64,000 nt of DNA, taken from the sequence record OR067838.1, one strand, 5' to 3'. The translations under genes were made by a program, and so were the position numbers. This document shows positions 1-64,000 of this stretch, one piece after another. Within the stretch, counting starts at the first letter, position 1. Each line of letters opens with the position of its first letter. This DNA comes from Escherichia phage KKP 3954. Under the pieces are notes generated by a model. It had not been told where the DNA came from and did no database searches. It worked only from the letters and a program-made list of their open reading frames with translations.

Positions 1-269
1 CAGACGAACAATCAGACCCTTTGGTATATAATCTATACGGGCAATACCGTTACGGATACAATGCTAAAGGTCGTCAGTTGGACTATGATGCACTTTACGA
101 TGCACTAATAGCTATGGCTAATGATTTGCTTCTCCGTGACCAAAAATGTAAGATCGGCTTACCTATGATTGGCGCTGGACATGCTGGAGGTAATTGGGCT
201 ATCATCCAAGTGATGATTGAAGAAACTTTAGTAAAAACAGGTCACGATGTGACTATTTATAAACTTTAA
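1..269 (+). CDS. hypothetical protein, 3' portion (frame open to window edge; first in-window start is TTG at 21)
   Basis: ORF track; frame has no stop back to position 3, so the gene probably starts upstream of the window; RBS-containing next gene follows. Confidence 0.35.
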   Translation, partial: DEQSDPLVYNLYGQYRYGYNAKGRQLDYDALYDALIAMANDLLLRDQKCKIGLPMIGAGHAGGNWAIIQVMIEETLVKTGHDVTIYKL

Positions 270-281
270 GAGGAGATTAGT

Positions 282-503
282 ATGGGTGTTTTTGCAGGTA
301 TTGTTGCAGTGGTAAGCTTTTTTGTTATTGCTTTTATGCTTAGTTTGATTCCAGCTTGGTTATTGTTGCTGGCTTACAACTATGTTGCTGAAGTTATGGG
401 TCATGCAGATATCACTGTCCCAGTAACCTTCTGGACCGTGGTTTGTGTTTCGTTTATTCTGGCTGTATTACGAGGAATCTTTTCCTCTCATTCAACAAAA
501 TAA
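282..503 (+). CDS. small hydrophobic membrane protein (2-3 predicted TM helices)
   Basis: ORF track; GAGGAG RBS 8 nt upstream of ATG; strongly hydrophobic sequence. Confidence 0.45.
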   Translation: MGVFAGIVAVVSFFVIAFMLSLIPAWLLLLAYNYVAEVMGHADITVPVTFWTVVCVSFILAVLRGIFSSHSTK

Positions 504-506
504 GTG

Positions 507-534
507 TTGACATAGTTCTTAAAAAGAGTAAGAT
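507..534 (+). promoter_or_regulatory. sigma70-like promoter (TTGACA -35, 16-nt spacer, TAAGAT -10) upstream of TerC gene
   Basis: TTGACA at 507-512 and TAAGAT at 529-534 read directly from sequence. Confidence 0.45.
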
Positions 535-584
535 ATATCACATGAAGCGGGGAATAGTTCCCCGCAAAGAGAAAGGAGAAAATA

Positions 585-1559
585 ATGCAACTTGGTTTCC
601 CAATCATTGATGTAGTTGTTTTAGTTGGTATTTTAGCATTGTCTATTGGTATCGATTTCTTTGGTCATAAAGAGAATAAAGAAATTGGAATTAAATCTGC
701 TTTGCTTTGGTCTGTTTTTTGGATTGCTTTAGCTTTAGGATATTACGCATTCATTTGGGTAGAACATGGTAAAGAGTTTGCCGCGCTTTTCCTAAGTGGC
801 TATGTGTTGGAAAAGAGTCTTTCTGTAGATAACCTAATGGTGTTCATGGCAATTTTTGCAAGCTTTGGAATTAAGAGCACACATCTCCAACATAAGATTT
901 TACTTTGGGGGATTGCAGGAGCCATTGTCTTCCGAGGTATTTTTGTTGCAGCAGGCACCGCTTTGTTTAACCTTCATTGGTCGGTCCAAGTGTTGTTCGG
1001 TTTGATTGTAGCTTGGTCTGCCGTGGCTATCATCAAAGGTGGTGATGAAGAAGAGGATATCGATTACTCTAAACATTGGGCTGTTCGTTTAGTAGGTAAA
1101 GTTCTGCCTGTGCACAATGCACTGGATGGTGAAAAGTTCATCACCATTAAGAATGGTATTAAATATGCAACTCCTGCTCTTCTTTGTGTGTTTGTTATTG
1201 AGCTTACAGATATTGTCTTCTCTTTTGATTCAGTTCCGGCTGTGATCGGTGTGACACAAGAACCTGTGCTAGTTTATTCTGCAATGCTGATGGCTGTTCT
1301 TGGTTTACGTGCACTTTTCTTTGTGTTAAGTGTAGCTGTGAAATATCTGGTTCACTTAGAGAAAGCTGTTGCTGTGGTTCTGGTGTTTGTTGGTGCTAAA
1401 CTTATGTATCACCCGTTCGGTGAAACACTTCATGCCAAGTGGTCATTCCTCCCGCATGATATTTCCCCTAACGTAAGTCTGATGATTGTTCTAGGCACAT
1501 TAGCTCTTGGTGTTATTGCAAGCTTTATCTTCCCTGAAAAAGAAGAAGCTGCTGTTTAA
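585..1559 (+). CDS. terC: TerC family integral membrane protein
   Basis: Multi-TM protein with the two TerC signature segments LEKSLSVDNLMVF and ELTDIVFSFDSVPAVIGVT; RBS AAAGGAG upstream. Confidence 0.8.
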   Translation: MQLGFPIIDVVVLVGILALSIGIDFFGHKENKEIGIKSALLWSVFWIALALGYYAFIWVEHGKEFAALFLSGYVLEKSLSVDNLMVFMAIFASFGIKSTHLQHKILLWGIAGAIVFRGIFVAAGTALFNLHWSVQVLFGLIVAWSAVAIIKGGDEEEDIDYSKHWAVRLVGKVLPVHNALDGEKFITIKNGIKYATPALLCVFVIELTDIVFSFDSVPAVIGVTQEPVLVYSAMLMAVLGLRALFFVLSVAVKYLVHLEKAVAVVLVFVGAKLMYHPFGETLHAKWSFLPHDISPNVSLMIVLGTLALGVIASFIFPEKEEAAV

Positions 1560-1566
1560 TAGATGA

Positions 1567-1590
1567 GCCTCCTTCGGGAGGCTATTTTTA
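1567..1590 (+). terminator. rho-independent terminator (GCCTCC-TTCG-GGAGGC then T-tract)
   Basis: Perfect 6-bp GC stem with tetraloop followed by TATTTTTA directly after TerC stop. Confidence 0.6.
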
Positions 1591-1602
1591 TAGGAGAGAC
1601 TT

Positions 1603-1953
1603 ATGAGCAATTTTGATGAAATTCAAAAACTTGTTTGGGATTTACCTGGTGATGTTGATTACGTTTCAGATTATCTTTCAAAAGTTTACCTTGGGGTAAG
1701 CGTTATGATTGTGACCAAAGATCCAATTAACCTTCCTCCTAATGTAGTAGCTTGTTGTGGAAGTGGTTCAGGAGAGGTAGAACCTGTATCTCGTTGGGAA
1801 TTAACCAAGGCTGTTTCAAAACGAAACGGCGAAGTTTTGAATATTGATATCGAACAAATCTGGACTTCTCCAGCCGCCAAGTGGAATGATCCTAATGGTT
1901 GGGATTTGTTCTTCTGGGATAATGAAACTGATGATGAGGTATTTTTAAAATGA
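1603..1953 (+). CDS. hypothetical protein
   Basis: ORF track; RBS GGAGAG upstream of ATG. Confidence 0.5.
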   Translation: MSNFDEIQKLVWDLPGDVDYVSDYLSKVYLGVSVMIVTKDPINLPPNVVACCGSGSGEVEPVSRWELTKAVSKRNGEVLNIDIEQIWTSPAAKWNDPNGWDLFFWDNETDDEVFLK

Positions 1954-2136
1954 AATACTTGTTGGTTGTGTTTGAAAATATTTGTTTTGCAATAGGGTTG
2001 TTTGTTGTAATTTTTGTATTGACAAGCGTAATCAACGGCAGTAAAGTGAGTTTATACCGAGATGGAGAGCAGCTTTATTGCTTCTCTGGAGATTTCAAAC
2101 ACAGATGTATTAATAGTCAAAACGAGGAAAGCAAAT

Positions 2137-2574
2137 ATGAAAAAACTAGCCCTGATTTTAATTGGTTGTATCTTTTTAACAGCTTGCGAGGATGAAACAA
2201 ATCCTACACAATATCAACAACCTCCTCAACAATACGCTCAACAAGGATCTGACGGAGATACAACTATTATCAACAATGGTGGCGGTTCTAGTAGTAGCGG
2301 TGTTGGTGAGTTTGCTACAGGTATGTTGTTAGGACATATGATGAGCGGTGGTAGTAATCGTAGCGGCGGGGATTATAACGATAACAGAACGATTATTAAT
2401 AAACATTATAACACACCTAAACCGAAAACTAATTTTTATGGTAAGCCTAAACAAGAGATAAAAACTTATGAAAAGCCAAGACAAACTTTTAAAACAAATA
2501 GCAGCTATACAACTCGTAAATCTTACAATAGCCCTTTAAGTAAAAAGAGTTCATCTCGTAGCAAGCGACGTTAA
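2137..2574 (+). CDS. putative lipoprotein, Gly/Ser-rich (start at internal ATG of track ORF 2062..2574)
   Basis: MKKLALILIGCIFLTAC signal with lipobox LTAC; GAGGAAA RBS before ATG at 2137. Confidence 0.55.
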   Translation: MKKLALILIGCIFLTACEDETNPTQYQQPPQQYAQQGSDGDTTIINNGGGSSSSGVGEFATGMLLGHMMSGGSNRSGGDYNDNRTIINKHYNTPKPKTNFYGKPKQEIKTYEKPRQTFKTNSSYTTRKSYNSPLSKKSSSRSKRR

Positions 2575-2588
2575 TAAGGAGAAAAATA

Positions 2589-3182
2589 ATGACAATTTCT
2601 ATTCGTACTTCCATCGTAGGTGTTAAAAGGTTGCCTAATGCTTTGCAAATCACACGTGCTTTGAGGGATACGTTCTCTGCTGTGGATGAGCATAAGATGC
2701 TTGATAATCTGTCAAATTGGCCCTATTTTCATTATTTTAAAAATGAAGACGACGAGTTTATAGATGCTGTTTCTTATGGTTATGATTTCGGTAAGGAGGT
2801 TTCTCCTGAAGAATTTGTAGCTACGGTATTCCCAAATGGTTTCCCTACTCGCAGTAAACGTAAAAAAGGACCAAAAAACAAGAAACGTGCTACTAATAAA
2901 GCTACCATTTTCTTTACTGATGGGACACAGTATACGATTAAAGATTTTGAAGAAGTATCTTATACAGCAGGTGGGAATCTTTCTTTCTACACCATCAAAA
3001 AACAAAACTCTACGTTCAGCCATGTTTCTAACATGATTGAAATGTTAGTAGAAGATATTGAAAGCGTGGCTGTGTTAGGTATGCATAAAAGCTTTTTAAT
3101 TACAAATATTTCAGATTTCAGTGCACGTTTATCTGGCCCTGATTTTGAAGCCACGACCACGCATTTCACTTTTAAGGTGTAA
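2589..3182 (+). CDS. hypothetical protein
   Basis: ORF track; AGGAGAAA RBS upstream. Confidence 0.5.
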   Translation: MTISIRTSIVGVKRLPNALQITRALRDTFSAVDEHKMLDNLSNWPYFHYFKNEDDEFIDAVSYGYDFGKEVSPEEFVATVFPNGFPTRSKRKKGPKNKKRATNKATIFFTDGTQYTIKDFEEVSYTAGGNLSFYTIKKQNSTFSHVSNMIEMLVEDIESVAVLGMHKSFLITNISDFSARLSGPDFEATTTHFTFKV

Positions 3183-3185
3183 GTT

Positions 3186-3776
3186 ATGTATACCGAGAGA
3201 GACTTGCAACTCTTGTGGTGGGAAGTGATGCAGGAAATAAAAGAAGATTTTCCTGTTTACTACAACATGTTACGTGAAGCAGGATATAAAGCTTGTGTTA
3301 GAAACAAAGTGAATAACTCTTTCGGTTGGTGCAACTACCGAGATAAAATTGTTGTTGTAAATTGGCACTTGCATAAGAACTCTACAAGAGATATGATCGT
3401 GGATACAATGAAGCACGAAATTGCTCATGCTATTGATGGTTGTATGGGTAAGTTTAGTCGGCACGGTGCTCATTGGCAAAAACTGGCAGCAGAATTAGGG
3501 GCTAATCCTAAAGCCACTTCCAAAGAGCCGTTGAACCACGAATATAAATATGTTCTTGTTCTGGTAGATAGGTTTGCGACAAGATGTGTTAGAGGTTATA
3601 ATCGTAAACCTAATCGCATGTACCCAGGTAAGCAACCTAATATGTGGTTGAAATCAGATAAAGAAGGGACCGAAGGAAAATTATGGTTGTATAAATGGGA
3701 CGATTGGGTTAAAGTAGCTAAAGAATACGGTGTTTCACCATATATAAGAGATGCAGAAGAGGAGAATGAAGAATGA
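3186..3776 (+). CDS. SprT-like zinc metalloprotease domain protein
   Basis: HEIAH zinc-binding motif followed by HGAHW, as in SprT-like domains; translationally coupled (ATGA overlap) with next gene. Confidence 0.55.
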   Translation: MYTERDLQLLWWEVMQEIKEDFPVYYNMLREAGYKACVRNKVNNSFGWCNYRDKIVVVNWHLHKNSTRDMIVDTMKHEIAHAIDGCMGKFSRHGAHWQKLAAELGANPKATSKEPLNHEYKYVLVLVDRFATRCVRGYNRKPNRMYPGKQPNMWLKSDKEGTEGKLWLYKWDDWVKVAKEYGVSPYIRDAEEENEE

Positions 3777-4885
3777 CAAGTCCATTTTTAAAAGCAGCTA
3801 CTGGTGGTCAGAAGAAGCCTGAAATGAGCGTATTTGCTGCAACAACAGATGCAAGTAAATCTGTATTCGCTCCAAGCGTGTTAGATGCCAGTCCTGTTTA
3901 TGCACCAGCGGCACCGCAAGAAGTTCCAGTTTTGCCTTCTATGACCCGACAAGAGATCGAAGAGATTGGGGCAGAGGCAGGAACAACCTTGCGTTCCTTG
4001 AATGCCGAGGTATTAAAACATCAACGTAGTAATCAAGGAGATCAGATGAGTGAACGACTCACAGCTTTGATTAAACAGGCAAAACAACTTGATCCAAACT
4101 CTATTAAACAAAGCAAAGGTATTACTAAACTCATTAAAAAAGTTATGGGTATGAAAGAAGACCTGTTTGGGGAGTTTGATAATGTTAATAACCGTATTGA
4201 AGAGTTGGTAAAGAACCTTCAAATGGATATTCGCAAAGAAGAAGATTCCTTGGTATATCTTGAAAAGCTACATCAAGCTATTGGACAATATGCCGCAAGT
4301 TTGAACCGAGATATGCAGCTTCTAACAGCAACCTACGAAAAAGAAGAACAAGCTTTGGCTGCTCTTCCAGAAGATGCGGTAGAACAGCGACAAGTGATCC
4401 GAGATACTTTGGATCTTCTGGAGATTCGTATTGCGGATTTAAAAGCATTGCGCCTACTGTGTGTCCAAATGGGACCACGTGTGCAAGGTATGCAAAAAGT
4501 TTCTGCAAGCTTAATGCGATCTGCGCGTAACATAGTAAATAATGTTATTCCTGCTTACTCTGCTAACTTCTCAATGTATATTGAGAGCTTGCGTCAAATG
4601 AAAGCCGCAGAGACGCAGAATAACGTTCTTGATGAATTTAACCTGGCAATTAAACTGGGTAGCGATCTTGCCACACAGAATCAGATCGAAGCAGCAGCAC
4701 TGGCTAACCGTCAAGTGTTGGATATTGAAACTCTGCGTCACGATCAGGAAAACTTGGTTAAGATGTTGGAAGAAACTAACCGCATCAATACGGAAGCCCG
4801 TGCTGCTCGTGTTGATTATATTAATGAAGTTCAATCTCTGGAAGACGGGATGGTAGCTGCTGTGAAACGAGGGCTTGGTAAATGA
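3773..4885 (+). CDS. telA: TelA-like (toxic anion resistance family) protein, alpha-helical/coiled-coil
   Basis: About 370 aa, helical, Q/E/L-rich; size, composition and Ter-gene context fit the TelA/KlaB family; family assignment from memory, not searched. Confidence 0.5.
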   Translation: MTSPFLKAATGGQKKPEMSVFAATTDASKSVFAPSVLDASPVYAPAAPQEVPVLPSMTRQEIEEIGAEAGTTLRSLNAEVLKHQRSNQGDQMSERLTALIKQAKQLDPNSIKQSKGITKLIKKVMGMKEDLFGEFDNVNNRIEELVKNLQMDIRKEEDSLVYLEKLHQAIGQYAASLNRDMQLLTATYEKEEQALAALPEDAVEQRQVIRDTLDLLEIRIADLKALRLLCVQMGPRVQGMQKVSASLMRSARNIVNNVIPAYSANFSMYIESLRQMKAAETQNNVLDEFNLAIKLGSDLATQNQIEAAALANRQVLDIETLRHDQENLVKMLEETNRINTEARAARVDYINEVQSLEDGMVAAVKRGLGK

Positions 4886-5077
4886 GAATCCGTATCTATA
4901 TAATTGATGAAGACATTGGTGTCCGTTATGATGACGAAAAACGATTCGCACCGATGGGAGGCATATACCCCCAAGTGTTCTAGCAGTTTGTCGTGATTGT
5001 TATATTTATGAAGGTTGTCGTAACTTCCGTAAATTCGAACTCCTTGCAGATATTGACTTCAATGAGGAGGAGGAGTA

Positions 5078-5251
5078 ATGAAAATATTACGAGTGAATAT
5101 TGAAACTGCTTGGTGTGGATGTAATGAGGTTGTGGATATCGAAATTGAAGATGATATGTCTCAAGAGGATATAGAAGATCTTGCGCACGAAACCTTTCAG
5201 GACTATTGTAATTACGGGTTCCATATTTTAGAGGAGGAAGAGGATGTTTAA
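5078..5251 (+). CDS. small acidic protein (57 aa; below ORF-track length cutoff)
   Basis: ATG at 5078 preceded by GAGGAGGAGGAG RBS; ends at TAA 5249-5251, 4-nt overlap with next gene start. Confidence 0.4.
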   Translation: MKILRVNIETAWCGCNEVVDIEIEDDMSQEDIEDLAHETFQDYCNYGFHILEEEEDV

Positions 5252-5447
5252 CTACGATAACGATCCTAATATTATCCAGTTAACCCGACAAGAACTGATC
5301 ACAATCATTGAAGATGCTTTTATTGATGGCTGGAATACACAAGATAATGACTGGGGTGGACCTGAAGCTTTTCTAGAACATCATAAAGCGTATGGAGAAT
5401 TTTGCGAAACCACTGTAGCTCTTGATAATCTGAAGGAGGGTTTGTAA
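5244..5447 (+). CDS. small acidic hypothetical protein
   Basis: ORF track; GAGGAGGAAGAGG RBS upstream. Confidence 0.45.
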   Translation: MFNYDNDPNIIQLTRQELITIIEDAFIDGWNTQDNDWGGPEAFLEHHKAYGEFCETTVALDNLKEGL

Positions 5448-6010
5448 TGGGTTGTTTTAGTTTTTTGTGTAAGGAATCGGGCAAAGCTGCCCTTTCTACT
5501 TCTTTCGACGGATCACCTTGCTATCTCTTTCTTTTGAAGGATGGTGTTGTTATTGAAGAGATGTATGGCAACTATGATAGTTATGGTTGTGTTTTCTCTG
5601 GAAAGGAGGATGAAAATGGCGTTCGTGAGCGGTTCGAATGGGCTATGGATTGGGGTAAGGTTTGTGATTTAATGCATTCCTCGAATCCAAGGGACGGTAT
5701 CGCTATGGTGCTGGAAGAGTATTTTACAGGCGAGATCCCTACAGAACAATCTGACGGAGATCCTAATCAAGGTTGGGGTGATGGGGAAGAAGATCCAGAT
5801 TGTTTTTTCAGCACAGAAAAGAATAAGTTTAAACGTGTTGACAACCCTTATCACAAAGTGCATAATACTCTCATTGAAACAGAAGATAACAAGATGGAAA
5901 TTGAAGAAGATGATCCTCTTGTAACACTTCCTATAAGCGAGTTGCAAAAGATCACTAAAGAAGCTTACGATTTGGGCTTCAAAATTGGTAAAGGAGGTAT
6001 ACGTGTTTAG
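5447..6010 (+). CDS. hypothetical protein
   Basis: ORF track; AAGGAGG RBS; coupled to flanking genes. Confidence 0.5.
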   Translation: MGCFSFLCKESGKAALSTSFDGSPCYLFLLKDGVVIEEMYGNYDSYGCVFSGKEDENGVRERFEWAMDWGKVCDLMHSSNPRDGIAMVLEEYFTGEIPTEQSDGDPNQGWGDGEEDPDCFFSTEKNKFKRVDNPYHKVHNTLIETEDNKMEIEEDDPLVTLPISELQKITKEAYDLGFKIGKGGIRV

Positions 6011-6281
6011 ATTCAATATTCAAGAAGAAAAGTGCCAGGATTTACCTATTGCTTTCGAAGATCTTGGCATAGGGGCCACATTCATGTATTATGATGCCTA
6101 TGAAGACGCAGGGTTGGATACCTACCGTAACTTGGTGTTCATTAAAAATTCCACAAACAGTGCGATCTGTATTAATGGATCACTAGCACAACGAGGCTAT
6201 ACTCATTGCATCCCACCAGATACAAATATGGTGGAAGTAGATTTAGAAGTTACCAATATTACACTTAAGAAGGAGAAATAA
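6003..6281 (+). CDS. hypothetical protein, paralog of 7305..7574 (GTG start after AAGGAGG)
   Basis: GTG at 6003 five nt after AAGGAGG; C-terminus VEVDLEVTNITLKK matches LEVELTVTGITLK of 7305..7574. Confidence 0.5.
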   Translation: MFRFNIQEEKCQDLPIAFEDLGIGATFMYYDAYEDAGLDTYRNLVFIKNSTNSAICINGSLAQRGYTHCIPPDTNMVEVDLEVTNITLKKEK

Positions 6282-6282
6282 T

Positions 6283-7079
6283 ATGTCCGAGAAAATCAGC
6301 CTGAAAAAACGTCAAGAAAACCTTGCTTTCTCTCTGAAAAAGAATAAGAACCTGAACGAAGGTAAGATTGTTCTTCGTGTAGCATGTGCTCTAGATATTT
6401 CTGGTAGTATGCATGGTCTATATACTCGTGGGGTAGTGAGTGATTTTGTAGGTAAACTGCTTCCTTTTGGTATGCTGTTCGACGATAATGAACAAATTGA
6501 CATGTGGGCCTTCAATACGAGTTCTCAAGAGCTTACTCCAGCAACAGCAGACGTTTACGATGACTACGTTGGTAAATGTATGCGTAATGTTCGTATCGGA
6601 GGTGGAACAAATTACGCCCCTGTAATGGCAGATATCTACGATGAGTATTTTGGCACTGTTACCAAATATGTTACCACTAAACAAGTGGTATACAAGAGGA
6701 GGCTCCAAAGAAAGGCTTCTTTAATCGTCTGCTTGGTAAAACTGAAACAGTATCGGTAGAGCGTGAAAAAGTTGTAGCTGTATCTGAACCAGGTGCTGAT
6801 GTTACTCCTGGCGTTGTATTCTTCCAGACAGACGGTGAGAATGGTGATCCTAGTGCTGTTCGTCGTCTTATTGAAGAGAATAAGAATAAGCCTATCTATT
6901 GGTTCATGGTTGGCGTTGGTAATGAGAAGTTCAGCTTCCTGAAAGAACTGGCAAATGCTTATGACAATGTTGGTTTTATTGGCATTAAAGATTTAGACTT
7001 GACAGATTCAGAGCTTTATGACAAACTCTTATCTGAAGAGTTCGGAGAGTGGGTTGTTAAAGTAGGTGCTAAAAAATGA
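6283..7079 (+). CDS. vWA domain protein with TerD-like N-terminal motif; reading frame broken near 6690-6710 (track ORF 6283..6759 continues in another frame to 7079)
   Basis: MIDAS motif DISGSM and GGGTNYAP in first frame; the vWA TDG segment (VVFFQTDGENGD) lies in the downstream frame, which has no start codon of its own until about 6907. Confidence 0.55.
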
Positions 7080-7324
7080 TCGACGAGCTTGCCTCTCAAG
7101 TCGTAGAAAATTATTGGCGCGAGAGAGAAGCTTTCATTATGCGCAGTCTCAAAGAATATTTCATTGGGACTGTGAGGATGGAAGATATTGTAAGTAGAGT
7201 AGAGATTCATGTATGGCCTGATTATGAAGAATGGGTTGACAAAGAAAATGAAAATGCTATAATTCTTCGTATATACAAACCGGAGATAACATTAGGAGGA
7301 AGAAGTGTTAAACTTCGAAATTGA
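7076..7324 (+). CDS. hypothetical protein
   Basis: ORF track; ATG overlaps preceding stop. Confidence 0.45.
   Translation: MIDELASQVVENYWREREAFIMRSLKEYFIGTVRMEDIVSRVEIHVWPDYEEWVDKENENAIILRIYKPEITLGGRSVKLRN
7236..7263 (+). promoter_or_regulatory. near-consensus sigma70 promoter (TTGACA, 16-nt spacer, TATAAT) inside 7076..7324, upstream of TerD cassette
   Basis: TTGACA 7236-7241 and TATAAT 7258-7263 read directly. Confidence 0.5.
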
Positions 7325-7574
7325 TGAGCAAAAAGTAAATAAACGATGCCTTACCATTAAAGATTTGGATGTAGGAGATACTTTCGTCTATGAAAATGCA
7401 TTTGACGAAAATGGTTTAGACCTTAGTGAAGTAATTGTTTATTTAAAAGTAGATGATGGGGAAAATGATTATTCTGCTGTAGAACTAAACCATCATGCAC
7501 AATTAGTAGCAATCCAAAACACATCTAAGCTTTTGGAAGTAGAATTGACTGTAACTGGTATTACACTTAAATAA
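7305..7574 (+). CDS. hypothetical protein, paralog of 6003..6281
   Basis: GTG start after AGGAGGA; shared C-terminal motif with 6003..6281. Confidence 0.5.
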   Translation: MLNFEIDEQKVNKRCLTIKDLDVGDTFVYENAFDENGLDLSEVIVYLKVDDGENDYSAVELNHHAQLVAIQNTSKLLEVELTVTGITLK

Positions 7575-7589
7575 TAGAGGAGACAAAAG

Positions 7590-8192
7590 ATGACTGATAA
7601 AATTTCCCTGAAAAAAGGCTCTAGCGAAAAAATTTCCCTGAAGAAAGTTGCTCCGGCTCTGAAAGAACTGCGCCTGGAATTCTCTTGGAAATCTGATTCT
7701 AAACTGGATCTGGATGTAAGTGCACTGGTTTGTCGTCATAATGCCGCTGGCAATCCTGAAATGCTGTCTGCACGTCATCTGGTTTGCTATGCTAACAAGT
7801 TTGATCCTGAACGTTCTACCTTCGCTGGTGACGATGTTCGTGATGGAACTGGCAGCATGGAGCAGATTGATATTACTCTGGCTAAAATCTCTCCTGATGC
7901 ACAAGAGATTGCCTTTGTTCTGACCATTGATGATGATACAGGTCTGAAACGTTTTGGTCATGCTTCTGAAGGTATGCTTAAAATCTTCGACTCCGAGCGC
8001 AATGTGGAAATTCTGGATTTTGACTTCCTGGCTCCTGAAGTAGCTGGCAACACAATCTGCCACGTGGCTTCCTTGGTTCGTGAAGATGGGGAATGGAAAC
8101 TGAAAGCATATGGTGTAGGTAAAGCTGGTCTGGATATTTGCGATGTGGTGATGGCCTTCGGTGGTAAAAAAGAATGGTATGAATGTCCATAA
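7590..8192 (+). CDS. terD: TerD family protein
   Basis: Aligns by eye along its length to E. coli TerD: duplicated ISLKK N-terminus, GDDVRDGTGSMEQIDITL matching the GDNRTGEGDGDDE calcium-binding region, GEWKLKAYGVGKAGL near C-terminus. Confidence 0.85.
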   Translation: MTDKISLKKGSSEKISLKKVAPALKELRLEFSWKSDSKLDLDVSALVCRHNAAGNPEMLSARHLVCYANKFDPERSTFAGDDVRDGTGSMEQIDITLAKISPDAQEIAFVLTIDDDTGLKRFGHASEGMLKIFDSERNVEILDFDFLAPEVAGNTICHVASLVREDGEWKLKAYGVGKAGLDICDVVMAFGGKKEWYECP

Positions 8193-8210
8193 TAATTAAC
8201 AAATGATTTT

Positions 8211-8234
8211 GAGGGGGAGAAATCCCCCTCTTGC
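8211..8234 (+). terminator. GC-rich hairpin (GAGGGGGA-GAAA-TCCCCCTC) after TerD
   Basis: 8-bp perfect stem read directly; weak T-tract. Confidence 0.5.
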
Positions 8235-8259
8235 AATAAAGCCTCTATCGTGTTATACT
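8231..8259 (+). promoter_or_regulatory. sigma70-like promoter (TTGCAA, 17-nt spacer, TATACT)
   Basis: Hexamers read directly; intergenic, upstream of 8292 gene. Confidence 0.5.
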
Positions 8260-8291
8260 AGAAGTTCGTTAACTTAAAAAGGAGGCAAAAT

Positions 8292-8813
8292 TTGCTGATA
8301 AAAAACTTTGTAACAGTTGCGTTACTATCCTTAACTGCTTTTACATTTACACCTGTTGTGGCGAAAGCCGAAGCTGCAAACGTAAAAACCGCTAAAGTAG
8401 TTCACAAATATACAAAGCAATATAATGATAAAATTCTATTAGCTTGTGCAATTTACGCAGAAGGTCGCGGTCTGGGTAAAAAGGGAATGAATGCCGTTGG
8501 GAATGTGGTAATCAATAGAAGAAATGATGCCTACTTTCCTAACACAGTCAGAGGAGTCTTGTTCCAGAAAGGGCAATTCTCATATGCGAAAACTTTTAAC
8601 GTAACAGAGAAAGATAAGTGGCAGGAAGCAAAAGCAATAGCGGAGCGTTTACTTTATTTAGAGAAACATTTTCCTGAATTGCGGTCTGTTTTAGATGTTA
8701 CTAAAGGTGCTCTATACTTCAAGAAGCGGAATATAAAGACACACTGGGAGCGTGATATGCGTCTTGTTTATCGAGATAAAGTGCATGGTTTCTATCTACC
8801 AAAGGGGAGTTAA
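8292..8813 (+). CDS. secreted cell wall hydrolase, SleB-like (Hydrolase_2) domain with N-terminal signal peptide; candidate endolysin
   Basis: Signal peptide then AIYAEGRG...VINRR...FQKGQFS, typical of SleB-type hydrolases; TTG start 7 nt after AAGGAGG. Confidence 0.6.
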   Translation: MLIKNFVTVALLSLTAFTFTPVVAKAEAANVKTAKVVHKYTKQYNDKILLACAIYAEGRGLGKKGMNAVGNVVINRRNDAYFPNTVRGVLFQKGQFSYAKTFNVTEKDKWQEAKAIAERLLYLEKHFPELRSVLDVTKGALYFKKRNIKTHWERDMRLVYRDKVHGFYLPKGS

Positions 8814-8815
8814 AA

Positions 8816-9099
8816 TGCAAGAAGATAATACTGTTGTTGTAGCAAGTTACCTGGTTGTCGGTCTTACCGAAGAGGACGTATACTACACCCGTAAGCATTT
8901 GGAAGCATACGCTACTTTGTTTATGGAAGATGAAAAGGATGTAGATAAATACAGTATTGATATGATCAACGACAGTATTTATCCTTGTATGGTTCTTAAA
9001 GTAGATGCTGTGTTGTGGGAGCGTTTTGCAAGGACTCATGATGCTGTAGAATGCTCCGCAGTAATGTCTCAAAACAACATTTTAGGGGAGATTCACTGA
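8816..9099 (+). CDS. hypothetical protein (start at ATG 8816 rather than track start 8752)
   Basis: AAGGGGAG RBS before ATG 8816. Confidence 0.45.
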
Positions 9100-9329
9100 T
9101 GGGAGAAGTCATTGAAGTCAATTTTCGCACTAAACAAAAAGTGCAAAAATATGTCGTTATTAAAAACATTTGCGTTGTCTGCTTCAATACTGTAATATAC
9201 GATTCACGACGCGGAGAAAACGAAAATGAACCTTACATTGAAATTTCTAAGAACAAAGGTCAATGTATTTGTAAGAACTGTGCAGTAGCTATTAAGGAGG
9301 TTGTAAATGAAAACGCTTGGGACCAATGA
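9099..9329 (+). CDS. small zinc-ribbon protein (CxxC...CxxC)
   Basis: ATG 9099 overlaps previous stop; two CxxC pairs. Confidence 0.45.
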   Translation: MGEVIEVNFRTKQKVQKYVVIKNICVVCFNTVIYDSRRGENENEPYIEISKNKGQCICKNCAVAIKEVVNENAWDQ

Positions 9330-9498
9330 AACTGGCGAGATCTCTCTTCAAGAAGTGACAAACGACAAACTGATTAAACTACGGGATGTAGCTCGTGACC
9401 ATCTCCAAGAATCTTTTAAAGAATATATGGAAGCACGAGATCGTGTCATCCAAATCCAACAAGAAATGATTAAACGTGGGATTGTAGCTGACAGTTAA
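9307..9498 (+). CDS. small hypothetical protein
   Basis: ORF track; AAGGAGG RBS. Confidence 0.45.
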   Translation: MKTLGTNETGEISLQEVTNDKLIKLRDVARDHLQESFKEYMEARDRVIQIQQEMIKRGIVADS

Positions 9499-9514
9499 TA
9501 TAACGGAGGGGAGA

Positions 9515-10078
9515 ATGATTTATTATATTACTCCCTATCTGACAGGAAATATCGGCAAGGCTATCAATGAAGCTATTGCCGTTCTTCCAGATGATAGTTG
9601 GGTGTGTTTAAGAGATACCGATACGATGTTCCTCCTACCTGATCAACCATCTATGCTTGAAGAGCTTGTTATGTCAAACCCGCCTTTTGATGTAATAGGT
9701 GCAACTTGTAACAGGTTAGGTAGTGGTTATCAGCTTTTCTCTAACCAAATTAACGATGATCCAGATATTCTAAACCATATAGAATATGCTAAGATTGCAA
9801 GAGAATATCATAAAGTGAGTGTTGAAGAAGTTCCTTTTGGAACACCTCTGGCAGGTTTCTTTTTGCTTTTTAGAAAATCATTGTGGAATGAAATTCCTTT
9901 CGAAGAAAAATCTATCCAATTTGACTTAATTTTCTCTCGCACTTTACATGAAAAAGGAAAGAGGTTAGGATTGATGCGGGGAATGTATCTGTTTCACATT
10001 TACAGATTAGGTCAAACAAATCCTCAACGGTCTATACATCATTTATTACACTGTCACGATCACAGTAAAACTATTTAG
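9515..10078 (+). CDS. hypothetical protein, possible GT-A-like glycosyltransferase (DTD motif)
   Basis: ORF track; GGAGGGGAG RBS; weak motif similarity only. Confidence 0.35.
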   Translation: MIYYITPYLTGNIGKAINEAIAVLPDDSWVCLRDTDTMFLLPDQPSMLEELVMSNPPFDVIGATCNRLGSGYQLFSNQINDDPDILNHIEYAKIAREYHKVSVEEVPFGTPLAGFFLLFRKSLWNEIPFEEKSIQFDLIFSRTLHEKGKRLGLMRGMYLFHIYRLGQTNPQRSIHHLLHCHDHSKTI

Positions 10079-10086
10079 GAGAGAAA

Positions 10087-10770
10087 ATGGAAAATATTAA
10101 AATCGGAGTGGGTGTTATCACTGTAGGTGTCCGTCCACTTAAAGACTACCTTGTAACAGATCCACATGCAGATTTTCGAGTATTCAACGATCCAGATCGT
10201 AAAGGTGTAGCTTACGCCAGGAATGAACTTATGCACCAGTTTTATGAAGAAGGTTATGATTATTGGTTTATTTTTGACGACGATTGCTACCCAATCATGG
10301 AGGGATGGGAAACATATTTTGTAGATCAAGCTGTCTCTGGAGGATGGGATTTCTTTGGTATGCCGGAGTATTTCAAAGATAAAGTTGTTGGGAGTAAAGG
10401 AGAAGTTATTCTCTGGGAACTTGCAATGTGTCAATTTGCAATGTATTCTCGTGCCGTTGTTGAGAAGATGGGTTATTTCCGCCCTTACACTCACGGCTAT
10501 GGTTTTGAAGATGCTGAATGGGTACACCGTTTGAAAGCTGCTGGTTTGAATCAGGGTATTCAGGCAATACCTTGTCCACTTCGTATCATGGCTTATATCC
10601 ACCCAGACGATGTTTTTGGAAACAATCCTATGCCTTTTGCTAATCTGACAAAAGAAGAGAAAGAAGCTGCTATTGGCATTAACTGGGAAGAATATAAAGC
10701 GTCTTTAGAAGATATTAAAAATGGGAAAATCCGAATTTCTTATGAGGAGGCACTGGCACATGTCAAATAA
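10087..10770 (+). CDS. glycosyltransferase family 2-like protein
   Basis: GT-A features: N-terminal GVGVITVG, AYARNEL, FIFDDDC acidic motif. Confidence 0.55.
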   Translation: MENIKIGVGVITVGVRPLKDYLVTDPHADFRVFNDPDRKGVAYARNELMHQFYEEGYDYWFIFDDDCYPIMEGWETYFVDQAVSGGWDFFGMPEYFKDKVVGSKGEVILWELAMCQFAMYSRAVVEKMGYFRPYTHGYGFEDAEWVHRLKAAGLNQGIQAIPCPLRIMAYIHPDDVFGNNPMPFANLTKEEKEAAIGINWEEYKASLEDIKNGKIRISYEEALAHVK

Positions 10771-11707
10771 AAAATGGACTAAACTGAAAATTGATGCAAA
10801 ACCTCACAGTGGTTGTGATTATCATCGTATTGTTATACCATTTAACAACAATAATTTTCAGCCTAAGAAAGATGTTGTCGTGTTTAACCGTATTCATTCT
10901 AAAGGGGCAGAATATGTTCTGTCCCTGAAACGTCAAGGTGTTAAGATTATTGTAGATTTAGATGATTTCTACCAACTTAATCCAGAACATTATTTAGCAA
11001 GTTTATATGAGTCAAACACTCATGCTATTGTAGCTATGGTTAAGCTTGCCGATGTGGTCATTGTGACTACGGAATATTTGGCATATAAGATCCGTCACTT
11101 AAATAGGAATGTTGTTGTGATCCGAAATGCACTTCCTTTTGATAGCGGACAATTCACTTTGTCAAATGATCGTTCATCCGGTACCCCTGTTGTATGGGCT
11201 GGCGGTGCTAGTCACGAACCCGATTTACGACTAGTCTCTAATACTTTCGATGATGAACTTCTTACTATTGCAGGATATGAAGCATCGCAGAGTATCACGG
11301 GGCAAGAGTGGATTAAGATCCGTAGAAATTTACCAAACGCCAAATATAAAGCTGCTGTAAAAGATTTAGATAATTACATGAGTGTTTACGAAAGTCATGC
11401 TATTGCTATAGCTCCTTTGGTAGACAATGATTTTAATAATTGTAAAAGTAATCTCAAAATCCTTGAAGCTGGGGCAAAAGGTATTCCGATTGTTTGTTCT
11501 AAGGTATTACCTTATTTTAACCCTGTGGATGCTCGCGCTGTTGCTTACGCAGAGAATAAAGCAGAATGGCATTACGAAATTGTTAAACTTCTTCGCAATC
11601 CGAACTATCGGGAAGATCGCGGCTTGTTCTTAGCGGAACATGTTCGAACACATTATAATCTGGCAGATGCAAACGAATTGCGACGCCAGGTTATTGAAAG
11701 CTTGTAG
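10760..11707 (+). CDS. putative glycosyltransferase (GT-B-like), paralog of 11715..12659
   Basis: ATG 10760 after GAGGAGG; shares CDYHRIVIPF, DLDD, WAGG, KSNLKILEAGAKGIP and VRTHY blocks with next gene. Confidence 0.5.
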   Translation: MSNKKWTKLKIDAKPHSGCDYHRIVIPFNNNNFQPKKDVVVFNRIHSKGAEYVLSLKRQGVKIIVDLDDFYQLNPEHYLASLYESNTHAIVAMVKLADVVIVTTEYLAYKIRHLNRNVVVIRNALPFDSGQFTLSNDRSSGTPVVWAGGASHEPDLRLVSNTFDDELLTIAGYEASQSITGQEWIKIRRNLPNAKYKAAVKDLDNYMSVYESHAIAIAPLVDNDFNNCKSNLKILEAGAKGIPIVCSKVLPYFNPVDARAVAYAENKAEWHYEIVKLLRNPNYREDRGLFLAEHVRTHYNLADANELRRQVIESL

Positions 11708-11714
11708 GTGAAGT

Positions 11715-12659
11715 ATGGGACAAATAATTCTTGACAATCGTAACGGAATCAATTATAGTGTCTGCGATTTCCATAGGGTAGTGCTGCCTTACTCAAGGCA
11801 GTTCTCTTCACAACCTAAACACAACGTTTTCGTTTTTAACGGAGTGCCAACAAAAGGTAAAGAGGGCTTTTTAGCCCTTAAAAACCTAGGCTTTAAAATG
11901 GTTATGGATTTGGATGACTCTTTAGTTATTCCAAAAGGACACATGTTAGAAGGTATTTTTGAATCCGGTATTCGTGAACATTTAAAATGGTTTTTAGAGC
12001 ACAGTGATCTTGTTACAACTACGACACCTGCCTTGCAAGTTGAACTTTCACAATACAATGATAATGTGCACATAATCCCTAATGGACTTCCTTATGATGA
12101 AGGTCAATTTGTGTTGACCCGTGATCGCTACTCCAAAACTCCATTAGTCTGGGCTGGAAGTGAAACACATAAACAAGATTTGGCTATCTTACCCGATTTT
12201 GGTAAAGATCTTACAATATGTGGTTTTCGTAGGGATTCTGAAGTTTTAAGTAGTCGTGAATGGTCTTTAATCAGAGAAAATGTAGCACCAACTTGTGTTT
12301 ATGAAGGTGTAAGACCATATGCCAACTACATGGAATCTTACGATGGTCATCAAATCAGTCTTGCACCATTGATCGATAACGTGTTTAATAATGCAAAAAG
12401 CAATCTTAAAATTCTTGAGGCAGGTGCTAAGGGTTTACCTTTAATCTGCTCTCCTCGTGAGAATTATCATACACAAGAGTTTAAAGATTTGTTATTCTTT
12501 GCTGAAACACCTTCCGAGTGGAAAGATATTACGGAATACTTATTAAGTGCTCCCGATGTTTGCATGGAGAAAGGATTAGCATTAGCTAAGTATGTCAGGA
12601 CTCATTATCACATTGATGTGTTGAATGAGCGTCGTAGACTTTTATTTGAGGAGCTATAA
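11715..12659 (+). CDS. putative glycosyltransferase (GT-B-like), paralog of 10760..11707
   Basis: Tandem paralog; KSNLKILEAGAKGLPLICS motif. Confidence 0.5.
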   Translation: MGQIILDNRNGINYSVCDFHRVVLPYSRQFSSQPKHNVFVFNGVPTKGKEGFLALKNLGFKMVMDLDDSLVIPKGHMLEGIFESGIREHLKWFLEHSDLVTTTTPALQVELSQYNDNVHIIPNGLPYDEGQFVLTRDRYSKTPLVWAGSETHKQDLAILPDFGKDLTICGFRRDSEVLSSREWSLIRENVAPTCVYEGVRPYANYMESYDGHQISLAPLIDNVFNNAKSNLKILEAGAKGLPLICSPRENYHTQEFKDLLFFAETPSEWKDITEYLLSAPDVCMEKGLALAKYVRTHYHIDVLNERRRLLFEEL

Positions 12660-12937
12660 TGATTAACACTTTTGATTTTGAATACACCACTCGTAACGGG
12701 AAAGCCTTGGTCGTGGAGGTGGATTACTATTATGAAGAACCTAATCCACTTTCTCGTGAAAGTGATTGGGATTACCACGGAGGGCTTTTAATTGACGGTA
12801 TTCGTTTTTATGAAGGATCTACAGAAGTTTTTGAAAAAGATTTAAATGTAACTGTAGCAGAAATTGCTTTCCAATTTAGAAAGCACATGGAAGAACTAGA
12901 AGCAGAATATATGATGGAGACTAACGAACCATTTTAA
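12659..12937 (+). CDS. hypothetical protein
   Basis: ORF track; coupled start. Confidence 0.45.
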   Translation: MINTFDFEYTTRNGKALVVEVDYYYEEPNPLSRESDWDYHGGLLIDGIRFYEGSTEVFEKDLNVTVAEIAFQFRKHMEELEAEYMMETNEPF

Positions 12938-12949
12938 CAGGAGAACAAA

Positions 12950-14728
12950 GTGTCGCACATTATAACTAAATATGGATTTGATGTTGATCTTAGCAAGGAA
13001 GGACATACAGGTTGTCCGCGCTGCATGAAAAATGGCAAGGATCGCTCTCGTAATAACCTGATGGTTTACGGATTAGATTCTAATGGAGAGCATAAAGGTG
13101 CTAAGTGCTTTGCGTGTGAATACACTATTCCTAGCGTAGAATGGTTACGAGAAAATGGTGAAGTTTTAGAAGAAGAGGAGGAGATTGTGGGTTCGGAATT
13201 TAATAAACAGATTCATCGTAAAATTGTTCAAGAAACATCAACCAACCCACGTGGTTATCGAGGCATTAAAGAAAAAGTTTCATCTTTCTATGGTGTTCGT
13301 TATGAATACCGTCAGGAAGGGGATCAGATGGTAGTAGAAAGTTGTTTATATCCGACTACCATCGGTAAAGAATTGGTTGGTTTTAAGCGTCGTATTCATC
13401 CTAAAGATTTCAGTAAACCTATTGGTCAAGTAGGTAAAGATGTAGATCTTTTTGGACAAATTCGTTTTGCAGACCGTTCTCATACTGTTGTAATTACAGG
13501 TGGTGAACACGATGCTCTGGCAGCTTATCAAATGCTATCTGAAAACTTGGACAGTAAATATGAGCTTCCAGCCGTAGTAAGTGGCACAACTGGTGAAACC
13601 AGTATGTATAAACAAGTTCAGGCACAATATCCTTTCTTTGAAAAATTTAAGAAGATTATTGTTTGCATGGATAACGACAAAGCAGGTAATGAGGCATTTG
13701 AAAATATTGTTAAGGTGCTGCCTCGTAACAAAGTCTACCGTATGCAGATGGATCTTAAGGATGCCAATCAGTATCTGGAAGAAGGCCGTGCAAAAGATTT
13801 CGTAAAAGCTTTTTGGAGTGCTCGTCTATACACCCCAGCAGGTGTTTATGCTTCTAATGTCTTGTATGAAGCTGCATTGGAATGCTTGGAATCCAAGATG
13901 ATTACCTTGCCTCCTTTTATGCGTGTTGCTGCAAACATGTTGGGTGGTGGTTTAGTAGAAGAAGAGATTACAGTCATCCTGGCAAAGACCAGTATCGGTA
14001 AAACTTTGATGGTGAACGAGATCACCAAACATATTATTGTTGCACACCCAGAACATACCCTAGGTATTCTGTCCTTGGAAGCGACTTATAAAAAGTATTC
14101 TCGTAACCTGTTATCCTCTTTCCTACACATTCCTCTACACAGGAAAACACCGGAAGAGAAATTTCAAATCTTGGAAGAGAATAAAGAAAAAATCCTAGAT
14201 TTTTACGAAAGAGAAGATGGATCACCACGTTTTTACGTGTGTGATGATCGTGGAGCAGATGTGGAGTCTATCAAAGAAAAAGTTTTGGAGATGATCATCT
14301 ATTTTGGAGTAACAATTCTTGTTATCGACCCTTATTCTGATTTGCTTTCTGGTATGGATGTTCAAGCCCAGGAAGAGTTAGCAACATGGTTGAAGCGAAT
14401 CATGAAAGAGTATGCTATAACTATTATCGTCATCTCACACGTTAAGAAGTCAGCTAATGGTGGCAATGAGCACTTAACAGAGGACGATGCAATGGGTAGT
14501 AGTTTCTTGGCTAAAGGTGCTGGTATTACCTTGGCTTTGGAACGAGATAAGGCTGCTGAAGATCCTGTAGAACGTAATACAACTCATTGCTTTATCCTAA
14601 AAAACCGTGAGTTCTCGGAGACTGGTCCAGCAGGGCAGTTTTACTATGACATTAGAACTGCAACTCTTCACGACAAAGAGCAGTATTTTAACAACCCTGC
14701 TAACTTACCTACGGATAGCAACTACTAA
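12950..14728 (+). CDS. DNA primase/helicase (T7 gp4-like: Zn-ribbon, TOPRIM-type primase, DnaB-like helicase)
   Basis: CPRC...CFAC zinc ribbon at N-terminus; P-loop ILAKTSIGKT in C-terminal half; GTG start after CAGGAG. Confidence 0.8.
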   Translation: MSHIITKYGFDVDLSKEGHTGCPRCMKNGKDRSRNNLMVYGLDSNGEHKGAKCFACEYTIPSVEWLRENGEVLEEEEEIVGSEFNKQIHRKIVQETSTNPRGYRGIKEKVSSFYGVRYEYRQEGDQMVVESCLYPTTIGKELVGFKRRIHPKDFSKPIGQVGKDVDLFGQIRFADRSHTVVITGGEHDALAAYQMLSENLDSKYELPAVVSGTTGETSMYKQVQAQYPFFEKFKKIIVCMDNDKAGNEAFENIVKVLPRNKVYRMQMDLKDANQYLEEGRAKDFVKAFWSARLYTPAGVYASNVLYEAALECLESKMITLPPFMRVAANMLGGGLVEEEITVILAKTSIGKTLMVNEITKHIIVAHPEHTLGILSLEATYKKYSRNLLSSFLHIPLHRKTPEEKFQILEENKEKILDFYEREDGSPRFYVCDDRGADVESIKEKVLEMIIYFGVTILVIDPYSDLLSGMDVQAQEELATWLKRIMKEYAITIIVISHVKKSANGGNEHLTEDDAMGSSFLAKGAGITLALERDKAAEDPVERNTTHCFILKNREFSETGPAGQFYYDIRTATLHDKEQYFNNPANLPTDSNY

Positions 14729-14747
14729 GGGCTTCGGCCCTTTTATT
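14727..14747 (+). terminator. rho-independent terminator (GGGC-TTCG-GCCC then TTTT)
   Basis: Read directly after primase-helicase stop. Confidence 0.55.
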
Positions 14748-14758
14748 AAAAATACCTG

Positions 14759-14787
14759 TTGACAACTTTGCGGAAGGGACTTATACT
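14759..14787 (+). promoter_or_regulatory. sigma70-like promoter (TTGACA, 17-nt spacer, TATACT)
   Basis: Hexamers read directly, intergenic. Confidence 0.55.
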
Positions 14788-14820
14788 TGTCTCATCAACC
14801 AAACAAGAGGAGAAGTAAAA

Positions 14821-15252
14821 ATGCGTATGACAATCGATCTGAATGCAAAAGTTAAAGCTGCTGGTGCTCTGGGTGCTGGTGTTATTAAACACAAACAAGC
14901 GTTGGCATTTGCCATCCCACACATGATTGTTGAGGATCATCCTGAAGAGTTTGCTGTAAAAGTTGTTGAGAACAATGTCTCTGTTATTGAACATCTTCCA
15001 ACTGGACGTTCTTACCGTGTTGTTTCTTCTAAAGGTTTTCGTTTCGATGTAAGCCCTTCTTTCACAAAAGGTGCTGGTCGTAGTAAAGTGGGTATTCTTT
15101 CTTACAAATATTATATCGATAAAGTTGCAGATGGTGTTGCATTCTGTCGTGTAAGTGAAGGTAAAGTAGATATCATCTTTAAAAATACCAAAAACATGGT
15201 TATTTCTGATGATGGTAAAGTGGACCTCACTATTGAGTTCGCTAACAACTAA
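14821..15252 (+). CDS. hypothetical protein
   Basis: ORF track; GAGGAGAAG RBS. Confidence 0.5.
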   Translation: MRMTIDLNAKVKAAGALGAGVIKHKQALAFAIPHMIVEDHPEEFAVKVVENNVSVIEHLPTGRSYRVVSSKGFRFDVSPSFTKGAGRSKVGILSYKYYIDKVADGVAFCRVSEGKVDIIFKNTKNMVISDDGKVDLTIEFANN

Positions 15253-15261
15253 GGAGGACTA

Positions 15262-16056
15262 TTGAGCAAGTTGAACACACTTGATCAATATTACACTAAC
15301 CCCGCTTATGCGGGGTTCTTATGTGATAAGATCAAAGAAATTTTTGGAGAGGAAGCTAACTACGTAGAACCATCTGCGGGAGAAGGAGCTTTCTCTTCTT
15401 GTTTTAAAAACATAACTTCTTTTGATATTGACCCTAAGTTTGAAGATTGTATTGAGGCAGATTTTTTAGCTCAATCTGTTGAGTCTGTTGGTAGTGTAAC
15501 TGCTTTTGTCGGTAATCCTCCATTTGGAAAAAATGCTAGTCTTGCCATTAAATTCTTTAACCATTGTGCTGAAATGCTGGATAACGAAGGTGGTATTTGT
15601 TTTATCTTGCCTCGCACATTTCAAAAAATCTTTTTTGCACACAAACTAAATCCCCATATGCATCTTCTTTACGAAGAAGAATGTCCAAAAGGATCTTTTA
15701 TTCTTCATGGAGAACCTTGGGATGTTCCTTGTGTATTCCAGATATGGATTAAACGCAACGAGAAGCGTTCTCCCGTTGTTTTAGGAGAGAATCGACTATT
15801 CGTATTAGGTAACAGTAAAGACTACGATATAGCCGTTAGGAGAGCGGGAGCAAGTGCAGGTAAAGTGTTATCAGAAGAAGATTCTTTATCTGAAGCATCT
15901 ACCTATTTTTTAAAAGCCTTGACTTCTGATCTTAAAACGCGTATCATTGAGGCTTACCCGTTACTTAAAGCTGAAGCTAGTAAAACTGCGGGAGTAAGAA
16001 GTTTAAGTTTAAAAGAACTTCAGTGGGTTCTGGAGAACATTAGAAAGGAGGAATAG
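15262..16056 (+). CDS. DNA N6-adenine methyltransferase
   Basis: AdoMet motif EPSAGEGAF and catalytic NPPF motif; TTG start after AAGGAGG. Confidence 0.65.
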   Translation: MSKLNTLDQYYTNPAYAGFLCDKIKEIFGEEANYVEPSAGEGAFSSCFKNITSFDIDPKFEDCIEADFLAQSVESVGSVTAFVGNPPFGKNASLAIKFFNHCAEMLDNEGGICFILPRTFQKIFFAHKLNPHMHLLYEEECPKGSFILHGEPWDVPCVFQIWIKRNEKRSPVVLGENRLFVLGNSKDYDIAVRRAGASAGKVLSEEDSLSEASTYFLKALTSDLKTRIIEAYPLLKAEASKTAGVRSLSLKELQWVLENIRKEE

Positions 16057-18653
16057 TGAGTAAGTTTACATGGGATATTGAAGCAAACGGATTGTTGAAT
16101 AATGACACTATTGATTATTTAGCTAGTCCTTATCGTCTCAAAGACACATTTCAAATGCACTGTATTGTCTTAGAGAACCATGAAACAGGAGAAATAGTAG
16201 CTTTCCACGATGGCCCTAAATACATCTTTGATGGGCGTCCTTATGAAGAGTCAGATGGTAAATACACATATGTTCTTAAAGAGTATGTGGCGCAAGATTA
16301 CACACATTTTCAACTAAAAGATTTCCCAGACTTTATTAATCATGAAGGTTATTTTAAAGATAAGCCTGAATATCTGGTTGAAATGGCTGTGGCTCACAAC
16401 GGTATCAACTATGACTGGTTGGCTACAAAACTGTTTTATGGTTTAGATTACAGTGTTAAATATAATACGTGGGGCAAAAATAAGGTAAAACTTATTGACT
16501 CCTTGATTTTGAGTAAAGTGTTAAACCCAGATCGAAAGATTGAGGGCAAATCAGGACATAGTTTGGCAGCACTTTCTCGAAAGGCAGGGGGTGATGTAAA
16601 AATAGATTTCCGTAAAGAGATTCCAGAAGAAGATCGATTTAAGACTTTTGCTGCTGATATGCTTTATTACTGTATCTATGACAACAAAGCCAATACGAGC
16701 GTATATAATTACCTTATGGAAGAATGGGGTGATTATGATAAATGGGAAGGTCCATTTGAACTTGAACAACGTGTAGCAGACATTATTACACGCCAGGAAC
16801 ACCGTGGGTTTGCTTTTAACATGAAGCAAGCAGAAGAGAACCTTGCTTTTTTGGATGCAGAAATGGAGCGTCTTCGTTTACTCGTTGAGCCTATTTTGCC
16901 ACCTAAACCAGCAACAAAAGGTTATCTTAAGGCTTTTATTCCACCTAAGTTGCAAATTAAAAAGAACTTAGAGCCAACTAACCATATGATCAATTTTGCT
17001 AAGAAACATGATGGTCATTTGGAAGAGAGGGATGGAGATTGGTGGTTAGTGATGTTGGGGAAAGAATGGAAACTGCCAGTTGCAGCAGATGAGCCTTTGT
17101 GTGATCCTAATATCCCTGCAACATTGAACGATACTACCCATATTAAAAACTGGCTTGTAGGATTAGGTTGGGTACCGTCTGAATATAAAGATAAAGACTT
17201 GACTCTTAAATCTGGCACCAAGATTAAAAAGAGCGAGGAAGAACTTCAGAAAGGTATTCGAGCTTACGTTGAGCAAACTCTATCTTCTAATTTTTGTCAG
17301 GATCGTTGTGATCATCTGGAGTGCACACCGGAAACCTTGGAGAGGAAGATTCAAGAGCGTATAGCAAAAGGTAAAGGTCGCGGTCTTAAAGTATTGACTA
17401 ACCCATGTTTTACCAAAGGTCAGGAAAAAGAAATTTGTCCTAACCTGCAAGCTTTGGGTGAGAAATTTCCTTATGCTACACAGATTGTAGAATACTTAAC
17501 GTATAAACACCGTAGGAACTCTATTTTAGGTGGTGGTGCCGATTGGGAAGAAGACGAAGAAGATCAAGAATACGATAAAGGTTTCTTAGCCGCAGTAAGG
17601 GCGGATGGTCGTATTCCTACCCCAGCCGCTACATGTGATGCTGCAACCTCTCGTATGAAGCATAGATCTGTAGCTAATATTCCTCGTGTCACATCTTTGT
17701 TTGGATGGGAGATGCGTAACTTGTTTGGTGTAGAGGTTCCTAAATACTTCCAGATTGGCTACGACTTCGACTCTTTGGAAGCAAAAATTGAATCACACTA
17801 CTGTTGGCGGTACGAGCCGGAGCCACACGAATATTGTAACGCTCTGTTGTTAGAGAAACCTAACGATGTTCACACAATGATGGCAAAACGTATCACTGAA
17901 ACTATTGGACGTAAATTTGAACGTAGTCCTGCTAAATCTGTTAAGTATGGTATTACCTATGGTGCACAAGCCGACAAGGTTGCTAAAACAATTGGTAGCG
18001 ATAAGTTTACAGGTCAGTTGGTGTTCGATGCTTTCTGGGAAGCTGCCTTCCCACTGGCACGTCTTAAAGAACGTTTAAACGATTTCTGGGTTAAAACTGG
18101 TAAACAATATGTTTTGGGTATTGACGGTCGTAAGGTTCCTACTCGTTCTGCTCACGCGATTCTTAACTCTTTGTTCCAAAGCGGTGGGGTTATCTGTGCT
18201 AAACGTGCAATGGTTATTTATGACGACATGATCGAAGAAGAAGGGCTAAGTGTTGACTTCTTTAAAGATGACTGGAAGAATAAAGACTTCGTGCAACAAA
18301 TGATTGCATACCACGATGAAGCCCAGCTTGAAGTTTCTCGTAACCTTGTAGAATTCAAATGGTTTTCACCTGAATCATTAGGTTGGAAGAAAGTAGACGA
18401 TCCTGAAGAACAAAAGAAAATTGATAAAGAATGCCTTGCTAAAGTCGAAGAATGGAAGCATAATAAGGAAAAAGAGACAGGGCAAATTTGGGCTAACATT
18501 CATGAATCTCCCAAAGGTGGATGGTTTACAGCCTATAGTCGGGCAGGTGAACTTGCTGCTTTAGCTGTTACTAAGGCTGGAGAATTTTACAATCTTAACG
18601 TTCAGCTTACTGCCGGATATGATGTGGGTAATTCTTGGGCGTCCTGTCACTAG
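16056..18653 (+). CDS. DNA polymerase, family A, with 3'-5' exonuclease domain
   Basis: 865 aa; N-terminal exo motif WDIEANGL; size and context typical of phage PolA; GTG start after AAAGGAGG. Confidence 0.85.
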   Translation: MSKFTWDIEANGLLNNDTIDYLASPYRLKDTFQMHCIVLENHETGEIVAFHDGPKYIFDGRPYEESDGKYTYVLKEYVAQDYTHFQLKDFPDFINHEGYFKDKPEYLVEMAVAHNGINYDWLATKLFYGLDYSVKYNTWGKNKVKLIDSLILSKVLNPDRKIEGKSGHSLAALSRKAGGDVKIDFRKEIPEEDRFKTFAADMLYYCIYDNKANTSVYNYLMEEWGDYDKWEGPFELEQRVADIITRQEHRGFAFNMKQAEENLAFLDAEMERLRLLVEPILPPKPATKGYLKAFIPPKLQIKKNLEPTNHMINFAKKHDGHLEERDGDWWLVMLGKEWKLPVAADEPLCDPNIPATLNDTTHIKNWLVGLGWVPSEYKDKDLTLKSGTKIKKSEEELQKGIRAYVEQTLSSNFCQDRCDHLECTPETLERKIQERIAKGKGRGLKVLTNPCFTKGQEKEICPNLQALGEKFPYATQIVEYLTYKHRRNSILGGGADWEEDEEDQEYDKGFLAAVRADGRIPTPAATCDAATSRMKHRSVANIPRVTSLFGWEMRNLFGVEVPKYFQIGYDFDSLEAKIESHYCWRYEPEPHEYCNALLLEKPNDVHTMMAKRITETIGRKFERSPAKSVKYGITYGAQADKVAKTIGSDKFTGQLVFDAFWEAAFPLARLKERLNDFWVKTGKQYVLGIDGRKVPTRSAHAILNSLFQSGGVICAKRAMVIYDDMIEEEGLSVDFFKDDWKNKDFVQQMIAYHDEAQLEVSRNLVEFKWFSPESLGWKKVDDPEEQKKIDKECLAKVEEWKHNKEKETGQIWANIHESPKGGWFTAYSRAGELAALAVTKAGEFYNLNVQLTAGYDVGNSWASCH

Positions 18654-18671
18654 TTAACTTATTGTTTTATA

Positions 18672-18691
18672 AGGGGCTTCTGCCCCTTTAT
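18672..18691 (+). terminator. rho-independent terminator (AGGGGC-TTCT-GCCCCT then TTTAT)
   Basis: Read directly after polymerase stop. Confidence 0.55.
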
Positions 18692-18701
18692 AGGAGGAGA
18701 T

Positions 18702-18893
18702 ATGCATTACGATTTAGATTGTTTTGGTATGCCTTACCTACCAGATGAATTTGAAGGTGAAGAAGAACGTGAATGGGATGATGGGGATATCCGTTGTTGG
18801 TCTTGTGGTAAAGATATGTCTTACGAACAACATATGCACAATGATGGTTTCTGCATACATTGTTATAATGAAATTGATCTGGAGGAAGATTAA
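18702..18893 (+). CDS. small zinc-ribbon protein
   Basis: ORF track; GGAGGAG RBS; CWSC...CIHC. Confidence 0.45.
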   Translation: MHYDLDCFGMPYLPDEFEGEEEREWDDGDIRCWSCGKDMSYEQHMHNDGFCIHCYNEIDLEED

Positions 18894-19060
18894 TGGGAAA
18901 TGGTATCATGATTTGCTATAAAATTGTGCGTATTGTCGGAGACGAAGTTACCACTCGGTATTTTATGATAGAGTCTCAAGCCGATGAGGTTTACAATGAC
19001 TGGCTTGAAAAAGGTGGATACGATTTTGTATCTAAAGAAACTTTCCGTTTAGAAGTATAA
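18893..19060 (+). CDS. small hypothetical protein (55 aa; below ORF-track cutoff)
   Basis: ATG 18893 overlapping previous stop, GGAGGA RBS 7 nt upstream. Confidence 0.35.
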   Translation: MGNGIMICYKIVRIVGDEVTTRYFMIESQADEVYNDWLEKGGYDFVSKETFRLEV

Positions 19061-19070
19061 GGAGAAAACA

Positions 19071-19289
19071 ATGCGTAAATTAGTGAGCTTTAATGTTTCA
19101 ATTCTTGTTGATGAACAAAATGAAGATGTTATTAAAGGTCTTGCAAATAAGATTGCAGGTGGAATGACGGAAGCTGAAGTGTGGGAAGAATGTGCTCGAC
19201 TTTATGAGGAAGGTGTTATTGAGGTCTTGGGGGATGAGATTAATATGGACGATGTTGTAAAAGTAACTGTGGAGCGTATCAATGACTAA
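19071..19289 (+). CDS. small acidic hypothetical protein
   Basis: ORF track; AAGGAGAAA RBS. Confidence 0.45.
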   Translation: MRKLVSFNVSILVDEQNEDVIKGLANKIAGGMTEAEVWEECARLYEEGVIEVLGDEINMDDVVKVTVERIND

Positions 19290-19875
19290 ATCAAAACAAA
19301 TCAATATTGCCAAAGAGATTCTTACCGTATTAAAGATCGCTGATCCTAATTCTGTCTTGGCTGGCGGTGCTGTTCGTGATTGGCGTATTCTTGATATTGC
19401 TGGACGTGATCTGGATTTCTACACATCCCTTCCTGCACATCGATCAGAAGAGCAAATACAAGAATTGATTGCATCTGCTTTGATGGGAACTAATGTTCGT
19501 AAACTAGGAAACAAAGAGGCTTCTGACAATTATGAGGGTGTTACTGGTCTTAAACACGTTTTTGAGTTTGAACGTGATGGTCAGCTTTGCAACCTTATGA
19601 TTATGGAACCAAGCGTAATGACAACCTTTCTAAATGAGTTTGATCTGTCCATCTGCCAGGCTGCATTTGATGGGAAGGATTGCTATTATTCTAAAGATTT
19701 TGAAACAACCTTGGAAACAGGGATCTGCTTCTTGCACAAAGATGTTAGAGAAGATGCCAAACACGTTATTAAAATTGCTACACGTTTCCCATATCTTCGT
19801 TTTGTGAAAGAGGTTAAGGTTCCACGTCCACCTCAAGTAGATACCAGATTAGAAGAAGATGATATTCCTTGGTAA
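19282..19875 (+). CDS. putative nucleotidyltransferase-fold protein
   Basis: GGAVRDWRILDIAGRDLDF fits the pol-beta superfamily pattern G[GS]...DxD. Confidence 0.45.
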   Translation: MTKSKQINIAKEILTVLKIADPNSVLAGGAVRDWRILDIAGRDLDFYTSLPAHRSEEQIQELIASALMGTNVRKLGNKEASDNYEGVTGLKHVFEFERDGQLCNLMIMEPSVMTTFLNEFDLSICQAAFDGKDCYYSKDFETTLETGICFLHKDVREDAKHVIKIATRFPYLRFVKEVKVPRPPQVDTRLEEDDIPW

Positions 19876-19882
19876 TTAAAGC

Positions 19883-19912
19883 TTGACAATATTAAACATT
19901 TTATGATAGGAT
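19883..19912 (+). promoter_or_regulatory. sigma70-like promoter (TTGACA; -10 TAGGAT), possibly giving a leaderless or very short-leader transcript for 19921 gene
   Basis: TTGACA 19883-19888; no SD before ATG 19921. Confidence 0.35.
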
Positions 19913-19920
19913 AGCATTCA

Positions 19921-20313
19921 ATGACTGAACGTTCTAAGATAGCTGTTGAAACTGTTTATGGAAACTATACCAGTTTAACACTAGTTGAGAAAAATGTTGT
20001 AGGTCTTGACAACTCTTTTTATTTTCAGATTTTGGTTATTCAAGGTGGAAACAAGAAGCTAACTGCTCGTGTTGAAGCATCTGAAATAATTGAAACCACT
20101 GTTACAAACAAAGAATTCATTTCACTGCAAGATACAATCCGAAACGTTATAGACGAAGAAGGCAAAGCTGCCACAATTAAACTCGGAGGTTTTCCAGTGC
20201 AAATAGTTCATTTCCCTAATGGTGAAATTGGAGTTGGAATAGGTAAAGGTAAATACCTGTTAGAGCAAGATGATATGGAAAGACTCCGCTCTTTCTGTGC
20301 AAAATTAATGTAA
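19921..20313 (+). CDS. hypothetical protein
   Basis: ORF track. Confidence 0.45.
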   Translation: MTERSKIAVETVYGNYTSLTLVEKNVVGLDNSFYFQILVIQGGNKKLTARVEASEIIETTVTNKEFISLQDTIRNVIDEEGKAATIKLGGFPVQIVHFPNGEIGVGIGKGKYLLEQDDMERLRSFCAKLM

Positions 20314-20329
20314 TGTAGAGGAGATAATA

Positions 20330-21217
20330 ATGTCCGTAATTAATACTGAAACTGATCGTAAAGGCAAAACCGTAACTTATGCAACTGGTATCGTAGACTA
20401 CGTTAAACTGGATAAATTCGCCGAACCTAAAACTTTTCATTGGGAAGGAAAAACGATTGTTTCAACTCACCGAGCTTCTCTTGTTCTGAAAGAGAAAGGT
20501 GCTAAACCAGATGAGAAAGGTGTTTGGATTTCTCTTGGTGACATTGAACTGAAAGAAGGTTATGAAAACCTGCAAGTCAAAGAAGGTGATAACTGGATCA
20601 CTATTGAAAAAGGTGTAGAAGTAAGTATTGATATTGATCGCGTTGATAATAAAGGCGGTAAAACTTACTACAATACTAAAAAATCTCGTATTACAGTATT
20701 GTCTACCGATGGTGTTCAGAAGTCTAACAAATCTTCTGGCAATAAGGGTTCCAACGATGCTGCTCCTAAGCAGTCCTATAAAAAACGTGATACTGTAGGT
20801 CTGGAAACTGGTCACGCAGTAAATGGTGCACTGGAACTGATTCGTAATGGTGTTAAAGGCGATGCTTTCGATATCGCTGGGGTTGTTCAATCTGCAACTG
20901 TCACACTGAAATCGGAAATTGCTGAATCTCGTGGCGTTGATATTAATGATTATGATCTTGGGGCATCTGTTGGTCACGCTATCCTCAATGCTTGTAAAGA
21001 CCATACCGTTAAGACTGTATCTGTAGAAGATCTGATTGATTCTGCTCGTAAAGTTCTGGCTCTGTCTGATAAAGTTGCTGCTGCCATTCGTGGTTCCGCA
21101 GAACAGCCTAAGAAAGAAGAGAAGAAAGAAGTTAAGAAACCTGAACCACAACCAGAACCAACTCCAAGTAATCAAGAAGAACCTCCAATGGACTTCGACG
21201 ATGATATTCCATTCTGA
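20330..21217 (+). CDS. ssb: single-stranded DNA-binding protein with E. coli SSB-like acidic C-terminal tail
   Basis: C-terminus EPPMDFDDDIPF is the same as the E. coli SSB tail; strong RBS GAGGAG. Confidence 0.7.
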   Translation: MSVINTETDRKGKTVTYATGIVDYVKLDKFAEPKTFHWEGKTIVSTHRASLVLKEKGAKPDEKGVWISLGDIELKEGYENLQVKEGDNWITIEKGVEVSIDIDRVDNKGGKTYYNTKKSRITVLSTDGVQKSNKSSGNKGSNDAAPKQSYKKRDTVGLETGHAVNGALELIRNGVKGDAFDIAGVVQSATVTLKSEIAESRGVDINDYDLGASVGHAILNACKDHTVKTVSVEDLIDSARKVLALSDKVAAAIRGSAEQPKKEEKKEVKKPEPQPEPTPSNQEEPPMDFDDDIPF

Positions 21218-21251
21218 TCTTATTGATTTATAAAGAGTTTTTATAAAAGAA

Positions 21252-21280
21252 AAGGGAACCCGCAAAGGTTCCCTTTTTTA
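21252..21280. terminator. bidirectional rho-independent terminator between convergent plus and minus gene blocks
   Basis: AAGGGAACC-CGCAAA-GGTTCCCTT flanked by A-tract and T-tract. Confidence 0.65.
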
Positions 21281-23956
21281 TTAGTCGTAATATTTCAAAC
21301 CTGTAATGAACTTCGATCCCCAATCCGCACTTGCGGCGGTGAACGTCAACATCCAAGTTGTAGCTGTACCAGTGAAGACCTCTCGTTGCACAATACCATC
21401 AGTGTGGTAAATGTCCACGCCAGTATGTCCATTCTTAGGAATAGTGAAGGTAACAGCACTGGTAGTGTCTCGTGCATAAGAACAAACAAATGGTGTCCCC
21501 GCCCAAACTGGATTTGTCATATCCCCCATCTCAAGCTGTGGAACCCAAGCAATAAGACCTGCCATACCATCTCCTGCGAAAGTGTCTGATCCACTTGCAT
21601 TCAAAGCTATAATCTCATAGGTTATAGATGCTTGTTTGGCAACTGTCACTTTGTGTAGAATTACACGATACCAACCATTCCCCATATCGATTATGTTTGC
21701 ATCTGCACCTGTAAATGTTCCAGCTACAAGATCATAAGTCCCTTCGTTAATCTCATCTCCTGAAGTCAATTTGAGTTTCACTTTAGTGATCCCATCTGGC
21801 TTCAAGAATACGGATGCCGCCCAGTGCTTACCTGCTGTAATATCAGAAGCTGTATTCACTGCTGATAAAATATGTTGTCCTGAAGTTGTAGAAGGTGTTA
21901 ACTTGTAAGTGTTAGCCGTAGTTCCAACCGGAGAGTTGATTGTTGATGCTGTGACTGTCAAGTTCGTCTTCAACCACGGGGAAGCTGTTGTCAAGTTATT
22001 GTTGATAAAGATATGTATACGGTTGGCTGCTACAACACGTCTACCTTGTGGAGTTGTACCAACATATTCTAAAGGTGCTACGGGAGCAGAACTCTCTGTA
22101 GGTACAAGGATATCTCCAGAAGCCCTGGCATAACGGTTACTCCTGTTGACCTTTACATCCGCCGGAATAGTTTCTTGCGTCAAATCATAGTCCATCACAA
22201 TCACCACAGCATTCACTGCGAGATAAGAACTATCTTCGGCAGTTACCACACCTTGATAAGTTGCTCTACAACCGATACGACAATCCCCATCAGCAACCGC
22301 TGTAATAACGCCTGTAACGGGGTCAACTGTTGCTACCGTAGGATCATTAGAGAAATACTCAACAACCATACCAGGTAAGCTTGCTGCCCCTGTTGGCGTT
22401 ATTTCTGCTACCATTGTTTGTGTTGTTCCTACATCCATCGCAGATAAGCTAGGAGTGTAAACGCTCAATGTTGAAGCATATCCTCCAGAGGTATCTGATA
22501 AAGTTGTTCCTTCAGCGTTTAAGGCTGTCATACCTGCATCAAAACCACCTTCTGCATGGAAAGTCATTAAACCAGTAGATGATATTGTCATGTTTGCAGG
22601 GGCAGAAGAAGTGTATTTAATATTGAAAAGTTTACCTCCTTCTGGGCTAACAGAATGTGTCAACTGTTTAGTTCCACCTACAATACAAATTCCTAAAGAA
22701 TCTGTAGTTAAGCCAGTTGCCAGAACATCACCCGTAATCACGGAGCTTGCTATTGGTGTGAATTTATTATAGTTTAGACCACTATTGAACAGATACGAAG
22801 CTTTCCCATCTTTCCAAATACCGGAATAATACATATCTCCATTATAAACGAAAAAGGTTCCTTGATAACCTAATTGGTTAGTAACATCCATATTCAGCGT
22901 ATGAACGCTTGTGAGCTTGTTTATATCCCAAGAACCCACTCCTTCAGGTTTAACTGGTTTTCCCACTTGGAGTGGATCTCCGCTCGCAGAATCATACCCC
23001 AAACCTAAGTTTGCAGTGTAGTTCTTACCAATAGCCCACAAGGAATTATTGATCCCAACGAAAAAAGAGTGGCGGCTTGGTGGAAACTTCCATGTTGAGA
23101 AACCTGCTGCAAAGGTATCCAGTTTAGTGTAGGTTGTTTCTGTATTAGATCTAACATATAAGTAGTTTACCATACCCGTGCCACCGGAGGTATCTCCTAC
23201 AACTATTGTCTGGGAAACTGTATTGATGTAATCTTTGACATACACTGTTTCAGTAGCGGATATCTTGGCATTGACAAAAGCTGTTGTTGTGTTATTATTA
23301 CCTGCTAAACCTTTACTAGCTCCACAAACACGCAAGGTTCCCACATTGTTGACATAAGAGCATTGGTTGTAACCTGCATCAAAAGCAACTGCTGCACTCG
23401 TTATTTGACGAGGAGTAGAAACTTCGTTAGTAGTACTTGCACCTAAACTGCCTACTGTGTTTTGACCCGATCCATAAAGAACGCCACTATTCATTAACCA
23501 GAGAGTGTTATTATATCCTCCCTTAACCTCTTTAAGATTGGCTAAAGAGATAGTCCCCGTTATTACAGATGGAAAGCTGGTCCAAGTAGTTACACATGCA
23601 TCCATACCACCTGCTGCTATAGATCCTACCAACCCTGCTGTCAATCCTGAATATTGCCATCCCCCACTATTAGTTTTAATAATAAAACAACGATCTGCGG
23701 TAAACACATCCGCTACTACAGTAGAAGCTAAGTAGAAATTATTGAATCGTGCACTACGAGTTCCATCTGCAATCTCACCAAAAAGGTTTGCACCTTGAGT
23801 AAACAATCTACCATCGTTAAGCAAAATTGCTAAACTACTGTTAGAATTACCAGCATTGTCTGGGTAATCTAAAGTGATTACTTTTTTAACAATACCCGCT
23901 GGCAGAGGAACGACACCAGTACTGGTCATAATAGTAAATATTGGAATTGGAAACAT
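21281..23956 (-). CDS. tail fiber/tailspike-like protein (receptor-binding candidate)
   Basis: 891 aa, Gly/Thr/Ser/Asn-rich; GGAGGG RBS; last gene of tail block. Confidence 0.55.
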   Translation of the reverse strand: MFPIPIFTIMTSTGVVPLPAGIVKKVITLDYPDNAGNSNSSLAILLNDGRLFTQGANLFGEIADGTRSARFNNFYLASTVVADVFTADRCFIIKTNSGGWQYSGLTAGLVGSIAAGGMDACVTTWTSFPSVITGTISLANLKEVKGGYNNTLWLMNSGVLYGSGQNTVGSLGASTTNEVSTPRQITSAAVAFDAGYNQCSYVNNVGTLRVCGASKGLAGNNNTTTAFVNAKISATETVYVKDYINTVSQTIVVGDTSGGTGMVNYLYVRSNTETTYTKLDTFAAGFSTWKFPPSRHSFFVGINNSLWAIGKNYTANLGLGYDSASGDPLQVGKPVKPEGVGSWDINKLTSVHTLNMDVTNQLGYQGTFFVYNGDMYYSGIWKDGKASYLFNSGLNYNKFTPIASSVITGDVLATGLTTDSLGICIVGGTKQLTHSVSPEGGKLFNIKYTSSAPANMTISSTGLMTFHAEGGFDAGMTALNAEGTTLSDTSGGYASTLSVYTPSLSAMDVGTTQTMVAEITPTGAASLPGMVVEYFSNDPTVATVDPVTGVITAVADGDCRIGCRATYQGVVTAEDSSYLAVNAVVIVMDYDLTQETIPADVKVNRSNRYARASGDILVPTESSAPVAPLEYVGTTPQGRRVVAANRIHIFINNNLTTASPWLKTNLTVTASTINSPVGTTANTYKLTPSTTSGQHILSAVNTASDITAGKHWAASVFLKPDGITKVKLKLTSGDEINEGTYDLVAGTFTGADANIIDMGNGWYRVILHKVTVAKQASITYEIIALNASGSDTFAGDGMAGLIAWVPQLEMGDMTNPVWAGTPFVCSYARDTTSAVTFTIPKNGHTGVDIYHTDGIVQREVFTGTATTWMLTFTAASADWGSKFITGLKYYD

Positions 23957-23969
23957 TTAAACCCTCCAT

Positions 23970-23995
23970 AAAAAGAAAGCCCCTTTCGGGGCTTC
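23970..23995 (-). terminator. rho-independent terminator on minus strand
   Basis: GAAGCCCC-GAAA-GGGGCTTTC then TTTTT on minus strand. Confidence 0.5.
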
Positions 23996-23997
23996 TG

Positions 23998-26022
23998 CTA
24001 TCGTGTTACAACAACCATGTCCACGATATCACCCACACCAGGATACGTTAATTGCAAAATTGTTACTGCGTTAGCAGTAGTTGCTATTTCTGTATCATTC
24101 AGTGCTCCATAAGACGCATCTAGTGTAACCGTGTGTCCCGTTGTATCTTGAATCAAATAAATCATTGCTGAAAACGCTTTAGGTTTTGTAGAGCCAGTGA
24201 CACCAGGCCATGCTCCAACTGTCAGAGCGTCAGTTACTGTAACAACATACATATTGGAAGTTCCAGAAGGAGTCCAAGATGCTCCAGAGTTGGTAGTAGT
24301 TGTTTCAAGTTCCATGAAACCTGCTGTAACTCTAGTTGGTGTTATAGCTTCCGTAGGATCTGATCCTGATATTTCGATCCAGTTTCCATCAGAACGACCA
24401 TACGTCAAGCCGTCTTGAGGGGCTTCTGGTATACTAGGAAGAGTTCCTATAAGTGTCCACGTAGAAGAATCTGTTTTCTTAAACACTGCTCCAGTGGTAG
24501 TATTGAAGGCGTAATCATTGATAACACCGTCTCCTGCGACTGGATTAGTTGTTGCTACAAACCACTGTGCGCCGTCCTTACCGTTGGTCCCATCAATACC
24601 GTTGGTTCCGTTTGTTCCAGGATCACCCTTATCTCCTTTATCCCCTTTTTCACCTTTGTCGCCTTTAATACTTCCCATGTCAACAAAAGATGCGGAATTG
24701 GTGTCTTGATCGTAGGTATAGATGTAAAGATTACTAGTGTCTTCAGTTAAGTAGGCATCGCCATAGTTATTGTAAACAGGTAGAGCTTCACTGTTCGGAA
24801 CATGACCTTTAGCTGTAATTGATGTTCCTCCAAGACTACCAACATTCATCCATTCCGTAGCATCTTGAACCCAAACATACAAATCATTATTAATTTTATA
24901 TGCGTCACCTACTTCTCCAGTCGGAGGAAGTTCAGCTTCGCTGTTCAGAACCCCGATAATCTCTAAACCTGATCCTGTTGCACCCACTGGTCCTTGTGGA
25001 CCTAATTCGCCTTGTGGTCCTCGTTCTCCTTGCTCTCCCTTGTCTCCTTTTGGACCTTTAAGCGAGGCAATAAAATCTACTTCTGTCCCTTCATTACCAG
25101 CATCCAGCCAACTTTGATATGCAGATTTCCCTTCATCTCCATCTGTTCCATCTAGACCGTCTTTACCTGCCTCACCTTGTGGACCTTGAGGACCAACAAT
25201 ATTACCCATGTTGACCCAAGCTGTCCCATTGGAGACATAAAGATTACCACTGATAGAATAAGCTTGGCTTACGTTTTCAGAGTTAGGTTGTGGTAAGTTA
25301 CTTGTAGAAGGCAAATCCCCACGATAATCAAAACCATTAGCGTTGACACCAGGTGCACCCTGTGGACCTGTAGGACCAACGTCTCCTTTATCACCTTTTA
25401 TAGAGGCAAGAAAGTCATAAACAGATCCTGTATTACCATCTGCCAACCATACCTCGTAAGCTGATTTCCCTTCTGGTCCAAGAGAAGAAATAAGTTTCCA
25501 AACAGAACCGTCCCAAGCGTAAATCACATCACCTACGATATAACCATCCCCTGCAACGTTACCTGTAGATGGTAGTTCACTAGTGCTTGCTAATGATCCT
25601 TTAATATTAAGTTGAGCACCAGTATCCCCTTTCAAAGAAGCAAGCCATTGTGCTTCTGTTCCAACAAAACCATTATCAAGTGCGATCTGATAAGCCGATT
25701 TACCAGCTTCAGGTATTGCTTCTGACAAATCATCGATCTGTTGTTGCACTGCCGTAAACTTGGCATTGATAATTGCTATATCATCAGCGGTCCCAACACT
25801 TTGCCATGCAAGGGAAGAAATACCACCTGTGGTGGCTGGCGTAGAGTTTGCTGGAACTACTTTAGGAAAAGTTCCTTTCCATTGGTAATAATTCCCTTCT
25901 GCCGCTAACAGCAAAACTTCACGGGAATTACGTAATGTAAAACCTGCCTCAAAGCTGCGACGTTTTCGATAAGTAGCTTCTACCAGATCGGCTATCGCAC
26001 TATTAGGTCTTGTTAAATTCAT
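23998..26022 (-). CDS. collagen-like repeat tail fiber protein
   Basis: Several Gly-X-Y runs (GPQGPQGEAGKDGLDGTDG, GDKGEKGDKGDKGDPG) and three repeats of GKSAYxxWLxxGxxGxxxDFxASLKG. Confidence 0.6.
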   Translation of the reverse strand: MNLTRPNSAIADLVEATYRKRRSFEAGFTLRNSREVLLLAAEGNYYQWKGTFPKVVPANSTPATTGGISSLAWQSVGTADDIAIINAKFTAVQQQIDDLSEAIPEAGKSAYQIALDNGFVGTEAQWLASLKGDTGAQLNIKGSLASTSELPSTGNVAGDGYIVGDVIYAWDGSVWKLISSLGPEGKSAYEVWLADGNTGSVYDFLASIKGDKGDVGPTGPQGAPGVNANGFDYRGDLPSTSNLPQPNSENVSQAYSISGNLYVSNGTAWVNMGNIVGPQGPQGEAGKDGLDGTDGDEGKSAYQSWLDAGNEGTEVDFIASLKGPKGDKGEQGERGPQGELGPQGPVGATGSGLEIIGVLNSEAELPPTGEVGDAYKINNDLYVWVQDATEWMNVGSLGGTSITAKGHVPNSEALPVYNNYGDAYLTEDTSNLYIYTYDQDTNSASFVDMGSIKGDKGEKGDKGDKGDPGTNGTNGIDGTNGKDGAQWFVATTNPVAGDGVINDYAFNTTTGAVFKKTDSSTWTLIGTLPSIPEAPQDGLTYGRSDGNWIEISGSDPTEAITPTRVTAGFMELETTTTNSGASWTPSGTSNMYVVTVTDALTVGAWPGVTGSTKPKAFSAMIYLIQDTTGHTVTLDASYGALNDTEIATTANAVTILQLTYPGVGDIVDMVVVTR

Positions 26023-26059
26023 TTATCTCTCCTATCATTAGACCATTCTATTGGAAGAA

Positions 26060-26079
26060 GAGGGGGAATCCCCCTCTAT
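26060..26079. repeat. 19-bp perfect GC-rich palindrome AGAGGGGGA-A-TCCCCCTCT (hairpin/terminator or protein-binding site)
   Basis: Read directly; core resembles the hairpin at 8211-8230. Confidence 0.45.
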
Positions 26080-26083
26080 TCCA

Positions 26084-28801
26084 TTAGGTTGTTGGCACAT
26101 CTACTACTGGCGTTGGGCGAATAACCGCAGTATTACCTACAGAAACATTACTGGAATCATTAGGTATGGTTTTAATTCTAACTCCAGCACTTGTAGGCGT
26201 TACAATTGGATCTGCAATGTCTATTTTAACTGGGTTAGTCCACGTATCATTATCTTGATAAGGTGCACGAGTAATAACTGTGTCCAAATCTGCTCCACCT
26301 ACGCCAGCACCAGGAATACGGATACGTGTCCCTGCTGACAGAGGGTAATGATACAACCAAGAAGCATTTGTTGCTGTCCCGTTAGGAGTCAAGTTCTGTG
26401 TCAGGAAGGTATCTCCTGCCTGTGTAGCTCGAATACCGAAAGCTGGGATATCTGGAATATATGCCCCACTTGTTGTTACAAGGAAGAACGTATTATCCGC
26501 CTTGACTATCATATCACCTTTGTCAAACTCTTTCCCTGTTGGGAAATGCATTCCATCAATGTTTCGACTAGGATTAGGCTCTAAGTAATAAACTTTGCCC
26601 GTTGTCCCTACAATAGCTCCAATACCACCTGCGATATTGGTATACATATTAGCTTCAACATTACAGTTGACACGATGAATATCCGAGTAACGGCAACGGC
26701 TCCACTGTGGACGACCAGTAACCATCGTCTTGCCATCTGGGTAACAGTTTACGTTAACCATTTCAAGAACAGATTTTTCTCTACGGAAGAATCCATCATA
26801 AAATGTCCCTGGACCAGATTCAGGTTGACCAACACAATCGAAGATATTACAGGTAATGTTAGACATTGAAAGCCAAGAAGCTATACCGAACAACTGCAAT
26901 GCAGCGCAACGAATATTTTCAAAGCTAACTCTGTTTTCATAACCTGGACCAGCGGAAACTCCCGCAAAAACACGCCCAGTTTTGGTGTGAATGTTACGAA
27001 CAGAATAGTTAAAGCATGGATTTGAAGGTCTGCCCTGTGCCGGAACTACCGGATTACCTTCTTCGTCCAGAACTGCGTTAGTTCCCCACTCCAAATAAAT
27101 CATACGGATATTACTTGCAAGTGTGCTACCGTCTGTTTTAGGCTCTCCATAAACACCGTCAATCGTAAAATCTTTACTTCCATACATTACAACTGCGCCA
27201 GTTGCCAAACCTGTCCCAACAGATACAGTCTGGTCTGGATCGCCATGAATGTTTTCGATAGAGATATTACGACCAACTTCTACATGGACAATCTGACGAC
27301 AACGTTTTGCAAAAACGTTACGAATTGTAATATTCTTGCAATATTGATCATCAGGGATTCCGTAACCATATGGTCCTTTACCAGCTACACCGATACCGAT
27401 ACCCCAGTTGGACAGAGGAATAGGAGCGTTAGTCCCATCGATATTAGACAGGTAAATATTCTCAATCACACAACCATCGTCATAATGTTTATTGATGACG
27501 TTCAGTTCTATTGCATCACCTTGCATGTCCATGAAGGTAAGGTTACGGAAGACACCACGTGTTACTGGTTCCCCTGTTCCTTGTTGAAGGATGCCATACA
27601 ACCCGTTTTTAAAAATACAGTTATCAATTTCAAAAATACCTGATATTGGGTTGCCTTGGAATACCAAGCTACCAACTTGACCTGCGCGAGGAGCACCGTC
27701 CCACAAACAATCGAACATGCGCACAGCACCACCCCAATACATAACACGAGAGTTACGGAAAGTTGTGCCTTCTACTGTAGCATTTTGCACACGATAGTCG
27801 CGTTGACCACGGAACACACCCCCACGCAAAGTGATACCTTGAATATCAAAAGAGCTTGTCGTGAAAGTCATATCGCAACCGTAAGCATCGAGAATCTTGC
27901 TTTTCGAAGCTTTTGCTGCTAACAGTGCCGCTTGGAAAGCTGCTTCTGGTGTGGTATATGTTGTTGTGTTGTTAGCAAATTCTGACAAGTAGACAACATC
28001 GAATAAATCGTTGTATGTTCCACCACGAGGGGTTAACAGTCCTTCTGTATTGGTCAGAACCCATGCATTTGGACCTAATCCACCGCTTGTCTCCAATGTA
28101 TCAGAGGCCAAAATACTTTTTGGTAAACTTCCAGCCCAACGATAACGACCAGCACCACGTCCAATCGTCTGATTTTTAGCTGTCAGAGTTACGTTATTAC
28201 CAAAGCTTGTAGGCAAATGAACAAACTGTCCACGTTCAACAGCTAGTGCAGAAAGATCTACAGACCCCCCAGAATAAGTCATTACTCCAGAAACAGACAA
28301 GGATGTTAAAGTTCCTGTGATGTTAGGAGGTAATGTGTAGGAAGACTGTGCTACTGGATCATACAGAGCTTTAATCCCTGTTAACGATTGACCTGCTGTT
28401 GCGTAAGCCACCTCATCATCTAACAAACCATATTTACGAGCAATAGTTTGCAGAGGGACTTTATCCATGCTTTCTGTTAGTTCTTCCGTTTTTGTTTCTA
28501 AACTAACAAGACGGTTCTCTAGATTAGGATCTGTATCTGCTGAAGCTACGATTTTACCAATATAAGCAAAAAGCTTGTTTGGTAGTCCTGTTGCAGGATC
28601 GTGTCCCAAAGGTTCAGATAAGATGATCTTACTATCTTCTATACGGAAAGCTTCTCCCAGAACCTGAATAACACCGTTGATAGTAACAATAGCACTGTCA
28701 AAAATATAAGGAGGACTAATTACTGTTTCATAACCCGTTGCACCAGAATATACCCACGGGGTGACTTCTGTTGCTAATTGTTCTGTTTTCAGTCCCCACA
28801 A
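26084..28801 (-). CDS. tailspike protein with parallel beta-helix (pectate lyase-like) repeats; probably the C-terminal body of a gene whose N-terminus is 28819..29139
   Basis: 905 aa with beta-helix-like repeats (NITIRNVF, NISIENIHGD); TTG start without RBS; frame open upstream into previous ORF. Confidence 0.55.
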   Translation of the reverse strand: MWGLKTEQLATEVTPWVYSGATGYETVISPPYIFDSAIVTINGVIQVLGEAFRIEDSKIILSEPLGHDPATGLPNKLFAYIGKIVASADTDPNLENRLVSLETKTEELTESMDKVPLQTIARKYGLLDDEVAYATAGQSLTGIKALYDPVAQSSYTLPPNITGTLTSLSVSGVMTYSGGSVDLSALAVERGQFVHLPTSFGNNVTLTAKNQTIGRGAGRYRWAGSLPKSILASDTLETSGGLGPNAWVLTNTEGLLTPRGGTYNDLFDVVYLSEFANNTTTYTTPEAAFQAALLAAKASKSKILDAYGCDMTFTTSSFDIQGITLRGGVFRGQRDYRVQNATVEGTTFRNSRVMYWGGAVRMFDCLWDGAPRAGQVGSLVFQGNPISGIFEIDNCIFKNGLYGILQQGTGEPVTRGVFRNLTFMDMQGDAIELNVINKHYDDGCVIENIYLSNIDGTNAPIPLSNWGIGIGVAGKGPYGYGIPDDQYCKNITIRNVFAKRCRQIVHVEVGRNISIENIHGDPDQTVSVGTGLATGAVVMYGSKDFTIDGVYGEPKTDGSTLASNIRMIYLEWGTNAVLDEEGNPVVPAQGRPSNPCFNYSVRNIHTKTGRVFAGVSAGPGYENRVSFENIRCAALQLFGIASWLSMSNITCNIFDCVGQPESGPGTFYDGFFRREKSVLEMVNVNCYPDGKTMVTGRPQWSRCRYSDIHRVNCNVEANMYTNIAGGIGAIVGTTGKVYYLEPNPSRNIDGMHFPTGKEFDKGDMIVKADNTFFLVTTSGAYIPDIPAFGIRATQAGDTFLTQNLTPNGTATNASWLYHYPLSAGTRIRIPGAGVGGADLDTVITRAPYQDNDTWTNPVKIDIADPIVTPTSAGVRIKTIPNDSSNVSVGNTAVIRPTPVVDVPTT

Positions 28802-28818
28802 TACCCAGTTATTATCCC

Positions 28819-29139
28819 CTACTGGAGAATACCTTGCATAGGGATTGGGTTTACCAATGTAGCATTAGGAGCATAATAATAACCGCTCAATACCCCATTC
28901 TGGAAATAACGCAGTTGGTTAAAAACCGTTTCATTTGTGCCTTGCGCCCAATCCAATGGACTTTTAAAGAAAAAGTTGTCAACAAGGGCTTTTCTCAGGG
29001 TTGGTATCAACCCTGATTCTGTTTCAATACTCTCTGTAGCACTTCCATTAATAACATCATGGAGTTGGTTAGACGAGAAAATAACCAGATCTACGCCCTG
29101 TTCAAGAGACGTTGCTGGATATGTTGGGAATGTTGCCAT
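28819..29139 (-). CDS. tailspike N-terminal domain (likely same gene as 26084..28801, separated by a -1 frame break)
   Basis: ATG with AAGGGG RBS; downstream ORF frame is open from 28862. Confidence 0.5.
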   Translation of the reverse strand: MATFPTYPATSLEQGVDLVIFSSNQLHDVINGSATESIETESGLIPTLRKALVDNFFFKSPLDWAQGTNETVFNQLRYFQNGVLSGYYYAPNATLVNPIPMQGILQ

Positions 29140-29142
29140 TAA

Positions 29143-29478
29143 TTACCCCTTATTCTGTATACGTTTAACTATGTCATCTAGCATCATTTGAATAGTAGCA
29201 TTCTTGAGGTCCATAATCTTTTCAATCTTTTGCTCAAGAGTGTTATTATTTGCCATTAATGTAGAGTTAATTTGATTTAGCATCTGGGTAAGTTCGGCTT
29301 TAGTTGCATAAGTTGATTCAACAAAGACCAACTTCTTCTCTAGCTCTCGACTTTTCTCCTCCATTTCCTCAAGATCAGAGCCGAATTTATCCATTTTTTG
29401 TTTGAAAAAGAACCAGATGACTCCGATTAAAGGGATGATTGCATCCTTTGCAAGTCCCCATGCTTCTTGAAATTCCAT
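29143..29478 (-). CDS. hypothetical protein with N-terminal TM helix and coiled coil
   Basis: ORF track; hydrophobic N-terminal segment IIPLIGVIWFFF. Confidence 0.45.
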   Translation of the reverse strand: MEFQEAWGLAKDAIIPLIGVIWFFFKQKMDKFGSDLEEMEEKSRELEKKLVFVESTYATKAELTQMLNQINSTLMANNNTLEQKIEKIMDLKNATIQMMLDDIVKRIQNKG

Positions 29479-29487
29479 AGTGATCCC

Positions 29488-30033
29488 TTATTCCGTCGGT
29501 AATGTAGGCCAATCTATAGCGTAAGGATAGTTTTTTTGAAGCGGAACACGGTTTAGTTTAACCACATAAACTTGAAGATTTTTAAGATAAGTTAATTCAT
29601 CTTCAGTAGCCATTTCTAAATCTTTAGCATATTGTAAAGGTGTTATAAGTGCTACCGCTGTTTCTTGTAAAGAGCGAATCTTTGCACTAGCTTGTGTCAT
29701 CAACTCTTCACGGGAATACTCTTTATCCTTAAGAGTTAAGGTTTCTAAATCCAAAACCTTGTTCCTAATATCCTCAAAAGTATCTATATTAAAGTCTACT
29801 TGTGCTATAGAAAGATCTTCAGGGCAAAGTAGTGTAGGATCAGTATTCCAAAACACAATACGATTTTGATCATCAAAAACGACTTTCATTTTGTCGTTAT
29901 TGAATTCTGTGCTACGTAAATCATACCAATCGTAACCTTGATCACAACGAAGGAAAAGAATGTTCTCTGCTTCTACCAATTCTTTTAGTTCAGGATCTTC
30001 AGGAATATACTTTTTAAAATTTGTAAATATCAT
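29488..30033 (-). CDS. hypothetical protein (tail fiber-associated)
   Basis: ORF track; position between fiber genes. Confidence 0.45.
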   Translation of the reverse strand: MIFTNFKKYIPEDPELKELVEAENILFLRCDQGYDWYDLRSTEFNNDKMKVVFDDQNRIVFWNTDPTLLCPEDLSIAQVDFNIDTFEDIRNKVLDLETLTLKDKEYSREELMTQASAKIRSLQETAVALITPLQYAKDLEMATEDELTYLKNLQVYVVKLNRVPLQKNYPYAIDWPTLPTE

Positions 30034-31095
30034 TTAGCCTCCAATATCATACCAGTTTCCGTTAACGTTGCGCTGGAGGCGTTTGAAGTAAACCCCACCA
30101 ATGTTATCCGCAGAACTACGACCTGTTTCCTGAACAATAATACCAGAAAGAACATAACCAGAAGAACAGATATAAGTCCAAGAAACTTCGTTCCCTGGTG
30201 GATAATACACACCTTGGCTAGTATAACGAATATCTCTTACAAAGGTTCCATTAGCATAGTTGTAGTTATTTGTAATCTGATTTTGATGATTACTTTCTAC
30301 ATTGTTTATACGGGAAGAGAGGTTGCTGTTAACACTATTCAGGTTGTTTTGAACAGTGTTAATATTCGTCTGCAATGTGTTCTGAAGAGAAGTCAAACGA
30401 GAATTCAGATAATCTAAGCGAACCAAGGCATTTCCGTTAGAAGTGTCTTGTCCATTGTTTGATCTTGGATTATCTATTAGAACATAACCTGCATCATATA
30501 AACGAACACCTGCGGCTACACTACCTGTGCTAGGATTTCTACGATAAATATAAAGCTGACCTCCACTTTGGTATTCGGCAGAAATCTCACCATTAGTCTG
30601 TCCTGCAAAGTTCTTGAAAAACAGGGTTGCAGGATCTGTTGTGGAAATACCATTAACATAAACATCACCACCATAAATAGCACCACCTGCATCACGTTTT
30701 ACCAACACATTTGGTGTTACTATTGAACTAGTAGCATCTGTAATGTTTGCCGATAAGTGATTATGACTGTTGTCTTGAACTTGGATAGATAAAGTAACTT
30801 CTTTATTACCATTCCAAGTAGCTTCACCAGTAGCATCACCTGCCATTGTAATCTTAGTTCCAACTAAAGGCAAGTAAGTATCAGGTAAAGTTGGAAGAAA
30901 GTCATCCACCAAATAGCGAATCCATAAACCGATATTATTAAGAATCCAGTTCATTTCTTCGCAAGTCATGATTTGACCATAATCCATACCAACTGTGCGG
31001 ATGGTTTCTTTAGGTCTAATTTTGTTTGTGTTTAAAGTTCCTGGGAGCGTTACAGTTTGTGTAGCCCAGTCAGGATAATATATTGGCTTCGCCAT
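30034..31095 (-). CDS. tail fiber protein (Asn-rich coiled-coil segment)
   Basis: ORF track; NNLNSVNSNLSSRINNVESN repeat typical of fiber shafts. Confidence 0.5.
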   Translation of the reverse strand: MAKPIYYPDWATQTVTLPGTLNTNKIRPKETIRTVGMDYGQIMTCEEMNWILNNIGLWIRYLVDDFLPTLPDTYLPLVGTKITMAGDATGEATWNGNKEVTLSIQVQDNSHNHLSANITDATSSIVTPNVLVKRDAGGAIYGGDVYVNGISTTDPATLFFKNFAGQTNGEISAEYQSGGQLYIYRRNPSTGSVAAGVRLYDAGYVLIDNPRSNNGQDTSNGNALVRLDYLNSRLTSLQNTLQTNINTVQNNLNSVNSNLSSRINNVESNHQNQITNNYNYANGTFVRDIRYTSQGVYYPPGNEVSWTYICSSGYVLSGIIVQETGRSSADNIGGVYFKRLQRNVNGNWYDIGG

Positions 31096-31104
31096 TTAAA
31101 CTCC

Positions 31105-31734
31105 TTAATCTATTTGCTTGAGAAGCGTATACATGCGTCCTGTTTCATCCCCAGTAGATTCCATGTATAGGGAACCTAAACCACCAATACCATGAGGCGG
31201 TTTGGTAGCATAATAAGAACTAAAACCAAAAGCTGATCCTGCTTTTGCTCCAAGACGGTAGCTACTAATAATAGGGAAAACACTTAGCAACTGTTCTAAA
31301 GCTTGATCAGATTGAAGACACAGGTTGTAGAAAAACACATCAAAGGTTTTATTCAAACCTACGTAAGTATTAAGCGTTTCACGCTCTGTTCCTGTGAAAC
31401 GGGCGAAGATATCAATTATGTCACCACGAGTCCCCGATGAGGCTACGCGGTAAGCCCTGATTTTTAATATTGTTCTATACTCTTCATCATCAGAGCCATT
31501 ACGTTCGATCCCCATTTCTTCTCCTAAGATATCTAGGTATTTGCCTGTGGCTGTGGAGATCAAGCGGTGTTTAGCAAGATAGATCATTGCCTGATCTATC
31601 TTTTGCTTTTCACTGGATACGATGTAGAGGAGCTTGACAATGTTAGGAGAAGATTTAAAATCTTCAATCAGAAGGTTTTTAACGTCTTCATTGATACTGG
31701 CCCAAGTTGTTACATGGTCAACACTCACTGCCAT
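31105..31734 (-). CDS. putative baseplate protein
   Basis: ORF track; gene order. Confidence 0.4.
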   Translation of the reverse strand: MAVSVDHVTTWASINEDVKNLLIEDFKSSPNIVKLLYIVSSEKQKIDQAMIYLAKHRLISTATGKYLDILGEEMGIERNGSDDEEYRTILKIRAYRVASSGTRGDIIDIFARFTGTERETLNTYVGLNKTFDVFFYNLCLQSDQALEQLLSVFPIISSYRLGAKAGSAFGFSSYYATKPPHGIGGLGSLYMESTGDETGRMYTLLKQID

Positions 31735-31736
31735 TT

Positions 31737-33224
31737 TTACACTCCATACTCGTAAGAAATGTTATCAAGGTCAAAAGAAGGGACAACATTATAAGCAGGA
31801 ACTATATTATTCTCTGTATATTTACTGTCATCCTCAGTATTAAGTTTAACATAAACACGAAGAGAAGTCAAGCGTCCAAAAGCAAGTGCTGCATAAATAA
31901 CACCTTTGATTTGATCGTTCGTTACTGAAGAACCTAATTCAAAGTAAGCTTGCAGGTTTTGTAAAGCTTCTACAATGTTTTGTTTTTCTGTTCCACTTAA
32001 AGTTGTTCCGTTGACAGTTTGATAAACAAGTTTTACGGAATACATAGCAGAGGCTCCAGGAGAGAAACGAATAATTTCTTGTCCTCCGTCTTCTGTTGTA
32101 ACTGTTATGTTCGTTGTTCCATGTGTCAAAGTGTTGATTGGTTTAGTTTTATAAATAACCTCGGCAACTTCTTCAGCACTTCCTCCATAAACTATAGTCT
32201 GGAAAGTCATAGCTGGAGCATGTTCTTGATCATGCAATGTAGGGTTATCATAAATCTTCACCTTGGTAACACCATCGGTAAGCAACAGTGCTTTCACAAT
32301 AGCTGCACGTGTCCCTGCATTAGCTTCGTCTACGTTGTCATTGAAACGAGAACGGAATTCTGCATCTGTCTCAACGTCTCGACCAGGAGAAAATGAATAG
32401 AAGTTACCACTATCAAGATAACCTGTGAAGGTAGAAGAGATACCTGTAATGGACTCTACACCCACCGGATTATATCCTTTCTCTGCTGCAACTACCGGAA
32501 TTTCACTCCATTTGGTTCCAACTGGAACACTAGCATAAAATTTGATAGGAGTTACTAGTCCCACTGGAGTATCATTGGTTAAAGAAGTAAAACCAATTGA
32601 CAAGTTACCAGAATCAGAAAATACAAGACTACGATCAGCCTCTGTTAAGTTTGCCTTGATAAAAGTTTCAAGATCGGCTATAAATGTAGAAGAACCAGGT
32701 GCAAGTGTTTTACTGTTTAGTCCTCCATCTATCGCACTTTGTGCATAAAAGGTAATATTTGGAACACCTGTAGCAGTTGCATTAGCACGAGAAATTTGAT
32801 AAGCTGCAATCTTAGCATTCAACATAGTTGGTGTGCTAACATAGTAGTTCATATCGCTATCAGAGTTGAAGTAAATATCTGTGCCTAACTCGTAAGTCCA
32901 AGCTGCTTTGTTATTACTTTTAACATATGCATAACCTGTGCTTGCTGCTGCCCCTGCTCGATAGAAACCACGTTTAGAAAAGATTTCGTCAAGATAAATA
33001 CCTTCTGCACCATCCAGTGTTTGAGTATTATAAACCCCTTGCATACCTTCCCACAATGTGTAATCTGTGTATGCAATTATTCTAAACAGTTGTCCGATCA
33101 CAGTATCTTCCGAAGTGGCTGCATCTGCACCAAATGTGTTTTTTACTGCTGTCATGTAGTTGTTTAAAACATCGTCAAAAGTCGGGATTACAAATCCCGC
33201 ATCTGTCAAACCATATTCGTCCAT
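31737..33224 (-). CDS. putative baseplate wedge (J-like) protein
   Basis: ORF track; size and position. Confidence 0.4.
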   Translation of the reverse strand: MDEYGLTDAGFVIPTFDDVLNNYMTAVKNTFGADAATSEDTVIGQLFRIIAYTDYTLWEGMQGVYNTQTLDGAEGIYLDEIFSKRGFYRAGAAASTGYAYVKSNNKAAWTYELGTDIYFNSDSDMNYYVSTPTMLNAKIAAYQISRANATATGVPNITFYAQSAIDGGLNSKTLAPGSSTFIADLETFIKANLTEADRSLVFSDSGNLSIGFTSLTNDTPVGLVTPIKFYASVPVGTKWSEIPVVAAEKGYNPVGVESITGISSTFTGYLDSGNFYSFSPGRDVETDAEFRSRFNDNVDEANAGTRAAIVKALLLTDGVTKVKIYDNPTLHDQEHAPAMTFQTIVYGGSAEEVAEVIYKTKPINTLTHGTTNITVTTEDGGQEIIRFSPGASAMYSVKLVYQTVNGTTLSGTEKQNIVEALQNLQAYFELGSSVTNDQIKGVIYAALAFGRLTSLRVYVKLNTEDDSKYTENNIVPAYNVVPSFDLDNISYEYGV

Positions 33225-33466
33225 TAGTCATCCTCTTTGGTAGATTGTGATCTGCCCCAACGTAAATCAATAAGATTTTTCATGAGGCGAGAAGGGGTTA
33301 TCATGAAAACAAAAGCCCAACCCATCCATTCAGGAATTTCTTTTTCTATTCCTAAAAAGATAAACATGCCTGTCATAACCGACATGCCTACAGCGTTCCA
33401 GACTTTAGTAGAACTGACTTTATTATCAGGATATATACAGAACATACCTATTAAAAATTTTCTCAT
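33224..33466 (-). CDS. small membrane protein (2 predicted TM helices)
   Basis: ORF track; hydrophobic. Confidence 0.4.
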   Translation of the reverse strand: MRKFLIGMFCIYPDNKVSSTKVWNAVGMSVMTGMFIFLGIEKEIPEWMGWAFVFMITPSRLMKNLIDLRWGRSQSTKEDD

Positions 33467-33768
33467 AGTGCGTTCTCATTACTTTTTAAATCACGAGATA
33501 CAGCTAATTCCCCAAGGTCTACAGAACCCGCTGAATGCACAAATACAGCAGCACTAAGACTAATGGCAGTAGTACCTGGGGCAATATCAGCAGGTAGGGA
33601 ATACGCCCTTTGCGTCTCCTTGTCATAGATAACCTTATACCCACCCAAATCCACACCAACTGAGAAATAAACAACTTCTGATTGCTTAACTCCGAAGTGA
33701 CGGGCTATAGCTTGCTTGTTAGTTTGTTTTGCTACCGAGCCTGTTGGCTGAGTAAACATTTCATTCAT
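33463..33768 (-). CDS. hypothetical protein
   Basis: ORF track. Confidence 0.45.
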   Translation of the reverse strand: MNEMFTQPTGSVAKQTNKQAIARHFGVKQSEVVYFSVGVDLGGYKVIYDKETQRAYSLPADIAPGTTAISLSAAVFVHSAGSVDLGELAVSRDLKSNENAL

Positions 33769-33820
33769 GGATTAATCCTCGTGTTTTAGTTTTAAATGCC
33801 CCGCCGAAGCGGGGTTTTGT

Positions 33821-36217
33821 TTAGTCGGTTATGCTTGATATCGCTGCATACTGGTTCACGGATACAGGAGTTGCGTCTATTCTAGTGTTTCTCGATGATG
33901 ACCTAACCATCAGAAACACCATAGCGCGTCCAGATCCGTCAACATACTTGAGTATCCCTGTTGTATTTGCGGATATTTGTTGTAGGAATATCTGTCCTTG
34001 CGTTGTCGATGTAATAACAGCCGGAGTAGACACCACGGCTGAACCGATTATAAATACACTTATTTTTCCGGATAATTGATACAAAAGCGCCGCAGTTCCA
34101 GAAAACGTACCGGATGCCAATGTAACATTTATATCCCCCGACAACCGGATATACGCGCTTGGTGATGCCGTTATTGTTACGGATGAAGCGTTTATACGAA
34201 ACCCTTTATAACTGGTTACGACTCTGGTAAGTGAGACAGACCCTGTTACATTTATAACGAAGTCGCCGCGAAAACCACCTTTTTGTCTAACGATGTTTAC
34301 AATTTCTATCGCCCGCTCCAGAGATGCTACAGCCCTACCAGAAACAAATCCGGAGTTCTCATCGTTACCAGTTGCAGGGTTAACAAAGATTTCTCTCGTG
34401 AAATCCATCCCTAAATAGTTTACAGCAGACCAGTTACCAATACTTCCATAATCAGTAATAGCAGGGCTTACATTCTCTACGCGCAATGGTGCATTAGTGA
34501 ATGTTCCACCAACCATCCCATTAGAGAACCCTCCGACTGGGGGCATACCACGAGCAATAACTTTACGCTCAGTACCATCTTGACCACAGAAGAAGAACCC
34601 ATAGGAAAGACAGGTATAGTTAATTTGCGACCAGTTATCCAAATCTATATAACTGTTAGCTATCACAAAATTGTGACGCATAATCATATTGCCGCCTACA
34701 TCTTCTACGTGCGGCTTTCGTAAGTGAATGTCTGTATCGTTAAATGCGAACGCCTGCCTCCACCATTCAACGACAGGTTCGTCGATAACAAAATCACGAA
34801 CTGTATCGCAAGTTATACCAGTATTCTGATTTTTTCCTTCAGCAGTCCATGCCGTTGCTGGATAGACTAATTCTGGATTGTCGGCGTTAGCACCAACTCG
34901 TGCAACATAAGGATTGGTTATACGTAGCCCGGCGTTTGCCTTATAAAGATGGATACCCTGACGCATAGCCAGCACTTTAGGGGAACGGAAATCAGCACCC
35001 CATGACCATCTAAAATACATTCCTAACATGGGTGCTGATACCAGATTACCGCCACGTTCTGTGATTCCTATACTGGTTTTTGTACCTTTACATCCAGGGG
35101 ACATTGAGAAGTTAAGACCTATCTTGACACCGCCAGAACATGCTACTGATAGGTCGAATAGGAATCCATCTGACATCGTGATATAACCGTTCACATCGGT
35201 AATATCGTTGTCAGGCGTGCCGATTAAAGCGCCAGTTTTCCTCACATAAGAAATACCTGACAACTCAAAAACAACTGGTTCTGTAGCAGCGGTGTTTAAA
35301 TCCGTCGGAGCATAATAAAAACCAACTGGTATTTGTCTGTTGAAATAGGTCTGCGCACCAACCTGATCGTAATGTACATGACGCATAAGCAGGAGCGGAA
35401 CAGCAGACTCTACACGAGAAGTAAACACCACATGAACTGGTTTAAGGCTATATTTATATGCCTCCAAAGCTGTAGCGTTGGCGTAAGATGATGCCATACC
35501 CGCTGTGATATAAGAGTTCAGAGCGTTGATTTTTTCTGTGCCTGTTCCGGCGAAATCATCAACGTAAAGCTCATTAATCAGTTTCGCATACAATCCATTC
35601 ACGATTGGCATCGGCGTGACTTCGGAAACAATCTCCCATCTGGATCCACCAGTTGACACTTTCTGACCCAGAATAAGAGTTGCATCAGCAGCCATAGCCT
35701 GGATATTACTAAAGCCGTGCACATAACGATCTCCACCCTCACTAGAGATGTTTTCTTTAAGAGATGCATCGCCAACACTAACCCACGCTCCTAATTTAAC
35801 CTCACCTGTGCTATCTGGAGTTGAACCAGTTGGAACTATTTTTGGTAGGTCACTATCCCAAGTGTAGCACTGACCACCTGCAATATACCAAACAGCATCA
35901 GTAGATGTGGATACAGTAGCCCCCTCTTCAAAACTACCATCAACAAGTGTTAACCCCGCTTCAGCAAGACTACGACGCCACTGTTCACGATCATTAAGAA
36001 GATTGTTATTCAACTCTTCCTGAACAGTATTACCATTTGAGGATTGTATTAAATCTGCTCCATCTGTATCTTTCAACTGGGTGGCTAAAACCACCCCAGT
36101 GTCAGTAAGAAAGTTGGAAACTGTGCTTTTAACAGTTTTATCAGGTTGATCTAAAACCAGGTAATCTGAACCATTAACTTTTGATGTTTCGGGTAAATTA
36201 GTAATTGTAGTTGACAT
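33821..36217 (-). CDS. tailspike/tail fiber protein
   Basis: 798 aa; GGAG RBS; Gly/Ser/Thr-rich body consistent with a beta-structure enzyme domain. Confidence 0.55.
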   Translation of the reverse strand: MSTTITNLPETSKVNGSDYLVLDQPDKTVKSTVSNFLTDTGVVLATQLKDTDGADLIQSSNGNTVQEELNNNLLNDREQWRRSLAEAGLTLVDGSFEEGATVSTSTDAVWYIAGGQCYTWDSDLPKIVPTGSTPDSTGEVKLGAWVSVGDASLKENISSEGGDRYVHGFSNIQAMAADATLILGQKVSTGGSRWEIVSEVTPMPIVNGLYAKLINELYVDDFAGTGTEKINALNSYITAGMASSYANATALEAYKYSLKPVHVVFTSRVESAVPLLLMRHVHYDQVGAQTYFNRQIPVGFYYAPTDLNTAATEPVVFELSGISYVRKTGALIGTPDNDITDVNGYITMSDGFLFDLSVACSGGVKIGLNFSMSPGCKGTKTSIGITERGGNLVSAPMLGMYFRWSWGADFRSPKVLAMRQGIHLYKANAGLRITNPYVARVGANADNPELVYPATAWTAEGKNQNTGITCDTVRDFVIDEPVVEWWRQAFAFNDTDIHLRKPHVEDVGGNMIMRHNFVIANSYIDLDNWSQINYTCLSYGFFFCGQDGTERKVIARGMPPVGGFSNGMVGGTFTNAPLRVENVSPAITDYGSIGNWSAVNYLGMDFTREIFVNPATGNDENSGFVSGRAVASLERAIEIVNIVRQKGGFRGDFVINVTGSVSLTRVVTSYKGFRINASSVTITASPSAYIRLSGDINVTLASGTFSGTAALLYQLSGKISVFIIGSAVVSTPAVITSTTQGQIFLQQISANTTGILKYVDGSGRAMVFLMVRSSSRNTRIDATPVSVNQYAAISSITD

Positions 36218-36225
36218 TTTTACTC

Positions 36226-38379
36226 CTATATATAAAATTTTTGTGTTGTTACTAAATCTTCTCCAGATTTAGTGGCTAATGTAATTCCACTTATGGTGGC
36301 AATCTCAACATTTACCTGTTTAAGAGTGATATCCTGTAAATAAACGTTCAAAGGCACGTTACCCATATAGAAAACTTGGGATTGAGAATTAACTACCGTG
36401 ATAGAATCATGCATTATTTGAGGATAGGCCCATATATATTGTGTAAGTCCGTCAAACTTATTGGCGTTCAACACTATGTTACCTATAATCATCTTCCAAA
36501 GATATGTGCGGTAGTTTGATTTAGGATCAAAGCCATACAAAGGTGCAAGAGTAGCATCTGGAACAAAACCTGAAAGGTAGTGAATATCAGAATATTCAAA
36601 ACCTAATTTTTCATGTGGTATAGTAATTGCATCAAATGCTTTCATCATCTTACCTTCCAGAAGCCAGTCATAACACTCTGAACAGTAAAAATCAAAAGCT
36701 TCAGGAATGTAGTAATCAGACGGGAAGTTAACTTTCTCCATCAAACCGTTGCCGATAATTGATGGCAAGAACGGAAGCAATGTTACCTTGGCTCCTGGGT
36801 AAGTTGCTCTAGTATCTGTTGCAAACTTTGTAACTCTTAATCCTAGTTTACGAGACAAAAATGCATAGTATTCGTCAAACGGCGTTCCTGTTTTATAATT
36901 ATCTATTGTTCCTGCATCTTGTGCAAATAAACCTGTTTCTGTGTTGAATGCCAGTTTGGTAGTGTAATCATATATGCAAGGCATTTTACTTGCTGTATTA
37001 TACCACCACCAAGGCTCACCAATTTGAATGACAACTGGAATATTATTAGCTTGCGAAATAGATGCTATTTTATTAATAACATTTTGCAAATATTCCATAC
37101 CTTCGTCAATAGTTGGAGACAATACGTAACTAGGAGGCTCATACCCTGTTGCTGCAAGAGCATCGTTCCAATCATGCTGGACCCATTCTACAGGACAAAC
37201 TGTGCTCATCAACTCAAAACTTAAAGAGTTCATTATTGTGTAACCCTTCTCGTTCGCTATAGCATGGAAACTATTTAGCCAAGCTTCTGTAGCGGGATTC
37301 AGGAAGACAGATCTATTTAAAGCCCAAGATGTTCCGTTCCATGAGAACTCATAATAGTGAGACATTCCATTGTAATGGTTAATCATTCCACGATAACCTA
37401 GCGCATATGTATTATAAATAACTCTCTCTGGAGTCAGGTTATACATATCATCATAAGATGTGCACATGCGAATATCATGTTCAGGCTGGACAAGGTTGCT
37501 GACTTTCATCATACTATAACCAGAAGTAGGTTCAAGAAGAGTGAAAGTAAACCAAGCCTCTTGACTGTCAATAGGTACAATCTCTTCTATTTCTTCATAC
37601 CTCGTTGTAATCAAAGAGAAGAAAATATCATCTACAGCACTCATATCCAAAGGAATATCATTATTAGGACCAGAGAAGATATTACCAAAATCTAATTTGA
37701 TTGTGGCTGTTTTACCATCTTCTGAAATATCTGAAGCGTAGAATCCTAAACTGACATAATGAACACTTTTATCCAAGAGAGTTACAGTCAAAGTCGGCAC
37801 CAAAGGTTCTTCTTTAAAACCTGGCATGTTTTGACTAATTTCCATTTTAAACCAAAGTTTCTCTGAACTTAAATCTGTGTGGGGTAAATACCCAACACCT
37901 TTATGGTCATATTTGTCAACTGTGCTCCAGATAACCCCTGCCAAACCTGCTGCTGTTCTGTTTACAAATCTTGCAGTAAAAGAGTCTCCATGAGATACAA
38001 TAGAACAACTTTCCGTTGCTTGAGAATCTATTGTCCAATACATAGGAGAGAACATTTTAACGTCTTTTGTAGTCCAAGTTATTGGAGTAGTATTTTCTTG
38101 GATCGTAGTTATAATACAATTGATGGTCGTTTCAACCATCATGTTATTTTGACTAATCCCTGAAACTTGGAGGGAGAAGTTAAGATCTATTGAGTTCTTT
38201 GGTCGTTCAAATACTTCAACCACAATGGTAGCAGAATCAGCATCATCAGGGAACACAAGTGTTCCCGATTTTGCAATATAATCTCTACCAGCGACTGCTG
38301 TTCCATCAACAGTCGTGTAGTTAAATGAACTCGCATTTACTCTCTTGTCTCGCGTGACAGTAAATATAGCTTGTTTCAT
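36226..38379 (-). CDS. tail fiber-associated protein
   Basis: 717 aa; AAGGGG RBS. Confidence 0.5.
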   Translation of the reverse strand: MKQAIFTVTRDKRVNASSFNYTTVDGTAVAGRDYIAKSGTLVFPDDADSATIVVEVFERPKNSIDLNFSLQVSGISQNNMMVETTINCIITTIQENTTPITWTTKDVKMFSPMYWTIDSQATESCSIVSHGDSFTARFVNRTAAGLAGVIWSTVDKYDHKGVGYLPHTDLSSEKLWFKMEISQNMPGFKEEPLVPTLTVTLLDKSVHYVSLGFYASDISEDGKTATIKLDFGNIFSGPNNDIPLDMSAVDDIFFSLITTRYEEIEEIVPIDSQEAWFTFTLLEPTSGYSMMKVSNLVQPEHDIRMCTSYDDMYNLTPERVIYNTYALGYRGMINHYNGMSHYYEFSWNGTSWALNRSVFLNPATEAWLNSFHAIANEKGYTIMNSLSFELMSTVCPVEWVQHDWNDALAATGYEPPSYVLSPTIDEGMEYLQNVINKIASISQANNIPVVIQIGEPWWWYNTASKMPCIYDYTTKLAFNTETGLFAQDAGTIDNYKTGTPFDEYYAFLSRKLGLRVTKFATDTRATYPGAKVTLLPFLPSIIGNGLMEKVNFPSDYYIPEAFDFYCSECYDWLLEGKMMKAFDAITIPHEKLGFEYSDIHYLSGFVPDATLAPLYGFDPKSNYRTYLWKMIIGNIVLNANKFDGLTQYIWAYPQIMHDSITVVNSQSQVFYMGNVPLNVYLQDITLKQVNVEIATISGITLATKSGEDLVTTQKFYI

Positions 38380-38387
38380 TTTACCCC

Positions 38388-39305
38388 TTACTCGGTAACG
38401 TCCACACTAATGTTTGCCATTGTCAAAACAGTAAGTGCAGGAATATTGCTCGAATCCAAAACAGGTAATGCATTTTGGGGATTAAGTTTTTTGTATAAAG
38501 CATACAACCCAAAACCACGTAACAACTCTCCAGCGTGGAAGCCAAAGAAGACTCCGTTATCACTATCTGGTCTAGGAGCGGAACTCCAACAGCCATTCAT
38601 AACATGATTAGGACCAAGAACAATATAATTTTCCTGAATAAGTTCAAAACAGCGGTCTGCTACTATTTTAATGTTAGGAATTTCTGAATCATACCCAGCC
38701 ATCCCCATTATAGCACATCCTGCCATAAAGAGCGCAGACATGTGACTTGTAAAGTCATCTACAGGTGCTGCCACTTCTCCGTTGGGATAAAATATTGTTG
38801 GTGTTCTTCCTTCGTTGTTGTCTTGGAACCACTTTAGATAGTTGATCCAGTTTTTACAAACTGTTAAAAGTTTTTCAGGAACTTCTGCCCCTCGTTGTTT
38901 CAGTTCGTATACTGTATGACACGCACAGAAGAATGCTCGTGCTTCATAACCATCCCAAGCTTTATCGTTCCAATGATACATTGTGAACTCATTCTTGTTT
39001 CCGTATTTATGAGCATCCCAACGATCCCAAACATAAGCTTGTGCCATTGGTCCAGGCATCACAGGGGCAAACTTATTATAAAACCACATTTGTGAATCAT
39101 ATAAAAAGTCTATACTGTTGTTCATACGAACCCAATCAATATCTCTCCCTTTAAAACAATATAAGGATGGGTATTGATAACCTGGGTAAGGAATACCACG
39201 CCAACCGTCATATAAGGCTGTGTTAGGATCACTGATATTGGAAAATGGAATGATTCCTGGAGTATAATTCAAACTGTTAAGTTTGTAGTCCAGTATTGTA
39301 TACAA
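38388..39305 (-). CDS. hypothetical protein (TTG start, no RBS; frame open upstream into 39269..41266)
   Basis: ORF track; 37-nt overlap with upstream gene. Confidence 0.45.
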   Translation of the reverse strand: MYTILDYKLNSLNYTPGIIPFSNISDPNTALYDGWRGIPYPGYQYPSLYCFKGRDIDWVRMNNSIDFLYDSQMWFYNKFAPVMPGPMAQAYVWDRWDAHKYGNKNEFTMYHWNDKAWDGYEARAFFCACHTVYELKQRGAEVPEKLLTVCKNWINYLKWFQDNNEGRTPTIFYPNGEVAAPVDDFTSHMSALFMAGCAIMGMAGYDSEIPNIKIVADRCFELIQENYIVLGPNHVMNGCWSSAPRPDSDNGVFFGFHAGELLRGFGLYALYKKLNPQNALPVLDSSNIPALTVLTMANISVDVTE

Positions 39306-41266
39306 TCTCCAAGTTTTGCTGTATAAGGATTTTCAGATGAAACTGTAACCCTGAAATACATTGTGTAATCATCACCAGTGGCTGAAGAATACAAAGATGG
39401 TATATCGTTAACGCAATAAAAATCGATTGCCCCTGTCAAGCCATTTGCAGGTTCAGAATCCAATGCAATATTGATCTGATCAACAGCAGTCAGGTTTATT
39501 GACGAAGGTTTTGCCTCTGTGTCTTCGTGATTAGGTTGCCAAGTACTTAATTTGAAATCGGCAGGACTTAAAGCTTTAGTAACCCATGCAGAATTTGTTT
39601 TTTCTAACATGGCCCACCATCTCCAACCTGCGGAATCCGTAATAGTGATGTTAAAATCATCTGCGTATGAACGATACGTAATAGATTTTAAATTGGCTGT
39701 TTTAGTTGGTGTTAACCAAAACCCAACAGTAAAACCACCATCTGAATCCATATTAGCAGAAACTATCTGATCACTATTTGTCCCAGCAATACCAGTTGCA
39801 TATTTATATTGTATCACAGTATTGCTTCCCCAGTCAACAATGATTCTAGGTTCAGCAATAATATATACACCACCCCCAGGAGGTTCGGTGCGCATAAAAC
39901 TGGATAGAGGTATATCCATCTTAGTCATATTAGCTGCACCAAGAGGTAAGCCACAACGATATGTCACTGTATCTGTTTCACTCTTAGTCTTGCTTAATTC
40001 TAACTCTGGACGGAAAAGAACACCTTCCCCTGCATCATCTACACCTTGAAACTCAATACGCAGTTTTGAATTCTGATCCACTCTGAACCAAACTGCCTGT
40101 TGTTCTAGAGTTGTTTGTGCTGCAACATCTTGGCGAATTACTGTGTATCCTAACTCGTCACGAGAATATTTAGGTATTGCTGTAGATGGGTATGAGTAAT
40201 CATACGAGATACCGTCTGTAAAAGGAATTATTGCTGTAGTAGATCTACGGAAGAATTTATCAAACATATCAATGTTTGAGTAGTCTTGGCACAGCAATAA
40301 AGAAGATTGCCAGCAAAGCCAGTATTTTCTCTCTCCTGTGATCTGATACATCAGGTAGTTTGCATCACACCACCACGTTTCAGCATCGGAAGCATTATCT
40401 TGATAACCTAACTCTACCGGAACGTTTACAGGACGGTTATGCCACATCTCATTACGCTTAAGCAGATATCCACCGTGTTCTACAGGGTTGCATGTAGCGT
40501 AGTTGAATTTATAGTCACCGTTCACAGAAGCATTTTTAAGCTGCACTGTTCCATATTCTGCGAAGCTGTGACCTGTAGATAAAATGTTACCATCCCAATC
40601 AACTTTACGTCCTAGACGATCTATAATCCATTCAACGTCCCACTGATCTCCATATTCTTTCCAGTTGGTTGAACCATCTGGGTTAATTGCATAAACTGTT
40701 GCGTTAACGGAGTTCCAACCAAGATTACCATTGAAAGCAAACCAAGCTTTATCTAAGTATTCCCCCCAATGCGGTGCACCTTTAGGAATAACAGTCCTTC
40801 CGTTAATCCAAGTCATCATGCTACCTTTGAACCCGCCGTGCGTAGGATACCCATCATCTGTGAGAGGGTAATGTGCTAAACGTGGTTCTTTACCATTGAT
40901 GATCCAGTTGGGACGATATTTAGCTGGAGGATCAGGAATAGGTTGGCCCCCGAAGAAGTGATCTATATAAGCTTGCCAATACTTTTCGGCAGATTCAAGA
41001 TATTTTTTATCCCCTGTAGCCAAATATGCATAAGCAAAACCAGTGATAAGCACAGATTGACCTTCGGTAGTAGCGTCACCGTTTGGTTGCCCTTCCTGCG
41101 CTGTCCAGTTAATAAAGTGTCTGTTGTTCGCCAATACGTTTTGTGGGTTGATAATGTAGTGCTGAACCGTAGGATCTATGGTAAGCCCAGTATTTCTTTC
41201 CAAAAACTGAACCAACCCTTCAATCAACTGAAACGTGTTGTCAATATTGTGCTTAACTCTTGACAT
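39269..41266 (-). CDS. tail fiber/tailspike-like protein
   Basis: 665 aa ORF. Confidence 0.5.
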   Translation of the reverse strand: MSRVKHNIDNTFQLIEGLVQFLERNTGLTIDPTVQHYIINPQNVLANNRHFINWTAQEGQPNGDATTEGQSVLITGFAYAYLATGDKKYLESAEKYWQAYIDHFFGGQPIPDPPAKYRPNWIINGKEPRLAHYPLTDDGYPTHGGFKGSMMTWINGRTVIPKGAPHWGEYLDKAWFAFNGNLGWNSVNATVYAINPDGSTNWKEYGDQWDVEWIIDRLGRKVDWDGNILSTGHSFAEYGTVQLKNASVNGDYKFNYATCNPVEHGGYLLKRNEMWHNRPVNVPVELGYQDNASDAETWWCDANYLMYQITGERKYWLCWQSSLLLCQDYSNIDMFDKFFRRSTTAIIPFTDGISYDYSYPSTAIPKYSRDELGYTVIRQDVAAQTTLEQQAVWFRVDQNSKLRIEFQGVDDAGEGVLFRPELELSKTKSETDTVTYRCGLPLGAANMTKMDIPLSSFMRTEPPGGGVYIIAEPRIIVDWGSNTVIQYKYATGIAGTNSDQIVSANMDSDGGFTVGFWLTPTKTANLKSITYRSYADDFNITITDSAGWRWWAMLEKTNSAWVTKALSPADFKLSTWQPNHEDTEAKPSSINLTAVDQINIALDSEPANGLTGAIDFYCVNDIPSLYSSATGDDYTMYFRVTVSSENPYTAKLGDCIQYWTTNLTV

Positions 41267-41739
41267 TAAATAACTCCTGCTAAAACTAAGCTACCTGTCC
41301 AAGTTGCACCATTATCATAACTGATAAACTCAAAAGTGTCTGTTGCACCTTGACGATAACTCAAAACTGGGGAACGACCAAAACTCCATTTTACAGAAGA
41401 AGGCCATACGACTTTATTTGCACCACTTCCTTGACGCAAAGATAAAGTAAAGTTTAAAACTGCATTCGTTGCTACTGGAATATTAGTAAAACTAATTGTG
41501 CACGTTGCAGAAGATAAGGTTGCCGAAAAATATTCTGCTGAACTAATATCTAATGCCAAGGTGCTAGTTACTGTTCCCCGTGCATTTAAACGGTTTCTAG
41601 TTACCCCTGCACCACTCAATAGCACTTTCAAAGAAGTCTTCTTTGTTATTCCAGCCTGATCTGTTACAAAGAAATCTGTATCAGATACAGAGGTTGTTTG
41701 TGTAAGATCAGAAACTTTGATCGTAGTTAAATCTGCCAT
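41266..41739 (-). CDS. putative baseplate/tail protein
   Basis: ORF track; coupled starts. Confidence 0.45.
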   Translation of the reverse strand: MADLTTIKVSDLTQTTSVSDTDFFVTDQAGITKKTSLKVLLSGAGVTRNRLNARGTVTSTLALDISSAEYFSATLSSATCTISFTNIPVATNAVLNFTLSLRQGSGANKVVWPSSVKWSFGRSPVLSYRQGATDTFEFISYDNGATWTGSLVLAGVI

Positions 41740-42365
41740 TATTCTTCTACTCCTGTCATAGCTGTTATACCGAAATTATTGTTTGTAGCTAATGCATCAC
41801 CTTTTTCGTTAACCATGATTCTTTCCCCTGCTGACTCTGTAGACCATTCATTCCACCAAGTAGAGTAGGTATCACGTGGCAAACCAACAAAGTTGATAAA
41901 GCGATAAAGTCTATTCGAATTCTCAACAATACTGTAAGCTTCACAAATGATCGCTGCATTGTCTTCACCAGCTTCAGGGTAAATAAACTCTTCAGAAGGT
42001 TGAGTATTGAATATAGATGTTACTGTATCTGCTCCAACTGTGACCATAACTGTCATTGAGTAATAACGTTGATCCATGTCATAAGCAGATTTATAACTGT
42101 TTATTGTATCTATGTAAACGTTTTTGGCAATCTCTGCTAAAAATATTCTGTCTACAATATCTTTCTTTCTGGCAACACCAATAATCTCTTGTAAGTAAGG
42201 AACACCGAAGTTAGTATTTAAAAACCACTCTCCACGATACGTGTTCAGAGTTATCCCAAGAGTTTGTGCTGCAATTTCTGTTCTGGTTGTGGTGAGGACC
42301 AAATCCCCATCATCCATGATGAGGTCGTTGTTTGGTCCAAGCTTTAAGTCAAAAGGGATTCCCAT
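41739..42365 (-). CDS. putative baseplate protein
   Basis: ORF track. Confidence 0.45.
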   Translation of the reverse strand: MGIPFDLKLGPNNDLIMDDGDLVLTTTRTEIAAQTLGITLNTYRGEWFLNTNFGVPYLQEIIGVARKKDIVDRIFLAEIAKNVYIDTINSYKSAYDMDQRYYSMTVMVTVGADTVTSIFNTQPSEEFIYPEAGEDNAAIICEAYSIVENSNRLYRFINFVGLPRDTYSTWWNEWSTESAGERIMVNEKGDALATNNNFGITAMTGVEE

Positions 42366-42366
42366 G

Positions 42367-43101
42367 TTAGGCTCCTGTTGGTTTTAAGGACTCGGCACTT
42401 GAGCTACCGCTCTGAATGTTACGAACCGTGTGCGTGTGAGTATGGAATCCGATGCCATTACCATCTGTCATCAAACCGTTCTGATCTATTTTAAGACCAT
42501 TAATATCTGCTACGCCGCCTTTGAAAGTTAAATTACCACCTTTTAGATCCAAAGTCCCTGTGCCATCTGTAATAGTAATACCAGAGGTAGTAATATCTAT
42601 TCTCATCCCTTGACTATTCCATATTGAAATATTACCTGTAGGGTCGAAAGAAGCGTATGTGTTTTTGTTATTAGAAATAACTACCTTTTCAGAATCTACG
42701 GCTTCTGTTGAATCTGTTCCTGTAGCTATTTTGGGAATAAAACAAATAGGGTATAATCCACAAGGCTGCATAAAAGTGGATGACGAAGAGGTTTCCCCAC
42801 TAGTTTGCAGTGCATTAGAAGGATCTCTTTCAGAAAATATAACAGTTCCTAAATCGCCAGCTTTAATAGGGAATGAGATTCTTCCTGTCCCACCACCATT
42901 AACCATAAAAGGAACGTCTTCAAAAGTAGGATAATCTATTTCATCTTCACTAGATCGTGTGTTTTTAACAATAGACTCTAAAGTGACAGTTTTAGCACCA
43001 TAATTAACGCCAGTCACACGGACTGGCAAGGCTGTATGGACTTCTGCTAATTGTTCTGTCATTAAGCCACGCATTGCTGTGACAAAATTCAATGCATCCA
43101 T
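42367..43101 (-). CDS. putative baseplate spike/assembly protein
   Basis: ORF track. Confidence 0.45.
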   Translation of the reverse strand: MDALNFVTAMRGLMTEQLAEVHTALPVRVTGVNYGAKTVTLESIVKNTRSSEDEIDYPTFEDVPFMVNGGGTGRISFPIKAGDLGTVIFSERDPSNALQTSGETSSSSTFMQPCGLYPICFIPKIATGTDSTEAVDSEKVVISNNKNTYASFDPTGNISIWNSQGMRIDITTSGITITDGTGTLDLKGGNLTFKGGVADINGLKIDQNGLMTDGNGIGFHTHTHTVRNIQSGSSSAESLKPTGA

Positions 43102-44111
43102 TATTTCTCCTTAGTCATTATTTCAGACACGGATACACACTCCACTTCAGTAACCCACTCTTTACCCTCTTTATCACCATTGTGAGAAACAGAAACAACT
43201 TTAAATGGACCATCATAATCTCGGCTTTTTAACCAGATTGTTTTTTCTGGTAAAATTGCACCGTTCATTTGGCATTTAAATTTAACACCATCTGTAGGTT
43301 TCTTTGCCTTCTTAGAGGACTTGGTAACTTTTTTAGTAGGTTTAATATCGTTGTGGAATGGTTCTGGACTTCCTATCAGACCAGTTTCAGGGCTAATATA
43401 GGCGCTACGTGCACTAGACATTTGTGAACGAGGAGTGACATAAACAGATCCATCTTGTATTGACACATTGTGATCAATACTTTTACAAATATGTTCTAGG
43501 TAATGTGAAGTGTTTCCACACATAGCTGTTGCTGAAGATAAGGTTTGATCATTATCTACGTGTATATTACCTTCTGTAGTTCCTAAATCCTTTACCAAAT
43601 CTGTAACAACACGTTTGATTTTAGTTCCTTTTGGATAACTGCGGCTTGTTCTTGCTTCTGCAATGTTAATACCGCCATCCAAACAGTGTAAAGTGGTTTT
43701 CCTGTCTACCGAGTCAAAAGTATCACTAACCCACTGGATAGTTCCTTTGAAGACCATAACCAACTCTTCACCTTCGTATCCTACCGCTAAAGCAACAGCC
43801 AAGTTATTTCGGATACCACGGTTTATATAGTTAACAGTATCATCCGAAAGGTTATAAACTACAATCTCTGCTTGGTTAGGATCTTTGTTATTATCTTTCT
43901 TAATGCTGAAGGTTATTTGATGGTCTTGCAACAAATACAAATTAGAAGAGGATTTTTCTGTTGTCCCTAACTTGGTATCCAAATCTACCGTAGATTTAAA
44001 TGCCGAGTTCTTAGTTCTCTTCTGTATTGTGTTTGTGGCAGAACCAATTAATAATTTGTATGCCCTGTTTAAATTAGGGGCAGGAGCTTTTGTATACTCT
44101 CTTTCTGCCAT
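43101..44111 (-). CDS. putative baseplate hub/tail protein
   Basis: ORF track. Confidence 0.45.
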   Translation of the reverse strand: MAEREYTKAPAPNLNRAYKLLIGSATNTIQKRTKNSAFKSTVDLDTKLGTTEKSSSNLYLLQDHQITFSIKKDNNKDPNQAEIVVYNLSDDTVNYINRGIRNNLAVALAVGYEGEELVMVFKGTIQWVSDTFDSVDRKTTLHCLDGGINIAEARTSRSYPKGTKIKRVVTDLVKDLGTTEGNIHVDNDQTLSSATAMCGNTSHYLEHICKSIDHNVSIQDGSVYVTPRSQMSSARSAYISPETGLIGSPEPFHNDIKPTKKVTKSSKKAKKPTDGVKFKCQMNGAILPEKTIWLKSRDYDGPFKVVSVSHNGDKEGKEWVTEVECVSVSEIMTKEK

Positions 44112-44120
44112 ATTATCTCC

Positions 44121-44535
44121 TTACGCCTGATTAGGTTTGTTATCAATATAAACCAATACAAAACGTTTATCTCGACCTGTAGTTGTATACCCAGGACGAC
44201 CATTAATCTTAACTGTATCTACTATATACAATTGACCATCTGGCACACTTTCAAGATATTTATAAGGTTTAAGAAGATCTAAACCATTTGTAACTTTGAA
44301 ACTTATACTTGGATCATCTCCAGATAATCCTATCTGACATTGCCAAGACTCGTCCCTAGTGTTCCACCTTAAACGAATGTCATAATCAACTCCATCCAAT
44401 GTAACTGTATATGTTTGATCAGGTATACTCTTCAGTTTTCAGATACCATGCAAAATAAGTAGAATGGTCCTCCAGATAAACTGCACTGTAGCCTGTATTA
44501 CTTGTAGACCTTGTTGTTTTAGAATAAGTTGTCAC
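44121..44535 (-). CDS. hypothetical tail protein; track ORF 44121..44399 (TTG, no RBS) plus probable N-terminal extension from GTG 44535 (RBS GGAGG), joined by a +1 frame break at a T4 run
   Basis: GTG 6 nt after GGAGG; downstream frame open across junction; break at plus 44436-44439. Confidence 0.4.
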
Positions 44536-44537
44536 TA

Positions 44538-45239
44538 TTAACCTCCGTTGTTTGTTGGGGTATTAGTAGCTTCAGCAGTTCTTACTGTAATATCTGACTT
44601 AGGACCATTCGAAGCAACTTGACCTTTCACATCACCACCAGTTGACTTATTTGGTGCTGTTTTTACAGCAATAGCGTTAGTAGTGGCCTTAGAAACGAGA
44701 CGGATTTGTTCAAACTCTAAATCAAATTGCATAGCAAATTCAGATTTATAATCATACGAATAACCTTTGAGGATAACATTTTCAAAAGTTCTGTGTTCTG
44801 TCAAAAGAACTATTGGTTGTCTTGCCTCAAATATTTGGTCTAGATATTCTATTGCTTGAGAAATCCTTGCTCCATTTACACCTGCACTGTATAATTGATC
44901 TCGCATAAGCCGAATTGGTGTTTCGGTAATTATACCTGAAAGTTTAAATCTGTTGTTTTTTATTTGAACGTGGTCACTTACATCCGATCCTGATTCTACT
45001 GGAAAACTTGTAACATCTGCCTCACGAGTTACACCTACTTCAGGGACCGAATCGAAAGTAATTGCTTTAAAGTTTTGAATGTATTGATCACTTGAACTAT
45101 TATAAACACTTGCTAAAATGCAGAAACCATTATCACCCTTTACAGTAGATGCCGAGGTATTTTTATTCTCGGTAGAGTTGATTTCCTGTTCTGCCTTATA
45201 GACGGCTCTCACCGACTGTTGTGGAGTCATTGCTGCCAT
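44538..45239 (-). CDS. putative tail protein
   Basis: ORF track. Confidence 0.45.
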   Translation of the reverse strand: MAAMTPQQSVRAVYKAEQEINSTENKNTSASTVKGDNGFCILASVYNSSSDQYIQNFKAITFDSVPEVGVTREADVTSFPVESGSDVSDHVQIKNNRFKLSGIITETPIRLMRDQLYSAGVNGARISQAIEYLDQIFEARQPIVLLTEHRTFENVILKGYSYDYKSEFAMQFDLEFEQIRLVSKATTNAIAVKTAPNKSTGGDVKGQVASNGPKSDITVRTAEATNTPTNNGG

Positions 45240-45365
45240 GATAACCTCGTAGTAATGATAATGCCAAAAGGAAGATGCAAGATCTTCCCATATTGATTAT
45301 TGTAACACATATAGAAACTTCGTGTCAAGGAAAACGAAAATACCCCGCCGAAGCGAGGTATTTTA

Positions 45366-47355
45366 TTAACCACCAGTGTTAGATTGTCCACTTAGAGTTG
45401 AAAGAGACAAACGTTGGAAAATACTATTTCCGCTATTTTGAATTCTTGCATCAAGAATATTTCCAAACTCGGAAGAAGGGCTGATCGTAACTTTGATAAG
45501 ATCACTTGGTATTGCTACCGTATTCTCAACAACAGGTTGATTACGAGCCAAACTTACGTTAGGTGTATAGGCTGATTCACGTAAATCTTCAAGAGGATTA
45601 CCAAATCCAAAAGCACGTGTCCTTGTTTGTTCTCCTCTCCACATACGACCAATATCTTGTGTATCAATACCTGTTAAATTATACAACCAATCTGCTACAG
45701 GATTGCTGTCTCCACTTTGCGTTGCCTCGTATGCTTTTTGTGCCAAAGATTTATTAGGATCTGTGTTGTCTCCGAAGGTATCTGGGAATGTTTCTTTAAG
45801 CCAATTGGTAAAAGATCCGAAACCATCTCCTAATTCTTTAGCAAAACCACCAAGTTGAACTGTTGTTTTACCAAGTTCTTCACCTAAATCTTTGGCGAAC
45901 TGATCTAGCACTTTAACGTTATCCAACCAAGAATCATCTTTAGGTAAAGCTTTTACAAAACCTTCTAAGAAATGGTTCTGCATACCTTGACCTACAAGCT
46001 GAACTGTTGCAGCAAAACGAGTAAACTCTTTAGAAGCATCTATTTGTTCTTGAGTTAATGTTGCACCTGTTCTTTGAAGCATTTTCAATACTTCATTATA
46101 CCCTTCGCCGTTTTTACTAAACATACGTTGGTAGTGCATAAGGTCATCACCAAGGTTTTCAAGAAGTCGCCCGATTTGAGCGGAGTTCATACCTCGACGC
46201 TCACCTTCATTAACAGTAGCCTGAATAAAAGCTAAAGGATCGTTCTGTAAAGGTTTAAGCTGTTCTGGATTCCATCCAAACAAGTTCATAATGTCAGTTA
46301 TGCCATTATCACCGCCTTTCCACTTCCCTTCTTTCTCATTCCACTTTGCAGCTAAAACTGTATTACCAAGACGTTCACGAACGTCTTTAATATTATCTAT
46401 TGATTTAATAATATTTGCAGAGTCTACACCGTTCTGTTCACCCCAAGCTGTCATTGCCAAAATAGCGTTGGCGTTTGTCTGAACGTTTTCAGCACCACGG
46501 CTTACAAGTTTAATTCTTTCGTTAGTATTCATCAACGTGTTACCAACTACAGAACCACCTGCAAACAGCCCAGCACCTATTAAAGAGGATGCAATCATGC
46601 GTGGATTAAGACCTGCCGCACCTTCTTTTAATTGTCCATATCGACGATCACGATCACGTTTTTGTTGAGCTAATTCACGCTTACGGTTGCGTTCTATATC
46701 TCTAAGTTCACGATTTCGCATACGTATACGCATTTTAGCTTCTGCTTCTAACTCTCTACGAATACGGCGACGACCGCGAACCTCGTCTTCTATTTCAGCA
46801 TTCTTTTCACGATGCGATCTGCGTAAAGCATCCAACTGGTGAGCAAGAGCTTGGTTCATACGTTGAAGAGTTATTTCACCCTTTTTGTATTGCTCTACAG
46901 CTTTACCCATAACATCTCTAGCTTCTTGCATAGCGCCAGGACTGGCTTTACTAAATGCTCTTGCTCTGTAGTTAAAGTTCTGCAAACGAAGATTACCTAA
47001 GTCTTCCCTACGTGCTGCTGCTTTAGCTTCGCGTTCAGCAGCTTTACGAGCTTTTTTCTTCTTCTCTTCCTTGCGGGGTTTTAGGAGTTCTAGGTCTGCC
47101 AGATCCGCCTACAGGAGCACCCGCTCCAGCGGGAGTAGGTGCTCGCATAGGTTTTTGACTTTGAGTTTGAGCTTTCTTAAGTTCACGCTCAATCTCTTTC
47201 ATTTGTTGTCTAAACTTGGTCATGTTCATAGTGGGTTGCATTTTATTTGCAAACTTCTGAACACTCAACACGGCATCTTTTGCTTCCTTGAGACTGTTCT
47301 TGTCCACCTTAAACGTAACCACGTTACTAATTTTGGAGGCGTTAATTTCTAACAA
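45366..47355 (-). CDS. tail tape measure protein; two ORFs (47044..47355 and 45366..46985) joined by a +1 frame break at a 6-nt homopolymer
   Basis: TTG start after GAGGA; both parts K/R/E-rich helical; break at plus T6 47053-47058; removing one base fuses the frames. Confidence 0.55.
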
Positions 47356-47375
47356 AGTATGTTCCTCGTGTTGGA

Positions 47376-48124
47376 TTAAACAAGTTTCTTAAACAAATCT
47401 GACATTTTATTTGTCTGGTTTTGATGTTTTCTCTTTATTGAAGTGTCTTTAACATACATGGCTTCAACATACTCTTCGTATGTTAAATACTCATATAGTT
47501 TTAAAAGATAATCTACACCGTAGTTATCCAATGTTTTCAGTGTTTCCGAGGTATCTTTAACGACTTTGCAAAGAATAACCTCATACCACTTCAAAGTAAG
47601 GGTTTTCGTTGCTGTGTCGATAGCATGTTCAATCGCAGGTGTTAATTTGCTGCTAAACTCGTCATCGCCTGAAGCTGTGTGAACAGTTTTCCGAAACCTC
47701 GTTTGAAAAAAGGGCCGTAGTTTACCTCCAGAACTTTAGCAGTAAGATCTAACACTAGTTCTGGGTGAGCCATAAATAATTCATCAAAATTTTCTGCAAC
47801 GTTATAACCGTCTTGAGTATAAACCTCATCTAAAATTTTACGCAAAAAGACAGTTAAATTCTTTTCTTCCAAACCTGCAAAAAGTTGGATCAGTGCCATA
47901 GCAATACGTGACTCAAGGTCTTCGTCTGCGGACATTGTTGCTGTGCTATACATAGTCATAGGAACAACCAGAACACTACCCAATTCTGGAATCCTGTCAA
48001 ACACTTTAGATGGACTCCACTTCATAATACGGAAAGTAACAGATCTGTTTCCATCTAACGGAATCTCAACTACTTCTTCTGGTCGAGCATATTTTTGAAT
48101 TGTGTTATCTTGTTCTTGTGACAT
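47376..48124 (-). CDS. tail assembly chaperone, long form produced by -1 ribosomal frameshift (G-T type)
   Basis: Slippery heptamer U UUU UUC on mRNA (plus 47705-47711); -1 frame open from there to stop at 47376; gene sits between tube and tape measure. Confidence 0.5.
47642..48124 (-). CDS. tail assembly chaperone, short form
   Basis: 160-aa ORF between tube and tape measure genes. Confidence 0.55.
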   Translation of the reverse strand: MSQEQDNTIQKYARPEEVVEIPLDGNRSVTFRIMKWSPSKVFDRIPELGSVLVVPMTMYSTATMSADEDLESRIAMALIQLFAGLEEKNLTVFLRKILDEVYTQDGYNVAENFDELFMAHPELVLDLTAKVLEVNYGPFFKRGFGKLFTQLQAMTSLAAN

Positions 48125-48140
48125 ATTTTCCTCTCTAATG

Positions 48141-48163
48141 ATAAAAAGGGCATTTCTGCCCTT
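48141..48163 (-). terminator. rho-independent terminator after tube gene
   Basis: AAGGGCA-GAAA-TGCCCTT then TTTTTAT on minus strand. Confidence 0.5.
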
Positions 48164-48169
48164 TATTTA

Positions 48170-48649
48170 TTATTGAATTGTCAGAGCAGAGATTGAGTTA
48201 AGGGTGCTCAAACCTACACCAACTTCATTACGCAGAAGGCTTGCATCTTTAAGACCAATAACCCATTGGTTCTCTGTAATCATTTCGCCAATAGTATCTT
48301 CAGGCTGACTTTGAATCCATCCAATCGTGCTAATGTAATAGCCACGTGGGTCTTCCAAGTAAACACTGAATGCTACTTGACGAGTAGAATACATTGTTTG
48401 TGCATATGTTGCAAGTACTTCGTTAGCTGGAGATGTGCGTTGCAAAGACATTGTGAGTGTTCCCAAACGGTTACGACTCAAAGCTAGTGAAACGTCGCCA
48501 TCAGTCCCTGAATAAGGGTTGATAATATCGTTAGATTTAGCAATAACGATTTTAGTATCAGCCGCAAAACCCCACGGTTCCCAACCACCTAATGAAAGGA
48601 TAACTTGAGATGGGTCGTAGGCCATTACGCCAGTAAGCATTTTATCCAT
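48170..48649 (-). CDS. tail tube protein
   Basis: 159 aa, directly downstream of sheath; AAGAGGA RBS. Confidence 0.55.
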   Translation of the reverse strand: MDKMLTGVMAYDPSQVILSLGGWEPWGFAADTKIVIAKSNDIINPYSGTDGDVSLALSRNRLGTLTMSLQRTSPANEVLATYAQTMYSTRQVAFSVYLEDPRGYYISTIGWIQSQPEDTIGEMITENQWVIGLKDASLLRNEVGVGLSTLNSISALTIQ

Positions 48650-48661
48650 TATAGATCCTCT

Positions 48662-50072
48662 TTATTTTGATAACGGGGGGCTTAACCCCCGCCGTATTAG
48701 TTTGCAAGTACGGTTAGTCAGGACGTTGACCTGAACTTTAACGTAATGGAAGAAGCCAGCGTAAACATATTCAATCTTCATCCCATCAACCAGACGAGCA
48801 TTGATTTGCGCATCGGTCATATCGGCACGAGAAGGAATATAAACAATAGGTTTCAGATCGACACGCAAACCAGTCTCTTCAGAAGTAACAACTTCATTAG
48901 CGATGGAACCGTTGAGGATACCTACTTGGATCGGGTTAGCCAGAACAGCTTGTCGAATCAAAGCCAGACCGTTTGAAGTAGCACGAACACCACCACCCAG
49001 CATAGACTGTTGTTTAAACAGTGTAAACAGTGATTCTTCTGTGCGAGCTTTAAACCACAAAGCATGAACAACATAGTCAACAAAGAAACCGCTAACCATC
49101 AATCCATCACGATAGAACAGAGTTCCATGCTCTTTACGATAGATGTTACCGTTCTGTTGAACAATATTGTTTTCCGAAGTCTGATCCAGTTTCTCGATCT
49201 CTACTCCTACCAGTGTTTTACCGTGAAGGGTAGTTAAACCAGGTTGACGAGAACAGATTGCACCAACAACTGCTGCTTCTGGGAATACAGAATCTGCATC
49301 AGTCATCCACAAAGCAAAGCAAGTGTTATTATAACCGAGGTCATTCAGTCGTTCCAGAACGTTATCTTCTGCTTTCGTTTTAATTCCAGGTTCAGAGCTA
49401 GAGAAGAAGTAAACTTTATCATTCTCTTCTACCCATGCAGCCAAAGCTAGAACATCTTCTGTTTCATGGGAATCTGAAAGGGTCCAGAACCAGCTACTAT
49501 CAATATCATGCAGAGCAGCGATATCTTCCGTAATAGCATTAGCATAGACAGTTTCTTGAGTGAAACCTGTGCTGTCAATAGAACCAAACTTACCTTCTAC
49601 TGGAGTGAAAGTCATTGCAGCGCCGTTGTTAGCTACTGTAAACAGTGGGCCATAAACAAGATCTGCATTGATCATTTCAGTCAGACCAACTACAATCTCT
49701 TGTGCAGTTGCAGTGTCATCAGCAATGAATTTAAATTCTTTTTTCTTGGGTACCATTTTTGATGGTAATTGTGTAAGTTGCACTATCTTCTACGATTGGA
49801 GTTAGAGTAAAGTTTGTAACTTCACGCTTACCAACCATGACTTGATCTGGTGGGAACAAACCGTTAAACAGTTTGACTGCCATAATATACGCTGGATCAT
49901 TTAATCCATAACCTGCTTCCAAAAGTGCATCGGAAGAAGAGTAATATTGAATCGCTTCGCCAGTTACGTTCTGACCTGTAAGGATCAGAGGAATATCGAA
50001 CTGGGTTTCACGAATTGATGTAGCACCATACAGTAAAGTTACGGTTGCTACCTTTTCACGAAAAGTTGCCAT
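48662..50072 (-). CDS. tail sheath protein; two ORFs (49731..50072 and 48662..49783) joined by a +1 frame break at a 6-nt homopolymer
   Basis: AGGAG RBS before ATG 50072; break at plus T6 49739-49744; combined about 470 aa upstream of tube gene. Confidence 0.55.
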
Positions 50073-50106
50073 TTATGCTCCTGTTAGAAACTTAATTCCA
50101 ATGAGT

Positions 50107-50766
50107 TTATTCGGTAGGGTTGTTAAATAATGATCCATTTTGATTGACTGACGAGTATTCGCCTGGAACCAAAGTAATTGCATAAACCCTGTTTAGAATT
50201 AAATCTAAAGGGATAGGATCATTGTAACTATCTCTGAATGAACGGATGTGCATGTTGATTGCTTCTATTGGTGTAGTAGCAATATCTTCAATACTCATAC
50301 GAGTGTTGAACGTCATAACCATACGCGCTCTTAATTCAGTCTTATCTCCGTCTACAATCGTATTGGCTTGAGCTATATTAGAGGCTCCTAAAAAACCAAG
50401 ACCTTTAGAATAGAGATGTTTGTATTTTAATTCCTCTGCACCACGGAGAGCAGCCAGAACATAGCTCATCAAAGTGGTAGGTCTTCCACGATAGGCTACA
50501 AGTTCAATCTCGTAGGTATTATCCATCTCGTAGGAATACATATCATTTTGAATAGAGCTTCGGTAAGACCAACCTCCAGAATCGCTGGAAGTGATAATAC
50601 GTAGTGCTAGGTAAGGAGTATCCGGTTTAATGAATGGCTTATCCATAACATAGACTGGCAACCCCACTAATTCTTGAAGGAAGCCACCTATATTTAAGTA
50701 GATGGCATTTTCGTATGCTTCTATTTGTTGGTAAATATTAGCCAAAGTTTCCTCCTTCTGTTCCAT
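50107..50766 (-). CDS. putative tail completion/neck protein
   Basis: ORF track; gene order. Confidence 0.4.
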   Translation of the reverse strand: MEQKEETLANIYQQIEAYENAIYLNIGGFLQELVGLPVYVMDKPFIKPDTPYLALRIITSSDSGGWSYRSSIQNDMYSYEMDNTYEIELVAYRGRPTTLMSYVLAALRGAEELKYKHLYSKGLGFLGASNIAQANTIVDGDKTELRARMVMTFNTRMSIEDIATTPIEAINMHIRSFRDSYNDPIPLDLILNRVYAITLVPGEYSSVNQNGSLFNNPTE

Positions 50767-51187
50767 AAGACCAGGAGTTGTTTTGATCGTCTAATATTGC
50801 AACACAGTGATGATGGACTAAGAAAGATGTTCTGGTCCAATCTTTAAGGGAATAAACAGAATACCATTTACCATCTATCAGTATCTGATCTGATAACTGT
50901 TCTGTTCCTTGTTGTAACCCCTTCATTTCTGTTTTAGTCCAGAAACTATATTGAGCCTTAGATCTGTAACCTTCAGGTAGTGCATTCAGTGTTTTACCAG
51001 ATATCGGTTGTAAGCTTGCCGCTTCAATAGTAAATGGTTCATATTCTACACTACTTTCTAAGTTAGCAATAACTGAACCAACCGCCTCTTTGTAGACTCG
51101 TCTACGACCTTGGTATTCAGTTAGATCAAGGAGAGTAAATTGATCTAGTAACACTTGTATCTCCTTTTTAGTATACATCAAAAACAA
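50738..51187 (-). CDS. putative neck/head-tail joining protein
   Basis: ORF track. Confidence 0.4.
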   Translation of the reverse strand: MFLMYTKKEIQVLLDQFTLLDLTEYQGRRRVYKEAVGSVIANLESSVEYEPFTIEAASLQPISGKTLNALPEGYRSKAQYSFWTKTEMKGLQQGTEQLSDQILIDGKWYSVYSLKDWTRTSFLVHHHCVAILDDQNNSWSYGTEGGNFG

Positions 51188-51199
51188 AGTTTATGCAAG

Positions 51200-51688
51200 T
51201 TATTTTTTAGACTTGCTTTTTGTGATTTTTGTTTCGATTGCATTTATCATGTATGCCGTATCTATTAAGATATGATTAGAATAGTTGCCTTTATCTTGTC
51301 GTATCTTAATTGTCACAGGAGATAAAGGACGATAACGTTGCATTGCAATCGCTTGAGCTATTCCTTCTCTAGAGGCTCTCGCTATAGGCTCAAAAACAGC
51401 TAACCCAACATTATTCATTAAGTAATTTGCAAACACCTGCTTCATCTTTTTAGCGATATTGTTCTGTGAGATAACAGCACCATCTGTTATAAAAGGGCGA
51501 GCAGGTATGTTATTTGTTTCATTACCATATTGTTGAATAGCTGCTATTGCAGGAATAGTGAGATCTGATTCAGGATGCCTTTTGTTTGTTAAAAAACCAG
51601 CTTCGATTTGAACTTGTTCAAGGTCCATCATCTTTTTGATAATGGTTTCCCAATCCGTATCATCACCTGGTAAGATCTCACTTTCCAT
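51200..51688 (-). CDS. putative head-tail joining protein
   Basis: ORF track. Confidence 0.4.
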   Translation of the reverse strand: MESEILPGDDTDWETIIKKMMDLEQVQIEAGFLTNKRHPESDLTIPAIAAIQQYGNETNNIPARPFITDGAVISQNNIAKKMKQVFANYLMNNVGLAVFEPIARASREGIAQAIAMQRYRPLSPVTIKIRQDKGNYSNHILIDTAYMINAIETKITKSKSKK

Positions 51689-52236
51689 TATTTGTCCCTA
51701 CGATAAAAAGAAACAGGTCCATAATTTCGCAAATAATTAACGTTGCGTGTATTACGATCAACACTTGCAACATTACCAAGACCATTTACAGAGTTAGGAT
51801 CGCTGTTTACTCGATCAATCTCACGAGCATCAACACCACCAATAAGAACTTTACTGGTTGCTCCTCGTCCTGCCATGCACCCAGGAATAACCATAAGACC
51901 ATTTAAATAGTTATGATAAATATCTTCCCACGGAGACTTATAAGTTACTTGACCGTTGTTAAATTTAACTTCAACTTCGACTTCACCCATCTTTTCTCTG
52001 CGGGACATAGCTCCTCCTGTTTGAGTATTGTTATTAAGAACATCGTTGTTCCATAAATACTCTAAAACAGAAATCAAGCTGTTCCACAATACTGCACACT
52101 TATCCTTATCTTCATTCCCTATAATATCAATCCAAGTCTGGATGATCTGAATCAGCATTGCATCTGGCAATACTTCTTGAGAAGGGTTATAAACAAGAAT
52201 TCGGATCAGTGGTGCCAACTCTACCGCATTCAGCAT
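51688..52236 (-). CDS. putative head completion protein
   Basis: ORF track. Confidence 0.4.
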   Translation of the reverse strand: MLNAVELAPLIRILVYNPSQEVLPDAMLIQIIQTWIDIIGNEDKDKCAVLWNSLISVLEYLWNNDVLNNNTQTGGAMSRREKMGEVEVEVKFNNGQVTYKSPWEDIYHNYLNGLMVIPGCMAGRGATSKVLIGGVDAREIDRVNSDPNSVNGLGNVASVDRNTRNVNYLRNYGPVSFYRRDK

Positions 52237-52245
52237 AAGCCCACC

Positions 52246-52644
52246 TTATTTTTTACGAAGGGAACGTTTTTTAGCTGGAGTGTCTACCGCTTCTACTTTT
52301 AAAACTTCTTCTTTGATTTTTACAGGTGCATAGTCTTCGTAACTTACAAGATAGTAACCCATGTGTTCTTCACTTGCAAAAGGATGCACAAGAATACCTG
52401 TTTCTTCTCTCAAACGCGTGAGGAAGTGAATGAAGTTTCCACCTAATGCAATACGACCATCTTTCAGATAGAAAGACATTGGTGGCGCAGATACTAATGT
52501 TTTATCAGCATCAATCAGTGGTGAAAGCGATTCGAAATCACGAATCATTTCGTGATAACTAAAGTAACGTTTCAATTCTGGGTTTGACATATCAATCTCC
52601 TCATTGTAAACTCTTGTTGTAAACAGAAAAGGCTCGCCCATCAC
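52246..52644 (-). CDS. putative head-tail connector protein
   Basis: ORF track. Confidence 0.4.
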   Translation of the reverse strand: MMGEPFLFTTRVYNEEIDMSNPELKRYFSYHEMIRDFESLSPLIDADKTLVSAPPMSFYLKDGRIALGGNFIHFLTRLREETGILVHPFASEEHMGYYLVSYEDYAPVKIKEEVLKVEAVDTPAKKRSLRKK

Positions 52645-52654
52645 GGACGAGCCT
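52621..52654 (-). terminator. rho-independent terminator after major capsid gene
   Basis: AGGCTCG stem with 11-nt loop then TTTCTGTTT on minus strand. Confidence 0.5.
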
Positions 52655-52674
52655 CTAATATTAACAGAGTTCTG

Positions 52675-53676
52675 TTAAGCCGTAGTCAGTTTAACTACCA
52701 GTTCTGGACGGGTGTTAACTGCGAGCAGCGAGAATTCAGACTGAAGCTGAATGGTGCGGTGCTGGCTGATCATGAAGGTATACAGTTCACGAGCCTGGGT
52801 GTTAGCCAGTTCTGGAGTATCCGCAGGAGCGTAGTGCGCCTGGAACATACCTTCGATACCCATAGGCAGAACATATGCTTCACCAGCAGGGATGTTACCG
52901 TGGATATCTTCAATGTAAGTTACACCGTTCCATTCGAACACCTGAACATCCATGTTACCGCTAAGGCGGTCACGCAGAAGGTTAGGAGTTCCCTGGAAAT
53001 ACTGATATGCCTGGCGAACAAATGGAGAGTTAACCAGAGATGCGAAAAATTCACGAGAACACAGAGCTACGATACGGGTAGCGGTAGAGCCATCTTGTTT
53101 AGTATCGATGATGTAAGCACGAGCTTCTTGTTCGATAGTGGCTGCTGGAGAAACAGTGGTAGAAGCAAAGTCTACAGCAACAGATTTCTGGGTAGCACCC
53201 CATTCGGTATACCAGTTGTATGCAGAGTTAGCTGCACCACCTACGCCGTTATAGGCACGACCCATAACTGCTTCTGCAAAGATTTTCTCTTTGGTTTTTG
53301 CTACGTCACGCAGAATCTGGGACATATAGCGGTTAACAACTTCAGCGTCTGTGCGCAGAGAGTCATTGATTCCTGCCATCGCAAAGCTACGGAAAGATTG
53401 AATATCTTGAGCTTTGATGTTTTTATCCAGAGGGAAGAACGGAATACGGAACGCTTTCAGTTCTGGATTTTTCATGGTCAGGAAGTTACGCTCACCACCA
53501 CGCTCACGAGCGGAGATCAGAGCATCTTCAGCTTTTTCTTTACCGATTTCAATAGCGGTAGTTGAATGATAGTCAACGCTGAACAGATTCAGGCTGGCAA
53601 TCAGTGTATCAGGGGAATCCTGAAGTTCGATCATAGGGCTGAAATCTACAACCTGATCTAAAATTACTGCTGGCAT
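52675..53676 (-). CDS. major capsid protein (lambda gpE-like)
   Basis: 333 aa; C-terminal region resembles lambda E protein end; high-expression context with terminator. Confidence 0.7.
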   Translation of the reverse strand: MPAVILDQVVDFSPMIELQDSPDTLIASLNLFSVDYHSTTAIEIGKEKAEDALISARERGGERNFLTMKNPELKAFRIPFFPLDKNIKAQDIQSFRSFAMAGINDSLRTDAEVVNRYMSQILRDVAKTKEKIFAEAVMGRAYNGVGGAANSAYNWYTEWGATQKSVAVDFASTTVSPAATIEQEARAYIIDTKQDGSTATRIVALCSREFFASLVNSPFVRQAYQYFQGTPNLLRDRLSGNMDVQVFEWNGVTYIEDIHGNIPAGEAYVLPMGIEGMFQAHYAPADTPELANTQARELYTFMISQHRTIQLQSEFSLLAVNTRPELVVKLTTA

Positions 53677-53697
53677 TATATTAATCTCCTATTAAAA

Positions 53698-53973
53698 TTA
53701 AGAAGTGAAAACGACTTTTTCGGTCAGTTTCAGATCATGTGTTTCCAGTGCTGCTACGCCAGCGTCATCTACCAGGGAGCCATCTTTGTAGTATACTGCA
53801 AAGCGGTTCAGAGTAAGATCACGTACGCCAACAACTGCGGTGAAAGTGTCACCTACTGCTACATCATCAATACCGAACAGAGCATCAGTCCAAATCAGAA
53901 CTTTAGCAGCATCGGCAGCTTCAGCTTTAGCAGCTTCAGTGTTGTCAGCTTTCAGGATAGAACCAATTTTCAT
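53698..53973 (-). CDS. putative head decoration protein
   Basis: 91 aa, immediately upstream of capsid gene as in lambda D-E order. Confidence 0.4.
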   Translation of the reverse strand: MKIGSILKADNTEAAKAEAADAAKVLIWTDALFGIDDVAVGDTFTAVVGVRDLTLNRFAVYYKDGSLVDDAGVAALETHDLKLTEKVVFTS

Positions 53974-54117
53974 GGTTGCTGTTTTAACCAGGTTAACTTC
54001 ACGTATACACAGTGTCCAAGGTCAGAGCTAAACACTCCACCCAGAACCAGGTGTCCGAATTCCTGGCGAGAGTTAGATAAAGTAATTCCTTTAGCCATTT
54101 AATTTAATCTCCTAAGA

Positions 54118-55233
54118 TTATTGTTTCTGGGCTTTTTTAAGTTCAGCAGCTTTCTGACTAATCAGTTCAGAAGAAGATTTAGCTACAGGTTGAGTATTGA
54201 TCACATCAACACCACGTTCTGCTCCAAATTCTTTCTTAACTGCGTCCACTTCTGCACGTGCTTTTTCGAATGCTTTGACGATAGTTTCAGCGATATCTTT
54301 ATTATCTACCAGATATTTAACGAGAGCTTCAACTTTGTCTTCTTCTACGAAAGAATAGGATTTAACAACAGTTGTATATTCTTCTTCGATACGAGCTTGT
54401 TCAGCTTTACGAAGTTCTTCTGCTTCCTGTTCTGCCTTAGCGATTTTTTCCTGTGCTTCAAGTTCTGCGGCTGCACGTGCATCTGCGGCTGCTTTTTCTA
54501 CAGCTTCAGCGATCTGTGCTTTCATCAGTTCTTGGAATTCAGCAGATTTCAGGAATTCTTCTTTGTTGATATTTTCCAAAGGGGTTTCTCCTTTATTGAT
54601 TCCAGTTGTGTTTGCAGATTTATCACCTGCGGGGTTAGCCTCTGCATCCACAGAGTTTGTATTAGCTTTAGCGTGAGCTTTCACTAAATAATCTTTAACT
54701 TGACTTTGTTTCAAGGAACTCTTAACGAGATTACTCAAAGCATCGTCTAAAACGTCCTCAAAGAAATCAATGGAGATCATTACATCACCATCAACAACTT
54801 GATAATCAGTAACACGAACAACAGGTTTAGCAACCTCTTCAACTTCAACATTCAGTCCGTCAACTTTAAAGCCAACAGAGAACATACCGTTATCTGAACA
54901 GAAAATTGCAACGTTCGCATCGAAGTCAGCATCAATAACGTAAACCCAATCCCAACCAGCTTCAAATTTTTCACGCACTTTTTCAGAGATGCGATCCATC
55001 ACTTGTTGAATATAGCTTTTACGTAACTCTGTAACATCTTCTCCCATTTTAGTGAGAGCTTCTAACTTTTCAAAAGTTATGTCTGGAGATCCGTCTGACT
55101 TAAATAAAAGGGGGGTATTATAACCAGATGCCGCTCCACCTTGAAAATCAAAAGTGTAAGCAATATGAGCACCTAGTGACTCTTCCGTAGCTTTTCCTGA
55201 AAAGTCTACGTTAGTTAAATATGTATTTGCCAC
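54118..55233 (-). CDS. putative scaffolding protein
   Basis: Acidic, A/E/K-rich helical protein between portal and capsid genes. Confidence 0.5.
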   Translation of the reverse strand: MANTYLTNVDFSGKATEESLGAHIAYTFDFQGGAASGYNTPLLFKSDGSPDITFEKLEALTKMGEDVTELRKSYIQQVMDRISEKVREKFEAGWDWVYVIDADFDANVAIFCSDNGMFSVGFKVDGLNVEVEEVAKPVVRVTDYQVVDGDVMISIDFFEDVLDDALSNLVKSSLKQSQVKDYLVKAHAKANTNSVDAEANPAGDKSANTTGINKGETPLENINKEEFLKSAEFQELMKAQIAEAVEKAAADARAAAELEAQEKIAKAEQEAEELRKAEQARIEEEYTTVVKSYSFVEEDKVEALVKYLVDNKDIAETIVKAFEKARAEVDAVKKEFGAERGVDVINTQPVAKSSSELISQKAAELKKAQKQ

Positions 55234-55235
55234 GA

Positions 55236-55715
55236 TTAGTCCTTCTTGACTTTAACGCCCATTGCGCCTATACTCAAACCTTTAAGAACGCCGTCTTTAC
55301 GAGCTTGATATAATTCAGGGTCGTTGAATTGGATTTTAACGAGGGGAGTTCCTTCCACAACGAGTTCGTCACCAATGTAACAATCGACTTCATTTACCCA
55401 AGCTTTAATTGGAGAAAACTTATCGGTGTTCTTCATGTGACCAAGATTACCACTAATGTTGGTAATATTCTCATTGAAGTTGTCAACCATCTTCCTGATT
55501 TCCAAATCAGACATGCGCTCTCCGTGGAGATCGTCTTCTTCAGGTGGACAATACAAGACCTCAATAACCTGCATCTTTTCTTCATCAAATTTATTTTGTT
55601 TGACTAAAGTTTCAGGTTTTTGAGATGGTATAGAATCTTGTTGGGATTCAGAATTCTCTTTAAAACCAGCGAAGGTTTTGAAGAGTTCCCACAGTGTATC
55701 TTTATTGAGTTCCAT
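55236..55715 (-). CDS. hypothetical head protein
   Basis: ORF track. Confidence 0.4.
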   Translation of the reverse strand: MELNKDTLWELFKTFAGFKENSESQQDSIPSQKPETLVKQNKFDEEKMQVIEVLYCPPEEDDLHGERMSDLEIRKMVDNFNENITNISGNLGHMKNTDKFSPIKAWVNEVDCYIGDELVVEGTPLVKIQFNDPELYQARKDGVLKGLSIGAMGVKVKKD

Positions 55716-55808
55716 TTGAAACCTCTTAAAAACAGATATCCCATAAATCTTAGTCTACAGGATATTTGTTGTTTTGTCAATAGAAAAATTAAAAAATATT
55801 AAATATTT

Positions 55809-57374
55809 TTAATTCGACAGGTTTTGTGCTGAAGGATCTAAAGCAGAAACAGTATCAGATGTTCCAGTCCCTGCTGTAGCTAAACCATCTCCTGATCGTG
55901 AAGTTTTGTCAGGCATATAGTTATCCATGAATTCAAAGAATTTCTCTTTATTGGCAACAATATCGTCAGGGATGCGATATTCAAAACCAATTTTTTCAAG
56001 GAACTCGTTAATAACTTCTGGGGTTAAAGGTATTGCACCAGAGGCTACCAACTGTTGAATAGCTTTAGCATTTACTTCAATATCAGGATCACCCATTTCA
56101 CCACTGACAAACTTAGGCATATCTTCATCAGAAAGGAAGATATTGTTTAGTCGTAGTGTTTGAGGGATTAGTTGAGAGTTTATAGCTTCTACAACAATAT
56201 CTACATCTCGCTCAATAAAATGAGACAATAGTGTTTGTTTGTTGTCAGAAAGCGCAAAACTTCCTGCATCACCATCACCCATAATCAACACACCCGCACC
56301 AAAGCGGTTATAAATATCTAGTTTGCGTTGTTTGATTAGTGCTTGAGTGTCAAACTGTTTACCCGTGCCATCAACACCTTGGAATACAAGATCGTATTGA
56401 CGCATCACTGTACCTTCATAAACGTCTGAAGGCAATACCATGTAGGCTTGCTCACCAGAGTGCAGGTTAGCGATGTTGGCTTGGAGAACTCGAAGAGATT
56501 GTGCTTCATCCCCAGCAGGATCTAAAGATGCCCTGTTTAGAATGTCACTTGGAACCTTAAGAACTGGCATACCGCCTAAATCTTTAGATACCCCAATAAC
56601 CTCAAATTCCTGAATAAGAGATTTTTCACGCCAGCTACGATATACAGCTAAAAGCGGACTAACTCCTAGTGGGTTATTCTCTGTAATGTTGCTACCAACA
56701 AATAAAACTTTACTGAAAGGAATTTCTTTAATACCCGTTTCTAAAGTTGTATTACCTGGGGCTAACATTGTATTGGTGATATTCTGGTTAACAGACAAGA
56801 TAGAACGTCCGTCTGCCGAATATGTAAAAGGTTGAGCCATGTGAAGAGTATCTTGTGGTCTAAAAGCCAGCTTAGTTAATCGCCAATACCCAAAGTAAGG
56901 ACTCTTAGGATCTTCATCCAACTCATAAACTTTTTCTGCGAATGCAAACCCGTATTGCTTATATGTCAAAAGTGATCTAACATATTGACGTAGAGGGGCT
57001 TGCATATTACGTAACATATAATCAATAAACTTAGCAGCTTTTCTTGACTTTGCCGAGCTTACATTGTATTTTATCTTAAAATCAAAGAATGCTCTATCTA
57101 CAAAGATATACGTAGCATCAAGAGCAGTAGCTACATCAGGGTCTTCACCCATCTCTTTAAAAGTTCGAATACATTCTGGGAAACGAGTCTCATAAGGCTG
57201 CATGAAATTCGTAAATGCTTTGATTGAGTTTAATCCGATCGTTCCTATTTCAGGTGACAGGAGTAACGTTTTCTCTTTCTCTGCTTCTTTTGTTGGAGAG
57301 AGAGCAGCTTTATTTGCAGCACCTTTGTCCCAGTATTCTGACTTTTTAGTATACGTTCTTTTTCCTGTTGACAC
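55809..57374 (-). CDS. portal protein
   Basis: 521 aa directly downstream of large terminase. Confidence 0.6.
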   Translation of the reverse strand: MSTGKRTYTKKSEYWDKGAANKAALSPTKEAEKEKTLLLSPEIGTIGLNSIKAFTNFMQPYETRFPECIRTFKEMGEDPDVATALDATYIFVDRAFFDFKIKYNVSSAKSRKAAKFIDYMLRNMQAPLRQYVRSLLTYKQYGFAFAEKVYELDEDPKSPYFGYWRLTKLAFRPQDTLHMAQPFTYSADGRSILSVNQNITNTMLAPGNTTLETGIKEIPFSKVLFVGSNITENNPLGVSPLLAVYRSWREKSLIQEFEVIGVSKDLGGMPVLKVPSDILNRASLDPAGDEAQSLRVLQANIANLHSGEQAYMVLPSDVYEGTVMRQYDLVFQGVDGTGKQFDTQALIKQRKLDIYNRFGAGVLIMGDGDAGSFALSDNKQTLLSHFIERDVDIVVEAINSQLIPQTLRLNNIFLSDEDMPKFVSGEMGDPDIEVNAKAIQQLVASGAIPLTPEVINEFLEKIGFEYRIPDDIVANKEKFFEFMDNYMPDKTSRSGDGLATAGTGTSDTVSALDPSAQNLSN

Positions 57375-57475
57375 TTGTTCCTCCAGTCAGGTATAAAATC
57401 GTTAAGGCAAGGCTGTATTATATACAACCTCACCTATCTAGTTATAATACACTTTAAAGTGACTTTTGTCAACAA

Positions 57476-59551
57476 TTATCTTTTACGGACACTATACGGT
57501 TGGTGAAATCCGCTGTTCATTCTACTGTATCCTGTAGGAGCATTTGTTGTTGTAGGAATAGCTACTGCCTTGAAAGTATTCTCTTTTGACAGAGTATTGA
57601 AACAAGAAGCAGCAGCATCGGGAATGTCATCTTTAATAGTGGCTGTAGATCTTTCACCATTGAAAGATTCCAATTCTTTATAAAAGTGGGTTAGAGTTTC
57701 CACATTAGGGAAAGAATCTTCAACAATATAAACAAAACCATTTTGACACGCACTACTAAAAGGCATAAAACGCTGAAGCTTTTTCTTGTTGCCTGGCATA
57801 GCATCTGGTTTAACAACAAAACCTTCTAGAATAAGTTTCTTTGCAGACTCTGTATATTCTATTGTTCCAGCACCAGATGGGTCTTTAGGAAGCACTACTG
57901 TAACTTCTGGTCCATCAATCTTACATTGATTAAGAATCAGATTATCCCTTTCCCCAGGTAGTCTTCTAAACCTTCCGAAAATTTTACTTTTCTCATCCAC
58001 AGCGTCATAGTCATAGTCACCAAAGATGTAGATATTACCATCCTGATCTTTACCCATTTTGACAGACGTTGTATAGTCTGGATAACGATAAGTTTCTGTA
58101 GGAACTGAAACAGCTTTATCCCAGGCTCGCATTAGTTTAAGATTGTTAGGAACATCTTTATAAGATATTTTATGTAACCATTCACGTTGAAAGAAAGATT
58201 CTTTCTGAATACGTGCAAACCAACAACCATCCAGAAGCTGTGCTCTTTTAATTGCTGTTTGTGATTTAAGCTGTGCTAAGTAATTAGGGTTAAGCCTAAT
58301 CAGTTCTGGGTTATCAAATATTGTCCCACCAATAAATACGAAAGTTTGTGGTTCAATAACAACTGTCTCCCCTGTATTAGGGTTTTCCATGAAACAGTTT
58401 TCTGGATATTTTTCTTTCAGTTCTTCAGGTGTGTCAGCAAAAACAGGTTCATCGTTAACAATGATGAAATATTTTTGTTTACCACACATATCTTCTCTAG
58501 GATAACCACCCTCATCAAGATAAGGTAACACCCAATTCAAAACCCAACTATCTGCATCGGGGTTACATGTGCACAACATGAAGCTTGTTTCTGATTCTGA
58601 ACGCATACGTCCCAGAAGATAGAGCATTTCATATTGCGTGAAGTGGGTTAACTCGTCAAAACCTACCATTGAATACTGTATACCCTGATGGTTTGTTTCT
58701 GCTGTTACGTTATCATTTTCCAAATGGTCGAATTTGAGGGTTCCACCACCAGTGGCTTCAAAAATGATATCCATTGTACTTTCTTTTACGTGCGGTTGTA
58801 AAGGAAGATACAAACGTTTTGCTTCTGTAAACAGACCACCTGGTTTACGGTGAGCAGTGGTGTTCTTACGAAAAAGTATTCCACCAAACAAAGGATCTTT
58901 GTAGGCGTATTTTAAAGCTTTCAGCAATAGCAGACGAGACTTGCCGCTATTCCCAGTAACGAAGCAGTGATCGCCACGTCTAAAGACAATATAGCTGCTT
59001 GGAGTCTCAAAACAATATTTCTTATCATCTGTTGAAATAACCTCGTGTATTTTTAAGTAAGTGCTCTTTTTACCAGGTATGTTAAAAGGAACACGTTTAC
59101 CGAATGGATTTTCTACATAACCTTGAAGGGGTTTTCCTATTTGCTGTAATGCAATAAGATCTCCTACAAGAATCTCGAAATGTTTCTTTGATTTCTTTTT
59201 CTTATAGAATACAAAACGGTGTTCCATACTAAGTTCTTGGAACAATCCTACACCATTTGTTATTCTGTATAGGTTATCTCCATTTAAATCGTATTCTACA
59301 AAATAAGGTGTTACCAATTCTAAACGCTTATTCTTAGGATTGTATTGGTAAATATCCTCTCCTGAATATTCACTAATCTGTCTCCAACCATCTTTTGTAA
59401 GATATTCCGTTTCAGCAGAAACACATCCAGCGGCACCACCATAAATCATAACTTCTGGCATTAAATCCATTGCAAGAGTCTGTTTACCTGGTTGAGCCTT
59501 TACTTCAATATCTACTCCAGCTAAACTACCTGCTGCCTTTTTCTTTGCCAC
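57476..59551 (-). CDS. terminase large subunit
   Basis: 691 aa; P-loop-like VTGNSGKS; position before portal. Confidence 0.75.
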   Translation of the reverse strand: MAKKKAAGSLAGVDIEVKAQPGKQTLAMDLMPEVMIYGGAAGCVSAETEYLTKDGWRQISEYSGEDIYQYNPKNKRLELVTPYFVEYDLNGDNLYRITNGVGLFQELSMEHRFVFYKKKKSKKHFEILVGDLIALQQIGKPLQGYVENPFGKRVPFNIPGKKSTYLKIHEVISTDDKKYCFETPSSYIVFRRGDHCFVTGNSGKSRLLLLKALKYAYKDPLFGGILFRKNTTAHRKPGGLFTEAKRLYLPLQPHVKESTMDIIFEATGGGTLKFDHLENDNVTAETNHQGIQYSMVGFDELTHFTQYEMLYLLGRMRSESETSFMLCTCNPDADSWVLNWVLPYLDEGGYPREDMCGKQKYFIIVNDEPVFADTPEELKEKYPENCFMENPNTGETVVIEPQTFVFIGGTIFDNPELIRLNPNYLAQLKSQTAIKRAQLLDGCWFARIQKESFFQREWLHKISYKDVPNNLKLMRAWDKAVSVPTETYRYPDYTTSVKMGKDQDGNIYIFGDYDYDAVDEKSKIFGRFRRLPGERDNLILNQCKIDGPEVTVVLPKDPSGAGTIEYTESAKKLILEGFVVKPDAMPGNKKKLQRFMPFSSACQNGFVYIVEDSFPNVETLTHFYKELESFNGERSTATIKDDIPDAAASCFNTLSKENTFKAVAIPTTTNAPTGYSRMNSGFHQPYSVRKR

Positions 59552-59560
59552 ATTTCCTCC

Positions 59561-59905
59561 TTATTCAGCAATAATACCTTTTTCTTGCAGTGTTTTAATA
59601 TATGTTTGTAAACCTAAAACCTTTCGTCTATCTTGCTCCCAAAGAGCGTTGTTTTGAGTTTGGTTGTTAACAACTTCAGATCTACTGACCCCTTTTGCAA
59701 TTTGATTTTTAGTGTATGGCACAGGTGTCGATACTTTATCCATCAAGTCTGAATCTGGACCTTTAACCTTTTCTATGGCTACAGCCTTACACTCATCAAT
59801 AAGAACTGGGGAAACTTTTGTTGATGATGAACAACCCGTCATCATTAGGGGCAAAGCAAGACATACTGCCAGAATTAGTTTTTGCATAATTCGTTGTATC
59901 CTCAT
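59561..59905 (-). CDS. outer-membrane spanin (Rz1-like lipoprotein), overlapping the 3' end of the i-spanin gene
   Basis: Signal peptide with lipobox LMMTGC; about 110-nt out-of-frame overlap with 59796..60206. Confidence 0.55.
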   Translation of the reverse strand: MRIQRIMQKLILAVCLALPLMMTGCSSSTKVSPVLIDECKAVAIEKVKGPDSDLMDKVSTPVPYTKNQIAKGVSRSEVVNNQTQNNALWEQDRRKVLGLQTYIKTLQEKGIIAE

Positions 59906-60206
59906 TGATCGTTTGTTTCTTCTTCTCTAAATCTGCTTTTAATTGTGCATTGTTTTTAGACAAGTTGTTTATTTGAGTATTTAATAATGCTCTTTCTTCA
60001 TCGGCTCTTTTTTGAAGAACATCAAAATCCTGTTTTGCTTTTGCTTGGGCTGCTTGATATAATTGCGTTTGATAGGCAACACCATCTTTGTAGCCAGACT
60101 CACGTATCTTGTTATAAGCAAACATTCCGGTAAGAATAAGAACAACAATTAAAACAAAACCTAATACAGTTTTAGTCTTTAGATTCATTATCTTCTGCTT
60201 CCTCAT
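59796..60206 (-). CDS. inner-membrane spanin (Rz-like): N-terminal TM helix plus coiled coil
   Basis: TM segment TVLGFVLIVVLILTGMFAY then charged helical region. Confidence 0.55.
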   Translation of the reverse strand: MRKQKIMNLKTKTVLGFVLIVVLILTGMFAYNKIRESGYKDGVAYQTQLYQAAQAKAKQDFDVLQKRADEERALLNTQINNLSKNNAQLKADLEKKKQTINEDTTNYAKTNSGSMSCFAPNDDGLFIINKSFPSSY

Positions 60207-60238
60207 AAAATTTTATTTTAGGAAGAGAAGGGGCATTA

Positions 60239-60409
60239 TTAACTATCTTCTTCACTTCCATTGGTTGAGCCTCCACTAGGATCTCTTCCCACGTCTTCTC
60301 TGTCATCATAAAGTTCTTCCTCCAAGTTCCAAGCCCGTGTGTAATCATTCTTTTTATCTTTATGATAAGAAGAACGGTTAAAATCATTTTTAACTACAAA
60401 ATTGCGCAT
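60239..60409 (-). CDS. small acidic hypothetical protein (56 aa; different frame from track ORF 60172..60387)
   Basis: ATG with GAGGAGG RBS 7 nt upstream. Confidence 0.4.
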   Translation of the reverse strand: MRNFVVKNDFNRSSYHKDKKNDYTRAWNLEEELYDDREDVGRDPSGGSTNGSEEDS

Positions 60410-60465
60410 ATTTTATCCTCCTCATATCTGATCTTATCACAAAAGGATATACAATTGCAAGCATT

Positions 60466-60497
60466 AAAAATAAAAAAGCCCCTAACCTTTCGGAGAG
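60466..60497 (-). terminator. hairpin followed by T-tract on minus strand
   Basis: CCCCT...AGGGG stem then CTTTTTTATTTTT on minus strand. Confidence 0.4.
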
Positions 60498-60549
60498 GGG
60501 TGTTAAAAATAACAAGGAGGAGGGCCAAAGCCCCAAGAGAGGAGAGGGA

Positions 60550-60846
60550 TTAGATTACGATCTTTTTAGGAACGTCATCTGTATTCTGCACGGCAGGGGT
60601 TTCTTCTTCCATAGCTTCATAATGTTCTTCTAACCATTCTTCTACTTGCTCTTTAATAGCTTTAGCTGCTTGGAAGCGGAGAGGTTTTGCTGCATCCTTA
60701 TCATTAACAAGTTCAACAATATACCGCATAGCTTCTAAATAATGCTCTGCAAATAATTCTTTTACACTTGCTTGCGCCGCATCCATTGCGTAAATCTGTT
60801 GCATTTCGGCTGTTGGTCTTCCACGACCACGTTTTAGTTTAGGCAT
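60550..60846 (-). CDS. small DNA-binding-like protein (basic N-terminus); possible terminase small subunit or regulator
   Basis: AGGAGGATT RBS; MPKLKRGRGRPT N-terminus. Confidence 0.45.
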   Translation of the reverse strand: MPKLKRGRGRPTAEMQQIYAMDAAQASVKELFAEHYLEAMRYIVELVNDKDAAKPLRFQAAKAIKEQVEEWLEEHYEAMEEETPAVQNTDDVPKKIVI

Positions 60847-60867
60847 AATAAAATCCTCCTAAACTTT

Positions 60868-60896
60868 ATCTTAACATATAAAAAATAATAAGTCAA
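60868..60896 (-). promoter_or_regulatory. sigma70-like promoter on minus strand (TTGACT, 17-nt spacer, TAAGAT)
   Basis: Hexamers read from reverse complement. Confidence 0.45.
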
Positions 60897-60913
60897 GTTT
60901 TATTCAATAGATA

Positions 60914-60938
60914 GCAAAAAGCCTCCAATAAGGAGGCC
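60914..60938 (-). terminator. rho-independent terminator closing the tRNA cluster
   Basis: GCCTCC-TTATT-GGAGGC then TTTTT on minus strand. Confidence 0.55.
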
Positions 60939-61053
60939 AATAAATACTGTTAATTTGAAATGCTTTATTATGATTGTGCGTTAAGGAGTCGCACCCCTCC
61001 ATCTTAGAAGGAACCAGGCAAGGTCTTCAAAGATACCGCTGGCAAGCGATATT

Positions 61054-61132
61054 TGGAGGCGGGAATTGGATTTGAACCAATGATCTCCAGCATATGAAAC
61101 TGGCGAGGACGACCAGACTCCTCTATCCCGCT
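61054..61132 (-). tRNA. tRNA-Met (anticodon CAT), initiator-like
   Basis: Manual fold: T-arm ATTGG-TTCAAAT-CCAAT, anticodon loop TTCATAT; 3' CCA encoded; ends approximate by 1-2 nt. Confidence 0.6.
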
Positions 61133-61138
61133 ATCATG

Positions 61139-61208
61139 TATCCCGTGCTGGATTCGAACCAGCGTCACAATAAATTGTGGATCTCTTATCCTGTAAGTCT
61201 AACGGGAA
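61139..61208 (-). tRNA. tRNA-like gene, aberrant (anticodon arm has only a 4-nt loop); possible pseudogene
   Basis: Good T-arm GCTGG-TTCGAAT-CCAGC and 6-bp acceptor stem, but anticodon region folds as CACAA-TTTA-TTGTG. Confidence 0.4.
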
Positions 61209-61210
61209 AC

Positions 61211-61284
61211 TGGTTGTTTCGACAAGAATCGAACTTGTGTCTCACGATTATCAGTCGTGGGTTCTACCATTGAACTACGAAACA
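61211..61284 (-). tRNA. tRNA-Ile (anticodon GAT)
   Basis: Manual cloverleaf: acceptor TGTTTCG/CGAAACA, loop CTGATAA, T-arm ACAAG-TTCGATT-CTTGT, CCA encoded. Confidence 0.7.
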
Positions 61285-61290
61285 TTTAAT

Positions 61291-61367
61291 TGGTCGGAAT
61301 TGCAGGATTCGAACCTGCGACCCTACGCTCCCAAAGCGTATGCTCTACCAAACTGAGCTAAATTCCG
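61291..61367 (-). tRNA. tRNA-Pro (anticodon TGG)
   Basis: Manual cloverleaf: acceptor CGGAATT/AATTCCG, loop TTTGGGA, T-arm GCAGG-TTCGAAT-CCTGC. Confidence 0.7.
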
Positions 61368-61372
61368 TTATA

Positions 61373-61448
61373 TGGCTGGTCTGTCTGGATTTGAACCAAA
61401 CCTACGACAGTCAAAGTGTCGTGTGCTACCGGACTACACTACAAACCA
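61373..61448 (-). tRNA. tRNA-Gln (anticodon TTG)
   Basis: Manual cloverleaf: anticodon stem CGACA/TGTCG, loop CTTTGAC. Confidence 0.6.
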
Positions 61449-61546
61449 ATAAATCATTTAATGAAGGGCAACCAGAAGAAGTGTGAGAGAAGGAGAAAAC
61501 CATGAGTAAAAGAGAAAGTTTTCTGGCAACCCTTTATTAAATAATT

Positions 61547-61620
61547 TGGAGCGTTCTACGAGGATCGAACTCGTGCCGCCGACTTGGAAGGACGGAATGC
61601 TACCGCTACACCAAGAACGC
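61547..61620 (-). tRNA. tRNA-Gly (anticodon TCC)
   Basis: Manual cloverleaf: acceptor GCGTTCT/AGAACGC, loop CTTCCAA, discriminator U. Confidence 0.6.
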
Positions 61621-61631
61621 CCTATATATTT

Positions 61632-61661
61632 ACTATACTACATTTTACTATTTGTTGTCAA
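61632..61661 (-). promoter_or_regulatory. sigma70-like promoter on minus strand (TTGACA, 18-nt spacer, TATAGT) for the downstream tRNA genes
   Basis: Hexamers read from reverse complement just upstream of tRNA-Gly. Confidence 0.5.
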
Positions 61662-61933
61662 GACTTTTATTGATTGGGACAGTGACGAGTATCCCGTTGG
61701 GTGACTAGCCCTACGTTCGGTAAGCTAACTTAAAATAATACAAAACCAAAGTCAAATATTATTCTTCGTTGCTGTCGATGGGAGAGCCGCTTCTCATTTT
61801 GCCCCATCCAACCCTACTCCGGTCAAGTTTCGGGTGACTCTTTTTGTGATCAACACAATACTAAGAACACTGTCTTTCGAGCAGACCTTGTGCACAGGAA
61901 CGACGATCAATCACAATGCTCTTAATGTTGTGT

Positions 61934-62008
61934 TGGTGCTCCCACACTGAATCGAACAGAGATCCACGGATTACAAAACCGTTGTAATAGCCATTATACT
62001 ATAGGAGC
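61934..62008 (-). tRNA. tRNA-Thr (anticodon TGT)
   Basis: Manual cloverleaf: acceptor GCTCCTA/TGGGAGC, loop TTTGTAA. Confidence 0.6.
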
Positions 62009-62014
62009 AATGCT

Positions 62015-62091
62015 GGGACTCGGCAGGATTCGATACCTGCAATTCCAGAAGCCTATTGGCGACTGGGGGTTTACCTTAACTCTACAAGTCC
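62015..62091 (-). tRNA. tRNA-like gene, anticodon unresolved (irregular anticodon arm, 8-nt T-loop)
   Basis: 7-bp acceptor stem GGACTTG/CGAGTCC and T-arm GCAGG-TATCGAAT-CCTGC, but no canonical 5-bp/7-nt anticodon arm. Confidence 0.4.
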
Positions 62092-62098
62092 ATAATTC

Positions 62099-62184
62099 TG
62101 GCGATGAGTATAGGATTCGAACCTATATTGTTCTTTCGAACACGGATTAACAGTCCGCCGCTTAAACCGTTCAGCCAACTCATC
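62099..62184 (-). tRNA. type-II (long variable arm) tRNA with Asn anticodon GTT
   Basis: Perfect 7-bp acceptor GATGAGT/ACTCATC, discriminator G, CCA encoded; anticodon arm CGGACTGTTAATCCG; variable arm GTTC-GAAA-GAAC. Confidence 0.6.
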
Positions 62185-62190
62185 TTAATT

Positions 62191-62278
62191 TGGTGGTGAG
62201 TGATGGAGTCGAACCACCCGAATCGCAATGATAACAGATTTACAGTCTGCCCCGCTACCCCTACGGAATTAACTCACC
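62191..62278 (-). tRNA. tRNA-Tyr (anticodon GTA), type II
   Basis: Anticodon arm GCAGA-CTGTAAA-TCTGT; discriminator A; CCA encoded. Confidence 0.65.
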
Positions 62279-62409
62279 TAAATACTAATATTTAAATTCT
62301 TTTTAAAATAGCCAGTGTTCGCACCACTAACTATGAGTTATCGGTAAGATGGTGGGGGGCTATCTTCCGAAAGTTTACTCTATTAAAGTAAGCTACATTA
62401 AAAAGAACT

Positions 62410-62495
62410 TGGCGGTAGATGTAGGACTCGAACCTACACGCCGTTTCCGACTACAGTTTAGCAAACTGTCGTGGCTACCATTTCACCAATCTACC
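62410..62495 (-). tRNA. tRNA-Ser (anticodon GCT), type II
   Basis: Anticodon arm ACAGT-TTGCTAA-ACTGT; long variable arm; discriminator G. Confidence 0.7.
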
Positions 62496-62500
62496 TAATC

Positions 62501-62591
62501 TGGCGGAAGGAGGGAGAGTCGAACTCCCAAGGCTCTTTCAAGCTCGGCGGTTTTCAAGACCGTTTTCGTCGCCACATCGATTTGCCCTTCC
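62501..62591 (-). tRNA. tRNA-Ser (anticodon TGA), type II
   Basis: Anticodon loop CTTGAAA; T-arm GGGAG-TTCGACT-CTCCC; long variable arm. Confidence 0.65.
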
Positions 62592-62599
62592 ATACTTAT

Positions 62600-62629
62600 A
62601 ATCTAACATAAAATAATGATTGTTGTCAA
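62600..62629 (-). promoter_or_regulatory. possible sigma70-like promoter on minus strand (TTGACA; -10 TAGATT) upstream of tRNA-Ser
   Basis: Hexamers read from reverse complement. Confidence 0.35.
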
Positions 62630-62825
62630 TACTTTTTTAAAACATTTTACCATGAATGGTGACTCCACCAACCCCCGTTCTCCACGAACGGTGCTCTTCG
62701 AGCATTTATGTCTTCTAATATAACCGTGGCCTTTGTTTATAATGTCTGACATACTTGCCTCATTCTCTGCCACCATGATCAGTAGTGGGTTCAAATCACT
62801 TGAGCTAATTCATGTTAAAATGTTC

Positions 62826-62900
62826 TGGTGTCTTTACAAGGAATCGAACCTTGACTAAGAGTTTAGAAGACTCCTGTGCTATCCATTACACCATAAAGAC
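62826..62900 (-). tRNA. tRNA-Arg (anticodon TCT)
   Basis: Acceptor GTCTTTA/TAAAGAC; loop CTTCTAA; T-arm CAAGG-TTCGATT-CCTTG. Confidence 0.65.
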
Positions 62901-62902
62901 GT

Positions 62903-62977
62903 TGGTGGCCCTGGCTGGTTTCGATCCAGCTACCTATCGGTTATGAGCCGACAGCTCTCCCATTGAGCTACAGGGCC
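62903..62977 (-). tRNA. tRNA with anticodon CAT, Ile2 (lysidine)-type by resemblance to E. coli ileX; alternatively elongator Met
   Basis: Acceptor GGCCCTG/CAGGGCC; loop CTCATAA; 5' and 3' ends resemble E. coli tRNA-Ile2. Confidence 0.6.
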
Positions 62978-63183
62978 ATAAATGTGGTAACAGAGACGCT
63001 GACGATTGTAGAGAACCGCTACATTCTCTAAGACCAAGCCCAACTTTCAGCGTAAAAGTTCTTGAGCCGAGACTATTCCTTTTCCTCTTTGGTAGCTAAC
63101 CTCTGAAGAAGTAGTCTCTAACACTATCCGCAGTGCAAGCCCCTCTTAACAAAAGTCAACGACCCTGTTACCACACTTGATGA

Positions 63184-63210
63184 ACGTATCCTAACATATG
63201 AAGGATACGT
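63184..63210 (-). terminator. 8-bp perfect inverted repeat ACGTATCC...GGATACGT (hairpin downstream of minus-strand gene 63225..63473)
   Basis: Read directly; no clear U-tract. Confidence 0.3.
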
Positions 63211-63224
63211 TTGTCAATAGTTAT

Positions 63225-63473
63225 TTAAGCATATTCTGCTACTTCTTCACTATCTTTCTTTTCCAGAAGAGCAACAACCAAAGCTTCTGCGTTAAAAGTA
63301 TTAATTTCAAGATCCATCTCTCGCATCAGAGCCAAGAAATCAATAACTTTAACATCTTTAGTGATTACAATAGAAGTTGTACCATTGTTTTCAGATGTGT
63401 ATTTTTCTGGATGGAAAAGAAAAACTGCATTGCCGTTACCATCTTCAAACACGTGTTTTTCTAATAGAGACAT
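63225..63473 (-). CDS. small hypothetical protein (start at internal ATG with AGGAGG RBS rather than track start 63539)
   Basis: AGGAGGAACA then ATG (MSLLEKH...). Confidence 0.45.
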   Translation of the reverse strand: MSLLEKHVFEDGNGNAVFLFHPEKYTSENNGTTSIVITKDVKVIDFLALMREMDLEINTFNAEALVVALLEKKDSEEVAEYA

Positions 63474-63481
63474 TGTTCCTC

Positions 63482-63733
63482 CTAATCTGTTAGTTGTTCG
63501 TCCTCTACCAAGTTTGACACGAGAACGTCTGTTATACATTGATGCTGATAAACCCTTTCGGGACTATCATCAAAAGCCAAACCTGTGCAAATAGAACAGA
63601 GGTCTGATTCCTTGATGACTCCATTTTTATCACGTCTGGAGTGGTTTGTCAAATGCCTATTACAAGCACGGCACCTAAAATAAAAGCTATTTTGCATATA
63701 TCCTTCGAACCCCAAATGGGGAGTGATCGGCAT
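63482..63733 (-). CDS. small zinc-ribbon protein
   Basis: ORF track; CRAC...CSIC. Confidence 0.45.
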   Translation of the reverse strand: MPITPHLGFEGYMQNSFYFRCRACNRHLTNHSRRDKNGVIKESDLCSICTGLAFDDSPERVYQHQCITDVLVSNLVEDEQLTD

Positions 63734-63770
63734 CTCCTCACTTCTAGTTTAGCACGAAGGATATCTTAAG

Positions 63771-63956
63771 TCAACTAGGAATAATTTTATCCCTTTTGGT
63801 TTCATAACCAGTCCAATCTAAATCCTCCCAGCCTTCATCATCGTCTAACACATTGTCATCGTCATAAGATGCAATGTTATAAATAGAACGTGGATTACAA
63901 GACATACAATCTTTAATAGGCACATGATGCCATTTGCACGGATTATCACTAATCAT
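63771..63956 (-). CDS. small cysteine-containing acidic protein
   Basis: ORF track. Confidence 0.4.
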   Translation of the reverse strand: MISDNPCKWHHVPIKDCMSCNPRSIYNIASYDDDNVLDDDEGWEDLDWTGYETKRDKIIPS

Positions 63957-64000
63957 TGCACACCTCCATTCTTGTTAAGATGTTTCATGTATTGTACTTC

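Follow-up and report, generated by a model that had tools for sequence, protein, structure and literature searches.

Bacteriophage T4 encodes eight tRNAs in one cluster, together with the stable RNAs species 1 (rnaC) and species 2 (rnaD). The T4 operon is processed by RNase P, and its stable RNAs have tRNA-like features. T5-like phages (Demerecviridae) carry a far larger set of tRNAs with ORFs interspersed, among them a tRNA-Tyr and a tRNA-Lys with a demonstrated anti-defence role (PMC11555353). For members of the genus Phapecoctavirus, genome papers give 10-11 tRNAs (PMC7862966, PMC10793346).

The window analysed here is a 64,000-nt stretch of Escherichia phage KKP 3954 (OR067838.1). The phage is a Phapecoctavirus, a phAPEC8-like E. 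coli myovirus, and its tRNA operon occupies the minus strand from 60914 to 63217, with 12 cloverleaf tRNAs, two tRNA-like RNAs, three sigma-70-type promoters and one terminator (Table 1); no credible ORF was found between 60939 and 63224. The cluster itself is already known. Near-identical clusters with 10-11 annotated tRNAs stand in dozens of GenBank records, many Phapecoctavirus records match the window at 98% identity, and the locus is 96-98.5% identical across its whole 2.35 kb in phAPEC8, ESCO5, Mt1B1_P17, AV126 and others, with the same annotated tRNAs in unchanged order. Less ordinary are a tRNA-Asn that bears an additional arm and several tRNA-like RNAs that lack annotation. In the Phapecoctavirus records inspected, the long arm of the ‘tRNA-Asn’ passes without remark, while tRNA-Ser(UGA), tRNA-like RNAs A and B, the leader and the conserved hairpin have no annotation. 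We read the operon, with a probability of roughly 0.75, as a source of decoders for codons that the phage overuses, chiefly in its late genes.

Like the T4 cluster, the KKP 3954 locus is a polycistronic phage tRNA operon with non-tRNA RNAs embedded in it. It shares Arg-UCU, Ile-CAU, Thr-UGU, Ser-UGA, Pro-UGG, Gly-UCC and Gln-UUG with the T4-type set, as annotated in Tequatrovirus Kha5h. Unlike that set it has no Leu-UAA, and it adds Tyr, Asn, Ser-GCU, Ile-GAU and a Met-type CAU; the Asn of Kha5h is an ordinary 75-nt tRNA. tRNA-like A, tRNA-like B and the leader resemble the T4-type stable RNAs in being non-tRNA RNAs encoded within a phage tRNA operon. Descent from T4 rnaC or rnaD was considered for them and set aside as there is no sequence homology, a blastn comparison of the spacers and tRNA-like elements with the Kha5h locus, which contains rnaC, having given no match; the likeness is functional only. 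Neither tRNA-like B nor the hairpin element was found in the T5-like tRNA region.

Table 1. Features of the KKP 3954 tRNA operon, in the direction of transcription
Feature	Coordinates	Strand	Characteristics and support
Promoter P1, upstream of entire cluster	63188-63217	-	TTGACA, 18-nt spacer, TAGGAT, with TG; 10/12
Structured leader RNA, ~200 nt	62980-63178	-	22-bp closing helix ending just before first tRNA
tRNA-Ile2 type (CAT)	62903-62977	-	ARAGORN; Rfam 64.5 bits
tRNA-Arg (TCT)	62826-62900	-	ARAGORN; Rfam 66.3 bits
Promoter P2, before Ser-TGA	62600-62629	-	10/12, with TG
tRNA-Ser (TGA), long variable arm	62501-62591	-	non-canonical D arm CAAA-UCG-AUGUGG-CGA-CGAAA
tRNA-Ser (GCT), class II	62410-62495	-	ARAGORN; Rfam 56 bits
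tRNA-like ‘top half’, Ser-Tyr spacer	62308-62363	-	AUAGCC ... AGUG-GUGCGAA-CACU-GGCUAU; fold
tRNA-Tyr (GTA), class II	62191-62278	-	Rfam 39 bits (cut-off 29); missed by ARAGORN
tRNA-Asn (GTT), class-II-like 15-nt variable arm	62099-62184	-	GUUC-GAAA-GAAC + AAU, G73, CCA; ARAGORN; Rfam 60.5 bits
tRNA-like RNA B	62015-62091	-	7-bp acceptor stem; 5-bp T stem, 8-nt loop (UAUCGAAU); no CCA
tRNA-Thr (TGT)	61934-62008	-	ARAGORN; Rfam 55.6 bits
Promoter P3, before tRNA-Gly	61632-61661	-	TTGACA, 18-nt spacer, TATAGT; 11/12
tRNA-Gly (TCC)	61547-61620	-	ARAGORN; Rfam 56.1 bits
Conserved long hairpin, Gly-Gln spacer	61452-61546	-	pyrimidine-rich loop (UUUCUCUUUU..CUCAUGGUUUUCUCCUUC)
tRNA-Gln (TTG)	61373-61448	-	ARAGORN; Rfam 54.9 bits
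tRNA-Pro (TGG)	61291-61367	-	ARAGORN; Rfam 70.8 bits
tRNA-Ile (GAT)	61211-61284	-	ARAGORN; Rfam 72.2 bits
tRNA-like RNA A	61137-61210	-	acceptor stem + canonical T arm GCUGG-UUCGAAU-CCAGC; no CCA
CAT tRNA, Met-type, 79 nt	61054-61132	-	ARAGORN; Rfam 50.1 bits
Conserved 3' trailer, three hairpins, last tRNA to terminator	60975-61053	-	conservation
Intrinsic terminator	60914-60938	-	GGCCTCC-TTATT-GGAGGCT then TTTTT; hairpin 60938-60920

ARAGORN finds 10 tRNA genes, all on the minus strand; together they span 61054 to 62977, in exact agreement with the coordinates in the first-pass annotation of this DNA. The Rfam tRNA model RF00005, at its gathering threshold of 29 bits, recovers the same 10 at 50-72 bits and adds tRNA-Tyr, with a match at 62194-62278, so that 11 genes lie above the threshold (39-72 bits); Ser-UGA and tRNA-like A and B do not. 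The twelfth tRNA, Ser-UGA, comes from comparison with other phages. Read from the sequence, all 12 have a 7-nt anticodon loop, U33, a purine at 37 and a 7/5 acceptor/T stack, and all 12 encode CCA. With the two tRNA-like RNAs this makes 14 genes, the first-pass estimate having been about 14, most with CCA encoded. Every tRNA identity named there is correct, including the Ile2-type CAT, and the three ‘unusual members’ it left unnamed are taken to be the long-arm tRNA-Asn and tRNA-like RNAs A and B.

A motif scan recovers the terminator together with P2 and P3, the signals between which the cluster had earlier been placed, and detects P1 as a further promoter; the fractions of 12 in Table 1 are matches to the promoter consensus. 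Promoter-like matches across the whole region number 7 against 7.3 in shuffled expectation and are thus not in excess. An extended motif, TTGAC-N14-16-ATGTWR, occurs four times in the window (0.8 expected), with three of the four inside the 3-kb operon region; P1 carries it as TTGAC...ATGTTA. P2 is kept upstream of a different Ser-TGA gene in Justusliebigvirus (77% over 57 nt). The leader folds on the minus strand with an MFE of -77 kcal/mol (z = -5.9). Compared with phiWec181/188, more distant members of Phapecoctavirus, 8 of its 66 consensus pairs show both-sided compensatory changes and none is broken; a search of Rfam with the leader gave no match. At the other end of the operon, the 3' trailer has counterparts of 94% identity in phiWec181/188 and of 88-90% in Justusliebigvirus; its fold, at z = -1.7, falls short of significance.

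The preferred reading draws on codon usage in 62 phage ORFs (17.6k codons), set against the Kazusa frequencies for E. coli; values computed from a 49-kb E. coli locus were similar and were kept out of the ratios. The eight most phage-enriched codons are ACA (4.1x), AGA (3.8x), UCU (3.0x), CCU (3.0x), ACU (2.9x), AUA (2.8x), AGG (2.5x) and GGA (2.4x), and the cluster has tRNAs that read every one of them (chance 4e-4; Mann-Whitney p = 0.006). Codons read by the cluster fill 44.5% of positions in the structural (late) block, which was assigned by PHROGs (terminase, tape measure, tail fibres), compared with 35.9% in the replication block and 34.1% in E. coli. The match is a correlation and is partly expected of any AT-rich phage in a GC-richer host, the phage GC content being 39.6%; to that extent it bears out the earlier suggestion that the set compensates for differences in codon usage between late genes and host. 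Since the codons for Asn, Tyr and Met and those of Ile-GAU show only mild enrichment (0.7-1.7x), the corresponding tRNAs are poorly explained by codon supply.

Host sigma-70 RNA polymerase would start at the three phage promoters and end at the one terminator, giving polycistronic precursors. From these, RNase P and the 3'-processing enzymes of the host would cut out the 12 tRNAs of Table 1, from Ile2-CAU to the Met-type CAU, and would also release stable non-tRNA RNAs: tRNA-like A and B, the structured leader and the hairpin RNA. Once charged by host synthetases, the phage tRNAs would make decoders more plentiful for codons that end in A/U or are rare (ACA, AGA, UCU, CCU, ACU, AUA and GGA). 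Demand would be greatest in the phage structural genes, which lie directly downstream of the operon.

Two of the tRNAs have a CAT anticodon. The determinants of TilS, reportedly defined by Ikeuchi and colleagues in 2005, are C4-G69, C5-G68 and G27.U43 together with a CAU anticodon. All three pairs can be read in the Ile2-type CAT tRNA, which shares about 95% identity with its CAT counterpart in T4-like phages and is predicted to read AUA after lysidine modification. The other is the 79-nt Met-type tRNA. In bacterial initiator tRNA-fMet the anticodon stem has at its base a run of three G-C pairs (29-31:39-41). Because these are absent here (stem CCAGU/GCUGG, with A29-U41 and U31.G39), the gene was not adopted as an initiator. 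It does carry the formylation determinants, a 1:72 mismatch and a purine11:pyrimidine24 pair (PMC9976931), in the form of A1xC72 and A11:U24, and its residue 73 is U. The 1:72 mismatch is kept in most relatives (as C1xC72, C1xU72 or U1xU72), while phiEa21-4 has A1-U72.

tRNA-Ser(UGA), with its aberrant D arm, is without annotation in two near-identical records inspected. Its anticodon loop, CUUGAAA, has 7 nt. Its only Rfam match is a sub-threshold one to the tRNA-Sec model RF01852 (35.7 bits; cut-off 47), and it shares a long variable arm and G73 with tRNA-Sec. tRNA-Sec and allo-tRNAs were sought by an 8/5, 9/4, 8/4 or 9/3 acceptor/T architecture combined with a score above the RF01852 threshold. 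We rejected this identity for Ser-UGA, which unlike those tRNAs (8/4 or 9/3) has the ordinary 7/5 architecture and an anticodon that is UGA and not UCA; the D-arm portion of its tRNA-Sec alignment is mostly mismatched.

In tRNA-like A, two short hairpins replace the D and anticodon arms, with a 4-nt loop, and the fold has z = -3.7. In tRNA-like B a long hairpin replaces the anticodon arm; B has no annotation in any of the 40 rows listed from 87 matching records. In phiWec181/188, where ordinary spacers are about 81% identical, the odd members reach 95-99%: 95-96% for A, 96-98% for B and 97-99% for the Gly-Gln hairpin (z = -5.5). The stem of this hairpin is wholly replaced in sequence, with pairing kept, in Justusliebigvirus and a Klebsiella phage. 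By these comparisons the leader, the hairpin and tRNA-like A and B, unannotated as they are, are under selection. The Ser-Tyr spacer, in which the ‘top half’ lies, has an identity of 94% with that of ESCO8, of 85% with an rV5-like phage and of 75-77% with phiWec181/188.

The unusual members could also be decaying, functionless pseudogenes (A, B, Ser-UGA and the 79-nt CAT tRNA), with only 9-10 canonical tRNAs of any consequence. A and B indeed lack CCA and the anticodon loop of a canonical tRNA, Ser-UGA escapes both ARAGORN and RF00005, and public records label some genes of the cluster as doubtful: the 79-nt tRNA is ‘Pseudo-CAT’ in one, tRNA-Tyr is ‘pseudo’ in one, and the phiEa21-4 homolog of Ser-UGA is a ‘tRNA-Ser, possible pseudogene’. 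We give this explanation little probability. All four are 94-98% identical across lineages, well above the ordinary spacers, and tRNA-like B keeps 99% of cells paired over its 19 pairs, four of which have changed on both sides. Ser-UGA, which the first-pass annotation had rightly proposed, is 89% identical to the Erwinia phage phiEa21-4 gene with its stems kept; across three lineages its T, variable and anticodon stems show compensatory changes, and UCU, the enriched codon named above, is one that it reads. Another explanation, compatible with codon supply, is counter-defence: the tRNAs would mainly replace host tRNAs destroyed during infection, whether by PrrC, retron-Eco7 PtuAB, PARIS AriB, Schlafen-type nucleases, colicin-E5-like enzymes or a general depletion of host tRNA, and odd shapes such as the long-arm Asn and the D arm of Ser-UGA would make poor nuclease substrates. 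In T5-like phages, which carry a tRNA-Tyr related to that of KKP 3954, phage tRNA-Tyr rescues from retron-Eco7 and tRNA-Lys from PrrC170 (PMC11555353), and works cited in PMC13056530 describe nuclease-resistance mutations in phage tRNAs. The tRNA-Tyr of KKP 3954 has a 100% identical counterpart in an unrelated Vequintavirus, and phiWec181/188 replace the Tyr-Asn module as a unit, which argues that single tRNAs are exchanged horizontally; Tyr and Asn are also among the tRNAs that codon supply explains least, and the long-arm Asn is widespread in viruses, with cellular copies mainly in large tRNA arrays. As the main role, counter-defence nonetheless seems unlikely to us, as it does not predict the codon match, the strongest signal in the data, and in the one published test found a T5-like phage tRNA-Asn gave no rescue from PrrC170.

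The long-arm tRNA-Asn raises a question of charging. Classical class II tRNAs are those for Leu, Ser, Tyr and Sec, with tRNA-Asn listed in class I (PMC7609411). By its GUU anticodon the phage tRNA falls outside these isoacceptors, yet it has the class II shape: a variable region of more than 10 nt (here 15) that forms a stem-loop, its 4 bp capped by GAAA, and a D stem of 3 bp. It differs from class II tRNAs in lacking the G2-C71 of E. coli tRNA-Ser and the A73 of Leu and Tyr. Such an arm might let host SerRS charge the tRNA with serine, or with serine alongside asparagine, so that mistranslation of AAY codons would be deliberate or tolerated. SerRS ignores the anticodon and reads an extended variable arm together with G73; the arm, G73 and G1-C72, all present here, are serine identity elements, and tRNA-Ser with a mutated anticodon is still serylated (PMC9976931). 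The variable stem equals that of the phage Ser-GCU in size, and T5-like members of the family carry both G1-C72 and G2-C71. Even so, serylation has very little probability in our judgement. Pair 2:71 is A-U in KKP 3954, while G2-C71 is absolutely conserved in E. coli tRNA-Ser (PMC9976931); U1-A72, the pair of E. coli asnT, is found in 54 of the 81 members of the family; and substantial misincorporation of Ser would be costly with Asn at about 6% of phage codons. The anticodon arm is moreover a copy of that of host tRNA-Asn, with a 19-nt stretch identical to asnT. Asn identity consists of the anticodon and G73 (PMC9976931), and both elements are found here (G34-U35-U36 and G73). Given the host-type anticodon arm and G73, the tRNA is most likely charged with asparagine, even with the added arm. 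AsnRS approaches its tRNA from the variable-loop side, and the long arm could hinder it.

The existence of a viral family of long-arm tRNA-Asn is well supported. At least 80 distinct sequences occur in IMG/VR, with a variable hairpin of 11-19 nt and frequently a GAAA loop. The variable stem covaries: a hairpin of at least 3 bp forms in 84% of 80 distinct viral homologues, as opposed to 24% of shuffled sequences. Both its novelty in the literature and the function of its arm are uncertain; no published description of the family was found in the literature searched. We tentatively entertain, with more doubt than confidence, that this is an undescribed viral family of class-II-shaped tRNA-Asn(GUU) whose arm is selected and alters which proteins handle the tRNA. 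The arm might then protect the tRNA against host nucleases that target tRNAs while AsnRS recognition is retained, or alternatively give it a dual Asn/Ser identity. BLAST matches annotated as tRNA-Asn come from T5-like phages, Stephanstirmvirinae and large Klebsiella/Enterobacter phages; in the first two of these groups the sequence confirms the long arm. In T5-like phages the tRNA has 83 nt and the arm GUC-GAAA-GAC. In cellular genomes, the few copies outside the tRNA arrays are solitary and lie on short contigs. About one in eight viral-contig tRNA-Asn genes with the same anticodon arm (15 of the first 120) carries the long arm.

ARAGORN, run on the window, finds 10 tRNA genes on the minus strand whose limits, 61054-62977, are exactly those read from the raw sequence in the first-pass annotation, so that such reading alone is shown able to detect a phage tRNA operon. 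The Rfam tRNA model (curated threshold) returns the same 10 (50-72 bits) together with tRNA-Tyr(GTA), which scores 39 bits; a twelfth, Ser(TGA), is missed by both. CCA had been called encoded in most members, and it is present in all 12 cloverleaf tRNAs and absent from tRNA-like A and B. No credible ORF was found in 60939-63224. By megablast, the window belongs to Phapecoctavirus, the phAPEC8-like E. coli myoviruses, and at least 80% of the 2.35-kb region is covered in 69 phage records (96-98.5% identity among the matches listed). The genus is already known to carry this cluster as an ordinary feature, since matching records annotate 10-11 tRNAs in an order identical to the window's and genome papers report 10-11 (PMC7862966, PMC10793346). 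What interest remains lies in a class-II-shaped tRNA-Asn family and in conserved RNAs within the operon; standard annotation overlooks at least four such structured RNAs and the probably functional Ser-UGA, in a phage family under development for therapy. Identity to this E. coli phage locus reaches 100% among records that bear the label of Campylobacter jejuni phages (MG0656xx; blast hits H28, H108 and H206) and are probably mislabelled or contaminant assemblies.

Positions and composition of the tRNA operon and its elements
Feature	Position	Strand	Character	Unit, 5' to 3'
P1	63217-63188	minus	sigma-70-type, perfect TTGACA, 18-nt spacer	structured leader, Ile2(CAU), Arg(UCU), spacer
P2	62629-62600	minus	sigma-70-type, perfect TTGACA, 18-nt spacer	Ser(UGA), Ser(GCU), spacer, Tyr(GUA), Asn(GUU), tRNA-like B, Thr(UGU), spacer
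P3	61661-61632	minus	sigma-70-type, perfect TTGACA, 18-nt spacer	Gly(UCC), hairpin, Gln(UUG), Pro(UGG), Ile(GAU), tRNA-like A, CAU tRNA, trailer, terminator
Terminator	60938-60920	minus	GC-rich hairpin and T run; closes the transcription unit	
Leader	62980-63178	minus	~200 nt, between P1 and first tRNA	
Ile2-type CAT tRNA	62903-62977	minus		
tRNA-Ser(TGA)	62501-62591	minus		
Ser-Tyr spacer element	62308-62363	minus		
tRNA-Tyr(GTA)	62194-62278	minus		
Long-arm tRNA-Asn	62099-62184	minus	86 nt	
tRNA-like B	62015-62091	minus		
Gly-Gln hairpin	61452-61546	minus		
tRNA-like A	61137-61210	minus		
CAT tRNA	61054-61132	minus	79 nt	
3' trailer	60975-61053	minus		

The tRNA-Asn has a 3-bp D stem and a 15-nt variable region (GUUC-GAAA-GAAC plus AAU), breaking the rule by which bacterial class II tRNAs are those for Leu, Ser, Tyr and Sec only. 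Compared with the host genes E. coli asnT and serU, it shares with asnT an identical 19-nt stretch, CGGCGGACTGTTAATCCGT, that spans the anticodon arm, as well as G73-CCA, and departs from it in the acceptor, the D arm and a 10-nt insertion. The variable hairpin is kept elsewhere with its sequence changed, to GAAC-GAAA-GUUC in Justusliebigvirus, GAGA-GAAA-UCUC in a Klebsiella phage and GUC-GAAA-GAC in T5-like phages. The Asn genes of the T4-type phage Kha5h and of phiEa21-4, in contrast, are ordinary at 75-76 nt. Derivation from tRNA-Tyr, suggested by the acceptors (GAUGAGU vs GGUGAGU) and a one-base anticodon difference, was dropped because the anticodon arm is identical to that of asnT and the D arm and GAAA hairpin are more Ser-like than Tyr-like.

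Such long-arm tRNA-Asn genes are common in viruses. The 86-nt gene matches 695 phage records by blastn, and a pattern scan of IMG/VR yields at least 121 candidates, at least 104 of them called tRNA-Asn by ARAGORN (103 of these 79-91 nt). Among the IMG/VR matches listed there are at least 81 distinct sequences including the window's own, 80 of them long-armed, with variable regions of 11-19 nt; a hairpin of 3 bp or more is possible in 84%, vs 24% of shuffled controls, and half have a GAAA loop. Within the same listed set G73 occurs in 78 of 81, and the 1:72 pair is U1-A72 in 54 and G1-C72 in 25. Of the Asn genes on viral contigs that share this anticodon arm, an unselected sample (the first 120) shows the long arm in 15. 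Across 185k bacterial and archaeal genomes the pattern matches mostly by chance, either in ordinary Asn tRNAs whose acceptor stem contains TTCGA or antisense to the variable arm of tRNA-Ser; true cellular copies sit mostly in large tRNA arrays, with a few solitary ones on short contigs. No description of a long-arm phage tRNA-Asn was found in the literature searched, whose scope left out most subscription journals, the 1980s T5 tRNA sequencing included.

Several non-tRNA elements of the operon are more conserved than its ordinary spacers, which are ~81% identical between the window and the more distant phiWec181/188 genomes. Against the same two genomes, identity is 98% for tRNA-like B (96% in a Serratia Justusliebigvirus), 95-96% for tRNA-like A, 97-99% for the Gly-Gln hairpin and 94% for the first 80 nt of the trailer. 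In tRNA-like B the acceptor stem is 7 bp and the T stem 5 bp long, the T loop has 8 nt (UAUCGAAU), and a long hairpin takes the position of the anticodon arm. Its ESCO8 copy is changed on both sides at 2:71, 3:70, one T-stem pair and one hairpin pair, and UCUAGA-AUUU-UCUAGA substitutes for the central hairpin. Pairing holds in 99% of cells over the 19 pairs, and 4 of these have changed on both sides, vs 0 of 500 shuffles. The gene is contained in 87 records and is unannotated in all 40 of those listed.

The leader has no Rfam match and folds with z = -5.9. The 22-bp helix that closes it is fully conserved, ends directly 5' of the first tRNA and would be an RNase III-type substrate; relative to phiWec181/188, 8 of the leader's 66 pairs are compensatory and 0 are broken. 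The Gly-Gln hairpin (z = -5.5) has had its stem wholly rewritten in Justusliebigvirus and the Klebsiella phage (loci L007, L008 and L252:1471-1589) with a long stem kept, and conserves a pyrimidine-rich loop that includes UCUCCUUC. This loop, UUUCUCUUUU..CUCAUGGUUUUCUCCUUC, is also the complement of a strong Shine-Dalgarno sequence. A plus-strand micro-ORF in the hairpin (GAAGGAGAAAACC-ATG, encoding MSKRESFLATLY and a stop) was ruled out because its ATG becomes ATA in phiWec188, its peptide changes in both length and sequence from one lineage to the next, and in three of four lineages the tRNA strand has the better folding energy. Folding is not significant for the 61662-61933 spacer or the 3' trailer (z = -1.7 each). 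The Ser-Tyr spacer holds a tRNA-like acceptor/T 'top half' with a GUGCGAA loop that accompanies tRNA-Tyr in an rV5-like phage (85% identity, L003) and ESCO8 (94%, L008), and the trailer has a similar loop, GGUGCGA. In function the conserved structured RNAs of the operon would resemble the stable RNAs of the T4 tRNA operon (species 1 and 2), to which they have no sequence similarity; RNase P or RNase III may process them.

The Ser(TGA) gene proposed from manual folding holds up at the level of stems and compensatory changes despite the miss by both tRNA finders. Its sole match is to the tRNA-Sec model, at a sub-threshold 35.7 bits (cut-off 47). The RNA combines a normal 7/5 acceptor/T stack with G73, CCA, a variable stem capped by GAAA and an anticodon loop, CUUGAAA, that is canonical; its D region is displaced (CAAA-UCG-AUGUGG-CGA-CGAAA). 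This displaced form occurs in three lineages, namely the window, phiWec181 and phiEa21-4, an Erwinia phage whose annotation calls it 'tRNA-Ser, possible pseudogene'. Between the three lineages compensatory changes affect the T stem (GGGAG/CUCCC vs GAGGG/CCCUC), the variable stem (GCU/AGC vs GCG/CGC) and the anticodon stem (CGGU/ACCG vs CUGU/ACAG). Ser-UGA is most likely functional, because the UCU codon is 3x enriched in the phage and a conserved promoter lies immediately upstream. Identity as a tRNA-Sec or allo-tRNA is ruled out by the 7/5 architecture, the UGA anticodon, the score and a mismatched D-arm alignment.

Two further tRNAs carry a CAT anticodon. The one that opens the operon, ~95% identical to the CAT tRNA of T4-like phages, had been labelled Ile2-type, and rightly so: C4-G69, C5-G68 and G27.U43, which we take to be the TilS determinants of E. 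coli tRNA-Ile2, can all be read in its sequence. In the 79-nt CAT tRNA positions 1 and 72 are mismatched (A1xC72), 11:24 is A11:U24 and base 73 is U73; relatives vary the mismatch as C1xC72, C1xU72 and, in a T5-like phage, U1xU72. Initiators are marked by three G-C pairs in the anticodon stem, and because these are missing here the gene is not filed as one. Its 1:72 mismatch and 11:24 pair are formylation-type features of initiators (PMC9976931).

The suggestion that the tRNA set offsets a phage/host difference in codon usage gains support, by correlation only. Counts from 17.6k codons, in 62 ORFs of the window that do not overlap, were set against E. coli frequencies of the Kazusa table; similar values, kept out of the ratios, came from running 49 kb of E. 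coli K-12 (one locus) through the same script. The eight most enriched codons (ACA 4.1x, AGA 3.8x, UCU 3.0x, CCU 3.0x, ACU 2.9x, AUA 2.8x, AGG 2.5x and GGA 2.4x) are all read by cluster tRNAs (chance 4e-4), and covered and uncovered codons differ (Mann-Whitney p = 0.006). Directly downstream on the minus strand, PHROGs places genes for terminase, tape measure, tail and tail fibres in 21281-59470; to the plus-strand block it assigns primase/helicase and DNA polymerase. The cluster tRNAs read 44.5% of codons in the structural block vs 35.9% in the replication block and 34.1% in E. coli; AUA is enriched 3.6x in late vs 1.4x in replication genes, and ACA 5.0x vs 2.4x. It is this coverage of the top eight codons, together with the richer late genes, that supports the idea, and the classical account in terms of codon supply suits this phage well. 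The match is best for Thr, Arg, Ser-UGA, Pro, Ile2 and Gly and poorest for Asn, Tyr, Met and Ile-GAU (0.7-1.7x).

For Tyr and Asn, a counter-defence role is plausible, in which the phage genes would replace host tRNAs destroyed by anticodon nucleases (PMC11555353, PMC13056530), and it does not exclude codon supply. In its favour, tRNA-Tyr (62191-62278) is 100% identical to the copy in an unrelated myovirus subfamily, the rV5-like Vequintavirus (L003:1505-1592), an identity that points to recent horizontal transfer of this single gene with its upstream spacer. The Tyr-Asn module is moreover swapped in phiWec181/188 (L005:2012-2251, L006:2402-2645) for a different tRNA-Tyr and an ORF of 42 aa that has a good ribosome-binding site (MLFDNWFDLEKVCIGITFTGGAPEYKYAMLQTNGLSVRLQSI); the neighbouring tRNA-like B is retained at 98%. 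That the odd members of the operon are pseudogenes is contradicted by their conservation and covariation. Ser identity resides in a long arm, G73 and G1-C72/G2-C71, independently of the anticodon, and Asn identity in the anticodon and G73 (PMC9976931). Because the Asn elements are present and pair 2:71 is A2-U71, we favour acceptance of Asn by the long-arm GUU tRNA, at a probability of about three in four, and charging with serine, which the arm and G73 would allow, is unlikely. If the arm does govern recognition by the synthetase or by anti-phage tRNA nucleases, it would offer a new handle on the phage-host tRNA arms race.

A motif scan recovered the terminator and the promoters at 61632-61661 and 62600-62629 that had been proposed by eye. 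Promoter-like sites are overall no more numerous than shuffled expectation; the extended motif TTGAC-N14-16-ATGTWR occurs 4 times in 64 kb vs 0.8 expected, 3 of the 4 within the tRNA region. A promoter of its own for tRNA-Tyr, as in T5-like phages, was rejected for want of an acceptable -35/-10 pair upstream. Closely spaced minus-strand TTGAC(A/T) promoters (60868-60896, 62600-62629, 63188-63217, 63623-63652 and 63746-63774), three with an ATGTTA extended -10 (60896, 62629 and 63217), precede very small ORFs and tRNA units, a run typical of an early region immediately upstream of the terminase/structural block.

Long arms on normally class-I isoacceptors may extend beyond Asn in phages and tRNA arrays. 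Klebsiella phage phi1_175008 encodes an 89-nt tRNA-Glu(UUC) with the variable hairpin GUAG-GAAA-CUAC (L252:1590-1678), and in two arrays (L138, L183) the ARAGORN calls include tRNAs for Lys (88-90 nt), Ile (93 nt) and Glu (89 nt). Verrucosispora/Micromonospora chromosomes (L142, L145, L168) hold 32-36 tRNA genes per 8 kb, each array with a 90-nt long-arm tRNA-Asn. The rV5-like tRNA cluster also contains an irregular tRNA-like gene of 99 nt (L003:1103-1201), which ARAGORN reports as 'tRNA-???' with a 4-base anticodon call, atcc.

Follow-up and report, generated by a model that had tools for sequence, protein, structure and literature searches.

The window analysed here, a 64,000-nucleotide stretch of Escherichia phage KKP 3954, belongs to a Phapecoctavirus, a phAPEC8-like coliphage, and carries a 14-element tRNA cluster on the minus strand (61057..62977). 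Twelve of the elements are canonical tRNAs (Met/Ile2-CAU, Arg-UCU, Ser-UGA, Ser-GCU, Tyr-GUA, Asn-GUU, Thr-UGU, Gly-UCC, Gln-UUG, Pro-UGG, Ile-GAU and Met-CAU). The remaining two, E1 (61139..61208) and E2 (62015..62091), both on the minus strand, are tRNA-like RNA genes of 70 and 77 nt that lie 5–10 nt from the tRNAs on either side. A CCA end is encoded by all 12 neighbouring tRNAs and by neither E1 nor E2, the sequences immediately downstream being CAUGAU and AGCAUU, respectively.

Both elements fall within putative promoter-to-terminator units. Consensus matching places a putative sigma-70-type promoter at 61632..61661 (minus strand; TTGACA-18-TATAGT, 11/12) for the sub-operon Gly-Gln-Pro-Ile-E1-Met, and a second at 62600..62629 (minus strand; TTGACA-18-TAGATT plus a TG extension, 10/12) for the sub-operon Ser(UGA)-Ser(GCU)-Tyr-Asn-E2-Thr. 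At the cluster end, a hairpin resembling an intrinsic terminator (60920..60938, minus strand; GGCCUCC-UUAUU-GGAGGCU followed by UUUUU) was likewise recognized by its match to consensus.

Detection and structures of E1 and E2

A first-pass annotation had reported two tRNA-like elements in this region, and the Rfam tRNA model (RF00005; gathering threshold 29 bits), run separately on each small region, returns exactly the same two spans and adds their strand. The covariance-model check suggested at that time leaves both elements sub-threshold, with 24.3 bits for E1 and 20.3 bits for E2, whereas 11 of the 12 neighbouring tRNAs score 39–72 bits. The twelfth, Ser(UGA), is matched by the tRNA-Sec model at 35.7 bits, under that model's threshold of 47. 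ARAGORN at default settings misses both elements and calls them only at -ps80; the calls made at the lowered threshold are doubtful 'Leu(CAA)' assignments, and neither the intron mode nor the mitochondrial mode rescues them. The structures exceed chance, as judged from shuffle z-scores of the folds (−2.7 for E1 and −3.7 for E2) and from a structural scan of both strands of the 64 kb, in which a 7/7 acceptor pairing combined with a T arm was confined to the cluster, E2 included. No other Rfam family was found at E1 or E2 up to an E-value of 10. Rfam matches to plastid UTRs lie on the opposite strand and are far under threshold. E1 and E2 are not related to each other.

In E1, the fold and the Rfam tRNA model agree on a canonical T arm (61147..61163, minus strand; GCUGG-UUCGAAU-CCAGC). 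The D arm (61180..61199, minus strand) is extended, with pair counts from alignment A2 giving outer G-C and A-U pairs, inner strands CUUA/UAAG, a GG-bearing loop (CAGGA) and a 3-nt bulge. In place of the anticodon arm, five base pairs (CACAA/UUGUG) carry the 4-nt loop UUUA (61166..61179, minus strand; loop 61171-61174). The T arm and the arm CACAA-UUUA-UUGUG stand as first described; the length originally given, 69 nt, is corrected to 70 nt, and the acceptor stem, then called canonical, consists of 6 bp and a U1.U69 mismatch. Judging by this fold, E1 cannot present an anticodon, a helix closed by 4 nt having taken the place of the 7-nt loop. Across Phapecoctavirus, loops of UUUA, CUUA or CUA occur, with either A-U or G.U as the top pair; the E1 of phiWec188 has a 3-nt loop in place of the anticodon loop.

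E2 has a 7-bp acceptor stem (GGACUUG/CGAGUCC), and folding bears out both the 8-nt T loop and the lack of a regular anticodon arm noted at first pass. The T arm (62023..62040, minus strand) reads GCAGG-UAUCGAAU-CCUGC in the fold. Its loop, UAUCGAAU, occupies 62028-62035, and the nine-letter string originally reported for it wrongly took in the last stem G. The D loop is AAGGUA. In place of the anticodon arm, the fold and the Rfam tRNA model show a 22-nt element (62045..62066, minus strand; CCAG-UC-GCC-AAUA-GGC-UU-CUGG) built of 4 bp, an internal loop, 3 bp and a tetraloop (62054-62057); the C run just before it differs in length between variants. An alternative pairing forms a 4-bp stem with the 7-nt loop GCCAAUA (GCCAAKA across variants), with C in place of U33. 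Only through this weaker predicted pairing could E2 display an anticodon, without U33, and the pairing is lost in a natural C31>A variant.

A 5-bp anticodon stem combined with a 7-nt loop that has U33 and a purine at position 37, as expected of a tRNA, is found in neither element. When the extra A is removed from the T loop, the only E2 variants that become callable are those with GCCAAGA, and of 101 elements with the same T arm only 9 do; the T loop is therefore not the sole defect. A small protein spanning E2, where one relative annotates a CDS, is ruled out by the C-run indels.

The E1 family and the conservation of E2

E1 belongs to a family that we define here by a covariance model, R1. 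Its hallmarks are the acceptor stem, U8-A9, an extended D arm of the form G-R-CUUA-(loop with GG)-UAAG with a bulge, a covarying anticodon stem with a non-canonical loop, a 2–3-nt variable region and a canonical T arm. All members score 76–88 bits with R1, whereas the best canonical tRNA reaches 37.8 and E2 20.9 bits. The 85.1 bits of the window's E1 are high by construction, as it is part of the training alignment; near-duplicates of training members that are themselves outside the alignment score 77–88 bits. The family occurs only in phage sequences, in several lineages: Stephanstirmvirinae, Vequintavirinae, Drexlerviridae, Schitoviridae and the Enterobacter phages SonariX and SABI. Scans of bacterial, archaeal and metagenome sequences with the D-arm/T-loop pattern of the family found only the phage lineages already known, the archaeal matches being unrelated tRNAs.

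The stems of the family are maintained, with 94.9% of cells paired and changes on both sides in 12 of 23 pairs, compared with 0–4 in slid controls. Twelve sequences, for example, have G-C at the outer D-arm pair 11-28 and seven have A-U, and the inner pairs C12-G24 and U13-A23 are invariant together with the two G residues. Anticodon loops in the family are 3–9 nt long, and within sublineages the loop sequence can stay constant despite stem covariation (CAGGCAUG in KP8 and NDO71; RACUUAAGA in SonariX and 05F01). Some loops of 7–9 nt in other phages contain triplets: UAU or UCU in Vequintavirinae, AAC in phiEB49 (annotated as tRNA-Val) and, in a further case, CUUAAGA inside a 9-nt loop. The window's E1 is the most reduced member. 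The best match to E1 outside the family is a tRNA-Arg(CCU) beside the phiEB49 member, with a similar D loop (ACAGGAUAA); its margin over other tRNAs is narrow, and by sequence a tRNA-Arg origin is a lead only. Members in other phages are annotated as tRNA-OTHER, tRNA-Val or tRNA-Leu. A literature search found no published description of elements of the E1 or E2 type, only one listing of E1-family members in Gamaleyavirus phages as 'tRNA-Undet-NNN', given without comment (PMC11927229).

The comparison with related genomes that had been proposed at first pass shows that the defects of both elements recur: the 3–4-nt anticodon loop of E1 in 75 phage genome records and the 8-nt T loop of E2 in 87, the latter at 94–100% identity. 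Identities within the cluster were taken from per-feature BLAST, as a whole-cluster MAFFT alignment misaligned unequal loci and was discarded. Between Phapecoctavirus and Justusliebigvirus, E2 shows 3–4 differences in 78 columns (4–5% divergence), whereas the flanking tRNAs differ at 36/87 (Tyr), 23/83 (Asn) and 20/72 (Thr) positions, or 28–41% (Fisher p = 3e-8), and spacer B diverges by about 22–31%. The E2 stems do not change between the genera, and the T loop is invariant in 10 of 10 distinct variants. Five of the seven variable columns lie in the anticodon-arm substitute or in the C-run junction just 5' of it, where the C run has lengths of 4–6 and C>A, C>U and U>G substitutions occur. Of the remaining two columns, one is the discriminator and one a G-C to G.U change that leaves the pair intact. 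In contig L007, E2 is 100% identical although other sequence replaces the upstream tRNA-Asn, and it therefore behaves as a discrete unit.

The occurrence of E2 is limited to these two sister genera, within which it is near-invariant. No canonical tRNA is close to it, and blastn, a search with little sensitivity for 77 nt in 28 Gb, found no E2-like sequence in E. coli genomes. High-identity islands are not unique to E2, since tRNA-Ser(GCU) is likewise 96–98% identical between both genera.

By its features, E2 resembles a putative class, noticed in this analysis and not previously described as a family, of tRNA-shaped elements with the T loop UAUCGAAU, found in about 140 unrelated viral contigs. 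The class was gathered by exact T-arm match (98 and 47 contigs), the T arm of E2 itself accounting for the 98, compared with a total of 19 when any of the other three bases is the one inserted. It is characterized by the UAUCGAAU loop on a 5-bp stem, 7-bp acceptor pairing (perfect in 54/96 and 32/47) and a D loop of the AAG.UA(GA) type. E2 shares the T arm, the acceptor stem and the D loop, a likeness in features that need not reflect common descent.

Explanations for the conserved elements

We tentatively favour the reading that E1 and E2 are genuine genes under selective maintenance and that their tRNA-shaped RNAs do not decode, as the pattern of sequence conservation suggests. The strongest competitor, itself rather unlikely, holds that they are relics kept only as processing punctuation, that is, as RNase P and 3'-end signals that free the flanking tRNAs, the excised RNAs being idle. 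An acceptor stem with a T arm is the minimal RNase P substrate, and these are the best-kept parts of both elements, which are also tightly spaced (5–10 nt) from their neighbours. In addition, the related Klebsiella phage 05F01 carries more reduced elements with little beyond acceptor and T arm (L124:189-256 and about L124:352-400). A structural signal should, however, allow compensatory changes, as in the neighbouring tRNAs, whereas the E2 stems are unchanged between genera. The E1 family also keeps its D-arm sequence, the D-loop GG and the anticodon stem, none of which RNase P requires. Its members are often first or last in tRNA clusters and thus not needed as spacers, E2 persists in L007 without the upstream tRNA, and deletion of a relic would do equally well.

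Selective maintenance has also to be weighed against non-functional pseudogenes, one of the three options raised at first pass, in which dead tRNA genes drift to loss and too little time has elapsed. Part of that option stands, as both elements very probably descend from tRNA genes and have lost decoding: the anticodon loop is gone in both, and the CCA present in all neighbours is absent. E1 further shows a first-pair mismatch, loop-length polymorphism and a mean identity within Phapecoctavirus of 95.6%, below most of the true tRNAs (94.3–100%, with 10/12 at 97% or more); its substitutions within the genus avoid paired positions only weakly (p = 0.11). The E2 of genome L109 contains a 48-nt internal duplication. 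Simple decay fits poorly with the rest of the record. A decaying pseudogene would diverge at close to the spacer rate and lose its pairing, yet E2 diverges far less than spacer B or the neighbouring tRNAs, the E1 homologues in other subfamilies keep every stem by compensatory changes, and the two elements are present in 75–87 records. Drifting pseudogenes are therefore improbable as a general account, although the E1 of the window could be decaying within a family that is functional elsewhere.

The near-identity of E2 might instead stem from recent recombination, from gene conversion or from a DNA-level signal, without selection on an RNA. The near-identical block does reach into both flanking tRNAs, covering about 10 nt of tRNA-Asn and about 25 nt of tRNA-Thr. 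A second island lies at tRNA-Ser(GCU), and phages of both genera infect the same host species, so that exchange could occur. Both islands, however, match RNA gene boundaries, and the flanking stretches shared with E2's block, an acceptor strand and a D arm, belong to the tRNA regions that change little in general. With the E2 sequence kept in L007 under a different upstream context, and a coding frame excluded by the C-run indels, we regard this explanation as very unlikely.

Still less probable are working decoders with unusual loops, such as frameshifting or atypical tRNAs. The 7–9-nt loops with plausible triplets in some E1-family members elsewhere, and the alternative 7-nt loop GCCAAKA of E2, would suit such a role. 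The window's E1, with 4 nt (3 nt in one relative), can display no anticodon, and the alternative E2 fold lacks U33 and is broken by the natural C31>A variant; its D-to-anticodon spacing shifts with the C run, and CCA is not encoded in either element. Sequencing or assembly artefacts in otherwise normal tRNA genes, the indels considered at first pass, have in their favour only the look of single-site defects and are refuted, since many laboratories and platforms contributed the 75 and 87 phage records that show the same features.

A possible decoy role and comparison with known RNAs

If E1 and E2 are maintained as non-decoding RNAs, they would be transcribed together with the phage tRNAs from the predicted sigma-70-type promoters. 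Since the acceptor/T-arm helix and most of the D/T elbow are retained in both, their excision would probably rely on the enzymes that process their neighbours, RNase P at the 5' end and host 3' nucleases. The RNAs would then act via their tRNA-like body, occupying a tRNA-binding protein such as a host defence nuclease that cleaves tRNA or some other tRNA-directed factor, and would present no cleavable anticodon loop to the bound protein.

A decoy or regulatory RNA role is plausible, fits all the findings and is the one we prefer among the three options of the first-pass annotation; the decoy part is suggested by the modelled shape alone. More specifically, E2, the E1 family and perhaps the UAUCGAAU-loop class might be anti-defence decoys, that is, anticodon-less mimics made in bulk from tRNA operons that titrate, uncleaved, tRNA-cleaving or -modifying immune effectors or some other tRNA-binding host factor. 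We consider this specific version speculative and on balance unlikely; if true, it would represent a form of counter-defence distinct from supplying replacement tRNAs.

In their position in the cluster and their acceptor/T-arm design, E1 and E2 resemble canonical phage tRNAs and tRNA pseudogenes, the latter labelled 'tRNA-OTHER', 'tRNA-Undet' or 'tRNA-Pseudo' in annotations. They differ from canonical tRNAs in their sub-threshold Rfam scores, the lack of a 7-nt anticodon loop with U33 and of CCA and, in E2, the 8-nt T loop (the T arm of E1 is canonical), and from decaying pseudogenes in a conservation pattern that is not one of decay. Anti-defence phage tRNAs take over in translation from the host tRNA that has been cleaved. 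In recent work, phage tRNA genes were linked to the evasion of tRNA-cutting immune nucleases, and all cases found are working tRNAs. Published reports describe T5 tRNA-Lys and tRNA-Tyr as rescuing infection by countering PARIS (PMC11464382) and a retron effector (PMC11555353), respectively, and phage tRNAs with anticodon-loop variants as evading tRNA-cleaving defences (PMC10264068). E1 and E2 are similarly tRNA-shaped, with departures from host tRNAs concentrated in the anticodon loop. Unlike a working tRNA with a nuclease-resistant anticodon loop, however, they have no anticodon loop and, if the modelled folds hold, could act by binding only and not by replacement.

E1 and E2 combine a tRNA body with the lack of an anticodon, and E2 is more tightly conserved than the real tRNAs adjoining it. 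The E1 family spans several enterobacterial phage families, and annotation pipelines miss or mislabel its members. If the elements are mimics that engage tRNA-binding proteins, they would constitute a new class of small phage RNAs and a handle for finding their targets; even if they are processing relics, 'pseudo-tRNA' calls in phage genomes can conceal conserved RNAs, for which covariance model R1 and the T-loop signature now serve as search aids.

Among known tRNA mimics, the YrlA RNA (RF02553; PMC4201824) is likewise a non-decoding mimic of the tRNA body, as proposed for E1 and E2, and is known in some phages; its tRNA-like domain is recognized by tRNA enzymes (PMC4201824). YrlA carries a Ro60-binding stem that replaces the free ends, and an adjacent Ro60 gene, whereas E1 and E2 have no such stem, and the nine nearest ORFs contain no TROVE domain. 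YrlA does not match at E1 or E2 up to an E-value of 10, and a weak YrlA match falls on tRNA-Ile/Pro. A tmRNA is also rejected, since standard ARAGORN found none in the window and the elements are only 70–77 nt long.

In their setting, E1 and E2 are similar to T4 'species 1 and 2' (RNA C and D), small stable RNAs encoded in the T4 tRNA cluster and co-transcribed and co-processed with the tRNAs. At about 120–140 nt, the T4 RNAs are longer, the comparison being by description only. Reduced anticodon arms and excision by tRNA-processing enzymes are also known from the mascRNA/MEN-beta tRNA-like RNAs (RF01684) and from minihelix substrates. The mascRNA/MEN-beta RNAs are tRNA-shaped like E1 and E2 but are eukaryotic and unrelated in sequence, and the RF01684 match falls on tRNA-Arg rather than on E1 or E2.

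Two tRNA-like elements in a phage tRNA cluster

The region at 60900-63250 of the window is 98% identical to genomes of Phapecoctavirus, the phAPEC8-like E. coli myoviruses of the subfamily Stephanstirmvirinae, and holds a minus-strand tRNA cluster that includes two anticodon-less tRNA-like elements, E1 (61208..61139) and E2 (62091..62015). Default ARAGORN finds 10 tRNAs in the cluster, and Rfam and relaxed ARAGORN add Tyr(GUA) and Ser(UGA) for a total of 12. All 12, Ser(UGA) included, have an encoded CCA after the discriminator, which is absent in E1 and E2. Three promoter-like sites (TTGACA-N18-extended -10, at 63217, 62629 and 61661) and a minus-strand terminator-like hairpin (60938-60920), all consensus matches only, would divide the cluster into three putative units, with E2 in the minus-strand unit Ser-Ser-Tyr-Asn-E2-Thr and E1 in Gly-Gln-Pro-Ile-E1-Met. 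Downstream on the same strand are genes for terminase large subunit, portal and prohead protease as well as lysis-type genes, the spanin annotation among the latter being taken from a relative.

On the minus strand, E1 reads UUCCCGU-UA-GACUUACAGGAUAAGAGAUC-CACAA-UUUA-UUGUG-AC-GCUGG-UUCGAAU-CCAGC-ACGGGAU-A and E2 reads GGACUUG-UA-GAGUUAAGGUAAACCC-CCAG-UC-GCC-AAUA-GGC-UU-CUGG-AAUU-GCAGG-UAUCGAAU-CCUGC-CGAGUCC-C. The first-pass annotation described the structure of E1 correctly, with a canonical T arm and a 5-bp anticodon stem closed by a 4-nt loop, but the element is 70 nt long, not 69, and the first pair of its acceptor stem is a U.U mismatch. The 8-nt T loop reported for E2 is present and reads UAUCGAAU; apart from these small slips the description holds. 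Covariance-model scoring agrees: the Rfam tRNA model (gathering score, 29 bits), run on each small region, returns the exact bounds of E1 and E2 at 24.3 and 20.3 bits, respectively, whereas 11 of the 12 neighbouring tRNAs score 39-72. The same model gives E2 a reasonable D arm, G-(A)-GUU/AACC, in which a single A is bulged and the loop is AAGGUA. In a simple structural scan of both strands of the whole window, T arms that precede a perfect 7-bp acceptor pairing are confined to this cluster, and E2 is one of them; E1 forms six of seven acceptor pairs, a level that about seven chance hits in the window also attain. In both elements the acceptor and T arms resemble those of a tRNA and the D loop is capable of forming an elbow, and neither has a usable anticodon loop.

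Sequencing indels, one of the explanations first offered, are contradicted by the recurrence of the same defects across 75 (E1) and 87 (E2) matching phage records, the retrieved examples keeping the short loop of E1 (UUUA, CUUA or CUA) and the identical 8-nt T loop of E2. Neither element is annotated in the GenBank records inspected. In Escherichia phage MirsaeidiM_Esher1 (locus L109, 254-384), E2 contains an internal ~48-nt tandem duplication of the D region and anticodon arm; in this one genome it reflects genuine variation or a fault of assembly.

The E1 family

Homologues of E1, grouped here as the E1 family, are phage sequences only. They occur in the E. coli Vequintavirinae A7_1, UPEC06 and LTH01, Klebsiella Mydovirus NDO71, Klebsiella phage 05F01 (Stephanstirmvirinae), the Drexlerviridae phage phiEB49 (annotated as tRNA-Val(AAC)), the Schitoviridae Gamaleyavirus (annotated as tRNA-OTHER, reported as tRNA-Undet and labelled tRNA-Thr in one record) and Kaypoctavirus KP8 (annotated as tRNA-Leu), and the Enterobacter phages SonariX and SABI. 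Among 185,579 bacterial and archaeal species, each represented by one genome, a pattern scan detected no member, and scans of metagenomes and IMG/VR returned the same phage lineages only.

The structure proposed from a 19-sequence alignment has 7 bp in the acceptor stem, 5 bp in the anticodon stem, 2-3 nt in the variable region and a T arm of canonical form. Its D arm is extended, comprising two outer pairs, a bulge of 3 nt, an inner CUUA/UAAG helix and a loop with GG. In this alignment 94.9% of cells at paired positions are paired. Both sides change in 12 of 23 pairs, versus 0-4 when partners are slid by 1-3 columns, and none of 500 shuffles reached the observed covariation. With the family covariance model, members reach 76-88 bits, compared with 37.8 for the best canonical tRNA and 20.9 for E2; training sequences match by construction, and near-duplicates outside the alignment scored 77-88.

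The variable part of the family is the anticodon loop. It has 3-4 nt in Phapecoctavirus (UUUA, CUUA or CUA), 7 nt in the E. coli Vequintavirinae (CGUAUCG or CGUCUCG, with G at position 33 and a pyrimidine at 37) and phiEB49 (UUAACAA), 8 nt in KP8 and NDO71 (CAGGCAUG) and in Gamaleyavirus (UAAACCAA), and 9 nt in SonariX and 05F01 (RACUUAAGA). Within sublineages the loop is constant while the stem covaries, with two compensatory pairs in KP8/NDO71 and one in SonariX/05F01, suggesting that the loops matter there.

E1 of the window is the most reduced member, combining the shortest loop with the first-pair mismatch. The encoded CCA, present in most other members, is missing from it and from a few in Gamaleyavirus (ST4, SP5M). 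Its mean identity within the genus is 95.6%, whereas the tRNAs range from 94.3 to 100%, with 10 of 12 reaching at least 97%, so that most true tRNAs are better conserved, and its substitutions avoid paired positions only weakly (p = 0.11). Function is well supported for the family and only moderately so for the window's own copy.

Phages with E1-family members carry other unusual elements. The tRNA cluster of 05F01 (L124), related to that of the window, has a 68-nt reduced tRNA-like element at 189-256, whose anticodon arm is normal (loop GUGCACA, anticodon GCA) and whose D arm is almost absent. It also has a ~48-nt element at ~352-400, between tRNA-Asn and the E1-family member, with little beyond an acceptor stem and a short T arm. 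Odd tRNAs occur in KP8 (L114:351-425), Gamaleyavirus (L125-L129, ~482-560) and phiEB49 (L112:610-686). One, whose anticodon loop has 6 nt, is reported by default ARAGORN as 'tRNA-???(ca)'; others have A at position 34 (e.g. Ile-AAU and Val-AAC), which is not usual in bacteria, Arg-ACG excepted. Cys-ACA, also with A at position 34, is found in a phage carrying an E1-family member (PMC11927229).

Conservation of E2 and its T loop

By blastn, E2 has matches only in Phapecoctavirus and its sister genus Justusliebigvirus, all with at least 94% identity. When the Tyr-Asn-E2-Thr stretch is aligned between the genera, 36 of 87 columns differ in Tyr, 23 of 83 in Asn and 20 of 72 in Thr, with many compensatory stem changes, versus only 3-4 of 78 in E2 (Fisher p = 3e-8). 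A recombination tract might produce such near-identity: tRNA-Ser(GCU) is likewise 96-98% identical between the genera, and the near-identical block extends slightly into conserved parts of Asn and Thr. We consider this unlikely. In the IMG/VR contig L007, unrelated sequence replaces the upstream tRNA-Asn, and identity is 100% for E2 together with the 8 nt preceding its 5' end, which marks it as a discrete, strongly constrained unit.

Ten distinct E2 variants differ at seven columns. Two of these reflect C-run length (4-6 C), and a third is a C>U in that run that retains the first CCAG/CUGG pair as a wobble. The anticodon arm has a C>A in its internal loop and a U>G in its tetraloop, the basal pair of the T stem goes from G-C to G.U, and the last variable column is the discriminator. 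No variation is seen in the acceptor stem, the D region or the 8-nt T loop. The C31>A variant breaks an alternative 'cloverleaf' anticodon stem and leaves the extended hairpin unaffected. The C-run polymorphism alters the spacing between the D and anticodon arms, a change that a decoding tRNA would presumably not tolerate.

The exact arm GCAGG-UAUCGAAU-CCUGC is found in 98 IMG/VR contigs, and versions whose inserted base is C, G or U in 19 altogether, the inserted A being ~15-fold commoner than each other base. Excluding E2 copies, 96 elements share this T arm and form 70 sequence clusters; perfect 7-bp acceptor pairing is seen in 54, versus 9 for a control 7-mer. ARAGORN calls a tRNA in 1 of 101 elements, and in 9 once the extra A is removed. 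At gathering score, Rfam has no match on these elements in 16 loci, its matches there being other tRNAs and tmRNAs. A second T stem, GYGGG...CCCRC, carries the same loop in 47 more contigs, 32 of them with perfect acceptor pairing. In all, the loop is present in tRNA-shaped elements of ~140 unrelated viral contigs (L009-L105 and L183-L228, e.g. L194, L212, L207, L017, L072, L013 and L071).

Most of these elements show perfect 7-bp acceptor pairing and D loops of the AAGAUA(GA) type. In many, the D arm is tRNA-Leu-like (GCGGAAGAUAGACGC) and a long insert is present; others are 60-80 nt long, with AAGAUA or AAUAGA among their D loops and 3-8 nt in the loop at the anticodon position (of 21 short elements, one an E2 copy, six have 4 nt and six have 7 nt there). 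The anticodon region is either a long insert or a short non-canonical arm, and a few elements have plausible 7-nt anticodon loops (L196: AUCGUAA). Only 19 of 97 elements have a called tRNA or tmRNA within 300 nt. E2 appears to fit the description of the short elements, a likeness only, the set having been gathered by exact T-arm match.

Possible roles and other features of the cluster

Neither E1 nor E2 belongs to the Rfam tRNA, YrlA or tmRNA families. The closest concepts are phage pseudo-tRNAs and RNase P-processed tRNA-like small RNAs, as well as the T4 stable RNAs, which are encoded in the T4 tRNA cluster. The tRNA-like domain of bacterial Y RNAs is also close (PMC4201824). We found no description of E1, E2 or the UAUCGAAU T loop in the literature searched; one genome paper lists a Gamaleyavirus E1-family member as 'tRNA-Undet-NNN' without comment (PMC11927229). 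As candidate tRNA mimics or tRNA-like RNAs, the two are noteworthy because E2 is unusually well conserved and both signatures are widespread.

E2 and the E1 family are under strong constraint. Our leading, though tentative, reading is that E1 and E2 are functional non-decoding tRNA mimics. RNase P, whose minimal substrate is the acceptor/T-arm helix, would be expected to excise both, together with host 3' nucleases as in established tRNA processing. The mimics would take no part in translation and would engage a tRNA-binding protein through the tRNA body. Judging from shape alone, an anti-defence decoy for tRNA-cleaving systems, already raised in the first-pass annotation, may account for about half of this reading. 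Recent work on phage tRNAs and tRNA-cleaving defence fits the idea (PMC11464382, PMC11555353, PMC10264068).

Rather less probable is that both are relics retained as processing signals. Such a signal needs structure alone, whereas the constraint on E2 extends to its sequence; the E1 family also keeps a D arm and anticodon stem that are dispensable for RNase P, and its members often lie at the edge of a tRNA cluster, where no spacer is needed. All three points favour mimicry over a pure processing signal. Non-functional relics are improbable, more so for E2 than for E1.

Many relatives have a ~90-nt insertion with a second tRNA-Pro(UGG) between tRNA-Pro and tRNA-Gln (L003:984-1058 and equivalents, in records whose match to the window region is joined from two pieces), which the window lacks. 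Three long tRNA-free stretches of 213-313 nt on the minus strand (62978-63190, 62592-62825 and 61621-61933) have no Rfam match at E-values up to 10; in Justusliebigvirus, a 108-aa ORF takes the place of the last.

The tRNA-Gly/tRNA-Gln spacer (61449-61546), 95-100% conserved within the genus, forms a long hairpin on the minus (tRNA) strand (z = -5.2) with a pyrimidine-rich, anti-Shine-Dalgarno-like loop, UCUCCUUCUCUC. Its plus strand has AAGGAG (61490-61495) and then an ATG at 61502 opening a 12-codon ORF, MSKRESFLATLY, to 61540. The tRNA-Ser(GCU)/tRNA-Tyr spacer (62279-62409) is also structured (z = -3.3) and has no Rfam match. Its homologues are 69-78% identical in Justusliebigvirus and E. 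coli Vequintavirinae, with one recognized by eye in Klebsiella phage 05F01, and the apical part of its central hairpin, CGGAAGAU...AUCUUACCG, seemingly changes in compensatory fashion. This spacer may be another conserved small RNA of such clusters.

The T loop of tRNA-Met/Ile2(CAU) (62906-62977, minus strand), annotated as tRNA-Ile-CAT in one relative, is AUCGAAA, with A at positions 54 and 60, the pattern of eukaryotic initiator tRNA rather than of bacterial tRNAs. tRNA-Asn(GUU) (62102-62184, minus strand) has a 12-nt extra arm, UUCGAAAGAACA, and thus combines an Asn anticodon with the long-variable-arm build seen in Ser, Leu and Tyr; the extra arm is kept with compensatory changes in Justusliebigvirus.

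Follow-up and report, generated by a model that had tools for sequence, protein, structure and literature searches.

A class-II-type tRNA-Asn in Escherichia phage KKP 3954 belongs to a large phage family with a conserved extra arm

In textbooks, the class II tRNAs of bacteria are those for Ser, Leu and Tyr (plus Sec). The current review of tRNA identity restricts long-arm (class II) bacterial tRNAs to these same amino acids (PMC9976931). The window analyzed here, a stretch of 64,000 nucleotides from Escherichia phage KKP 3954 (OR067838.1), carries a tRNA gene that combines a long variable arm with the anticodon GUU of asparagine, raising the question of which amino acid such a tRNA would accept and why it should have the shape of another class. 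A preliminary description of this gene had left two readings side by side, a chimera inserting Ser at Asn codons and an atypical tRNA-Asn.

The structural part of that description was correct in every element, since the length of 86 nt, the 7-bp acceptor stem, G73, the encoded CCA, the type of the D-arm and the GAAA-capped long arm were all recovered from ARAGORN brackets and by direct reading (Table 1). The strand (minus) was absent from it. The RNA reads GAUGAGU UG GCUG AACGGUUU AAGC G GCGGA CUGUUAA UCCGU GUUC GAAA GAAC AAU AUAGG UUCGAAU CCUAU ACUCAUC G CCA, and in the ARAGORN brackets its acceptor stem is perfectly paired, with 5 bp each in the anticodon and T stems. The D stem has 3 bp (G10-C25, C11-G24, U12-A23) followed by G13/A22, a class-II-type core in which 13:22 is non-Watson-Crick. 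Class II is defined here by a variable region that exceeds ~10 nt and folds into a stem-loop, and this tRNA, with its 15 nt so folded, belongs to it.

Independent models gave the same picture. ARAGORN, proposed earlier as a check, calls tRNA-Asn (gtt) on the minus strand, and the triplet that Rfam places at positions 34-36 is likewise GUU. The Rfam tRNA model (RF00005) matched positions 62102-62184 over its full length (1-71; E=1.2e-11), with a score above its curated gathering threshold of 29 bits, and placed a 12-nt insertion in the variable region. Moreover, the acceptor, variable and T hairpins were kept by RNAfold, the variable hairpin appearing in the MFE as well as in the centroid structure. 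The anticodon stem-loop had been described as host-like; indeed, positions 26-43 (GGCGGACUGUUAAUCCGU) are identical to those of the 76-nt tRNA-Asn of E. coli, which has a 5-nt variable loop and is found in 5425 of 5426 complete E. coli genomes.

Table 1. Coordinates of the tRNA-Asn gene and its neighbors in the window, and other phages with the long form (positions refer to the window unless an accession is given).
Feature	Position	Strand	Basis or remark
tRNA-Asn(GUU), class-II-type, 86 nt	62099..62184	minus	ARAGORN; Rfam 60.5 bits; own covariance model R1 93.4 bits
Encoded CCA of tRNA-Asn	62101-62099	minus	within the 86 nt
Discriminator G73 of tRNA-Asn	62102	minus	direct reading; ARAGORN brackets
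Anticodon GUU, tRNA positions 34-36, loop CUGUUAA	62149..62151	minus	ARAGORN; Rfam; direct reading
Long variable region GUUCGAAAGAACAAU, 15 nt: 4-bp stem GUUC/GAAC, GAAA tetraloop, 3-nt 3' spacer AAU	62127..62141	minus	ARAGORN brackets
tRNA-Tyr(GUA), A73, long variable arm; upstream of the Asn gene at a distance of 9 nt	62194..62278	minus	Rfam 39 bits; annotated tRNA-Tyr in related phages
tRNA-Ser(GCU), 86 nt, 4-bp GAAA-capped arm	62410-62495		ARAGORN brackets
tRNA-like element, 90 nt, directly downstream of tRNA-Asn	62009..62098	minus	alignment to T5 rna3
tRNA-Thr(UGU), next gene of the same run	61934..62008	minus	ARAGORN
Candidate sigma-70-like promoter: TTGACA, 18 nt, TAGATT, upstream TG	62600..62629	minus	consensus scan only
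Long tRNA-Asn in T5-like Demerecviridae			INF11, FFH1, SP15, Proteus phage Stubb
Long tRNA-Asn in T4-like phages			Karamvirus PG7, Klebsiella phage Roth51
Long tRNA-Asn in Marfavirus
Long tRNA-Asn in Vequintavirinae (rV5-like)			Erwinia pEp_SNUABM_01, Escherichia Nernie
Long tRNA-Asn in jumbo Pseudomonas phages	NC_004629 269558-269644 (phiKZ)		BRkr, phiKZ

The window comes from a Phapecoctavirus, a phAPEC8-like E. coli myovirus of ~150 kb; Phapecoctavirus genomes match the region at 98-98.5% identity and have the orthologue annotated as tRNA-Asn. Orthologues at 96-99% identity occur in dozens of phage records, GTT being found in all of them, which far exceeds what chance would give, and the suggested comparison with relatives brought no Tyr or Ser gene to light. 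The orthologue of phage tuntematon differs at three positions, all unpaired (D loop, 3' spacer of the variable region and T loop), and has the same anticodon; consequently, a sequencing error or a private Tyr or Ser mutation is excluded. The presence of GTT in all close relatives and in ~10 unrelated phage lineages further rules out a Tyr or Ser gene whose anticodon has mutated. Derivation from the host was also rejected, the long form not being found among complete E. coli genomes, where tRNA-Asn is the 76-nt class I molecule.

The last 3 kb of the window form a minus-strand tRNA cluster in which ARAGORN detects ten tRNAs, and the long form is unaccompanied by any other Asn tRNA in this cluster and in most clusters examined. 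The neighboring tRNA-Tyr with the loop CUGUAAA, noticed in the preliminary description, proved to be real and was overlooked by ARAGORN. Furthermore, the element that follows the Asn gene is homologous to the phage T5 "rna3, putative tRNA-like RNA", which in T5 likewise stands after tRNA-Asn. The order downstream of the promoter-like site is Ser(UGA)-Ser(GCU)-Tyr-Asn-rna3-like-Thr(UGU), and this site is likely to be the start of transcription of an operon that includes the Asn tRNA. Counted over the whole region, the consensus scan gave no more promoter-like sites than shuffles did.

A sensitive BLAST search with the 86-nt gene matched 695 phage records, and ARAGORN, run on the representatives fetched, showed that unrelated phage groups carry tRNA-Asn(GUU) genes that are 83-87 nt long and have G73 (Table 1). 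An exact pattern specific to the long form (CGGACTGTTAATCCG, 14-22 nt, GGTTC), by which the conservation of the anticodon arm in the resulting sets is partly forced, was found in 114 stretches of IMG/VR viral contigs versus 30 stretches in the genomes of 185,579 bacterial and archaeal species, each represented by one genome. ARAGORN confirmed a long tRNA-Asn at 22 of these 30 cellular stretches; 12 of the confirmed loci are dense arrays (7-36 tRNAs within ~8 kb) and 7 are lone tRNAs. Cellular examples of such arrays belong to Micromonospora and Verrucosispora, with 32-36 tRNAs in ~8 kb, and to two metagenome-assembled genomes, with 21-26. In total, 107 distinct long tRNA-Asn sequences were collected, and their D stems have 3 bp in 60 and 4 bp in 37 of 101 sequences. 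Thus, the gene of the window is a real phage tRNA-Asn within a large conserved family that occurs in many unrelated phages and almost never in cells.

Among the matches listed, contigs with the long form had a median of 11 tRNAs per locus versus 3 in contigs with a short tRNA-Asn, and tRNAs other than Asn, Ser, Leu and Tyr had long arms in 5.6% versus 2.7% of cases. Scattered long-arm tRNAs for Trp, Cys, Thr, Lys, Glu and Ile(UAU) were further observed in the same phage contigs.

The extra arm itself is a conserved and selected trait of this phage tRNA-Asn family. In an alignment of 17 sequences (A1), 99.3% of the cells of the cloverleaf and the extra helix are paired, a value that drops to 70.5% in shuffles and to 34-46% if the pairing partners are shifted. 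For the variable-arm helix, pairing reaches 100% of the cells and all four pairs have changed on both sides, compensatory examples being UUC/GAA, UCC/GGA, AGC/GCU and AAC/GUU; since the arm covaries, it is under selection. Covariation was read from A1 only, as a larger model-based alignment (A2), contaminated with other tRNA species, was kept out of it. Over all 107 sequences, the best hairpin of the variable region averages 3.47 bp versus 2.72 +/- 0.07 bp in 500 shuffles (maximum 2.95), and the loops of the family arms are mostly GNRA, with GAAA in 34 of the 78 arms that were parsed.

The identity set of E. coli AsnRS consists of G34, U35, U36 and G73 and can be transplanted into tRNA-Lys (PMC9976931). 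All four elements are present in the window tRNA. Within the family, G73 is kept in 106 of 107 sequences, and 77 of 107 retain U1-A72, the usual first pair of bacterial tRNA-Asn. Tyrosine identity (A73 and the anticodon GUA, in which U35 is strongest) is not found, the window tRNA having U36 instead of A36 and, at position 73, a G that is an antideterminant for TyrRS (PMC9976931, Table 3).

One rival reading holds that the tRNA is a Ser-accepting or dual Ser/Asn chimera, which SerRS would charge and which would place Ser at AAC/AAU as programmed mistranslation. Serine identity depends on the size of the extra arm and not on the anticodon, SerRS recognizing G73 and the long arm, and anticodon variants of tRNA-Ser do mistranslate (PMC9976931). 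Present in the window tRNA are a long variable arm, G1-C72, C11-G24 and a G73 that is common to Asn and Ser identity and does not discriminate between them; moreover, a single base change leads from the GCU of Ser(AGY) to GUU. The first acceptor pair is, however, followed by A2-U71 instead of the G2-C71 conserved in bacterial tRNA-Ser, and although T5-like and T4-like members of the family do combine G1-C72 with G2-C71, this Ser-type acceptor end is present in only 15 of 107 sequences, against 45 of 107 with U1-A72 and C2-G71. The latter pair is an antideterminant for E. coli SerRS (PMC9976931).

The geometry of the arm bears on the same point. The phage tRNA-Ser(GCU) of the window is also 86 nt long, and its arm (1-nt spacer, 4-bp stem, 4-nt GAAA loop, 2-nt spacer) is as short as that of the tRNA-Asn (0 nt, 4 bp, GAAA loop, 3 nt), so that arm size alone would be no bar to some serylation. 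In the family, by contrast, the stem of 3-4 bp and the 3' spacer of 3-4 nt match the co-resident tRNA-Tyr and not the 93 co-resident phage tRNA-Ser, which mostly have a stem of 5-7 bp and a 1-nt spacer. The Asn-type anticodon arm is kept together with G73, the gene is conserved as the only Asn tRNA of its cluster, and it is improbable that many lytic phage lineages would have kept a tRNA that constitutively replaces Asn by Ser. The serine reading of the preliminary description is therefore not upheld, and we consider a Ser-inserting chimera unlikely.

The relationships within the family also point to asparagine. In some members (L005, L063, L115, L128 and L152, from Erwinia and relatives), the D stem of E. 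coli tRNA-Asn (GUUC/GAAC) is retained together with its anticodon arm, so that the family looks like tRNA-Asn molecules whose variable loop has grown. The indicated origin is thus a normal tRNA-Asn, enlarged in that loop, and not a Ser or Tyr tRNA with an altered anticodon. In P. aeruginosa, the host of phiKZ, Asn-tRNA is made indirectly via GatCAB. The pair U1-A72 is an identity element for GatCAB (PMC9976931), and it is retained in the long tRNA-Asn of phiKZ-type phages.

Taken together, the identity set, the acceptors, the arm geometry, the probable descent, the phiKZ pair and the gene content lead us to conclude with good confidence that the gene encodes a functional and faithful Asn tRNA of the phage. 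The earlier reading as an atypical tRNA-Asn is thus supported by the complete AsnRS set, by the host-identical anticodon arm, by a family of more than 100 members and by acceptors that are mostly Asn-like. In this context, the tRNA would be transcribed within the polycistronic tRNA cluster of the phAPEC8-like phage, its transcript trimmed to a tRNA of 86 nt that ends with the CCA of the gene, and the product charged with asparagine by the host AsnRS through G34-U35-U36 and G73, after which it may be used in translation to decode AAC/AAU. Class II synthetases approach the tRNA from the side of the variable loop, and for this reason the extra arm could hinder AsnRS.

A further proposal is that the molecule acts off the ribosome, as a non-translating decoy whose host-like anticodon arm would titrate a nuclease directed against tRNA-Asn or another tRNA-binding host factor. 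The arm is indeed that of the host, including the site U36-A-A-U-C/C41 cut by the nuclease AriB, and some viral tRNAs have been suggested to be competitive inhibitors of AriB (PMC12409363). A decoy aimed at an anticodon-stem nuclease, however, would need neither a near-invariant G73 nor a compensated 7-bp acceptor, a canonical T arm or a CCA end, all of which indicate selection for aminoacylation and EF-Tu, and we find this proposal scarcely probable. That the gene is decaying, its long variable region being a neutral insertion in a tRNA-Asn pseudogene, is extremely improbable, because all helices are perfectly paired, covariation reaches the extra arm, differences between close relatives are confined to unpaired positions and more than 100 distinct sequences exist across phage families, even if remnants do occur in phage tRNA clusters, such as the rna3-like element, the "tRNA-Pseudo" annotations in relatives and the truncated Asn-like 5' half in Proteus phage SJ_PmiM.

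As a reason for the extra arm, tRNA-targeting nucleases offer a candidate. AriB of the PARIS system cleaves host tRNA-Asn, a biologically relevant target, and the host counterpart of Thr(UGU) is also cleaved (PMC12409363). Recognition by AriB involves elements distal to the cleavage site and outside the anticodon arm, D-loop positions 16-17 among them, and PARIS is neutralized by the tRNA-Lys, tRNA-Thr and tRNA-Asn of T5 acting jointly (PMC12409363). Since the host tRNA-Asn is an immune target, the arm of the phage form is a candidate counter-defense feature. The AriB site (UAAUC/C, 40/41) is intact in the window tRNA, with no substitution relative to the host, so that any escape of this tRNA from the nuclease would have to be by shape; T5-like long-arm versions differ from the host at pair 28:42.

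In the hypothesis that we tentatively prefer, the extra arm would act as a shape tag specific to viruses, by which host immune tRNases (e.g., PARIS AriB) or host-tRNA-degrading enzymes of the phage would reject the tRNA-Asn, an idea that seems to us possible and yet rather doubtful. It would imply a change from class I to class II shape that left the anticodon arm, which faces AsnRS and the ribosome, host-like. Structural stabilization or neutral drift are alternative reasons for the arm. If true, the proposal would describe a shape-based escape distinct from the known cleavage-site mutations, and the tag could extend to the scattered long-arm tRNAs for other amino acids that were observed in these phage contigs.

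Two lines of evidence were dropped. In T5, the one phage whose tRNA-Asn has been assayed against PARIS, this tRNA is a class I molecule of 78 nt with a divergent anticodon stem, whereas SP15, FFH1 and INF11 have the long-arm form at the corresponding locus; consequently, the rescue from PARIS by T5 tRNA-Asn has no direct bearing on the long-arm family, nor has a GenBank remark that T5 tRNA-Asn with a replaced anticodon does not act as an amber suppressor. Likewise, C16 in the D loop was considered as a mark of AriB escape, the change of U16 to C impairing cleavage of tRNA-Lys, and was abandoned on finding U in tuntematon.

No description of a long-arm phage tRNA-Asn was found in full-text literature searches, which covered journals other than subscription ones. 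The word "variable" is absent from the PARIS paper on tRNA-Asn (PMC12409363), and in a study of Shigella phage Sf14 only an isotype-model mismatch was remarked for its tRNA-Asn. Apparently, therefore, the family is undescribed. A class-II tRNA-Asn is present in model phages such as phiKZ, relatives of T5 (SP15) and T4-like phages of Klebsiella and Enterobacter. Charging in the proposed manner would require that AsnRS, ND-AspRS/GatCAB, EF-Tu and the ribosome accept an extra arm on a tRNA that almost never bears one in cells. The long-arm scaffold may also serve as an orthogonal or nuclease-resistant tRNA. For annotation, the family accounts for odd "tRNA-Asx" calls and for the isotype mismatches reported for phage tRNA-Asn.

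Among related known systems is the class I tRNA-Asn of E. coli (asnT/U/V/W), with which the phage molecule shares GUU, the loop CUGUUAA, positions 26-43 and G73, and whose D stem is also present in some long-arm family members. In the host molecule the variable loop counts 5 nt, the D stem 4 bp and the first pair is U1-A72; in the phage molecule a hairpin forms within a variable region of 15 nt, the D stem is 3 bp long with G13/A22, and the acceptor has G1-C72/A2-U71. With the bacterial class II tRNAs (Ser, Leu and Tyr) it has in common a long arm made of a short stem and a tetraloop and a class-II-type D arm, but it differs from them in its Asn anticodon and in G73, which is an antideterminant for TyrRS and LeuRS. 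Its 3-nt 3' spacer and a stem of 3-4 bp are similar to those of bacterial and phage tRNA-Tyr, while tRNA-Ser is set apart by G2-C71 and by a typically longer arm with a 1-nt spacer, both of which the phage tRNA-Asn lacks.

Long arms on anticodons of class I families have a precedent in the eukaryotic nev-/nov-tRNAs of nematodes (Hamashima et al. 2016), which are reported to be leucylated and which, together with the allo-tRNAs, come nearest to the phage form among described tRNAs. There the arm overrides the anticodon, whereas the identity elements of the phage tRNA-Asn point to the anticodon's own amino acid. The allo-tRNAs of bacteria and phages, described by Mukai et al. (2017, PMC5389517), also combine a long V-arm with an anticodon-class mismatch, and some are phage-borne; they have, however, an 8/4 or 9/3 branch, a tRNA-Sec-like D arm and Ser or Ala identity, in contrast to the 7/5 branch and the Asn elements of the window tRNA. 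Phage tRNAs are also known to act against defense, an example being the T5 tRNA-Tyr that counters retron-Eco7 (PMC11555353). Like the T5 tRNAs that act against PARIS, the window gene is a phage copy of a nuclease target (Asn GUU) and adjoins a tRNA-Thr(UGU) gene, but escape of the T5 tRNAs involves substitutions at or near the cleavage site (PMC12409363), while the window tRNA keeps the site and differs in shape.

Long variable arms are not confined to tRNA-Asn among the phage loci fetched for comparison (numbered L in the table). ARAGORN called tRNA-Ile(UAU) 16 times in loci L041-L154; 11 of these genes measured at least 80 nt, and most of the 11 had a variable region of about 20 nt with the motif CAGAU(A/U)(A/G) in common, which looks like a second, different class of long-arm phage tRNA. 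Furthermore, GNRA-capped long variable arms were detected here and there on phage tRNAs with other specificities that belong to class I, with examples for Trp, Cys, Lys, Thr and Glu. With Asn, Ser, Leu and Tyr left out, long-arm genes represented 5.6% of the tRNAs in contigs bearing long-arm tRNA-Asn, against 2.7% in those bearing the short form.

In cellular chromosomes, four Micromonospora/Verrucosispora arrays of about 8 kb (L013, L015, L019 and L036), each with 23-36 tRNA genes, include a long-arm tRNA-Asn of 89-90 nt, with a U1-A72 pair and an unusual D arm, AAACCGUAAUUGGUAUCGGG. Among the matches to the exact pattern built for long-arm tRNA-Asn, the chromosomal gene of Azoarcus sp. L1K30 was a false member, since the apparent length of its variable region comes not from a hairpin arm but from 11 nt at the junction between anticodon stem and variable loop that are duplicated in tandem (CCGUAGGUCAU CCGUAGGUC). 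Proteus phage SJ_PmiM carries a 5' half resembling long-arm tRNA-Asn, with the loop CCGUUAA (C33) and lacking a T arm, which is probably a decayed copy.

Within the window, neither the tRNA-Ser(UGA)-like gene nor tRNA-Tyr(GUA) was called by ARAGORN. In Rfam the former matched the tRNA-Sec model alone, where its 35.7 bits fell short of the gathering score, 47, and the counterpart of the latter is labeled 'tRNA-Pseudo-GTA' in some related records. The D arm is unusual in appearance in the tRNA-Ser(UGA)-like gene and atypical in tRNA-Tyr(GUA). The tRNA-Met/tRNA-Ile spacer holds a possible tRNA, degenerate or unusual in form, that neither tool called.

Coordinates of tRNA genes and tRNA-like elements in the window and in the comparison stretches
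Feature	Stretch	Position	Strand	Remarks
tRNA-Ser(UGA)-like	window	62505-62591	-	G73, CCA, long arm
tRNA-Tyr(GUA)	window	62194-62278	-	Rfam, weak, 39 bits
tRNA-like element	window	62009-62098	-	T-arm-like hairpin GCAGGUAUCGAAUCCUGC
tRNA-Met/tRNA-Ile spacer element	window	61133-61210	-	acceptor-like pairing CCCGU...ACGGG; perfect T arm GCUGGUUCGAAUCCAGC
T5 tRNA-Asn	L275	4953-5030 (NC_005859 33952-34029)	-	78 nt, class I
SJ_PmiM Asn-like 5' half	L008	~1497-1545		
Azoarcus tRNA-Asn	L039	114-200		
tRNA-Ile(UAU)	L116	5943-6034		
tRNA-Ile(UAU)	L131	12394-12488		
tRNA-Ile(UAU)	L054	1697-1792		
tRNA-Ile(UAU)	L075	7444-7538		
tRNA-Trp	L005	65-151		long arm
tRNA-Cys	L044	9032-9115		long arm
tRNA-Lys(UUU)	L141	9623-9710		long arm
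tRNA-Thr(UGU)	L079	206-290		long arm
tRNA-Glu	L087	4743-4831		long arm

The tRNA-Asn of phage T5 has mismatches in its anticodon stem (GCAUC/GUUGA), and its 5' end is overlapped by the 519-nt ORF T5.069. In the relatives SP15, FFH1 and INF11 the same slot is occupied by the long-arm form, which suggests replacement of the tRNA-Asn gene within T5-like phages. Moreover, the tRNA-like element of the window is homologous to the T5 'rna3 putative tRNA-like RNA', and the linkage of Asn followed by rna3 is common to T5 and Phapecoctavirus, despite tRNA-Asn genes of different classes.
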